A stretch of 26,776 nucleotides of DNA, taken from the IMG/VR virus record IMGVR_UViG_3300037258_000549, positions 64,001 through 90,776 of that record; one strand, given 5' to 3'. Numbering within the stretch: the stretch's first letter is position 1; each line of letters opens with the position of its first letter. A program made the translations under genes and the position numbers. Positions 1 to 26,776 of this stretch are shown piece by piece. Source of the stretch: a virus (Duplodnaviria > Heunggongvirae > Uroviricota > Caudoviricetes). The notes under the pieces are model-generated. The model did not search any database, was not told where the DNA came from, and saw only the letters and a program-made list of their open reading frames with translations.

Positions 1-15
1 CGCCGCCTCCTCCCT

Positions 16-204
16 CCGGGTGCGCCCGGCTGGCCTTCCCAGTCCGGCCGAGCGCACGTAGTTCTTGTTAAGGGCACCTGGCCTGCATACCACTCCTTAC
101 CGAGGAAGGAGCGTGGGCTCGGCCAGGTGCCCGGCTTATGCACGGCGACCGGATAGTCAGCAAAGGTTTGGTGGGTGTCGCTGGTTAGGCGGACCACCAT
201 CTTA
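16..204 (-). ncRNA. Candidate structured RNA or long structured 5' leader
   Basis: Nested inverted repeats: 43-50 with 146-153 (one G-U on the minus strand), 52-56 with 139-143, a perfect 12-bp stem 72-83 with 121-132, inner stem 93-98 with 106-111, and small hairpins at 16-29 and 30-42. It lies downstream (minus strand) of the conserved element at 175-204. Confidence 0.4.
175..204 (-). promoter_or_regulatory. Conserved 30-nt element, copy 1 (TAAGAT -10-like box plus conserved downstream leader)
   Basis: Minus strand TAAGATGGTGGTCCGCCTAACCAGCGACAC matches 4960-4989 (+) at 27/30. A weak -35 (CTGATA) lies 17 nt upstream. Confidence 0.5.
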
Positions 205-223
205 TACTTTTACGGACGCCCTA

Positions 224-1318
224 TCAGCTCACCAGCGCAACCTCGCGTGCCAGCACCGCGGCCTTCGCCTTCATCGGCTCGGCGCGCAGCAGTGAGCGGT
301 TCAGCTTGCTTTCCCAGCTGCGGCTCGTACGCACATGATCTAGGTACTCACCAGCCGCTTGCAGCATCCCGTAGGCGGTGCCGCGCACCCCGCTGCCCTC
401 GACCGTCGGCCCCTCCAGGAAGCCCAGCACCGCGGCGCGGGCCTCGGCGATGTTTTTCGCCACCCGGTCTGAGACCAGGCCGTCCGGCGGGGACGGGATG
501 AACGCGTCCACGAACCGTGCTTCCTGCTGGACGCTGACCTTGATGCCGAGCAAGTCGGTCATCGCTGCCACGTACTCCTGCGTCTGGGTGCACGCGTACA
601 TCAGCGCCTCGCGTGCTTCGCCCATCCGGTCATGCCAGTCGCTGCGGTGCGAGAACGAGTACACGAGCCCGGTACGCTCGCCCTCAGCTTCGGCAGTCGA
701 ATAAGTATTCGCGCAAACGATCCTAACCGTGGTCAGCCGGGCGGCGCAGGAGGCCTGGCCGTCGTGCGAGCTGGTGAGCCCGAGGAACGGGAAGGTCAGT
801 GAGCCGTCGCCGGGCAGCTGCACCGGCTCGTTGATCCGGGCCAGCATCCACACCTTGCGGCCCCCGGCCAGGCTGCCGCCGGTTTCCAGTTGCACCGTGC
901 CCGGCTCGGCTTCCAGGATGGAGTCGATGATCTCGCCGAACGCGGAGTTGGGAATGATGTTGTAACTGCCCCGCTGGTAAGACAGTGTCGCCCGGGTGTC
1001 ACTGCGCGCGATGCGCCGGAACTCCCGGTCGGTACGCAGTGACTTCTCGTACAGGTCACTGAGCGCCTGGGCGGTCTCCTCGACTGTCTTCAGCGGTGAC
1101 TCGCGGACCAGTGTCAGGATCTGCTCGCGGACCTCCCCGACGGTCAGCAGCCGCTCGGCGGCCGGCAGTGCGATCGGGTCCCAGTCCAGTCCGGCCAGCA
1201 CGCGCGCCGCGGCAAAGGACTCCGGGTAGTCCGCGGTTACCGTCGTGCGGTCACCGGTCCGCGGCTTGTGCCAGGGCATTTCCCGGACACTGAACATTCT
1301 TTCGACGTCATCACTCAT
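224..1318 (-). CDS. DUF932-family (TIGR03299-like) phage/plasmid protein
   Basis: 364 aa with hallmark motifs MFSVREMPWH, AGLDW, ETGGSLAGGRKVW, SHDG, TTVRIVCANT and GTAYGMLQAAGEYLDH. Confidence 0.85.
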   Translation of the reverse strand: MSDDVERMFSVREMPWHKPRTGDRTTVTADYPESFAAARVLAGLDWDPIALPAAERLLTVGEVREQILTLVRESPLKTVEETAQALSDLYEKSLRTDREFRRIARSDTRATLSYQRGSYNIIPNSAFGEIIDSILEAEPGTVQLETGGSLAGGRKVWMLARINEPVQLPGDGSLTFPFLGLTSSHDGQASCAARLTTVRIVCANTYSTAEAEGERTGLVYSFSHRSDWHDRMGEAREALMYACTQTQEYVAAMTDLLGIKVSVQQEARFVDAFIPSPPDGLVSDRVAKNIAEARAAVLGFLEGPTVEGSGVRGTAYGMLQAAGEYLDHVRTSRSWESKLNRSLLRAEPMKAKAAVLAREVALVS

Positions 1319-1391
1319 TGCTGCTGCTACTTTCGCTGGATGGTACGCCCGCTGGCGGCGAAAACCTCTTCACGCCATTAGGGTATCACTT

Positions 1392-1400
1392 AGTATAACA
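1392..1400 (-). promoter_or_regulatory. Extended -10 promoter element for the DUF932-like gene
   Basis: Minus strand TGTTATACT (TGn-TATACT) about 75 nt upstream of the start, in an AT-rich divergent intergenic region. Confidence 0.45.
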
Positions 1401-1631
1401 AAGTGGCTGCCAATCCGATTCCCGTTACTCGCGGGTAATTTAAACATTTAATTCGAAAAAGTATTCTAATTACTATTTGCACGAGCGAGGGCTTGAAGTT
1501 TTGGCACGGACGAGCCGTCGCTGTTGTACAACCCGTCGGTACCTGCGTATGGTATCAGTCGGTATTACACTCCGTCGAGTGCAGGAACATCTGCAGTCGA
1601 AGACCAGTGATAACAGGACAGGGGGAAGTAA

Positions 1632-2222
1632 ATGCGCGGTAGGACAAAGGTCGCGGTGAGTGCCGTGGGCCTGCTGGCGGTGACCAGCCTGGCAGCAGCT
1701 TGCTCGTCGAGCACGAGCAGCACGAGCACGCACAGCACGAGCAGCTCCAGCCCGGCCAGCATGTCCGGCACGGAGACGTTCAGCGGGACCGAGCAGCTGA
1801 CGAAGGCGCAGGCGGCCAGTGACAGTTACGTTCCGGTCATCACGTTGCACGCCACCGGGGTGTTCGCCGATACCGGGTCGATCGCCCTGGTCCCGGGGTC
1901 CGGAAAGGACGGCAACGGCCCCGGCCCGGCGACCATCAAGCTCAGTAAAGGGAACATCAACGTCACGCACGCGGCGACGCCCGCCAATGAGCAGCCGACG
2001 CTGATCAGTGGATGCCAGTACGGCATAACTGATCGCGTTGGGTACACGATGACAAGCGGGACTAAGGCCTACGCCGGCGCGGTCGGCAGCGGCACCGCCA
2101 CGGTCAAGGAGGACTTCACCGTGCCGAAGCTGGCCAGCGGCAAGTGCAATATGACCAGTAACGCGGTGCCGACCGGCGGAACAGTCACGTTCACGGCTAC
2201 CGGACCGGTGAAGCTCCGGTAG
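1632..2222 (+). CDS. Secreted lipoprotein with Ser/Thr-rich linker and beta-rich domain
   Basis: Basic N-terminus, hydrophobic stretch, lipobox LAAA-C, then SSSTSSTSTHSTSSSS. Two later Cys. Purine-rich SD-like sequence upstream. Confidence 0.8.
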   Translation: MRGRTKVAVSAVGLLAVTSLAAACSSSTSSTSTHSTSSSSPASMSGTETFSGTEQLTKAQAASDSYVPVITLHATGVFADTGSIALVPGSGKDGNGPGPATIKLSKGNINVTHAATPANEQPTLISGCQYGITDRVGYTMTSGTKAYAGAVGSGTATVKEDFTVPKLASGKCNMTSNAVPTGGTVTFTATGPVKLR

Positions 2223-2799
2223 AAGCAGCTGGACGAGGACGGGCTGGTCCCGGGTGTCCTGGGGCTAGCCCGTCGTCGGCTGAACGAGGGACTAGCTCAG
2301 CTGCTTGACTATCTTGGGATCGTTTAGCTCGCAGGGTGATCGTCAGGCACCGCCGGTGGTACGGGACGAGGTTCTCCACGGCGGTGTTACGCCGGTCGCC
2401 GTCGCGGCGGGCGAGCACCAGGTAGTCCCGGTCACCGCGGTTCCCCTCTAGCCGGGTCGGGGTACCGCAGTACGCGCAATCGTAGGGAGGAGAAACGGCG
2501 TGCAAGAACTGCACCCGATGCTTCTCTATAACGACAGGGCGCGCCTGGCGGCCACCCCGGTGCCGGGCGCACCGGCAGTTCGGCGGGCATTTCGGCATCT
2601 TCCAGGCGTTGTGCTTTCCGCAGGTGCAGTCCGGCTCGCACGGCGGCAGGTCGTGCTTCTTGCAGTGGCAGCCTTCCGGGCAGGGCGCGCCCTGGTGCCG
2701 CTTGCAGGTGCAGCCCGGCTCGCACGGCGGCGTCTGGACACGGCGCAGCGCGGGAGCTGTGTGCCTGCGGCACTGGCAGCCGGGCATGCACTTTCTCAT
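2197..2799 (-). CDS. Cys/His zinc-binding repeat protein with degenerate HNH-like C-terminal domain
   Basis: Five C-x3-C-x-C-x2-H repeats, then CAYCG...LARRDGDRRNTAVENLVPYHRRC, which resembles an HNH fold lacking the catalytic His. Confidence 0.65.
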   Translation of the reverse strand: MRKCMPGCQCRRHTAPALRRVQTPPCEPGCTCKRHQGAPCPEGCHCKKHDLPPCEPDCTCGKHNAWKMPKCPPNCRCARHRGGRQARPVVIEKHRVQFLHAVSPPYDCAYCGTPTRLEGNRGDRDYLVLARRDGDRRNTAVENLVPYHRRCLTITLRAKRSQDSQAAELVPRSADDGLAPGHPGPARPRPAASTGASPVR

Positions 2800-2805
2800 T
2801 TTGTT

Positions 2806-2834
2806 AGGTTAGATCAGCAGTAGCTTGCTGGCTA
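2806..2834 (-). promoter_or_regulatory. Probable leaderless promoter for the Cys-repeat gene
   Basis: Minus strand TAGCCA-N17-TAACCT-N6-ATG with no SD sequence; leaderless mRNAs are common in Actinobacteria. Confidence 0.45.
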
Positions 2835-2889
2835 CCCCGTTCTGGGACCAACTGTCGTACCGCAATGTGATCACCTGATTACAGAAAGT

Positions 2890-3141
2890 CTAGCACCTGT
2901 TCTCCAGTGCCTGATTATGAGCGCGCACAGCTTCCGCAGCCAGCGCCGGCGTCTTGAAGACCGCAATCTCAAAGTCGTACTTGTAGGACGCTGGTTCATT
3001 AAGCGCCGCGTAGACGTTGCACGGTTCCTGGTGCCCCTGCCGCCAGGGCAGTTCACACAGCTTCGCCGCGGCGGCCTGCAATGAGCCGTACGCGCGCTGT
3101 AGGTTAACGCGGGCGACTGACAGAGCGGTAGCATCCATCAC
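2890..3141 (-). CDS. Small phage hypothetical protein
   Basis: 83 aa; start overlaps the glycosyltransferase stop (GTGATG). The WRQG...VY...IAVFKTPALAAEAVRAHN pattern resembles small actinophage proteins. Confidence 0.65.
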   Translation of the reverse strand: MMDATALSVARVNLQRAYGSLQAAAAKLCELPWRQGHQEPCNVYAALNEPASYKYDFEIAVFKTPALAAEAVRAHNQALENRC

Positions 3142-4222
3142 GAGGTGAGGCTCTCCAAGGCTCGTAGCAAGCGCTTAGCGTTGTTAGCAAAAGTTCTATC
3201 AGCAATCGCAGCCTGCGCCAGCCGACCCGCTTCTTCGCGTTTATCACTGTTTTGCAACCACCAGCGAAGCTGCTCGGACGCGTCTTCGGGAGAAGTGAAC
3301 GTGGGCAACATGGACAGCACCCGGTCGCCTTCTTCCCGTTGATCCCTAAGGAAGGGCAGGCGGCAAGCGGCCATCTCCACCTCACGCGGCCCCATGGCGA
3401 CGGCGACGTCCCCGGCGTGCGTGTCCTCGGCCTCGCGCCGGTAGAAGTTGATGCCCATCTTCGTCTGGCGGTACAGCTCCGCCGTTTCGGTGTTATCTAC
3501 GCAGTCCGCGTCGGTCAGCCCGCTGCCGATGTACGGCACCAGCGGGGATGCCTCGGGGAGCTTACCCCACTCGTTCCCGGCGATCAGCACGTCGATATCG
3601 CTCAGGTCCAGCGCCTCGAAGAAGTCGATCCGGGACTTGAACGCGGTGCCGATGAACGTCAAGTCGATCAACTTAGCGGACGGCGGCCCGGTCCGCGGGT
3701 GGTGCACGGCCGGGCGGTAGCAGTGCGGGACGTACAGCGCCGGCGTGCCCTGCTGGTCGTAAAGAGGCAGGTTAACCGGGTCATTCAGCAGGCACAGGTC
3801 GGCGAACTGCGCGCGCAGCAGCTGAATATCCTCTTGATAGGGCGATTCCGTATTCAGCATGACGATTTTGTGCCCGCGCTTGCGGATGACTTCCATCAGC
3901 CCGGCGGTAGCAAAAAACCCGCTGACAAAAACTACCACACTTGGCCAAAACGTATAAAGCGCATGGGAGATCCCTTGCATAGCAAGGGTGAACGCGCCCT
4001 CCTGGGTCAGTGCCTGCTTGACGATCGGGAGGTCATACTCGTCTTTAGTCTGGGTGTCCATCAGGGCACGACTGTAAAAGACAAGTCGTAAAAGCCGATC
4101 ATTGAAGTTAAACGAGGCAACTTCTACTCCAGTTTCCCGGAGTCCCTCTTCCCAGCCTTTATAAACATCGTGAACTGAAAAATCGGGCGTAAAGGCCCCG
4201 GGTGAACCAACAAGATCCGCAC
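3138..4222 (-). CDS. CgeB-like (Glyco_trans_1_2) glycosyltransferase, frameshifted near its 5' end
   Basis: The body has LTFIGTAF..R, MGINFYR, MGPREVEMAAC and QLRWWL...REEAG...RTFANNAKRLL. A natural N-terminus MRILLVHPGP (GTG at 4222, SD GGAAGGGG) is in a different frame from DFSVHDVY... The ORF-track start at 4370 overlaps the HNH gene and is probably false. Confidence 0.75.
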
Positions 4223-4335
4223 GGGCGAACCACCCCCTTCCGATTACACATTCGCAAACAAAATGGTATGCTTTTAACGACCCGGTCATGCCGTTCAGAG
4301 GCAGCGACCGGGCCTGATCGCATAGAAGTGCGACT

Positions 4336-4917
4336 ATGACTGATCCTACAGAACGCTGGCGCCCTGTCAAAAACTTCGAAGGTTTCTACGAGGTTAGCAA
4401 CCTTGGCCGGGTACGGAGCGTTGATCGTACAGTAACCTCCCGTAACCGCTGGGGGCCGATAGAAAAGCACCTGCGCGGCAAGATTCTCTCTCAGGCAACA
4501 GGCAGTTACGGTTATCTAGTGGTCACCATGTCTCGCGACGGCAGGGAACGGCCTTACCGGGTGCATCTGCTTGTCGGGGAAGCTTTCCTTGGACCGCGCC
4601 CGCCCGGACACGATATCCGGCACGGTCCGAGAGGGCGCCAGGCCAACGCAGCGGCAGATCTCTGTTACGGGACGCGGGCGGAAAACGAGCAGGACAAGAT
4701 TCGCGATGGTACATTCCGACACGGTGGCGACGGCCGGGCCGGCGAGGCTGCGAACCACGTTAAGCTGACGTGGGCCATCGCCCGGGAGATCCGGCGCAGG
4801 CGCGCGGCTGGGGAACGGCCTAGTGCTCTAGCTCGGGAGTTTAATACTACTCCTTCAACGGTCTACTACATAGCTAGTAACCGGCAGTGGAAAGCAGAAC
4901 ATGATCCCCAGGGTTAG
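4336..4917 (+). CDS. NUMOD4-HNH homing endonuclease with C-terminal HTH-like domain
   Basis: ERWRPVKNFEGFYEVSNLGRVRS (NUMOD4), VHLLVGEAFLG...IRH...LCYGTRAENEQD (HNH), then IRRRRAAGERPSALAREF. Confidence 0.9.
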   Translation: MTDPTERWRPVKNFEGFYEVSNLGRVRSVDRTVTSRNRWGPIEKHLRGKILSQATGSYGYLVVTMSRDGRERPYRVHLLVGEAFLGPRPPGHDIRHGPRGRQANAAADLCYGTRAENEQDKIRDGTFRHGGDGRAGEAANHVKLTWAIAREIRRRRAAGERPSALAREFNTTPSTVYYIASNRQWKAEHDPQG

Positions 4918-4935
4918 TCACTCAAGGTAGACCGT

Positions 4936-4989
4936 TAGACGCCAGCATACGTTAAGCAGTAAGATGGAAGTCCGCCTGACCAGCGACAC
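4936..4989 (+). promoter_or_regulatory. Conserved 30-nt element, copy 2; putative promoter reading into array 1
   Basis: TAGACG-N18-TAAGAT followed by GGAAGTCCGCCTGACCAGCGACAC; 27/30 identical to 175-204 (-). Confidence 0.5.
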
Positions 4990-6262
4990 GCACCGTACCG
5001 ACGAGCCCATCCGCATCGCACCGGCCCATCCCGACGAGCCTACCCGCTTCGGTTCTGGCCATACCGACGAACCCAGCCGTTCCCGGACAGACCGCCCCGC
5101 ACCGACTACCCCTTCCTTCCCCGGTCACCCCCCGCCGACGCACCAGACCGTATCCCTCCTTTCCGCCTCAGGCCGACGAGCCACCCCGTCACGATTCAAG
5201 CTACGCCGACCACCCTGACCAGCTCACACCGACGAGTCATCCCATACCGGTTCGTCCCACGCCGACCACCCGACGCAACCCGCCCCGCCCCATGCCGACG
5301 AGCCATCCCATGCCCAGCCCCACCCAGCCCCACCGACGGACCTCACCAATCCCCACCTGACCCCGCCAAGCCACGCTGACGCATCAGCTCATACCTGCCC
5401 AGCCCGACCCGACGACCCGAACCGCGTCATGCCCGCCCGAGCCACCCTGACGAGCCACCCCATCCCGCTCCTTTCCGCATCGACAAGCTGGCCCACTACC
5501 CGAGCCATTACGTCTCCACCCGCGCCGACATGCCACCCCATCCCATACCGGCCCTGCCCAGGTGACTATCCGTCCCAACACCTCCCGCTCCCGCCCAGGC
5601 TGACGCACCAGGCCAATTCACGTCACCCCGGCCCTCGCTGACATGCCTGCCCCATCCCACACCGGCCCTGCTCAAGCCGACGAGCCGCATCGTACCTCGA
5701 CGAGCCATGCCATGCCCGTCCTCCCCCTGCCGACTACCCGAGCCATTACGTCCCGACTCCACCCCTGTCGACTACCCGAGCCATTACGTCCCGACTCCAC
5801 CCCTGCCGACTACCCGAGCCATTACATCCCGACTCCACCCCTGTCGACTACCCGAGCCATTACGTCCCGACTCCACCCCTGCCGACTACCCGAGCCATTA
5901 CATCCCGACTCCATCCGCGCCGACATGCCTACCCATCCCACACCGGCCCTGCTCAAGCCGACGAGCCGCATCGTACCCAGCCGCCCCTGCCCGCTTTGAC
6001 GACCCACGCCCAGCCAACCCCACCCACGCCGACTAGCCACCTCTTCTCTTACCAGCCCTGTTCGTGCCGACAAGCCATGCCTAGCCGCTCCCTGCCGACT
6101 ACCCAGCCCCGCCCTACCCGACCCTGCGCAGCCCAAGCCGACTACCCACGCCGACGTGCCATCCCATCCCCTGCCGCTACTTCCCATCCCGACGACCCAC
6201 GCTAACCCTGCCCGTCCCGGTCCGACTACCCGTCTCCATCCCTCCCGTCCCGCGCCGACTAG
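4981..6262 (+). repeat. Array 1: degenerate (NNNCC)n-GAC repeat array, C-rich on +
   Basis: Splitting at CCGAC/CTGAC/TCGAC gives units of 33, 33, 38, 33, 38, 33, 23, 33, ... 38, 43, 33, 38, 33 nt, e.g. gagcc catcc gcatc gcacc ggccc atccc gac. Roughly 35 units; no convincing protein in any frame. Confidence 0.9.
5730..5919 (+). repeat. Near-perfect 38-bp x5 tandem repeat inside array 1
   Basis: (C/T)CGACTACCCGAGCCATTAC(G/A)TCCCGACTCCACCCCTG starting at 5730, 5768, 5806, 5844 and 5882; the fifth copy diverges at its end. Confidence 0.95.
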
Positions 6263-6555
6263 CCCCACCAGAGGTTGCTAAGCGAATCATCTAGTTTGCC
6301 CCCGATGCCATGTCGTGCCCGGACATCGGGGGCTGTTGGCTGCCCTGTGAATGTCTCTAGCACGAGGCTGCCGACCGTTCGTGCCCGCACCCGGCCATAC
6401 TTGTAGAGGCGCACAAACCGGTAGCCAGCCGGGTTCACCTGCGGGGTGAGTAGCCCGCCGCGAGTTGCCGCCCGGCCGAGCGAGTAGATGTTCCCCCGGT
6501 CAGACGCCTCGTAAAACCCGGCGTAACCAGGGATCGGCTGCCAGTCCTCCTCCAT
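6259..6555 (-). pseudogene. Short or truncated NUMOD4-HNH endonuclease
   Basis: EDWQPIPGYAGFYEASDRGNIYS, VGSLVLETFTG...RH...SNLWWG then stop. It lacks the T-x2-EN-x2-D segment seen in the paralogs at 4336 and 18736. Confidence 0.7.
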
Positions 6556-6612
6556 ACGTCCAGGATGAGGTACTTAACAGGCTAGGTGTGATTTACTGAC
6601 AGTGAGTATCAT

Positions 6613-6636
6613 GCCGCGGCCTTCGCCGGAGCCGGC
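6613..6636 (+). promoter_or_regulatory. Bulged hairpin motif, copy A
   Basis: GCC-GC-GGC-CTTCGCCGGA-GCC-GGC; shares CGNGGCC...GGAGCCGG with 7606-7629 and 15436-15465. Confidence 0.4.
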
Positions 6637-6684
6637 TCAGCTTCAGCCTTAACGGAGCAGCTGGTGACCGCGGAAACGCCTAGT

Positions 6685-7551
6685 TCAGCGGCTTTTCGCC
6701 GCACGGGCGAGCGCGGCACGCCGAGCCAGGTCCTGCTGCCGCGACACCACTTTCAGGTGCGCAGGATTTACGCAGTCGCCTCGCCCGCAAGTCTGCTGTG
6801 CGATGTAGCCATCGGGAACAGGTCCTTTAGCGAGCAGCCAGGCGACTTCCCGGGCCATGTGCGTACTGCCCTGCCACCAAGCTTTCGCACTCCCGCTACC
6901 GTCAATGAACGCTTCCCAGAGCCAGCAGCCTCGCAGCCCGGCGGACTTATCGACTTTGGCCCAGAAACGCAACTCCGCTTTTTCTGCCCAACGCGCGCGT
7001 TGGTTTTTGCCGTTTTCAGTCCGGCGCCCCGGTGGCGCACGACGCAAGTTTTCAGCCAGCGTGACTACTTCCAGGTGCGCCGGGTTAACGCAGTGCCGGT
7101 GGCGACAGCCACGTTCTCGCACGTGGTCAACCTGAAAGAGATCCGAGAGCGGTCCGATAGTGAGCTGGTAGGCGAACCGGTGAGCCAGGAATTTCCGGCC
7201 GTACGCGTAAAAAGCTCCGTAACCCTGACCGATTTTCCCAGCCGTCCACAGCCAGCAGCCCTCCGGCCCGGCCGACTTATCGACTTTGGCCCAGAAGCGG
7301 TCTTCGACGGACATCGCACGCTGCGGCTCAGTCAGCTCCGTCGAACCTCGCGTGTACCAACGCAGGTAATGCCTTGCGCACAGTCCCCGCGCTTCGTGCG
7401 GTTCGTCGCAGTCCGGCACCGTACAGCCTTCCGGTGCCGGAGCCTTCGGTGGCAAGGTGCCATGTCGGTAGGCGTACACGTAATGCGTGCCGCACAGTCC
7501 GCGCGCTTTGACCGGGCGCGTGCAGTCCGGCTCGGTACAGCTCTCGCTCAT
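6685..7551 (-). CDS. HNH endonuclease with two N-terminal Zn fingers and a duplicated HNH domain
   Basis: Two C-x4-C-x9-C-x2-H motifs and two RFWAKVDKS..GCWLW...CVNPAHL modules. The first has AHR, DH and EN; the second has ARE, QQ and QD at those positions. Confidence 0.9.
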   Translation of the reverse strand: MSESCTEPDCTRPVKARGLCGTHYVYAYRHGTLPPKAPAPEGCTVPDCDEPHEARGLCARHYLRWYTRGSTELTEPQRAMSVEDRFWAKVDKSAGPEGCWLWTAGKIGQGYGAFYAYGRKFLAHRFAYQLTIGPLSDLFQVDHVRERGCRHRHCVNPAHLEVVTLAENLRRAPPGRRTENGKNQRARWAEKAELRFWAKVDKSAGLRGCWLWEAFIDGSGSAKAWWQGSTHMAREVAWLLAKGPVPDGYIAQQTCGRGDCVNPAHLKVVSRQQDLARRAALARAAKSR

Positions 7552-7557
7552 GCCTGT

Positions 7558-7587
7558 AGCCTATGTAGTCAATCCGTCAGAAGTCAA
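7558..7587 (-). promoter_or_regulatory. Leaderless promoter for the double-HNH gene
   Basis: Minus strand TTGACT-N18-TAGGCT-N6-ATG(7551). Overlaps an 11-bp direct repeat AGTCAATCCGT at 7567 and 7582. Confidence 0.6.
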
Positions 7588-7605
7588 TCCGTTAACCGCA
7601 TGTCA

Positions 7606-7629
7606 CCCGTGGCCTTCAGTGGAGCCGGG
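7606..7629 (+). promoter_or_regulatory. Bulged hairpin motif, copy B, in the tail-tube leader
   Basis: CCC-GT-GGC-CTTCAGTGGA-GCC-GGG, ending 32 nt before the tail tube start. Confidence 0.45.
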
Positions 7630-7661
7630 CATTCCTCAGTTAACAGAAGGAGTGTTCGAAA

Positions 7662-8114
7662 TTGAGCCGTATCCATGGAAGAAATGGCATCGCTTACGTT
7701 GCGGTGACCGGTAACGGGACGGGGCTAACGACCGACGTAGCATCACCGATGGCGTTTTTGAGTGACTGGAGTATCAACTTCACCGTGGCGAAGGTGGACG
7801 TCACGGCGATGGGTGACCAGAACCTTATCTGGGTGGCCGGGCTGCCGGATGCCTCCGGTGACTTCTCCGGCTTTTACGACACTGCTACCGCGCAGACCTA
7901 TGTTGCGGCGACAGACGGCTTGCCGCGGTACTTCTACTTGTACCCGTCTACGCTGGCAGCGCAAGGGTCAGCCCCGGGTCAGTATTTCTTCGGGACCATT
8001 CTTCCTGACTATGCGCTGGCCGGCGGTGTGTCTGCCTCGGTCAGCCTGAAATCCACCTGGAACGCATCGAGTCGCATCCAAAGATACCCTGCAGTGGGTA
8101 TTGCTGGCACCTGA
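7662..8114 (+). CDS. Major tail (tube) protein
   Basis: 150 aa, TTG start with SD AGAAGGAG. RIHGRNG...WSINFT...VDVTAMGD...VAGLPDASGDFSGFYD pattern; sits upstream of chaperones and TMP. Confidence 0.85.
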   Translation: MSRIHGRNGIAYVAVTGNGTGLTTDVASPMAFLSDWSINFTVAKVDVTAMGDQNLIWVAGLPDASGDFSGFYDTATAQTYVAATDGLPRYFYLYPSTLAAQGSAPGQYFFGTILPDYALAGGVSASVSLKSTWNASSRIQRYPAVGIAGT

Positions 8115-8131
8115 TTCTAATCCCCTCATTC

Positions 8132-8174
8132 GTGCCGGGAAAGCGGAGTACCACCCACTGTGCTTTCCCGGCAC
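8132..8174 (+). terminator. 13-bp perfect stem-loop after the tail tube gene (attenuator or mRNA stabiliser)
   Basis: GTGCCGGGAAAGC (8132-8144) pairs with GCTTTCCCGGCAC (8162-8174); no clear U tract. Confidence 0.55.
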
Positions 8175-8210
8175 CACCAAAATCCATCAACCTGATACGG
8201 GACGGTTCCG

Positions 8211-8495
8211 ATGGCAAAGCACGTCAACGGCGACGATACGCGCCGGGTACACGATGGCGATACGGCCCGCGACCTTGATGAAACGCGGCGGCTGCTTTAC
8301 ATGGCGCTGGTGACCGGCAAGACCAAGCGGTACAACCTAGCAGGCACGCTAATCAATGCGTTGCGCCATCATCAGGGGGTAACCGACCCGGACCTGGAAG
8401 AACAGGTCGTTGCCCAGGTGGAGGGTACGTCAGCGGACGAGGCCTGGGCACGCCGGGTAATCAGCCGGATCACCACCGAGCTGGGGGAGGCGTAA
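8211..8495 (+). CDS. Hypothetical protein
   Basis: 94 aa with GC3-rich codons; its stop overlaps the next start (TAATG). Confidence 0.65.
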   Translation: MAKHVNGDDTRRVHDGDTARDLDETRRLLYMALVTGKTKRYNLAGTLINALRHHQGVTDPDLEEQVVAQVEGTSADEAWARRVISRITTELGEA

Positions 8496-9097
8496 TGCCT
8501 GACCTGGAAGCGGACTACGAGATCGACTTCGACGACGAGCCGCTGCCGAGGCTGGAGCCGCCGCACCCGCGGCTGCCGTCCACCCCGGACCGGGAGCTGG
8601 CCGTGGTGCAGGCCCGCGCGGCCAAGGCGGAAGGCGCCAAAGTCGCCGACGGCACGGTGATCGACGCCGGCAAGGTCGAACTGCTCGGCCGCCAGTTCCG
8701 CATCGCGGAGAAAATCGGCCTGATGCCGCTGCTGAAGTTCGCGTCCGCCTCCGACATGACCACTGATGACCCGCGGGCGCTGTCGGCCGTTTACTCGCTG
8801 CTCAAAGACTGCATCTTCGAGGGCAGTCCCGGTTGCGGCGAGTGCGCGTCGTGCACGGCCGACGACGAAAAGGCCTGCAAATCCTATGACAAGGGCGACT
8901 GGGCCGACTTCGAGCGGCACGCGATGGACACTAAGGCAGACGCCGACGAGCTGCTGTCAGTGATTACCCAGGTACTAGAGGTTGTCTCCGGGCGCCCTAC
9001 GAAGCCGCCCGCTGGCTCCTCGCCTGGTCGGCGCGCAACGCGGCGCGTCTCGACGGGGAATTCCTCCGCCGGACGGGGCAGGGCATCGAAACGCTGA
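8495..9097 (+). CDS. Tail assembly chaperone (gpG-like)
   Basis: Lies between tail tube and TMP; acidic; ends GRPTKPPAGSS..., typical of actinophage chaperones. Confidence 0.75.
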   Translation: MPDLEADYEIDFDDEPLPRLEPPHPRLPSTPDRELAVVQARAAKAEGAKVADGTVIDAGKVELLGRQFRIAEKIGLMPLLKFASASDMTTDDPRALSAVYSLLKDCIFEGSPGCGECASCTADDEKACKSYDKGDWADFERHAMDTKADADELLSVITQVLEVVSGRPTKPPAGSSPGRRATRRVSTGNSSAGRGRASKR

Positions 9098-9360
9098 CTG
9101 TCCGGCAGCTGCTCAACCTGGCGGCGGCGACGGTGATGCAGGGCATGAACGCGGACCAGGTCCAGGCGTTCGAGGAGGAAATCGGCATGCAGCCCGACCC
9201 GGTGAAAGAGGCGCAGGCGGCGCTGCGGGCTTATCAGCAGGCGGCCGGCATCGTGGTCGAAAACCCGGACGCGCCGGTGGCTCCCGATGCCAAGTCGGTG
9301 GCGGCGGCGCAAGACGAGGAGGTCAAGGGCTCGTACCTGGGCGGGGCACGCCGTGGCTGA
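8495..9360 (+). CDS. Frameshift-extended chaperone (gpGT-like), about 288 aa via a -1 frameshift
   Basis: The -1 frame is open from about 8935 to 9360 and reads PYEAARWLLAWSARNAARLDGEFLRRTGQGIETLTVRQLLNLA...; no obvious start/SD before the protein-like stretch. Candidate slip site CGC-CCT-ACG at 8993-9001. Confidence 0.6.
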
Positions 9361-9718
9361 CGCCTACAGTGTGCATCTTTCCGAAGCAGCCATTTACGAT
9401 CTTCTTAACGGGATGAACGGCCCGGTGGCTCTCCTGCTGGACACGCTGAGTGAGCAGGCGGCCTCGGTCGCGCGGGCGAACGTGCCCATTCGGAAGACGC
9501 GGCTCGGCGGAAGCCAGCGGAGTACCTCTTTTCCGCCGGGCTACACGCTGGAGTCCATCCACTCCAACGTGCACTGGTATAACGGGCTGATTTACGGCGG
9601 GATTGCTGCGGTGGAGTTGCCGACCATTTTTCTCGAATACCCGGCATCGCAGATGAAAAGGTCATACCCTTTTATGAGTACTGCGTTCGACTCTATAGCG
9701 CTGGACCTGCTGGAATAA
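9353..9718 (+). CDS. HK97 gp10-like tail-completion/neck protein
   Basis: GTG at 9353 overlapping the upstream stop. A..ARANVP.RKT...TLESIH...TIFLEY...YPFM pattern resembles gp10-like proteins. Confidence 0.55.
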   Translation: MADAYSVHLSEAAIYDLLNGMNGPVALLLDTLSEQAASVARANVPIRKTRLGGSQRSTSFPPGYTLESIHSNVHWYNGLIYGGIAAVELPTIFLEYPASQMKRSYPFMSTAFDSIALDLLE

Positions 9719-9764
9719 GAGAATATGTTCGAAGACTAGGAGTGGCGAGGGGAGGTGAAAACTA

Positions 9765-12700
9765 ATTCCGATTACGCTCGGCGACGCCTGGATTAACATT
9801 GCGCCGCAGGATAACGCCTTCCGGACGAAGCTACTGACCCTGGTTAAAACGGCGATGACCGGTATTGACGTTAACGTGCCGCTCAGTGCGGACCCGGCCA
9901 AGCTGGACGCGGCCGTCGCGGCAGCGGCAGCGAAGGTAGCGGGGCTGCGGCAGGCACTGTCGGGACTGCAGATCAACGCCGACGCCACCGCGCTGACCGC
10001 TAAGATCTCCGGGCTGCAGGCGCAGGCGGTGAAGCTGGCCAACGCGATGCAGCACATGGACCTGGACGTGGACATCCAGGCGGCAGCGGACAAGATCCTC
10101 GCCATTACCGCGGAAATCAAGGTACTGCAGAGCGAGCTGCTGGACCTGAAGATGGACGCGGACACGACGGCGCTGATGACCAGGCTCACCGTCGCCGAGG
10201 CGGAGCTGAACGCGGTCACCAAGGCCCGCGACATCCTGATCAATGTGGACGAGAGTGCCGCACTCAATAGGCTGGCCACCTTGAAGGCAGTGCTGAGCAC
10301 CCTGCAGCAATCGATTGCCGAGATTCACCTTGACGTCAATGACACGGCCGGGCTGGCGAAACTAACCGCGTTCCAGGTCCAGGTGGACGCGATGACTAAG
10401 AAAATCAACAGCCTCACCGTGGACGTGAATATCGCGCCGGTCGTAGCGCAGCTGCTCGCCTTGCAAGCGGCGGTCGATGCGTTTAAGGGCTCGTCGGTGG
10501 AAGCGGCTACCGCAGCCGGGTTGTTCAACGACTCTATCCGCGCCGGGCTGCCGGTGGTGGACGGGTTCAGCCTCAGCCTGCGCAACGGCGGCCTCAACCT
10601 GGGTAACCTCACCGGGCACGTTCAGCTGTTCGCCGGCGCGCTGACCGGCCTGCTGCCGACGTTCGTCGCCTCCGCGTCCGGGTTCCACATCGTGGCCGAC
10701 GCCGCGGTGGAGATCATCGCGACGCTCGGCCCGGCCCTTATCGCGCTGGGCGCATTCGGTGCCTCCGCCGTCGACACCGTCGATGAGATCTACAACCACT
10801 TCGTCAACCTGGACAAGGTCTCCGATGAGCTGAACACCACGCTCTACCCGCTGACCGGCGCGTTCTCTGCGATGAATAAGGCTGCCCAGCCGCAGGTGTA
10901 CGTGCTGCTCGGCGAGGGGCTGAAAATCATCTCGGCGAACGCGGGCGTGCTGGCCACCGTGGCGCAGCAGGCGGGCGGCTTCATCGACCAGCTCGGCGCG
11001 CGGATTACTAACGCGGTAACCAGCGGAGACGGCTTCAACATCTTCGTGAAAAACGCGGCCAACGACCTGCTGGGCTGGGGCAACAACATCGGGGACATCT
11101 TCGGCATCCTCGGCAACGTGCTCAAGGTGATGCCCGGGTACGCCCAGATCATCCTGAACATGACCGGCACCGTGCTGCAGCTAGTGGAGGCCTTTACCGG
11201 CTCGGGTGTCGGCCAGGCGATCATCGGGTTCGGGCTGGCCTTCCACGGCGCCCTGCTGTACATCGGGCTGCTCAGCACGGCGGCGTCGGCGCTGATCTCC
11301 AAGGTACTGCCGCTGCTTGCCACCGGCATTGAGACGGTGGCTAAGGGCTTCGCGGCGATCGGCGCGGAAAGTGCCGCCGGGGCGATGGCCGGGTTCAGTG
11401 TCGCAGCTGAGGACGCTGCCACGCTGCCGTGGGGCTGGATTACGCTGGCCGCGGCCGGTATCGCCGTACTGGTCTACGACTTGCTCAACGCGAAAACTGC
11501 GGCGCAGCAGTTCGCGGACGCGATCCAGAAAACCATCACGGCTGTCAAGCTGTCAGACCTTGGCAGCACGATAACTAGTGATATCCACAATTACGCTACC
11601 GCGCTCCAGGAGGCAACGGCCCAGACGGCCCAGCTCCAGGCGGCCTCAGCGCACGTTCAGCTCGTCGATGCCGGTAAGAGTACTCAGCAGGTAGTCACTT
11701 ACTCAGCGGCCACGTACGCGTCCATGCAAAACGTAGCTGACTACGCTGCCGCACTCAAGCTCGCCCAAAACGACCAGACGATTTACAACGCTAACCTGGA
11801 CATGGCGGCCGAGAAGCTCGGCGGGACCAAGGCGGCGCTGGCCGCGCTGACCGGGGCCGGGATTACCAGCACCCAGATGCTCACCACCAGTAAGTCGCAG
11901 ATGGCGGAAAACATCATCGAGGCGCAGGCCTACAACGAGGCCATCAAGGCGGTCACCAACGGCACCGGGCAGGAGGCGGCGGCGCTGAACGCGCTGTCCG
12001 GGCCGGAGCAGTACCTGGGCGACATGCTCAAAAACATCGAGTCGATCACCGCGGCGCAGGACAAGCTGATCACCGTGGTGACCGAAAGCGAGAGCGCGTT
12101 CGACACTTTCGCGCTCGGCACGCAGACCCTCGGCACCGACATGGCCGGCACTGGCGCCAAGGTGACCGACACCCTGGGTCATATCTCGGTGCAGAGCAGC
12201 GGCGCGGCCAGTGCCATCGGCGGGCTAACTAACGCTGACCTGAACCTGAACCAGGCGTTCTACGACCAGATCACCAACGCCCAGAAGGTCATCGACGCGC
12301 TGGAGCAGCAGGAGACCTCCGCTAAGAATATGTCGGCGGCCACCGCCACGCTGGCCCAGCAGATGCTGCCGTTCGCGCAAAACAACAACGCGGCCCGCGC
12401 GTCCATCGTGGCGATGATCAACGACGCGATCGGCCCTGGCACCGTCAGCCTGAACTCGCTGAACGGCTGGGTGGCTAAAAATGCCACCACGATGCAGGGC
12501 TTCCAGAACATCGTGAACGGCGCGACGATCAAAGCCGGCCAGCTGGCCAACGTGCTGCAAGGCGACCTGAACCCGATGATGGCCGCCAGCATCATCGCGG
12601 CGGACGGCGGGCAGAAGGCGTTCGACAAATTCGCCACGTCGATACAAAGCGGCGACACGTCAAGCACCGGGTTCCAGAAGTCCGCCGAGCAGGTCATCAC

Positions 12701-15407
12701 CACCCTGCTGGCATCCGGGCTGAATGCCGACGCGGCGAAGACCAAGTTCATTGACTACGCCACTTCGCTCGGCCTGGGTACCGCAGCGGCCGGCGGCCTG
12801 TGGAACGCGCTGAGTAAGCAGCTGCTCGACCAGGCCTCGACGAAGGCGGGCGAAACCGAAACCCAGTTCATCCATCTGGCCGCCCAGCTGGGGCTCACCA
12901 CCACCCAGGCGGAGGACATGTGGACCATGCTGGGCAAGCAGCAGCTCGACACCACCGCCAGCAAGGCACTGGCCGCTAAAAACCAGTTTTACGCGCTGGC
13001 CGAGCAGTTCAACCTCACGTCAACGCAGATAAGCGACCTGTGGACGTTCTTCTCCAAGCAGCTGCTGGACCAGACGACGCTGAAGGCGGGCGAAACCAAG
13101 ACCGGGTTCTTCAACCTGGCCAGCCAGCTGGGCATCACCGGGACCCAGGCGCAGAACCTGTGGACAACGCTGTCGCACCAGCTGCTCGACCAGGCGGCGA
13201 CCAAGGCGGGCGAGACCAAGGGGGAGTTCGACAAGCTGGCCACGTCGATGAACGTCAGCACCACCTGGGCCGATAACTTGTGGAACTCGCTGCACAAGCT
13301 GCCCGCGAAAGTCGGCACGGAATACACCATCACTGGGCACGGGACCGGCCAGGTTTCGGCGTCTGAGAATATCCTGGGCGAGCAAGTCAAGACGATCGGG
13401 AACCTGATCTTCGTGGCGGGCGGCGGGAAGATTCCCGGCCACGGGTCGGGCGACACCGTGCACGCGATGCTTACCCCCGGTGAAGTGGTGGTGCCGAAAG
13501 GCATGGTGGCGGCAGGCGCCGTCGATCACCTGAAAGGCAAGCTGCCCGGGTTCGCCAGCGGCGCGTTCATCGGCCCCGGGGCCAGTTTGCCGGGTGCCAG
13601 CGCGGCCCAGGGGCTGGCGGCCGGCAGCAGTACCACGTTCCTCAAGGACGCCACCAATGCGGGCGCGCCGGCCCTGATGGCCAAGTTCCTGGCCGACACC
13701 GCCGCCGCGGTGACCGCCCAGCAGGTAGCGGCAGCAGCGATCGGGGCTACCGCGGCGGCCGGTCCCGGGGGAGGAGCCCCGGCCGCGAACGCGGCACTGG
13801 CTAAGCGGCTGTACCCGGCCTGGTCGGGCGGCTCAGCCTGGAATGCCTGGAATGCACTAGAGCTTTCAGAAGCCGGCTGGAATCAGTTCGCCACCAACCC
13901 CAGTTCGGGAGCCTACGGAATTCCGCAGGCATTGCCACCGACAAAGATGCCCTTTGCCGCGCAGGCAGCCGGCGGTTCTAATCCGACCGCGCAAATCAAC
14001 TGGATGGTAGATTACATATTGTCAACGTACGGCAGCCCGGAGGCGGCTGAAGCGCACGAGCAATGTGTACCGCTAACCGCGGAAATTCTCACGCGACGCG
14101 GCTGGCTGACTTACGATCAGATCCGCGCGGGTGACGAAACAATCGGATTTAACCCGGTATCCGGGCGTAGCGAGTGGACAACGGTTGAGCAGACGCACGT
14201 TTATGAGGACGCCCCGCTTGTTCGGCTTACCAATAAGACGTGGGCGGCAACTTGCACGCCGCAGCACCGCTGGGTGGCGAAGCACTGGTACCAGAACCCG
14301 TCGAGGGTCGCCGATGAGTTTGTCGAGGCGGGGCGCATCACCTCACGGCACGCGCTCCGCGTCGCCGCTGAAGCTGATACCGGAGGCGGTCCGGCGATCA
14401 GCGAGCGCGAGGCCGAACTGCTCGGGTGGGTCCTCGGTGACGGATCTGTGGCTTACCCGAAGCGACGACCTACCGACTCAGGAACGTCTCCGTCCATCCG
14501 GCTGTACCAAGCCAAGCCCGAGCACGTCGCAGCGATCGATGAGCTGATTGAAGGGCTGATGTTCAACCGAATGGTCCGCGTGATGAATAAGCCCGACGGC
14601 AGGCCGGGATTGCCCTTGGTGACCTGGCAGTTTACCTTTGGCTACTCGGCCGAGCTGCTGAAGCGCAGCGGGTACGACCATAAGAACCCGGTGCCGTTCG
14701 TACTGTCCTTGTCGCCGGAGCAGCGGGAGGCGTTCATGCGCGGCGTTTTCAGCGCCGAAGGCAGTTACGCCGGAACCGGTGAAGGCTTTGCTGAGCGGGG
14801 GTACCACGGGTACCCGCGTACGAAGGTCTATGCTCAGAATGACGGCCCGCAGCAAGATGCGATCACCCTCGGTGTTTACCTGTCGGGTCACCGTCCGGGC
14901 ATCTCGGAGTTGGACCATCGGGGCCGGAAAATCGGGCGCTGGACAGTCAGTACCACTGGTGCTGTTATCCGGGAGACGAAGCCGTCTATCGGCGGGGAGA
15001 GCGTTAAGCGCGAGGACGCCGGGCGCGGGCCGGCCTGGTGTCCTACTACGGGACTTGGTAGCTGGACCATGCGACAGGGCCGCCAGGTCATGCTTACCGG
15101 AAATTCTTATCATTGGTATAAGCAGGGCGGAAAGGTCCGGCTGCCTAAGAGTAGCTCCGCGCGCCGGTATGACAGCGGCGGCTGGCTGCCGACCGGGGCG
15201 AGCGTCGCGGTTAACAACACCGGGTCGCCGGAACGGGTGACGCCGGGCGGCGGGAGCGGCAAGCTAAGCCCGGACGCGCAGGCGATCGTCGCGGCCCTGC
15301 AAGAGAACACCGCTGCCGTTCAGGGGCAGGGCACGAGCTTCAGCCGGGCGCTGAATACGGCAAGCAGCGCGGCGGCCTTCAGAGGATCGTATTCAAATCG
15401 CAGATAA
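9765..15407 (+). CDS. Tape measure protein with C-terminal lytic transglycosylase domain and intein
   Basis: Long Ala-rich helical and hydrophobic ORF, Trp-anchored repeats, GDTVHAMLTPGE motif and SLT-like domain. The frame extends 30 codons upstream of ATG 9855 to ATT 9765, which follows GGAGGTG by 7 nt. Confidence 0.9.
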   Translation: MPITLGDAWINIAPQDNAFRTKLLTLVKTAMTGIDVNVPLSADPAKLDAAVAAAAAKVAGLRQALSGLQINADATALTAKISGLQAQAVKLANAMQHMDLDVDIQAAADKILAITAEIKVLQSELLDLKMDADTTALMTRLTVAEAELNAVTKARDILINVDESAALNRLATLKAVLSTLQQSIAEIHLDVNDTAGLAKLTAFQVQVDAMTKKINSLTVDVNIAPVVAQLLALQAAVDAFKGSSVEAATAAGLFNDSIRAGLPVVDGFSLSLRNGGLNLGNLTGHVQLFAGALTGLLPTFVASASGFHIVADAAVEIIATLGPALIALGAFGASAVDTVDEIYNHFVNLDKVSDELNTTLYPLTGAFSAMNKAAQPQVYVLLGEGLKIISANAGVLATVAQQAGGFIDQLGARITNAVTSGDGFNIFVKNAANDLLGWGNNIGDIFGILGNVLKVMPGYAQIILNMTGTVLQLVEAFTGSGVGQAIIGFGLAFHGALLYIGLLSTAASALISKVLPLLATGIETVAKGFAAIGAESAAGAMAGFSVAAEDAATLPWGWITLAAAGIAVLVYDLLNAKTAAQQFADAIQKTITAVKLSDLGSTITSDIHNYATALQEATAQTAQLQAASAHVQLVDAGKSTQQVVTYSAATYASMQNVADYAAALKLAQNDQTIYNANLDMAAEKLGGTKAALAALTGAGITSTQMLTTSKSQMAENIIEAQAYNEAIKAVTNGTGQEAAALNALSGPEQYLGDMLKNIESITAAQDKLITVVTESESAFDTFALGTQTLGTDMAGTGAKVTDTLGHISVQSSGAASAIGGLTNADLNLNQAFYDQITNAQKVIDALEQQETSAKNMSAATATLAQQMLPFAQNNNAARASIVAMINDAIGPGTVSLNSLNGWVAKNATTMQGFQNIVNGATIKAGQLANVLQGDLNPMMAASIIAADGGQKAFDKFATSIQSGDTSSTGFQKSAEQVITTLLASGLNADAAKTKFIDYATSLGLGTAAAGGLWNALSKQLLDQASTKAGETETQFIHLAAQLGLTTTQAEDMWTMLGKQQLDTTASKALAAKNQFYALAEQFNLTSTQISDLWTFFSKQLLDQTTLKAGETKTGFFNLASQLGITGTQAQNLWTTLSHQLLDQAATKAGETKGEFDKLATSMNVSTTWADNLWNSLHKLPAKVGTEYTITGHGTGQVSASENILGEQVKTIGNLIFVAGGGKIPGHGSGDTVHAMLTPGEVVVPKGMVAAGAVDHLKGKLPGFASGAFIGPGASLPGASAAQGLAAGSSTTFLKDATNAGAPALMAKFLADTAAAVTAQQVAAAAIGATAAAGPGGGAPAANAALAKRLYPAWSGGSAWNAWNALELSEAGWNQFATNPSSGAYGIPQALPPTKMPFAAQAAGGSNPTAQINWMVDYILSTYGSPEAAEAHEQCVPLTAEILTRRGWLTYDQIRAGDETIGFNPVSGRSEWTTVEQTHVYEDAPLVRLTNKTWAATCTPQHRWVAKHWYQNPSRVADEFVEAGRITSRHALRVAAEADTGGGPAISEREAELLGWVLGDGSVAYPKRRPTDSGTSPSIRLYQAKPEHVAAIDELIEGLMFNRMVRVMNKPDGRPGLPLVTWQFTFGYSAELLKRSGYDHKNPVPFVLSLSPEQREAFMRGVFSAEGSYAGTGEGFAERGYHGYPRTKVYAQNDGPQQDAITLGVYLSGHRPGISELDHRGRKIGRWTVSTTGAVIRETKPSIGGESVKREDAGRGPAWCPTTGLGSWTMRQGRQVMLTGNSYHWYKQGGKVRLPKSSSARRYDSGGWLPTGASVAVNNTGSPERVTPGGGSGKLSPDAQAIVAALQENTAAVQGQGTSFSRALNTASSAAAFRGSYSNRR
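12798..13300 (+). repeat. 40-aa (120-nt) tape-measure repeats
   Basis: Trp codons at 12801, 12921, 13041, 13161 and 13281; unit LW..LSKQLLDQ...KAGET...F..LA.QLG.T.TQA. Confidence 0.9.
13790..15120 (+). other. SLT/lysozyme-like peptidoglycan hydrolase domain of the TMP, split by the intein
   Basis: EAGWNQFATNPSSGAYGIPQALP...NPTAQINWMVDYI.STYGSP...HEQ, then the intein, then SYHWY. Confidence 0.8.
14064..15104 (+). mobile_element. Intein (347 aa) with LAGLIDADG-type homing endonuclease
   Basis: Block A CVPLTAEILTRRGW, block B CTPQHRW, endonuclease motifs LLGWVLGDGS and AFMRGVFSAEGS, C-terminal WCPTTGLGSWTMRQ...LTGN, followed by Ser (+1 nucleophile). Confidence 0.93.
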
Positions 15408-15435
15408 CTGTTAGATACTGTTAAAAATAAGTTCT

Positions 15436-15465
15436 ACCGAGGCCGCCCTGCCAGCGGAGCCGGGT
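15436..15465 (+). promoter_or_regulatory. Bulged hairpin motif, copy C, upstream of the Dit-like gene
   Basis: ACC-GA-GGC-CGCCCTGCCAGCGGA-GCC-GGGT, preceded by an AT-rich stretch containing TAAGTT. Confidence 0.35.
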
Positions 15466-15496
15466 CCCATTCAGCAGTAAGGGATTTCCGGCTACC

Positions 15497-18400
15497 GTGG
15501 TTACGACAGCGTACGACAGCCTCGTCATTGGCGAGGAAATCGAGGTCTGGGGGCCGCCCGGCGGGATCGCGTCGGTTAACCCGATGTGCCCCGGCGCCGT
15601 TTTCCGGGTGCAGCCGCCGTTCAGCCTGGACGCCCCGCAGCCCACCACCGACTTCGTCGCCACGCTGATCGTCGATGGCGAGAAGCCGTACGGTGACCGG
15701 GCCTCTGACCGGACCATCACCTTGAACGTGCTGATCGTGGCGCCGGACTACCGGACGCTGGCCGGGGCGCGGGAGCTGCTGCTGCAGACGATCGACCAGC
15801 CGCACTGGCCGCTGACCTGGACCCGGGCCTCGGGGGCGGACCCGGGATCGCTCCCGCTGGTGCTGGACTGCTTCCGCGCCCAGCCGTCGGTCATCCCGCT
15901 GGGCGGCCCGGAAGACTACCGGATTCAGGGGCGGCTGCAGGTTGAGGCGCAGGTCACCATCAAGTTTGAGGCACTCCCCTACGGGCGCAGCGACACCCAG
16001 CAGCAGGTCGCGTTCGCCGCCCCGATCGCCTCGCTGAACGCCCCCGCGCCGCCGCCGGCCCCGGTCGTGCTGGACGCCTTCTCGACGATCAACAGCCCGC
16101 AGTGCGTGCAGTCGGCGCTGTGCATCGTCGGCCCGAACACCTGTTACTGGGACCCGTTTTTTCCGCCGTTCAACCGCGATGACGGCCAGAACTGCCCGCT
16201 GACCTACAGTGCCATGCTGAGCAACCCAGTCAGCCTGACCGGGATGACCGGGCTGTCGATGTGGATGGGTCTCGGGTCCCGGTACTACTTCAACCACCAC
16301 CCGCACGGCCAGACCCGGCTGACGATCAGCTTCAGCCTGACGGACACTAACGGTTACACGCTGACCTGGACCGACCGCAACCGGTGGATGCCGGTATCAC
16401 CGGACCCGCAGAACCCGGTGTTCACCCGGGTGACCGTGCGCATCCCGCAAAACAGTAGCCAGTTCAATTACGGGTCGGTCGCCGGGTACTCGCTGACCAT
16501 CCTCAACCGGGCGCCGCGCTGGGACACCCCGGGCGGGGAGCTGCGCTGGACGGTCGCCTACCTGGATGCGCTCACCGCGTACCCGTCCTCGACGGTCATC
16601 GCCACCCCGTCGCCGCGGGGCAACGTCTACCTGCTGCAAGGGGTGGTCGGCACGCACCGGGCGCCGGTGTCGATGCAGTTCCAGGGGGCGCTGACGCCGG
16701 GGACGCCGACCACGGTGACCAGTGCCGGGCCGGGTACCTACACCGTCCCGTCTAACACCGTCTACCTGAAGGTGGAAGCGACCGGTGGTGGCGGCGCCGG
16801 GGCCACCCAGACGGTAGCCGGGGACGGCGGGGGCGGCGGCGGCGGCGAGTACGCGGCCGAGCCCATTTTCCCGGCCGCGGTCGGCGCGGTTATCCAGTAC
16901 GCCGTCGGGGCTGGTGACACCGCTGGAACGTCGGCTACCTTCGGGCGCACCACTACGTTCGGGCCGGCCCCGGGCGGAACCCTGGCCGTCACTGCCAACG
17001 GCGGGCAGTCAGCGGCGCAGAACTCGATTACCGGCGGGACCGGCGGGTCGGGGTCGGCGAACACGGTGCACTACTCCGGCGGCCCCGGGCGGACCGCGTC
17101 GGGGTCGGTCGGCGGCGGCGGCGGCAGCTCCGGCGGCAACGCCAGTGCCGGGCTGGCCCCGACCGGTACCGCGGCCACCGTGTTCACCTCGGCCGGGGCG
17201 AACACCTGGACCTGCCCGGCCGGGGTCACCCAGGTGTACGCCGAGTGCTGGGCCGGCGGCGGGTCCGGCGGTACCGGTTCCAGCTTTAACAACGGCGGCG
17301 GCGGTTCTGGCGGCGAGTACGCGGCGGCGAACGTCGGCGTTACGCCCGGCAATGTCTACAACTACACGGTCGGCGCGGGCGGCGCCACCGTTACCGGCAG
17401 CGGCCTGACCGGGAACAGCGGGTCCAACTCGGTTTTCACCGGGAATGCCGCTGCGGTTACCGCGCACGGCGGGCACCCTGGTACCGGTTCCAACAACAAT
17501 ACCGGCGCGGCTGGCGGGTCCGGCAGTACAAACACCGTGCACTACACCGGCGGAGTCGGCGGCGGCGGCAACCCGTACTCCGGCGGTGGCGGCTCCTCGG
17601 CCGGCCCGGCCGCTACCGGTAACCCGGGTAACGGCTACGGTAACGCGGGCACCGCCCCGAGCGGCGGCGGCTCCGGTGGTGCGGGAACCGGCAGTCACAG
17701 CGGGAACGGCACGGCCGGCTCAGCGCCGGGCGGCGGCGGCGGCGGTACCTATTACACCAGCACCACGTCCGGTGCGGGCGCGGCCGGGCAGGTCCGGCTG
17801 ACTTACCCGGGCGGCGCGCCGACCAACAACGGCGGCGTCGCGGTGACCGGCGGCGGCGCGGGCGGGGCAGGCGGCGGGTCTTCGAACACGGCCGGGTCGG
17901 CGGGCAGCGCGCCCGGTGGCGGCGGCGGCGGCGCGGACTCCTCCGGGTCTACTGAGGCGGGCGGCGCGGGCGGCACCGGCAAGCTGATCATCACCCCGTA
18001 CTCCACCGGCCAGTTCAAGACGCTGGTCGTGCACCGGCCCGGGAGGTGGTCGCCGACTCAGCTCAACCCGTTTGTCCCGGTCGGCGCCGGGCTGGTCGCC
18101 CCGGGAACCACTGAGTTTACTGTTCCGTCCCTCGTGTCTGGGGTAAATGCGCAGTTCAACGGAACTTATACGATCGTACTGACTAATTACAGTTTCAACA
18201 GCCCCAGCTCATCGCGGACGATTTCGGTGACCGTCAAGCAGTACGAGGCATCCGGCGGCGCGTCCTACTCCGTCACCACGACGCCGGTCACCATCATTCC
18301 GAACACGCAGGCTGTCAACGGAATTCTGGTTGTCGGCACGCTGACCCTGCCGCTGAAGGCGGTAGCCAGCGATAACACGCTCGGCTACTACACCGTGCTA

Positions 18401-18724
18401 GTCACCGACAGTAACGCCAGTGACCGCTGGTACGACTGCCTGTTCCTGGACGTCCAGGGGCAGACGGCGATCGTGAATGAGCCGTCCACCGGCTACTACA
18501 ACTACTACTTTGACCAGCCTGACCCGTGCCACGACTTGGGGCTCTACCTGGGCAGCCAGGTCGGCCGGCCGCAAGCTGTCTCGGTGATGGACGCGATGAC
18601 GGTCAGCGGCGGCCCGCTCACCGTCGAGCCCGGCCTTAACACTCTTCTAGCGTACGCGCAAGAGGGTGCACCTTCCATTTCGGTAACATATTTCCCAGCT
18701 TGGTACGCAGAAAGGCTAGAGTGA
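15497..18724 (+). CDS. Evolved distal-tail (Dit)-like protein with large glycine-rich insertion
   Basis: Directly after the TMP. N-terminus ...DRTITLNVLIVA... and C-terminus LTVEPGLNTLLAY...SVTYFPAWY are Dit-like. The centre has Gly-rich modules (TWTCPAGVTQVYAECWAGGG). Confidence 0.7.
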   Translation: MVTTAYDSLVIGEEIEVWGPPGGIASVNPMCPGAVFRVQPPFSLDAPQPTTDFVATLIVDGEKPYGDRASDRTITLNVLIVAPDYRTLAGARELLLQTIDQPHWPLTWTRASGADPGSLPLVLDCFRAQPSVIPLGGPEDYRIQGRLQVEAQVTIKFEALPYGRSDTQQQVAFAAPIASLNAPAPPPAPVVLDAFSTINSPQCVQSALCIVGPNTCYWDPFFPPFNRDDGQNCPLTYSAMLSNPVSLTGMTGLSMWMGLGSRYYFNHHPHGQTRLTISFSLTDTNGYTLTWTDRNRWMPVSPDPQNPVFTRVTVRIPQNSSQFNYGSVAGYSLTILNRAPRWDTPGGELRWTVAYLDALTAYPSSTVIATPSPRGNVYLLQGVVGTHRAPVSMQFQGALTPGTPTTVTSAGPGTYTVPSNTVYLKVEATGGGGAGATQTVAGDGGGGGGGEYAAEPIFPAAVGAVIQYAVGAGDTAGTSATFGRTTTFGPAPGGTLAVTANGGQSAAQNSITGGTGGSGSANTVHYSGGPGRTASGSVGGGGGSSGGNASAGLAPTGTAATVFTSAGANTWTCPAGVTQVYAECWAGGGSGGTGSSFNNGGGGSGGEYAAANVGVTPGNVYNYTVGAGGATVTGSGLTGNSGSNSVFTGNAAAVTAHGGHPGTGSNNNTGAAGGSGSTNTVHYTGGVGGGGNPYSGGGGSSAGPAATGNPGNGYGNAGTAPSGGGSGGAGTGSHSGNGTAGSAPGGGGGGTYYTSTTSGAGAAGQVRLTYPGGAPTNNGGVAVTGGGAGGAGGGSSNTAGSAGSAPGGGGGGADSSGSTEAGGAGGTGKLIITPYSTGQFKTLVVHRPGRWSPTQLNPFVPVGAGLVAPGTTEFTVPSLVSGVNAQFNGTYTIVLTNYSFNSPSSSRTISVTVKQYEASGGASYSVTTTPVTIIPNTQAVNGILVVGTLTLPLKAVASDNTLGYYTVLVTDSNASDRWYDCLFLDVQGQTAIVNEPSTGYYNYYFDQPDPCHDLGLYLGSQVGRPQAVSVMDAMTVSGGPLTVEPGLNTLLAYAQEGAPSISVTYFPAWYAERLE

Positions 18725-18735
18725 TGAGAAGTTCT

Positions 18736-19266
18736 TCACTCTGCGTAAAACCCCGTACGCCTGATAACTCGCAGGATCGTCGGGTGCGTAGTTCCGTACG
18801 CTTTAGCCAGCTGACGGAGCGATTCGCCAGGATACCGGGCGCGGATCTCGTCAGATTGCTCAGGGGTAAAACAAGGTACACCACTAGTTCCACCATCGCG
18901 GCCTCGATCTTGATTATTCTCTCGGCGAGTGCCGTAACAGAGATTCCAAAGTGCCGATTCGGCCTTCCCCGCGGGGCCATGCCGAACCTCCTGGCCTTTA
19001 GGGCATGGTCCAGCGAACGCTTCCATTACCAATTTGTAAACTTTCTTAGGCCTCGTTACACCGTCCTTGCTAAGGCTTGCTTGGGGGTAACCATGGTTAC
19101 CTGGTGTGATCACTTGCTGGAGGATGCGCCCCTGGTATACACGAGGTCCGGTCGACGTCTCTACAATCCGGGTCAGGCTGCGTACCCGGCCGAGATCCGA
19201 CACTTCGTACAGGCCCTCGAAGTCTTTGACGGGCAGCCAGCGCTCGGTATGATCGTTGGTAGCCAC
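18736..19266 (-). CDS. NUMOD4-HNH homing endonuclease inserted antisense in the tail operon
   Basis: ERWLPVKDFEGLYEVSDLGRVRS, LVMEAFAG...VRH...NLCYGTRRENNQD and an HTH-like tail. Probable GTG start at 19266 after GAGGGAG; alternative start at 19338. Confidence 0.88.
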   Translation of the reverse strand: MATNDHTERWLPVKDFEGLYEVSDLGRVRSLTRIVETSTGPRVYQGRILQQVITPGNHGYPQASLSKDGVTRPKKVYKLVMEAFAGPCPKGQEVRHGPAGKAESALWNLCYGTRRENNQDRGRDGGTSGVPCFTPEQSDEIRARYPGESLRQLAKAYGTTHPTILRVIRRTGFYAE

Positions 19267-19274
19267 GGGGATCT

Positions 19275-19345
19275 CCCTCAAGGTCGTCGGGTTAGGCCCG
19301 ATCACTGCCCTCAAGGTCGTCGGGTTAGGCCCGGTCACTGCCCTC
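19275..19345. repeat. 33-bp tandem duplication upstream of the HNH gene
   Basis: CCCTCAAGGTCGTCGGGTTAGGCCCG(A/G)TCACTG at 19275 and 19308, plus a partial third copy. Confidence 0.95.
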
Positions 19346-19385
19346 GATGGCGTGACCGGGCTGGTCTTACCCTAGCGGGTGCGCC

Positions 19386-19721
19386 ATGACGGCCCCGCGG
19401 CTAGACCTGGGTGCCGATCACTGGCTTGAGTACGTTAGCTGGGCGCCGGACCGGGCACTCAACCCGCAGTACGCGGGCTTGCCGGACGTTGAACGGTGGG
19501 GCGCGGTCGTTGGCCACCCGCTCCGGCCGGGTGATGAGCAGTGTGCCTGGCGCGGCGCGTGCACCGGCAGTATCACCTTTGACGGGCTGGCCCAGCGGCA
19601 ACTGAGTGACGGGCCGTTCTGGACGGTTGAGGCGTGGGAGCCGTTGACGCTCTCCCCGTCATTGCTCTGTCATTGCCAGGATCACGGCTTCATCCGCTCC
19701 GGGCAGTGGGTGAACAGCTGA
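19386..19721 (+). CDS. Cys/His protein resembling DUF6527
   Basis: C-terminal WEPLTLSPSLLCHCQDHGFIRSGQW; stop overlaps the next start (TGATG). Family assignment is from memory of the motif. Confidence 0.5.
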   Translation: MTAPRLDLGADHWLEYVSWAPDRALNPQYAGLPDVERWGAVVGHPLRPGDEQCAWRGACTGSITFDGLAQRQLSDGPFWTVEAWEPLTLSPSLLCHCQDHGFIRSGQWVNS

Positions 19722-20860
19722 TGGCGTTGCTGCATAACTCCGCGCAGATCGTCTCATGGACACCGTCGATGACTGACCCGCGCTGGCTCGGTCAGATTGG
19801 CCACGTGAACGGGCTGAAGTACTCCTGGACGCTGCCGGGCGGCCCGGACCAGCTGACCTGCAACCTGATGGTGTCGGCCAGCACCCGGACCCCGGCGATC
19901 GACCCGGGGCGGATCGTCCAGCTGTACCAGGGCGCCGGGGTTATCTGGGAGGGCGTGCTGAGCGAGCCCGCGCCGACCGATACGGCTGGCTGGACGCTGA
20001 CCGCGGTCGGGGCGGGCAATTACGGCACCAATTTCGCCGCGACCTACCCCGGTACCTGGCCGACCGGGCTGCCGGATAGCGCGATTAATGCCGCCATCAC
20101 GCGGGGCCTGCGCTGGGTTAACCCGGGTGTCGGCACCCCGACGGGCATCTGGCTCGGCCAGGAAGTTGACTCCGGGGCGCAGACCGTCACCGACTTGCTG
20201 AACCTGAACTGCACCTACGGCGGGCTGACCTGGTCGGTGACCGTCACCCCGGCGGGCAACATCTTGTCGGTGTTCACGCTGCCCACCACGGTGAACCGGC
20301 TGCTGCTAGTGCGCCAGCCGGCCCCGCGCACGCTGGGCGGGGACATCAACGTCGTCTGGCTGCGGTACGAGTCGACGGCAGACGACGCCACCAGCGGGGC
20401 TGCCGCGGTGTACTCGACGACCTCGGCCACGGTGCCCGCCTCGATCGCGCTGCACGGCGAGCGGGAAGCCTACCTGGACCTGTCCAGTGCCGGGGTGATG
20501 ACGACCGCCGCGGCCCAGGCGGTCGGCAACGCGCTGCTGCAGCGCTACCAGCGGGCCAGCTTCGCCGGGCCGTTCGCCGCCGGGCCGGGGGACCTGATGA
20601 CTACCGGCGGGCAGCCGACGGACCTGGGCCACAACCACGTCGGCGCGGTCGCCCAGCTGGTGCTGACGGACTACGCCTACGGCGGTGAGGTGGTACTCGG
20701 GCCGGTTACCTTCCTGATCGGCTCCTACGCCTACGACGACGACACGCAAACCGCGACCGTGACCCCGTTTCAGTACCTGGACACCAGCTTCAGCAGCCTG
20801 CTGTCGGTGGCGTCCACCATGCTGCCGCAGCCCGCAGCGGTCGCGGCCCCCACTTCGTAA
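19721..20860 (+). CDS. Baseplate hub / Tal-like minor tail protein
   Basis: ATG 19721 coupled to the upstream stop. LKYSWTLPGGPDQLTC...GRIVQLY.G...WEG motif and position after Dit. Confidence 0.65.
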   Translation: MALLHNSAQIVSWTPSMTDPRWLGQIGHVNGLKYSWTLPGGPDQLTCNLMVSASTRTPAIDPGRIVQLYQGAGVIWEGVLSEPAPTDTAGWTLTAVGAGNYGTNFAATYPGTWPTGLPDSAINAAITRGLRWVNPGVGTPTGIWLGQEVDSGAQTVTDLLNLNCTYGGLTWSVTVTPAGNILSVFTLPTTVNRLLLVRQPAPRTLGGDINVVWLRYESTADDATSGAAAVYSTTSATVPASIALHGEREAYLDLSSAGVMTTAAAQAVGNALLQRYQRASFAGPFAAGPGDLMTTGGQPTDLGHNHVGAVAQLVLTDYAYGGEVVLGPVTFLIGSYAYDDDTQTATVTPFQYLDTSFSSLLSVASTMLPQPAAVAAPTS

Positions 20861-20885
20861 AAACGACAGCGAAGGAGATAAGGCA

Positions 20886-21665
20886 ATGCGCTGGTTCAGC
20901 ACCCTGACGGCGGCGCTGCTGGCGGAGGCGGCCGGGCACTTCCTGTCGCTCGGCTGGGGCTTCCTGACGCTCATCCTGGCGTTCGTGGTGGTCGCCGTCC
21001 GGATGAGCACTCTGGTAGCGGCGACCAACTCGAAGGCGTACGCCACCGAGGCGCGGCTCAACGCGCACGTGACCGCGACGGCTCCGGCGGTCAACTTCGT
21101 GGCGAACGGCGGCACCGTCGGCGGCACCGTGTTCGTATCCGGCGATCATCACGTCACCGGGAACTCGGCGGTCAGCGGTACCCAGACGATCACCGGGCAG
21201 CTCAACGGGTCCACCATCTCGATTTCCGCCGGGATGACCGACTACGGGCACACCACGCACGGCAGCCTCAGCGTTGACAGCAACGTGACGGTCGGCGGCA
21301 CTCACACGGTCACCGGGCAGATCAACGGGTCCACCGTGTCGATTTCCGCCGGGATGACTGACTACGGGCACACCACGCACGGCAACGCCAGCATCGACAG
21401 CGACCTGGCGGTCAGCGGGACGCTCAACGGCGGCGGCGGCAGCACGGTGGAATCAACCGGGATTCACTCCTCCGGCACCATCCTGGCCGACGGCCAGATC
21501 AACGCGACCGGCAACATGAGCGCAGGCAACTTCGGCGGGCCGTACCAGGGCGGTCAGGGGGCGGTTACCGTTCCTAGCTTGACTAGTCCTAGTACGAACG
21601 AGGTACAGCTTTTCAACGGAGTCAACGGGTGCATTTCCCGGCTGAACTCGTCGGGCCTCATCTAG
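20886..21665 (+). CDS. Hydrophobic N-terminus plus beta-helix-like spike/fibre protein
   Basis: Strong SD (GAAGGAG). Hydrophobic N-terminal segment, V-x-G-rich repeats, a 40-aa duplication at 21186 and 21306, and C-terminal CISRLNSSGLI resembling fibre trimerisation ends. Confidence 0.6.
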   Translation: MRWFSTLTAALLAEAAGHFLSLGWGFLTLILAFVVVAVRMSTLVAATNSKAYATEARLNAHVTATAPAVNFVANGGTVGGTVFVSGDHHVTGNSAVSGTQTITGQLNGSTISISAGMTDYGHTTHGSLSVDSNVTVGGTHTVTGQINGSTVSISAGMTDYGHTTHGNASIDSDLAVSGTLNGGGGSTVESTGIHSSGTILADGQINATGNMSAGNFGGPYQGGQGAVTVPSLTSPSTNEVQLFNGVNGCISRLNSSGLI

Positions 21666-21686
21666 TAAAGGAGGAATGAGACAATA

Positions 21687-22235
21687 ATGTCTAATCTCAA
21701 ATGGTCTCAGGGTGGAAGTTTCAGTATCACTATTGATGATACAGAGTACCCAGTTGGCAGCGTTCAGATACTCGACATCGTTACGAGTACTGGTAATACT
21801 CAGATGGTCCTTTCTACGGCCTACCCTAACCCGGGGGTTCTATGGGAAGAGGACCCGCCAATCATCGGTTTCGACGCGCTCACCGAAGCCGACGCTTACG
21901 GTACCGCTACTACGTTGCAGTCAGTCGTCAACGCTTTCGATGGGGTAACCGGTTCAACGCTCACGCCGTTCAGTGTTTCCGGAGGAGATAATTTTTCCTT
22001 GCTTTTCGACTCCGCTGAGTGGGCGAACTTCACGTTCAATATCGCCTTGCCAACCGCAGACGAAGTTACCAACGCCGACTCGGCGCAGCTTATGACGGCG
22101 TCTCCCGCTGATGGCGTACTCAGCTCAGCGGATATCGCCGCGGTTAATGCCGCTCTGGTGACTTACATAGAGGGCCTCGATACGGTAACAGCCTGCACGG
22201 TTACCCAGCTAACTGTCACCCCGAGCACACTCTAG
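21687..22235 (+). CDS. Acidic beta-rich hypothetical protein (possible tail-tip/accessory protein)
   Basis: SD AAGGAGG upstream; 182 aa, D/E/T/S-rich, visibly lower GC than neighbours. Confidence 0.65.
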   Translation: MSNLKWSQGGSFSITIDDTEYPVGSVQILDIVTSTGNTQMVLSTAYPNPGVLWEEDPPIIGFDALTEADAYGTATTLQSVVNAFDGVTGSTLTPFSVSGGDNFSLLFDSAEWANFTFNIALPTADEVTNADSAQLMTASPADGVLSSADIAAVNAALVTYIEGLDTVTACTVTQLTVTPSTL

Positions 22236-22251
22236 AAGGAGGGGAGTAACA

Positions 22252-22440
22252 ATGTTCAACCTGACGGGCATCGGCATGGCTTCGGGGGACGCGGACGCCA
22301 TCTTGTCCGCACTGGCCGACGCGAACGCACTTAGCTCTTATTACAACACCGGCCTGCCGCCGGGCACCTACCCGCAGCCAGGGTCCGCGTACGTGTACGG
22401 GGCTAGCCAGCGGATCGTGCTCGGCCCGCGGCCGGTATAG
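22252..22440 (+). CDS. Small hypothetical protein
   Basis: 62 aa with strong SD GAAGGAGGGG; fills the gap between genes. Confidence 0.65.
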   Translation: MFNLTGIGMASGDADAILSALADANALSSYYNTGLPPGTYPQPGSAYVYGASQRIVLGPRPV

Positions 22441-22453
22441 CAAGAGGTAGCCG

Positions 22454-23113
22454 GTGGACGGGCTGACCACCTTCTTCGACGTACTGACCGCGGTGGTCAG
22501 CGTCGGCGTGCTCACCGTTGCTTACTTTTCCTACCGCTTTACTCATGACACCAAGATCCGGGAAACCGACATCGTGCAGGCCCGGAAGACCGCCGAGGAC
22601 GCTGCCGCCGAGGCCATCCAGCCGCTGGTCTTGCGGCTAGCTGCGCTGGAGGTGTCATTGAAGGAGCTGCACGACTTCGCGGACCGGGCCGGTACCCAGG
22701 GGTCAACCGGGCTGGGCGCGCTGGCCGGGCGGGTCGCCGTGCTGGAGGCAGGTGAGAAAACTGACATCCGGGAGCTGCACGAGGCGCTGGCCCGGGTCGA
22801 CAGCCAAGGCTCAGCCGGACTCGGTGTGGTCGCCGTCCGGGTCTCCGTCTTGGAATCCAAGATGGAGGTGTTCTGGCGGAATGTGGCTTACGACGTGAGC
22901 AAGATCCTGCACAGCCCGCATTCGGGCTGGGAAAGCCTGGACGCGCTGCTGGAGAAATTCCGGGCGAATGCTATTAACCACGATGAAATGACCGAGCTGG
23001 AGGAATTGCTACGCAGCATCGTAGACGGCCGGTGGACGGCCGGCAATATTTCACGCGGGGATCAGGTGGCCGCATCCCTGATGCTGCACGCGATCGAGCA
23101 GACAAGAGTATAA
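22454..23113 (+). CDS. N-terminally membrane-anchored coiled-coil protein (lysis-cassette region)
   Basis: Hydrophobic FFDVLTAVVSVGVLTVAYF; internal repeat GSTGLGALAGRVAVLE / GSAGLGVVAVRVSVLE; SD GAGG. Confidence 0.7.
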   Translation: MDGLTTFFDVLTAVVSVGVLTVAYFSYRFTHDTKIRETDIVQARKTAEDAAAEAIQPLVLRLAALEVSLKELHDFADRAGTQGSTGLGALAGRVAVLEAGEKTDIRELHEALARVDSQGSAGLGVVAVRVSVLESKMEVFWRNVAYDVSKILHSPHSGWESLDALLEKFRANAINHDEMTELEELLRSIVDGRWTAGNISRGDQVAASLMLHAIEQTRV

Positions 23114-23117
23114 GGCC

Positions 23118-23474
23118 ATGACGGAGATAACCCCGCAAAGCAGCCTGCAGCAGACGGTCGATGAGATTACCGGCTACTCGCGGCGTACCCGCAAGCTTAT
23201 CTGGGGGTTGGTCATTTCCATCGCCCTGGATATCGCGCTGACCGTCGTGCTCGGCTTTACCGCTTTCCAGGCGCACGACGCGACGCATAACACCCAGGTC
23301 ACGGTGGACCAGGCGCTGACGGCGAACAACGCGCGGTGGTGCTCAACGATGAAGCTGCTGACCGCCACGCCGGTGCCGTACCCGGCGAACGCCGCCGCTA
23401 ACCCGTCCCGGGTAGCCACCTACCAGCTGTACGAAGACTTCGTAGCCCTGAAGAAGGAGTTCGGCTGTGGCTGA
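23118..23474 (+). CDS. Single-TM membrane protein, paralog 1
   Basis: LQQTVDEITGYSRRTRKLIWGL...LDIALTVVLGFT; two C-terminal Cys. Confidence 0.75.
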   Translation: MTEITPQSSLQQTVDEITGYSRRTRKLIWGLVISIALDIALTVVLGFTAFQAHDATHNTQVTVDQALTANNARWCSTMKLLTATPVPYPANAAANPSRVATYQLYEDFVALKKEFGCG

Positions 23475-23883
23475 GGTCCACCCGACGCCGCACAACGCCT
23501 TGCAGCGGACCGTCGATGAAATCACCGGGTACTCACGACGCACCCGCCGGCTTATCTGGGGGCTGATCGCCACCACGGTGCTGGACATCGCGCTGACTGT
23601 CGTGCTCGGTTTCACCGTGTCCCAGGCGAATAATGCCTCAACCGCTAACACCCAGCTGGTCAAGGCGCTGCACACCGCGCAGCTGACCGTCTGCGCGAAC
23701 GGCAACACCTTCCGGGCGAACCAGACCACCATCTGGCAGGACTTCGTCAAGATTATCACCAAGCCGGCCGCAGGCGAGCCCGCCGCGCAGATAGCCAAGG
23801 CGAACACGCTGGCCGCGGAGTTCCTGGCGTACGTGGCCACGGTGAACCACCCGGTGAACTGCACGGCACTGTACGGTAAGTGA
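23467..23883 (+). CDS. Single-TM membrane protein, paralog 2
   Basis: LQRTVDEITGYSRRTRRLIWGL...LDIALTVVLGFT; two C-terminal Cys. Confidence 0.75.
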   Translation: MAEVHPTPHNALQRTVDEITGYSRRTRRLIWGLIATTVLDIALTVVLGFTVSQANNASTANTQLVKALHTAQLTVCANGNTFRANQTTIWQDFVKIITKPAAGEPAAQIAKANTLAAEFLAYVATVNHPVNCTALYGK

Positions 23884-24311
23884 GAGGGCAGGGATCAATC
23901 GTGGACGTCCCGCGGGCGCTCAACCCGGTCACCAACCCGGCCGGCTACCTGGCAGCAGCGGGGGCGGTCGCTGCCGCGGTCACCATGCTGGTTAATGCCG
24001 TAAACAATCACGGCCTGATCGACCCGACGGTGATCGTTGCCGCGGTCGGCGCCGTCGGGGCGCTGCTCACCCGGCAGGCGGTGACCCCGGTAGCCGACCC
24101 GAAAAACAGTGCCGGCGTACCGCTGGTCCCGTCCGTGGCACCCGGCCCGCCGAGCGCGGTAATGCCTGCTGAGCCCGTGAGGCCGCCGTCCTGGCCGTCT
24201 TCCGTTCAACTGGTGCTGCCGGAGAAAACGGAGAAAACGGCTGGCCCGGCCACCGTCCCGGTTACCACCCTCCCGCCGCCGCCGGTACCACCGGAGGTGC
24301 CCGCGCCGTGA
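23880..24311 (+). CDS. Holin-like protein with Pro-rich tail
   Basis: Two hydrophobic segments followed by TRQAVTPV, an R-x2-VTP motif common in actinophage holins. The start may be the GTG at 23901. Confidence 0.6.
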   Translation: MRGQGSIVDVPRALNPVTNPAGYLAAAGAVAAAVTMLVNAVNNHGLIDPTVIVAAVGAVGALLTRQAVTPVADPKNSAGVPLVPSVAPGPPSAVMPAEPVRPPSWPSSVQLVLPEKTEKTAGPATVPVTTLPPPPVPPEVPAP

Positions 24312-25117
24312 GTTACATCCACCAGCCGCAGCCCGGCGTGGTCATCGCCGTGGTCGGCAGCGGCCTGGCCGGCTACCTGGTCGGCGTCGGGCAAGCTATC
24401 GCCGGGAAGCCGTCGCTGGGCACCCATGTCGTGGGAGTCACCCACCAGGACGCCAAAGGCCGGTGGATGGGCATTGAAGGGCGTCCCGGCGGCGTCGGAC
24501 TGGTCGACTGCACGCCGTACCTGGCTGACTCCCGGGCTCGCAGCAACTACCTGCAGCCTAAGCCGGACGATCACGGGCAGCTGGCCGCGTTCCTGGCCGG
24601 GGCCGCCAAGTCCCTCGGCATCGGTTACGACTGGGCAGGCATCGCCGGGGATATCGCGGACACGGTGGCACCGGACCTGTCGGCGGACATCGACCACCTG
24701 TGGCGCTGGCCAACATACAAGGGCCAGCTGCCCGGCCACGTCGTCTGCAGTTCACTATTCGCGGCTCTTTACGACCTGCCTCAAGTGGGCTGGCAACACC
24801 CTGACCTGGGGAAAGAACGGATGTGCCTGCCCGAAGCATGGTGGAACTGGTGCGACGGGGAACTCTGGGCTTCTTTAGGTAGACTGGGTGATACACGCTG
24901 CATCAGGGCAGCTAGGCAAACCCTCCCCCTCCGGCCGACTGTCCAGGCCTGGCCCAAACCGCTCCGCCCACGCCGACTAACCACGTCAGTCCCCAACCCC
25001 CCCGCCCCATGTCGACCTGCCAGACCTGGTCCCAACGGCCCGCTCCACCTCCGCCCACCCCGACTGGCCAACCCGGCCCATCCCCCTCCCGCCCTGACCT
25101 GCCAGACCCGGTCCTAA
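24308..25117 (+). CDS. Permuted NlpC/P60 (YiiX/YebB-like) papain-fold enzyme; ORF reads on into array 2
   Basis: His precedes Cys: THVVGV...IEGRPGGV...GIGYDW...VVCSSLFAALY. The domain ends near 24875; the remainder is array-derived Pro-rich sequence. Confidence 0.7.
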   Translation: MSYIHQPQPGVVIAVVGSGLAGYLVGVGQAIAGKPSLGTHVVGVTHQDAKGRWMGIEGRPGGVGLVDCTPYLADSRARSNYLQPKPDDHGQLAAFLAGAAKSLGIGYDWAGIAGDIADTVAPDLSADIDHLWRWPTYKGQLPGHVVCSSLFAALYDLPQVGWQHPDLGKERMCLPEAWWNWCDGELWASLGRLGDTRCIRAARQTLPLRPTVQAWPKPLRPRRLTTSVPNPPAPCRPARPGPNGPLHLRPPRLANPAHPPPALTCQTRS

Positions 25118-25628
25118 CGGCCCGCTTCGTTCCTGCCTAGCCCAGCCGACTATTCAAGCCATCCCGTCCCGCTCCGTGCCGACTACTCCAGCCAGGCCAT
25201 CCCGAGCCCGGCCCGGCCGACTAACCTAACCACCACCCGCCCAGCCCGTGCCGACTACACGCACCATGCCAATCCGGTCCCGCCCGTACTGACCTGCCCG
25301 ACCAAAACTGCCCTCCCCGCACCGACCAGCCACTCCGCGGCACGCCACCCCGAGTCCGCCCGTCCCTAGCCGACTTGCCAGCACATCCCTGCCCGCGCTG
25401 ACGGTCCGATCCCTGCCCTGCCATCCCCTGCCGACAGACCATCCCTGCCCGGTCCAGGCCTTACCGACGCCCCGCGCCCTCACGCTCCGGGTCAACCCGC
25501 TCCGGTCCGGCCCTCACCGACATACCTAGCCTTACCTGCGCTGACGGTCCGATCCCTGCCCTGCCTAGCCGCTCCGACTGACCAGCCCCTACCGCCACGA
25601 CCCCTTCCGACTAGCCAGCTCCCGCCGA
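24930..25628 (+). repeat. Array 2: degenerate (NNNCC)n-GAC repeat array, same grammar and strand as array 1
   Basis: Units of 38, 39, 48, 34, 52, 33, 38, 34, 38, 33, 48, 28, 33, 33, 53, 24, 33, 33 and 18 nt, e.g. tattc aagcc atccc gtccc gctcc gtgcc gac. Confidence 0.9.
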
Positions 25629-25648
25629 CCCGGCCCCGGGGAAAGGAG

Positions 25649-25713
25649 AAGCCCCGCTCTCCCTGCGCAGCCCCTCATGAACGAGGCAGCCGGGAAGAGC
25701 GGGGCTTTTACTT
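25649..25713. terminator. Probable bidirectional intrinsic terminator with a large structured loop
   Basis: AAGCCCCGCTCT (25649-25660) pairs with AGAGCGGGGCTT (25696-25707), then TTACTTGTT on + and a pyrimidine run on -. It lies between array 2 and convergent genes. Confidence 0.7.
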
Positions 25714-25714
25714 G

Positions 25715-25834
25715 TTAGGCCTGAACGTTCCAGAAGTTCGTCTCAGCGGCCTTCGCCTCGGCAAGCTCCCACTGCTTCGGTCCGACGTGCGCCGGGGCGC
25801 TGCCACCATTGTCGCTGCATCGAGTGTCGTTCAC
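25715..25834 (-). CDS. 39-aa small protein MNDTRCSDNGGSAPAHVGPKQWELAEAKAAETNFWNVQA
   Basis: GTG at 25834 preceded by AAGGAAAGG at 7 nt spacing; it is the 3' part of the track ORF 25715..26017. Confidence 0.55.
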   Translation of the reverse strand: MNDTRCSDNGGSAPAHVGPKQWELAEAKAAETNFWNVQA

Positions 25835-25870
25835 TGAACTACCTTTCCTTCGGAGATAACCGGAGTAAGA

Positions 25871-25913
25871 CACCGGGACCGCTGCGACGGGCGTTCGCGC
25901 AGCAGTCCCGGTG
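25871..25913. other. Long stem-loop between the NlpC/P60 gene and the 39-aa ORF
   Basis: CACCGGGAC pairs with GTCCCGGTG, one mismatch, then GCTGCG pairs with CGCAGC. Confidence 0.6.
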
Positions 25914-25971
25914 CTGCCCTTCCCTGTCCTCCAGGGAAGATGTGGAGACTCTATCAGACTACTCGATGGTA

Positions 25972-26427
25972 CTAAGCGATGTTGAAGAATGCGCTGGGCC
26001 GCCAGTACGCGTTCCACTGGTGGTAACCCACCCGCGTCCCGGTGTTCAGTGCGCCGAACGTCCGGTCATGACCACGCGCCACGATCTCCACATGGCCCGT
26101 ACCAAAAAATGCGAGCGACCCGGCGACCGGGTGCCGGGTTGGCACTAGCAGGCCGTCTGCCACCCCGGTAGACAGCATCTCGGCGGTGTCGCGGGGCATG
26201 TTCACGCCCAGCTGGTGACTGGCCCACGCCACGAGCCCACTACAGTCAAAAACAGTCGGGCCGTCCGCGCCGTACACGTACCAGTCACCGGCCCGGGTCT
26301 GCGCCTCGGCGAGGACGCGGGCACCGAGTGATCCGGTTGCCGCGTGCGCCTGCCCGGTCAATAGGCCGGTCAGGGCAGCGAGAGCGGCCGTAACAGTAAG
26401 TACCAGGGTGAGCGCCCGGCGCCTCAT
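25972..26427 (-). CDS. Secreted NlpC/P60 peptidoglycan endopeptidase
   Basis: Signal peptide MRRRALTLVL...QAHA; YVYGADGPTVFDCSGL (catalytic Cys) and FFGTGHVEI (His). Confidence 0.92.
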   Translation of the reverse strand: MRRRALTLVLTVTAALAALTGLLTGQAHAATGSLGARVLAEAQTRAGDWYVYGADGPTVFDCSGLVAWASHQLGVNMPRDTAEMLSTGVADGLLVPTRHPVAGSLAFFGTGHVEIVARGHDRTFGALNTGTRVGYHQWNAYWRPSAFFNIA

Positions 26428-26776
26428 GCGGTCACCGCCAGGCGATCAGCGGACGGCAGCGCGAGAAATGCGTCGGTCCGGGTGCGCATGTGCGCGATGT
26501 GCGCGTCGGTCCGCGCCCGGATCATCGCGATGAACAGGTCAGTGTCGCTGAGCGGTGGCGGCGCGGGTGCCTTGTACTCCGACAGCGGCTGCCATCCGGA
26601 GTCACTGACCGGAACTGGGGCCGGGGAGAACACCGGCTGCCATCCGGTGTCACTGACCGGGGCAGCCAGCAGCTGAGGCTGCGGACCGGTGGCCGGGATG
26701 AAGACGGGAGCTGGCGCTTCGTCAGGAGCCTGGTAGAACTGCGGCAGCCAGGAAGCGGCGTCCTGGTGGCCGGGGG
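26424..26776 (-). CDS. Pro-rich hypothetical protein, 5' end outside the window
   Basis: The frame is open from the window edge (PGHQDAASWLPQFYQAP...) to the stop at 26424; internal repeat PVSDTGWQP / PVSDSGWQP. Confidence 0.6.
   Translation of the reverse strand, partial: PGHQDAASWLPQFYQAPDEAPAPVFIPATGPQPQLLAAPVSDTGWQPVFSPAPVPVSDSGWQPLSEYKAPAPPPLSDTDLFIAMIRARTDAHIAHMRTRTDAFLALPSADRLAVTA

Follow-up and report, generated by a model that had tools for sequence, protein, structure and literature searches.

The 30-nt element at positions 175–204 (−) and 4960–4989 (+) of the analysed window, which covers the terminal 26.8 kb of the 90,776-base phage genome G000 (64 % G+C), is likely to represent a promoter together with the 5' start of a stand-alone guide array similar to those of VIPR, the left copy being a cassette of this kind with a shrunken array. 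According to the proposed model, a −10 box of the housekeeping-sigma type (TANNNT) would be followed by a conserved 5' leader opening a C-rich guide-RNA precursor. Arrays of this phage clade would have left the vipr operon and become scattered singly, each with a promoter-plus-leader cassette of its own (variants A–D). Comparison of sequences establishes the box, its spacing, membership in the family, the strand, the stub and loss of the reading frame, from which transcription, its start site, folding of variant C and the role of the leader are deduced. Nucleotide composition and homologues named in Actinomadura and Streptosporangiaceae point to an actinobacterial host.

As reported in the initial annotation, both copies are 27/30 identical (differing at positions 9, 10 and 19) and are located just 3' of genes: 19 nt separate the stop codon of a DUF932 gene (224–1318, −) from the left copy, and 42 nt lie between a NUMOD4-HNH gene (4336–4917, +) and the right copy. 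When 3 mismatches at most were allowed, the pattern was retrieved from the window at these two places only, and from 100 dinucleotide shuffles not at all. Genome-wide, a third copy (24/30 identical) is present outside the window at 57075 of G000 (−) and immediately precedes another C-rich array. The anticipated conservation in related phages was confirmed by five further copies (two each in L211 and L212, one in L226), found via searches with neighbouring genes; the resulting alignment thus comprises eight related, not independent, copies from four phages (three of them from G000). Homologues were recovered solely through neighbouring proteins. Scanning viral contigs with the 17-nt core yielded 21 matches, all of them chance and devoid of a −10 box or array, and the same holds for the matches listed among the at least 120 from metagenome contigs; of the seven matches to a core-plus-array pattern, none was an array. 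Differences between the copies cluster in spacer and loop, and a pattern of differences at every third base is absent.

Array 1 (4990–6260, +), a VIPR-like guide array of C-rich pentamer units with GAC punctuation, is preceded in the right copy by the −10 box TAAGAT (4960–4965, +) and the 5' leader (4970–4987, +), which consists of GTCCGC, a 7-nt loop and GCGAC and may form a bulged 5-bp hairpin. The corresponding parts of the left copy are a TAAGAT box (199–204, −) conserved in the L212 ortholog, and a leader (177–194, −), the 3' arm of which is decayed in that ortholog. Back-to-back with the left copy, a variant-A-like core (203–227, +; TATACT, 6 nt, GACGCC, 2 nt, ATCAG) points antisense into the 3' end of the DUF932 gene and lacks the 3' stem arm; it is likewise present in L212, and its pattern, defined post hoc, has an expectation of 0.1 per genome.

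The initial annotation had proposed as a first reading that TAAGAT is a −10 box and that two transcripts share nearly the same 5' leader. This reading is supported by the alignment, in which TANNNT is found exactly 4 nt before the core in all eight copies (0.46 % background), while the inner three bases vary to give five hexamers (TAAGAT, TATGAT, TATCCT, TAATCT or TAGCCT). Invariant columns are confined to the T, A and final T of the box, the exact 4-nt spacing, GTCCGCC and AGC. TANNNT is the −10 consensus of Streptomyces (PMC4895711), in which the −35 region is a weak TGAC with spacers of 18–19 nt (PMC6742748). With its TANNNT at a fixed upstream distance, as in Sigma-A/HrdB-type promoters, and in case of the right copy with a possible −35 hexamer (TAGACG; 4936–4941, +) 18 nt upstream of the box, the element resembles promoters of the actinobacterial housekeeping sigma factor (PMC4895711, PMC6742748); it differs from ordinary ones in carrying a conserved leader core after the box, separated by a 4-nt gap. 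The −35-like hexamer is retained, together with the 18-nt spacer, in L211 and L212. A generic sigma-70 scan missed the leader promoters because it requires a −35 match. Transcription from the box, as well as the position of its start site, is predicted from these features.

The element belongs, as variant C, to a family of four related leaders occupying 12 sites in the 91-kb genome (A, 6; B, 2; C, 3; D, 1). Eleven of these sites head C-rich pentamer arrays, and a TANNNT box is located 4–9 nt upstream at 11 of the 12; in G000 and its relatives taken together, this applies to 27/32 leaders compared to 2.7 % of random positions. Variants A, C and D have CGCC in common at nearly equal distance from the box, and an AYCAG-like loop is common to variants A, B and C. 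Within the window, a variant-A promoter and leader (24880–24914, +) heads array 2. The orthologous site of array 1 is occupied by variant C in G000, L211, L212 and L226. Since L216, L217, L433 and L434 carry variant A at this site, both variants fill the same slot. Array turnover in the clade is apparent from L211, which has no array at the site of the third G000 copy, but a variant-C array beside a channel gene.

The second reading, according to which both copies start a conserved leader peptide M-(V/E)-VRLTSDTH-(Q/R)-T, did not hold, although the quoted translations are correct and the left open reading frame indeed runs through 66 codons without a stop until the window ends, closing at 67 codons in the full genome (84 codons in case of the right copy). 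An in-frame ATG is present in all three G000 copies and in the left L212 copy, and some differences between copies are synonymous. However, neither start codon, frame nor ribosome-binding site is conserved across the eight copies: the ATG is missing at or beside its position in three of them, in a further copy ATA takes the start position and the preceding codon, within the box, is ATG, loops of 8 or 9 nt shift the frame in three copies, and no Shine-Dalgarno motif precedes any copy. Furthermore, the reading frames range from 16 to 200 codons across the variant-C copies, Val and Arg codons are invariant at their wobble base throughout the alignment, and variants A, B and D serve the same purpose with no ATG at all. 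Neither the left nor the right frame has a match in Pfam or is found among 15 billion called proteins. A leader peptide or attenuator uORF was therefore rejected on account of ATG loss, frameshifting loop indels and the lack of a ribosome-binding site, and a peptide gene of the type M-x-VRLTSDTH has next to no probability. From these losses, the ATG is regarded as a by-product; its A and T would be those that end TAWGAT, and its G the base that follows.

The recently described VIPR systems comprise Vipr, vrRNA and vap (type II, phage SUSP1; 10.64898/2026.04.26.720920; 10.64898/2026.04.26.720927). The genome of G000 encodes a RAMP protein with a predicted Csm3/Cas7 fold (Vipr-like; 2258–2980 of G000), for which Csm3 and type VII Cas7 are the top Foldseek matches (E about 1e-6); this applies to the alignment-based model (pLDDT 88), the single-sequence model having a pLDDT of 37. 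Together with a second gene, the gene forms a cassette that has an array on either side; no CRISPR locus is in evidence. Altogether, G000 harbours 11 C-rich arrays of pentamers ending in CC (anchors C 82 % and C 97 %) and punctuated by GAC, with 119 of 180 units measured genome-wide having a length of 5n+3. Among related loci, arrays adjoin the vipr-like gene in 52/56. As far as sequence and structural model tell, the system matches VIPR in having a phage protein of predicted RAMP/Cas7 fold outside a CRISPR locus, encoded in a two-gene cassette that is flanked by non-coding arrays of strict 5-nt period associated with vipr, and in arrays bearing a conserved non-repeat end element. It departs from VIPR as described in its anchors (CC rather than GGY; the canonical GGY/NN consensus is not found in the arrays), GAC-punctuated units and dispersed arrays with promoters of their own. 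The deviating anchors exclude the canonical type only, because the VIPR papers allow related consensuses (10.64898/2026.04.26.720920); cores other than GGY/NN are reported in that work and in a later survey.

The conserved end is likewise a different one. Published vrRNAs are described with a conserved 3' pseudoknot tail and no 5' leader (10.64898/2026.04.26.720920), whereas G000 has a 5' promoter-leader, and eight arrays compared at their 3' flanks differ from each other instead of sharing a structured tail. The accessible portions of the VIPR-related preprints hold no description of array promoters or 5' leaders. Similar to the solo vrRNAs of F5 satellites and SUSP1-like phages (10.64898/2026.10.15.759431), the guide genes of G000 are located apart from vipr and have a common conserved end; the solo vrRNAs, however, occur in genomes without vipr and have the 3' tail in common, while the genome of G000 contains vipr and its guide genes are alike in the 5' leader. 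Under 12 decoding rules, the best matches of the phage's own array units to the element were equal to those in control windows chosen at random, leading to rejection of the element as a target of these units.

CRISPR leaders are promoter-bearing conserved sequences at the 5' end of guide arrays, and the element is alike in this respect. It is much shorter, has no evident role in Cas1-Cas2 integration and comes in four interchangeable variants per genome.

The RNA strand of the arrays is most likely the C-rich one, with the element at its 5' end, since 46 of the 52 related loci with an array (often located between the two genes) have the vipr-like gene on this strand. Four of the six exceptions are the closest relatives, the arrays of which carry a box and leader of their own. 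The reverse assignment, which follows canonical VIPR in taking the element as 3' tail of a G-rich vrRNA transcribed from the other strand, could be suggested by the G-rich opposite strand of the G000 arrays and by canonical vrRNAs being G-rich with a conserved structured tail at the end. Apart from the co-directionality with vipr, it conflicts with the −10 boxes pointing into the C-rich strand, with a terminator-like hairpin and T run on the G-rich strand that part the vipr gene from the adjacent array, and with a G-rich-strand consensus that is not GGY. On these four counts it was rejected as very improbable.

Regarding the leader as such, covariation indicates a hairpin in case of variant A: among 19 leaders, a covarying 5-bp stem is paired in 98.9 % of cells with seven two-sided changes, compared to 0/500 shuffles and at most 61 % in slid controls, the test being inflated by relatedness of the sequences. 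For variant C, a 5' leader hairpin is weakly indicated and unproven. Its arms are 97.5 % complementary across eight copies, with changes falling into the loop (7–9 nt) or leading to G-U; three G-U changes are one-sided and no two-sided, compensatory change was found, and hairpin stability does not differ significantly from shuffles (z 0.05 to −1.4). The distance from the box to the first paired G is 4 nt in variant C as compared to 6–7 nt in variants A, B and D, and because this gap is short, the variant-C RNA may start inside the proposed stem. Alternatively, the −10 box could be real while the core acts as DNA, i.e., as an operator or initial-transcribed sequence by which a phage regulator co-regulates the array promoters and a few others, without any variant-C RNA hairpin. 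GTCCGCC and AGC being invariant without compensatory change, the marginal fold and the similar core on the opposite strand (203–227), which follows a TATACT and has no 3' stem arm, would agree with such a DNA site. Loop lengths of 7–9 nt are difficult to reconcile with a fixed DNA site, though, changes that tolerate G-U pairing speak for RNA of the C-rich strand, and variant A, which is interchangeable, has a covarying stem; a DNA site is therefore considered unlikely. The preferred reading assumes that the leader is probably a small 5' hairpin, which may shield the precursor from 5'-end decay or mark it for loading or processing.

G000 also encodes Ro60 and Y-like RNAs. The Ro60-binding bulged helix of Y RNAs contains GGUCCGA, the bacterial one GNCGAA (PMC4201824), and the element resembles this helix in that GUCCG on the 5' side, with a C bulged out, pairs with GAC on the 3' side. 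It lacks the A after GUCCG (R-GUCCG-C), however, does not match GNCGAA, and is unlike the phage's own Y-like RNAs, which use GGGCCGGA; moreover, relatives bearing Ro60 use variant A. Mimicry of a Ro60 site is regarded as a weak lead only.

The initial annotation had tied array 1 to a structured RNA at the start of the window via the common leader. The leader is indeed shared, but a functional tie is weak. The left leader is followed by a degenerate array stub (146–176, −) of about 4 pentamers, a CTGAC boundary (160–156) and 1–2 further pentamers. By array grammar, this stub ranks in the top 0.7–3 % of windows in the G000 genome, a level like that of the genuine array starting at 52890, and is only moderately significant there, whereas its L212 ortholog scores above essentially all background windows. 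About 40 nt beyond the element, near position 136, begins a module of four long hairpins (1–136, −; strongly folding region with z = −5.75), which extends to 63928 of G000, i.e., 72 nt past the window edge, and precedes a small-gene operon. Rfam provided nothing at gathering score for element or module, only generic hairpin matches with E up to 10, and a 15-nt hairpin pattern retrieved no more copies of the module. Leader and module are joined in G000 and L212 only, with about 100 extra nt between them in L212, while five of seven phages possess the module, whole or partial, without the element: L211 has it whole behind two inserted genes, L433 has hairpin 1 alone, and L216, L217 and L434 have hairpins 3–4. 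Because the stub follows the left leader and the module occurs without the element in these five phages, the link of the element to the structured RNA is probably incidental.

Most simply, a promoter-leader cassette would have landed behind the DUF932 gene in the common ancestor of G000 and L212, its array being lost or never grown and a one-unit stub remaining. If still active, the left copy would read into the older four-hairpin module and could act as an internal promoter, driving the module and the small genes that follow. A different view, taking the left copy as a functional hybrid RNA in which the leader is joined to a single short unit (guide or decoy) and to the module as 3' tail, loaded by Vipr, might draw on the joint retention of leader, stub and module in G000 and L212, on canonical vrRNAs consisting of repeats with a structured 3' tail and on solo vrRNAs acting as decoys (10.64898/2026.10.15.759431). 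It appears quite unlikely: the module is found without the element in 5/7 phages, and in pieces; the stub has 4–6 pentamers compared to 9–16 in the vrRNAs of the literature and is decaying in G000; and the L212 leader has a broken 3' arm in addition to the extra nucleotides. Similarly improbable is the more far-reaching speculation that C-anchored VIPR guides of this clade are loaded or processed by way of the sequence-specific 5' leader as their handle instead of a 3' tail, with the left copy recruiting Vipr to the non-guide four-hairpin RNA as a decoy or for control of the small-gene operon.

Taken as promoter and 5' start of the array, the element would be a supporting part of a VIPR-type system, whereas neither a leader peptide nor an obligate link to the structured RNA is upheld. 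It would settle which strand of the C-rich arrays is used and where their 5' end lies, both needed to express or decode this VIPR variant, and a conserved 5' handle, if true, would invert the vrRNA layout known from publications. Furthermore, the element suggests how dispersed guide genes may be seeded, i.e., by copying a short promoter-leader cassette to new intergenic sites; such a cassette would be swapped between variants and may outlast its array.

The genome encodes 11 C-rich arrays, not nine; a simple repeat count overlooks two short ones headed by a variant-A leader (G000, the whole 90,776-base phage record, positions 16742 (+) and 27884 (-)). Array 1 (window 4990..6260 (+)) and its ortholog in the relative's locus L212 have a near-identical early unit in common (window 4998-5075; about 1950-2000 (-) in L212). 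The leader-proximal units of the two arrays are not alike.

Upstream of the right copy of the 30-nt variant-C element, a probable promoter-leader (window 4960-4989 (+)), a divergent -10-like TATGCT is present at 4944-4949 (-), which is retained in the relatives' loci L211 and L212. In L211 this box directly faces a glycosyltransferase gene, and in the window a NUMOD4-HNH gene (4336-4917, +) intervenes between the two. Three NUMOD4 or HNH genes are found on both sides of array 1 (4336-4917, 6259-6555 and 6685-7551), and such genes also lie near its counterpart in relatives. About 5 kb to the left of the window, an amber-anticodon tRNA and a tRNA-Ile are encoded (L001, another piece of the genome, 8961-9035 and 10038-10110 (-)).

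On the opposite strand from the left copy (window 175-204 (-)) and back to back with it, a perfect TATACT is followed after 6 nt by a variant-A-like core (203-227 (+)). This element, oriented antisense into the 3' end of the DUF932 gene, recurs in L212. Its pattern was drawn up post hoc, with 0.1 occurrences expected per genome.

The variant-C stem (window 4970-4987) is similar to the helix with a bulged C through which animal Y RNAs bind Ro60, and both Ro60 and Y-like RNAs are encoded by the phage (8500-9430 of piece L002). However, this likeness may be due to chance, because the phage's own Y-like RNAs carry GGGCCGGA, unlike the variant-C stem.

The four-hairpin module (window 1-136 (-), continuing at G000 63928-64000) is modular among relatives and has a few two-sided changes, and the ribosome-binding site of the small-gene operon comes just after its end. 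The module is a conserved element, either RNA or DNA.

Arrays inverted relative to vipr, the gene for the phage-encoded Cas7-fold protein, likewise occur in distant Vipr relatives (L179, L187-L188). The sequence upstream of these arrays is unlike that of the arrays studied here, and stand-alone arrays possibly arose independently in these relatives.

What the first reader, a model, noticed from the sequence alone, without database searches (positions are those of the whole stretch)
4981..6262. 1.3-kb non-coding array with a strict pentamer-plus-GAC grammar (array 1)
Seen: the + strand is a chain of NNNCC-like pentamers reset by a GAC triplet, so units end in CCGAC and most measure 5n+3 nt (23, 33, 38, 43). 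The N positions vary between units, but the phase and the CC are kept. Units of 38 or 43 nt break any reading frame, so the constraint is on the DNA or RNA, not a protein. It is not a CRISPR array (no fixed repeat with unique spacers, no cas genes) and not a microsatellite. Inference: the minus strand is (GG-NNN)n and could form two-tier G-quadruplexes or R-loops. The 5-nt period is about half a helical turn, suiting a polymerising DNA-binding protein. Alternatively it may be a long repetitive ncRNA processed at CCGAC into 33-38 nt pieces. I know of no named element matching it.
Basis: partly seen in the sequence, partly recalled or inferred. Interest (0 to 1): 0.88.

Follow-up and report, generated by a model that had tools for sequence, protein, structure and literature searches.

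The report
Phage VIPR guide-RNA array, C-rich type
The 1.3-kb five-base-rhythm tract is real and is most likely one of nine guide-RNA arrays of this soil phage's VIPR system, a CRISPR-related RNA-guided DNA-silencing system first described in 2026 preprints, so it is a striking but already explained kind of element.

Summary
Window 4981-6262 is a non-coding, C-rich tract of (NN-yCC) pentamers reset by GAC. CC autocorrelation at lag 5 has z = 7.9. Units of 5n+3 nt make up 64%, against 19% in shuffles.

It is one of nine such arrays, about 7.2 kb or 8% of a 90.8-kb soil phage genome. The same genome encodes a 240-aa stand-alone Cas7-like protein outside the window. Among 2.3 million AlphaFold clusters, its best fold matches include all five founding Vipr proteins named in the VIPR discovery preprint. 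In 44 of 61 related phage and actinomycete prophage loci, a C-rich tract abuts the start of this gene.

The tract is therefore a VIPR guide (vrRNA) array. One Vipr protomer binds each pentamer, and the two variable bases read DNA.

The kind is in print (bioRxiv 10.64898/2026.04.26.720920 and .720927). This scan had already reached the same reading on this genome and on other DNA.

Three features differ from the studied type II:
- The RNA is probably C-rich (yCC/NN, not GGY/NN).
- The guides are short, GAC-delimited and have no tail.
- The arrays are dispersed, each with its own promoter-like box.

Not shown: the transcribed strand, processing at GAC, and any target. My target searches found nothing.

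The parts
4960..4965 (+). -10-like box TAAGAT (TANNNT), 16 nt before the array. The following GATGG-AGTCCGCC leader is shared with genome array 7.
   Evidence: Read from the sequence. Alignment with the leader of genome array 7 shows the shared GATGG.AGTCCGCC block. This is a promoter-like match only; no transcript data exist.
4981..6262 (+). Array 1 (the finding). It holds about 45 GAC-closed units of 4-8 (NN-yCC) pentamers and is a putative multi-guide vrRNA array, read as C-rich RNA from the + strand.
   Evidence: statistics; no structure beyond shuffles; no similarity to other arrays of the genome.
5724..5924 (+). Tandem block of 5.3 copies of one 38-nt unit (7 in-phase pentamers plus GAC) in two alternating variants. 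It looks like a recent duplication of a guide. A 55-nt duplicate lies at 5506-5560 and 5901-5955.
   Evidence: TRF: period 38, 5.3 copies, 93% matches; period 76, 3.1 copies. The repeat finder families D1, D2 and D6. Contigs of the source run break here.
6298..6333 (+). G+C-rich hairpin 36 nt after the last unit, a possible 3' end of the array transcript. Its U-tract (CUGUU) is weak.
   Evidence: Fold of 6263-6350: -35 kcal/mol, z = -2.59. The consensus terminator scan did not call it.
24880..24885 (+). -10-like box TAGACT of array 2, preceded by GG (GnTAnnnT form).
   Evidence: The same box-to-hairpin arrangement stands in front of six arrays of the genome.
24897..24912 (+). Leader hairpin GCTGC-ATCAGG-GCAGC of array 2, followed by the conserved TAGGCAAACC.
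   Evidence: Pair counts on six leaders: 73% of cells paired, 2 pairs changed on both sides, 0 of 500 shuffles reach the paired share. Two rows are misaligned by one column.
24930..25628 (+). Array 2 of the window. It has the same grammar and the same strand but different unit sequences.
25648..25708 (+). Strong intrinsic-terminator-like hairpin with a U4 tract, about 20 nt after the last unit of array 2.
   Evidence: Fold of 25626-25715: -49.9 kcal/mol, z = -4.78, 0 of 200 shuffles fold as well.

Best explanation
The tract is a guide-RNA (vrRNA) array of the phage's own VIPR system.

Shown here:
- The tract follows a strict 5-nt grammar of two variable bases plus a constant yCC, closed every 4-10 pentamers by GAC.
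- It is one of nine such arrays in the genome.
- The genome encodes a stand-alone Cas7-like RAMP of the Vipr family.
- This gene and such arrays travel together in relatives.

Taken from the preprints on type II VIPR:
- Vipr protomers polymerise on the RNA, one per pentamer.
- They bury the constant triplet and present the two variable bases.
- Those bases pair with double-stranded DNA, skipping every third base.
- Binding silences transcription of competing mobile elements.

Inferred for this locus:
- The + strand is transcribed, probably from a TANNNT box at 4960-4965, giving a C-rich RNA.
- Each GAC breaks the 5-nt register and so bounds one guide, by cleavage or by ending the filament.
- The roughly 45 guides of this array, and about 200 in the genome, target other phages or prophages of an actinomycete host.
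For: 1. Grammar and statistics.

2. Nine arrays with one grammar and different unit sequences.

3. A Vipr gene in the same genome.
- P0002 (genome 2258-2980, 240 aa) has a C-terminal G-rich loop.
- Its AlphaFold model has pLDDT 84.7.
- Foldseek against the PDB gives 108 hits at E <= 1e-3. The 50 listed are all chains of CRISPR effector complexes (type III Csm/Cmr, type VII, Cas7-11), such as Csm3.
- Foldseek against AFDB clusters puts A0A2D6XG06, A0A1F4YLN4, X1U2U4, A0A661D0E2 and A0A0F9A1L0 at ranks 1, 2, 3, 6 and 8. These are the five founding Vipr proteins named in the discovery preprint's methods.

4. Co-occurrence in relatives.
- P0002 has 197 homologues.
- In 44 of 61 usable viral and actinomycete loci, a C-rich tract abuts the vipr start. 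A stricter test for the 5-nt CC rhythm finds a periodic tract within 300 nt of vipr in 23 of 55 viral loci.
- Units of 38 and 33 nt dominate there too.

5. Fast turnover. The vipr and neighbouring genes align at 72-81% nucleotide identity with L003 and L004, but the arrays do not align. This is expected of a guide repertoire.

6. Strand.
- In relatives, the array fills the gap between the stop of the upstream co-directional gene and the ribosome-binding site plus start of vipr. It is C-rich on the sense strand, and there is no room for a divergent promoter.
- In this genome, six arrays have a GnTAnnnT box 8-11 nt before a 5' hairpin on the C-rich strand.
- A canonical terminator (14-bp stem plus U5, z = -5.2) separates vipr from the array downstream of it.
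- Array 2 of the window ends at a terminator in the C-rich direction.

7. Mechanism as published.
Against: - No RNA data exist for this phage, so neither transcription nor its strand is shown.
- Every published vrRNA that I could read about is G-rich (GGY/NN, or NNNGG and similar) and carries a conserved 3' tail. These units have no tail, only GAC.
- Read on the minus strand, the array is (GGs-NN)n, which is nearer the published form.
- Units of 6-7 pentamers give only 12-14 read bases. This is low specificity for a host genome of several megabases.
- An untranslated, C-rich, G-poor, unstructured RNA is a classic Rho loading site (textbook knowledge). A 1.3-kb transcript of this kind would need protection.
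- The -10-like box of this particular array is weak evidence. The array also lacks the hairpin leader seen at six others.
Confidence: 0.85

Rival explanations
1. It is the same VIPR system, but the guides are transcribed from the minus strand as G-rich RNA, GUC(GGs-NN)n. This would match the published GGY/NN and NNNGG repeats. What I call a 5' leader hairpin would then be a 3' tail of the whole array.
For: - The published vrRNAs are G-rich, have a structured 3' tail, and include an NNNGG variant.
- On the G-rich strand, the order 'constant triplet then NN' is the same as in GGY/NN.
- In this genome, the two arrays flanking vipr are G-rich on the vipr strand.
Against: - In 44 of 61 relatives, the array is C-rich on the vipr sense strand and is wedged between two co-directional genes. 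There is no space for an antisense promoter.
- A U5 terminator lies between vipr and the downstream array.
- GnTAnnnT boxes stand at a fixed 8-11 nt from the hairpin on the C-rich strand.
- The third constant position on the G strand is G 48%, C 23%, A 18% and T 12%. It is not a pyrimidine.
Confidence: 0.12
2. It is a DNA-level element that does not depend on RNA. Candidates are G-quadruplex or i-motif DNA, or a lattice of 5-bp-phased sites for a DNA-binding protein.
For: - The minus strand is (GG-NNN)n, which formally fits a two-tier G4 pattern.
- Strand asymmetry is strong.
Against: - This idea does not explain the constant linkage to a Cas7-like RNA-binding protein.
- It does not explain the promoter-like boxes and terminators that frame the arrays.
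- It does not explain the hypervariable dinucleotides and the GAC resets, or the fast turnover between close relatives.
Confidence: 0.02
3. It is a protein-coding, proline-rich repeat gene read with frameshifts, or a decayed one.
For: - A 5-nt rhythm gives the same pentapeptide pattern in all three frames.
- Stops are rare on the C-rich strand, and open stretches reach 187 codons.
Against: - Every + frame has four stops, and 38- and 43-nt units shift the frame.
- Relatives with 80% identical neighbouring genes share no alignable array.
- The triplet composition is not codon-like in any frame.
Confidence: 0.01

Closest known systems
VIPR systems (Vipr + vrRNA + vap), studied as type II in Escherichia phage SUSP1 and a Pseudomonas fulva prophage. 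Sources: bioRxiv 10.64898/2026.04.26.720920, .720927 and 10.64898/2026.10.15.759431.
   Same: - It is phage-borne.
- It has a stand-alone minimal Cas7-like RAMP, whose fold matches the founding Vipr proteins.
- It has a small conserved partner gene.
- Non-coding arrays of 5-nt units sit beside the gene, each unit with three constant and two hypervariable positions.
- There is no cas1/cas2 and no CRISPR repeat.
   Different: - The constant triplet is yCC on the strand that appears to be transcribed, not GGY.
- The units have 4-10 pentamers, not 9-16.
- The units follow each other without a structured 3' tail and are separated only by GAC.
- Nine arrays, about 7.2 kb in all, are scattered over the genome up to 66 kb or more from vipr. 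Most have their own promoter-like box.
- In most relatives, the array lies inside the operon between the partner gene and vipr.
- No target was found.
Non-canonical VIPR arrays: the NNNGG, YNNNG and NNNNG repeats and the 'staggered arrays' of the discovery preprint, and the 21 non-GGY clusters of the Evo-PIN preprint (10.64898/2026.10.21.760802).
   Same: - They have a 5-nt period with a constant part other than GGY, next to a Vipr-like fold.
[quoted passage not shown] This resembles the tail-less GAC-joined units here.
   Different: - I could not see the figures or tables, so I cannot tell whether this actinomycete clade, a CC-type motif or the GAC reset is among them.
- The motifs named in the text are GAC, CAC, WGT and TGH.
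Class 1 CRISPR effector backbones (the Csm3/Cmr4/Cas7 filament on a crRNA).
   Same: - The protein has a Cas7-type RRM fold with a G-rich loop.
- The protein oligomerises along a guide with a fixed nucleotide step.
   Different: - The step is 5 nt, not 6.
- There is no repeat-spacer array, no adaptation genes and no large subunit.
- The guides are written in a gapped code.

Membership tests
VIPR system | A stand-alone Vipr protein: a minimal RAMP (RRM core, G-loop, thumb) outside any CRISPR-Cas locus | tested here: met
   P0002 lies at genome 2258-2980. Its AF2 model has pLDDT 84.7. The PDB hits listed are CRISPR effector-complex chains such as Csm3. The five founding Vipr AFDB entries of the preprint rank 1, 2, 3, 6 and 8 of 2.3 million clusters. 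There is no Pfam RAMP hit and no CRISPR context.
VIPR system | Tandem 5-nt repeats with a constant trinucleotide alternating with a hypervariable dinucleotide | tested here: met
   In C-strand pentamers, positions 1-2 are variable, position 3 is C in 48%, position 4 is C in 80% and position 5 is C in 96%. Periodicity z = 7.9. The constant part is yCC (GGs on the other strand), not the canonical GGY.
VIPR system | Arrays lie in the intergenic DNA flanking vipr | tested here: met
   Arrays flank the two-gene cassette in this genome. In 44 of 61 relatives a C-rich tract abuts the vipr start, and in 5 more a tract lies just downstream. The array of the finding itself is 66 kb from vipr, like the published 'solo' vrRNAs.
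VIPR system | An accessory vap gene next to vipr | tested here: inconclusive
   A 236-aa gene (P0001) lies directly upstream. tblastn finds weak homologues (24-31% identity; 71% in L003 and L004) upstream on the same strand in 23 of 67 loci. It has no Pfam, PHROG or Atlas match. I cannot say whether it is one of vap1-6.
VIPR system | A conserved structured 3' tail after each repeat tract (type II vrRNA) | tested here: not met
   The units are joined by GAC only. The only conserved hairpin lies once per array, at the end that looks like the 5' end. The preprint itself describes other architectures, including staggered arrays. This feature therefore defines type II, not VIPR as a whole.
VIPR system | The RNA is expressed and bound by Vipr | not testable with these tools
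   Only DNA runs of soil metagenomes hold this sequence.
VIPR system | Guides match natural DNA targets by the 1-nt skip rule (NNx), mostly in codon register | tested here: inconclusive
   96 guides gave no excess over shuffled guides for skips of 0-3 (two read bases) or 0-2 (three read bases) in 0.73-0.83 Mb of own and related phage DNA. Two guides of 9-10 pentamers had no exact match in IMG/VR. The databases and rules tested are too narrow to count against targeting.

The most novel reading that the evidence does not exclude
This actinomycete-phage clade of Vipr reads a C-rich scaffold. Its guide RNAs would be (NN-yCC)n, closed by GAC, with no tail and only 4-10 units long. They would be made either from inside the vap-vipr operon or, as here, from nine dispersed promoter-bearing arrays that together encode about 200 guides (8% of the genome).

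If true, it would show that the Vipr pocket can be re-specified from G to C. It would also show that a 3-nt register break can replace a structured handle as the guide boundary, and that a single phage can carry a guide repertoire far larger than the four vrRNAs of SUSP1.
Probability: 0.4. Interest if true: 0.55.

Novelty: new member of a known kind. Interest (0 to 1): 0.33.

Why it matters
VIPR has so far been characterised in two proteobacterial type II systems. This locus and its roughly 200 relatives extend it to phages and prophages of soil actinomycetes (Streptomyces, Nocardiopsis, Actinomadura and others).

The layout differs from the studied systems. Guides are tail-less and GAC-delimited, the RNA is probably C-rich, and the guide load is very large and scattered across the genome.

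If the strand and boundary inferences hold, the clade is a natural experiment on two questions: how Vipr recognises its scaffold, and how guides are delimited.

For annotation, the practical lesson is that long, strand-skewed, ORF-free tracts with CCGAC in actinophage genomes are guide arrays, not junk or assembly errors.

Tried and rejected
- **DNA similarity.** Megablast and blastn of the window and of the array against 50,697 phage records found no match.
- **Rfam.** A scan of the window at E <= 1 gave nothing relevant.
- **Promoter and terminator scans.** The E. coli-type consensus scans around both arrays were uninformative.
- **Local target search.** I tested 96 guides against the own genome (arrays masked) plus 58-70 related loci. 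Rules tested were two read bases with skips of 0-3 and three read bases with skips of 0-2. None differed from guides with shuffled pentamer order.
- **Target search in IMG/VR.** Two long guides under the NNx rule gave 0 exact matches.
- **Codon-likeness.** The variable triplets fit sense, antisense and shifted frames about equally, so they identify no target strand.
- **Sequencing runs.** No RNA holder is listed. Two soil-metagenome DNA runs hold the stretch, and one of them may be its source. Their contigs cover only 5769-7700 of the 4300-7700 laid.
- **Synteny at this position.** A search for relatives of the neighbouring 333-aa gene, to see whether the array is syntenic in other phages, found none in IMG/VR.
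- **Partner protein P0001.** Pfam, PHROGs, PDB sequences and the ESM Atlas gave nothing usable.
- **Rho sponge or decoy.** I considered the C-rich RNA as a sponge or decoy for the Rho termination factor, and dropped it as a primary function. It explains neither the 5-nt phase nor the Vipr linkage.
- **HNH cassette.** I considered a mobile cassette bounded by the two flanking HNH genes. They are only 32% identical.

Full report
**What is there**

Window 4981-6262 is 50% C and 18% G on the + strand. It can be written almost throughout as NNNCC pentamers closed by a GAC triplet.

Against 1000 dinucleotide-preserving shuffles:
- The CC-CC autocorrelation at lag 5 has z = 7.9, and at lag 10 z = 5.6.
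- The share of GAC-closed units measuring 5n+3 is 64%, against 19 +/- 7%. No shuffle exceeds 46%.
- CCGAC occurs 35 times, against 11.6 +/- 2.9.

Other properties:
- All six frames carry stops.
- The tract folds no better than shuffles on either strand.
- The only true sequence repeats inside it are a block of five tandem 38-nt copies (5724-5924) and one 55-nt duplicate.
- Each 38-nt copy is itself seven in-phase pentamers plus GAC.

**It is one of nine arrays**

The window is the right end of a 90,776-bp virus record from a soil metagenome. Scanning the whole record finds nine tracts with the same grammar but unrelated unit sequences. Six are C-rich on the minus strand and three on the plus strand. 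Together they cover about 7.2 kb.

Over 116 in-phase units, pentamer position 5 is C in 96%, position 4 is C in 80%, position 3 is C in 48%, and positions 1-2 are variable. Units of 33 and 38 nt dominate. The unit is therefore two hypervariable bases plus a constant yCC.

**The partner protein**

Notes from earlier work in this scan, on this genome and on other DNA, pointed to a Cas7-like neighbour and to the name VIPR. I tested this myself.

- Between the two leftmost arrays lie two genes, P0001 (236 aa) and P0002 (240 aa). P0002 ends in a glycine-rich loop.
- P0002 has 197 mostly unannotated homologues.
- A model built on 35 of them has pLDDT 84.7.
- Against the PDB, the model gives 108 hits at E <= 1e-3. 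The 50 listed are all chains of CRISPR effector complexes (type III Csm/Cmr, type VII, Cas7-11), such as Csm3.
- Against 2.3 million AlphaFold clusters, ranks 1, 2, 3, 6 and 8 are A0A2D6XG06, A0A1F4YLN4, X1U2U4, A0A661D0E2 and A0A0F9A1L0.
- These are the five proteins that the VIPR discovery preprint names as its founding hits.

P0002 is therefore a Vipr-family protein by fold.

**What VIPR is, from the preprints**

- Vipr is a minimal RAMP encoded mostly by phages.
- Its vrRNAs are tandem 5-nt repeats with a constant GGY and a variable NN.
- One protomer binds each repeat in a helical filament and buries the constant bases.
- The NN bases pair with double-stranded DNA, skipping every third base.
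- Binding silences transcription of competing phages and satellites.
- Seven types, alternative repeats (NNNGG and others), 'staggered' arrays and solo vrRNAs are reported.

**Linkage in relatives**

I fetched 58 viral and 12 bacterial loci that encode P0002 relatives. The bacterial loci are almost all from actinomycetes, including Nocardiopsis, Streptomyces, Actinomadura and Streptosporangium.

- In 44 of 61 usable loci, a C-rich tract abuts the vipr start. In 5 more, a tract lies just downstream.
- A stricter detector of the 5-nt CC rhythm found a periodic tract within 300 nt of vipr in 23 of 55 viral loci. All of these were C-rich on the vipr sense strand, and 38- and 33-nt units dominated.
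- A weak homologue of P0001 lies upstream on the same strand in at least 23 loci.
- With the closest relatives (vipr 80-83% identical), the genes align at 72-81% nucleotide identity. The arrays do not align. The rule is conserved and the content turns over, as expected of guides.

**Which strand is the RNA?**

No RNA data exist, so this is inference. Four observations favour the C-rich strand:

1. In most relatives, the array fills the space from the stop codon of the upstream co-directional gene to the ribosome-binding site of vipr. There is no room for an antisense promoter.
2. In this genome, six arrays are preceded on the C-rich strand by a GnTAnnnT box 8-11 nt before a small covarying hairpin. 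The closest relative has the same leader. The array of the finding and one other share a second leader with a TANNNT box.
3. A canonical terminator (14-bp stem plus U5, z = -5.2) stands between the vipr stop and the array downstream of it. That array is therefore not read through as G-rich RNA.
4. Array 2 of the window ends at a strong U-tract terminator in the C-rich direction, and array 1 ends near a weaker hairpin.

Against this:
- Every vrRNA described in the text I could read is G-rich and tailed.
- On the minus strand, the repeat has the published order (constant triplet, then NN).

I put about 0.75 on C-rich RNA, given that the arrays are vrRNA arrays.

**What GAC does**

This is inferred only. 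A 3-nt insert breaks the 5-nt register. It would therefore end a Vipr filament or mark a cleavage site.

The bases around it are biased: the last pentamer is often GCGCC or GCACC, and the first is often TACCC, GAGCC or AAGCC. This fits a boundary signal. The same CCGAC-TNCCC junction is used across the family.

**Targets**

None was found. The tests are listed under Tried and rejected. With 12-14 read bases per guide, an unknown host and a small searchable database, this neither supports nor weakens guidance.

**Verdict**

The finding is a real and well-described element whose kind has been in print since April 2026. This scan had already reached the same reading on this genome and on others.

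I file it as a new member of a known kind. Three variant features deserve a test: a C-rich scaffold, tail-less GAC-delimited guides, and nine dispersed arrays.

Noticed in passing
window 4336-4917 (+) and 6259-6555 (-): Two NUMOD4/HNH homing-endonuclease genes flank array 1 in convergent orientation. The second is only 98 aa and stops exactly at the array border, before the end of the HNH motif, so it may be truncated. They are 32% identical, so they are not a recent duplication. A third copy lies at window 19072-19245 (-).
   Followed up: partly
genome 2258-2980 and 1463-2173 (outside the window; L001): This is the vipr gene and its conserved upstream partner of unknown fold. A textbook terminator at L001:3006-3045 separates vipr from the next array.
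   Followed up: yes
window 5724-5924: One 38-nt guide is amplified five times in two alternating variants (76-nt period). This suggests that arrays grow by tandem duplication followed by divergence.
   Followed up: partly
window 21169-21418 and 19275-19345: Tandem repeats of 120 nt (2.1 copies, 86% matches) and 33 nt (2.2 copies, 97% matches) overlap listed + strand ORFs (20886-21665 and 18700-19389) downstream of the tape-measure ORF. They are probably repeat domains of tail proteins.
   Followed up: no
window 15497-18724: A 1075-aa ORF after the 1850-aa tape-measure ORF has a 77-78% G+C stretch full of CGG/GGC triplet runs (about 16800-18000). It looks like a glycine-rich minor tail protein.
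   Followed up: no
window 224-1318 (-) and 3138-4370 (-): A DUF932-family gene and a glycosyltransferase-like gene lie on the minus strand, left of the array.
   Followed up: no
all nine arrays: If transcribed as inferred, these are long, untranslated, C-rich, G-poor, unstructured RNAs, which is the textbook profile of a Rho loading site. In relatives, the array sits inside the operon upstream of vipr. Coating by Vipr might be needed for read-through, which would be a possible feedback loop. This is pure inference.
   Followed up: no

Follow-up and report, generated by a model that had tools for sequence, protein, structure and literature searches.

The question addressed here was what is encoded by a C-rich, regularly patterned tract in the genome of an uncultured tailed phage. 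The window, i.e. the whole stretch of DNA that was analysed (26,776 nt), is the final 26.8 kb of a single 90,776-bp contig, and its gene content (major tail protein, tape measure with a transglycosylase domain, HNH endonuclease and NlpC/P60 peptidase) marks a tailed phage. The only public run listed with the contig is a soil metagenome (DNA). A preliminary description of this DNA had divided the tract (array 2) into about 19 units, with the CC phase, GAC reset and strand of another tract in the window (array 1), and had proposed that it forms a self-contained transcription unit for a repetitive non-coding RNA between a -10-like box and a terminator. The features of the locus are as follows (window coordinates).

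24308-25117, plus strand: ORF upstream of array 2, with a frame that continues without a stop past the putative promoter and the hairpin and ~190 nt into the array.
24880-24885, plus strand: -10-like hexamer TAGACT, preceded by GG (24878-24885 reads directly as GGTAGACT).
24897-24912, plus strand: leader hairpin obtained by folding, with a 5-bp stem (GCTGC/GCAGC) and the loop ATCAGG.
24913-24922, plus strand: conserved linker TAGGCAAACC between the leader hairpin and the first pentamers, defined by leader alignments.
24917-25639, plus strand: array 2, a tract of CC-NNN pentamers (131 in a Viterbi parse), proposed below to be a multi-guide RNA tract.
25395-25422 and 25538-25565, plus strand: the two copies of an internal 28-nt exact duplicate.
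25648-25712, both strands: GC-rich hairpin terminator common to array 2 (plus strand, followed by TTTTAC) and to convergent minus-strand genes.
4981-6262, plus strand: array 1 (array H of the genome), with 239 pentamers and 35 GAC resets in the same grammar and on the same strand as array 2.

Array 2 contains 51% C and 20% G, and the GC skew is -0.41 to -0.44 across 24.9-25.6 kb of the window. In the Viterbi parse, 106 of the 131 pentamers start with an exact CC; C occupies the first position in 84% and the second position in 96% of them, and the third to fifth positions are near free. The tract therefore consists of tandem pentamers with a fixed part and hypervariable bases. When 1000 first-order Markov resamples were used as the null, the lag-5 autocorrelation of CC in array 2 (94) exceeded both their mean (51.7 ± 10.7) and their maximum (89). 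The parse includes 17 GAC resets (14 CCGAC, 2 CTGAC and 1 TCGAC), each followed by a 3-nt insertion, and a motif count gives 22 YYGAC sites, composed of 17 CCGAC and 5 variant GAC. Of the 21 spacings between these anchors, 13 are 3 mod 5 and 7 are 4 mod 5. Composition, skew, parse and periodicity agree on the tract lying where it had been placed, and the count of about 19 units was a fair one, given 22 GAC anchors and 24 parsed segments (ca. 22 to 24 units, each of 1 to 10 pentamers). Folding of the tract is weaker than that of its own shuffles (z +2.46), as expected if the RNA is meant to remain single-stranded.

Both arrays of the window could be parsed with one grammar on the plus strand, and the longest exact block that array 2 shares with array 1 is 14 nt (17 nt with any of its eight sister arrays in the genome). 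The view that the rule rather than the sequence is conserved between the two arrays is thus borne out, and the long identity that had been named as counter-evidence, pointing to a simple recent duplication, is absent. The 28-nt exact duplicate indicates duplication of a unit inside array 2. In array 1, a 38/76-nt block at 5724-5962 (plus strand) is present in 5.3 tandem copies that are 93% identical, a recent amplification within the pentamers. From these repeats, pentamer arrays seem to grow through unit duplication.

Several known kinds of sequence were compared with the tract and rejected. Array 2 is not coding, since stops occur in every frame and the period is 5 nt; the CCGAC spacings fall into all classes modulo 3. 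It is not a CRISPR array, as a repeat finder detected no near-identical direct repeats of ~23-50 nt in 24.9-25.7 kb, where only a 2-5-nt anchor recurs. Searches of the array 2 region against Rfam and for tRNAs returned nothing relevant. The tract resembles the ToxI arrays of type III toxin-antitoxin systems in its promoter-to-terminator layout, in units of ~33-38 nt and in the connection of such arrays with phages, in which or against which they act. ToxI repeats are near-identical (36-nt tandem repeats) and are paired with an endoribonuclease toxin gene. In array 2, unlike ToxI, only the 5-nt anchor pattern is conserved, the units differ in both sequence and length with a longest internal duplicate of 28 nt, and the partner protein, described below, has a Cas7 fold; no toxin family was found among the neighbours of the array. 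An antitoxin RNA of the ToxI type was rejected on these grounds.

The sequences framing array 2 were examined on both sides. The -10-like hexamer and the GCTGC/GCAGC hairpin were present as previously described. A generic sigma-70 scan did not call the hexamer, and its support comes from its recurrence before nine of nine arrays of the genome, not from a match to the consensus. In the inferred RNA, ~4-5 nt would separate the 5′ end from the leader hairpin. The linker behind this hairpin has an invariant TA, and CAAACC is shared by arrays A, D and I and by relatives. Downstream, the terminator that had been noted by eye folds on the plus strand with -50.1 kcal/mol (z -3.1) and on the minus strand with -52.9 kcal/mol (z -4.05).

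Homologues of the upstream ORF (58-64% identical) stop near the equivalent of 24870, and an array downstream of the homologue was found in none of 10 metagenome homologues. Likewise, no array occupies the equivalent site in 3 viral and 10 metagenome loci with homologues of the flanking genes. Since the homologues end at ~24870 with no array behind them, array 2 looks like a lineage-specific insertion by sequence comparison, and the frame that stays open to 25117 is regarded as a side effect of this insertion. The upstream ORF has lost its normal stop relative to the homologues and, if translated, would carry an extra Pro/Arg-rich tail of ~80 aa.

Arrays 1 and 2 belong to a set of nine, which occupy the following contig positions.

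1-1360: array, cut at the contig start (array A).
3001-3880: array.
13261-13840: array.
19361-19940: array.
52341-52900: array.
53941-54300: array.
56681-57080: array.
68981-70320: array 1.
88901-89680: array 2.

The nine arrays comprise 1247 pentamers in 6.9 kb, i.e. ~7.6% of the contig, and no overlap was found between the contig ends. Over all 1247 pentamers, the first position is C in 78% and the second in 93%, with the third to fifth positions near free. Genome-wide, CC recurs every 5 nt; the next CC after a CCGAC comes at 8 nt, so the CCGAC-CCGAC distances are 8+5k nt (33, 38, 28, 43 nt and so on when anchored on CCGAC). Distant clades (L003, L024 and others) differ in that their CCGACs are mostly spaced by 34, 29 or 39 nt (4 mod 5) instead of 33, 38 or 28 nt, and the extra base per reset implies that the punctuation rule differs among clades. 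An HNH endonuclease gene with NUMOD4 and HTH motifs (window 4336-4917, plus strand) ends ~10 nt upstream of array 1's -10 box, and its homologue has the equivalent place in the relative L007.

The leaders of the arrays recur along with the grammar. On the C-rich strand, a hexamer of the TANNNT type (TATACT, TATAAT, TAGACT, TAGACC, TATGAT or TATCAT) is located 6-20 nt before the leader hairpin in nine of nine arrays, and the bases between hexamer and hairpin vary. The canonical 5-bp hairpin, with the loop A(Y)C(A/G)AGG followed by TA and often by CAAACC, is found in six of the nine arrays, at 7-20 nt from the hexamer, and the remaining three have variant leaders. An alignment of 12 paralogous and orthologous leaders (six of this genome and six of close relatives) was evaluated for covariation: 93% of the cells pair, compensatory changes occur in three of the five pairs, and the covariation score of 0.388 (0.168 in shuffles) was reached by none of 500 shuffles. 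Two hairpin cells are U.G, which pair on the C-rich strand only. A covariance model of the leader (R1) matched the close relatives L007, L028/L041 and L040 and was restricted to close relatives. In the relative L030 (~9220-9295), the leader stem is GCCAC/GTGGC and a second GC-rich hairpin lies within the loop; judged from this sequence, the leader accepts loop insertions. The framework of the transcription unit proposed in the preliminary description, namely the hexamer (9/9), the hairpin (6/9), the terminator and a non-coding, weakly folding tract, thus stood, while its transcription is something that we infer from this framework.

A candidate protein partner of the arrays is encoded near the other end of the contig, outside the window.

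Contig 1463-2173: partner gene with a mostly helical product, upstream of the vipr-like ORF (L036:1463-2173).
Contig 2258-2980: Vipr-like ORF of 240 aa, between arrays A and B.

The 240-aa ORF was modelled with AF2 (pLDDT 85), and all of the best 50 PDB matches of the model are backbone chains of the Cas7 type (Csm3, Cmr/Cmr4 and type VII Cas7). In a search of AFDB clusters, rank 3 was X1U2U4 (E 4e-8; TM by hit 0.73), although the TM by query is moderate (0.56) and the sequence identity is 12%. X1U2U4 is named as the Vipr reference in the available text of a recent preprint (bioRxiv 10.64898/2026.10.21.760802). The ORF has at least 197 homologues, gave no significant Pfam match, and shows a conserved C-terminal glycine-rich loop (GxGASRSQGxG) in the family alignment. 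As far as the model indicates, contig 2258-2980 thus provides, on the same element as the arrays, a Vipr protein with the minimal RAMP fold and a G-loop. The partner gene is conserved upstream of vipr in more than 40 loci. With no PDB match for its fold at E <= 0.001, its product is not assigned to vap1-6, and it gave no Pfam family either; it may be vap-like or correspond to a Cas11-like small subunit.

The association between arrays and protein was evaluated in both directions. An IMG/VR scan with a 33-nt pattern of the grammar yielded 35 loci, ~29 of which have the same kind of arrays, and a homologue of the 240-aa ORF is present in 17 of these 35 loci, which were chosen by the DNA pattern alone. 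Conversely, CC-pentamer arrays lie within 6 kb in 31 of 55 loci chosen by the protein alone. Arrays and vipr gene thus co-occur among genomes. Near Vipr homologues, 39 of 44 arrays are C-rich on the sense strand of vipr, and arrays of distant loci follow the partner gene or vipr so closely that only a few bases separate them from its stop codon. Relatives with 72-81% identity in flanking genes carry arrays at the same intergenic sites with contents that cannot be aligned, a guide-like pattern of evolution. In BLASTN, the array 2 region matched none of 50,697 records of cultured phages.

These properties fit VIPR, an RNA-guided system of gene silencing that is related to CRISPR and was first reported in 2026 (bioRxiv 10.64898/2026.04.26.720920, 10.64898/2026.04.26.720927). 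According to the available text of the preprints, the components of VIPR are a minimal RAMP (Cas7-like) protein, Vipr, and vrRNAs, and binding silences rival phages and satellites (bioRxiv 10.64898/2026.04.26.720920, 10.64898/2026.04.26.720927, 10.64898/2026.10.15.759431). The same text describes a vrRNA as tandem pentamers, canonically GGY/NN, with one Vipr protomer per repeat, and the free bases of the Vipr-vrRNA complex as reading double-stranded DNA with every third base skipped (bioRxiv 10.64898/2026.04.26.720920, 10.64898/2026.04.26.720927). Type II VIPR, composed of Vipr, vrRNA and vap, is described there for Escherichia phage SUSP1 and a Pseudomonas fulva prophage (bioRxiv 10.64898/2026.04.26.720920, 10.64898/2026.04.26.720927, 10.64898/2026.10.15.759431). 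As in those two systems, the elements studied here are phage-borne, comprise a lone protein of RAMP/Cas7 fold, a second small conserved gene and non-coding RNA genes in which tandem pentamers combine a fixed part with free positions, and have array contents that turn over fast; the conserved leader hairpin may be the counterpart of the structured element that caps the tract there. Class 1 CRISPR backbone filaments (Csm3, Cmr4 and Cas7 on crRNA) share the protein fold and, as an idea, one protomer per fixed RNA step with bases flipped at regular intervals, but their step is 6 nt; here it is 5 nt, with no CRISPR repeats, spacers or other cas genes.

Differences from the published VIPR systems, as far as their available text goes, concern the anchor, the structured element, the punctuation and the scale. 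In place of GGY/NN, the anchor here is CC (YC), followed by three near-free bases in a C-rich RNA. Array 2 does not follow canonical GGY/NN on either strand, its complement reading GG, then G>C>A>T, then NN. The text of the first VIPR preprint admits "a related consensus" besides GGY in the definition, and its methods list the non-GGY variants NNNGG, YNNNG and NNNNG (bioRxiv 10.64898/2026.04.26.720920); a non-GGY anchor therefore makes a variant and does not exclude the array from VIPR. Non-canonical arrays were also obtained from the entropy periodicity of a language model, with the motifs GAC/NN, CAC/NN, WGT/NN and TGH/NN in the text available and ~10 repeats each (bioRxiv 10.64898/2026.10.21.760802). 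Like these and the NNNGG type, the present arrays combine a 5-nt period and a non-GGY fixed part with an adjoining Vipr-like fold matched to X1U2U4, whereas the CC anchor, the CCGAC punctuation and kilobase-long arrays go unmentioned in the available text of that preprint. Published vrRNAs of ~100 nt each have a 3′ pseudoknot tail, in contrast to one hairpin per array at the inferred 5′ end here, and guides are here separated by CCGAC and a 3-nt phase shift. SUSP1 has four vrRNAs beside vipr in the text available, as against nine dispersed arrays with ~1250 pentamers and putative promoters of their own. Relative to the available text of the 2026 papers, the CC anchor, the CCGAC punctuation, the 5′ hairpin and kilobase arrays spread over a genome are new and the kind itself is known; the CC clade may be listed in the figures or tables of those papers, perhaps as NNNGG of the other strand.

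Array 2 is most probably the vrRNA, i.e. guide-RNA, array of a VIPR system, since its pentamer grammar goes together with a genome-encoded Cas7-fold protein that matches X1U2U4 and co-occurs with such arrays. On the analogy of SUSP1, array 2 would be transcribed from its own promoter (-10 at 24880-24885) into a C-rich RNA of ~820 nt that opens with the small capping hairpin and ends at the terminator at ~25712. Vipr protomers would line up along this RNA, one per pentamer, gripping the CC anchor and presenting the free bases to double-stranded DNA. The CCGAC and 3-nt resets could be guide boundaries, serving as processing sites or as breaks in the filament, and would divide array 2 into ~20 guides, each of 5 to 10 pentamers. 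Binding of Vipr and guide would then silence genes of rival mobile elements. Transcription, strand, RNA ends, processing at CCGAC and targets of array 2 are all inferred, on the analogy of SUSP1. Several observations stand against VIPR: the anchor is not GGY, and the G-rich strand reads GG plus mostly a purine; arrays A and B are antisense to vipr in the same genome, and array 2 and vipr lie 86 kb apart on the contig, whose ends do not overlap; there is one hairpin per array, the fold match is moderate at 12% identity, and no target emerged under the decoding rules tried.

If array 2 belongs to VIPR, the C-rich strand is likely to be the RNA, given the 39 of 44 orientation, the abutment on stop codons, the hexamer at promoter distance and the U.G pairs of the hairpin. 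The converse, that the functional RNA is the G-rich strand, a vrRNA of the NNNGG type whose hairpin together with the "-10 box" forms a 3′ tail, agrees with the published vrRNAs, which in the text available are G-anchored, have a conserved structured 3′ tail and include NNNGG among their variants (bioRxiv 10.64898/2026.04.26.720920). Arrays A and B are, moreover, G-rich on the coding strand of vipr in their own genome, and the terminator behind array 2 folds on the minus strand too (z -4.05). Nevertheless, the sense strand of vipr is the C-rich one for 39 of 44 arrays near Vipr homologues, many of them abutting an upstream stop codon, and the TANNNT hexamer keeps promoter distance before the hairpin in nine of nine arrays with variable bases in between. 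On the G-rich strand, the two U.G pairs become C.A mismatches, and a minus-strand RNA of array 2 would start directly past a strong terminator, where there is no room for a promoter. We regard this strand assignment as unlikely.

Two further explanations dispense with Vipr. The RNA could be a C-rich, G-poor, unstructured decoy that soaks up a reader of YC or poly-C, e.g. Rho or an RNase. The primary sites of Rho bind YC dinucleotides, in line with which array 2 is 51% C, 20% G and weakly folded. A sponge needs no strict 5-nt phase with 3-nt resets, though, and this phase agrees with the rule of one Vipr protomer per pentamer given in the available VIPR text; arrays and the Cas7-fold gene also co-occur among phages. 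The decoy was demoted because of the Cas7-fold partner and the VIPR papers, and appears very improbable. Alternatively, the tract might act as DNA, as a G-quadruplex or i-motif or as a binding array for a protein that recognises CCGAC. The opposite strand, (GGNNN)n, could by its sequence form two-tetrad quadruplexes, and CCGAC is regularly spaced. Against this, the arrays are framed by a promoter-like box, a covarying hairpin and terminators, their orientation tracks the vipr gene among loci, which a symmetric property of DNA would not require, and quadruplexes need no phase held over hundreds of bases. A role as DNA is scarcely to be expected.

The guides predicted by the VIPR explanation were compared with candidate targets. 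Contiguous decoding, in which the CC anchors were removed, gave only chance-level matches of 14-19 nt in BLAST against the contig and ~95 loci. In gapped decoding of 1.07 Mb of phage DNA by 15 rules (p3p4, p4p5, p3_p5 or p3p4p5 with a DNA period of 2 to 5), no excess over shuffled guides was seen except for the colinear 5-nt rules, which re-find the arrays. As an NNx pattern, the guide of 10 pentamers at 25472-25524 had no match in IMG/VR and one match in 596 Gb of genomes, located in an Ala/Gly-rich stretch of a gammaproteobacterial MAG; this match was taken as chance since the skipped bases agree at only 1 of 10 positions. The idea that the free triplets are copies of sense codons of targets was rejected, as in-frame stops are not depleted (49 of 1446; ~1.9% expected by our own estimate from position frequencies).

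A more specific proposal, which we advance tentatively and at somewhat less than even chances, is a Vipr clade that uses CC on a C-rich RNA as the mirror of GGY and stores ~190 guides in long, CCGAC-punctuated transcripts with a 5′ hairpin handle and nine promoters. If true, RAMP filaments could be built on another base-recognition chemistry and possibly with another decoding rule, with three free bases per step; neither recognition through CC nor decoding by three free bases is described in the available text of the 2026 VIPR papers. The RNA-guided DNA binders of the VIPR class, whose code is non-contiguous, have been known for only months, and a CC-anchored clade would broaden the recognition chemistry known for minimal Cas7-like proteins, as would the separation of guides by a CCGAC phase shift or the allotment of ~7.6% of a phage genome to ~190 guides. 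In addition, such a clade would show multiplexed guide storage as it occurs in nature and provide a case in which the setting of guide boundaries can be tested. Annotation gains an explanation for kilobases of "non-coding" DNA with a strong skew, which many uncultured soil phages of high GC content carry.

Two other features of the window were recorded. The minus strand at 25972-26427, convergent on array 2, encodes an NlpC/P60 (CHAP-like) peptidase whose N-terminal segment resembles a signal sequence; the enzyme probably acts in lysis or on the cell wall. Within a tail-fibre-like gene (20886-21665), a 120-nt tandem repeat is present in 2.1 copies with 86% identity at 21169-21418 (plus strand).
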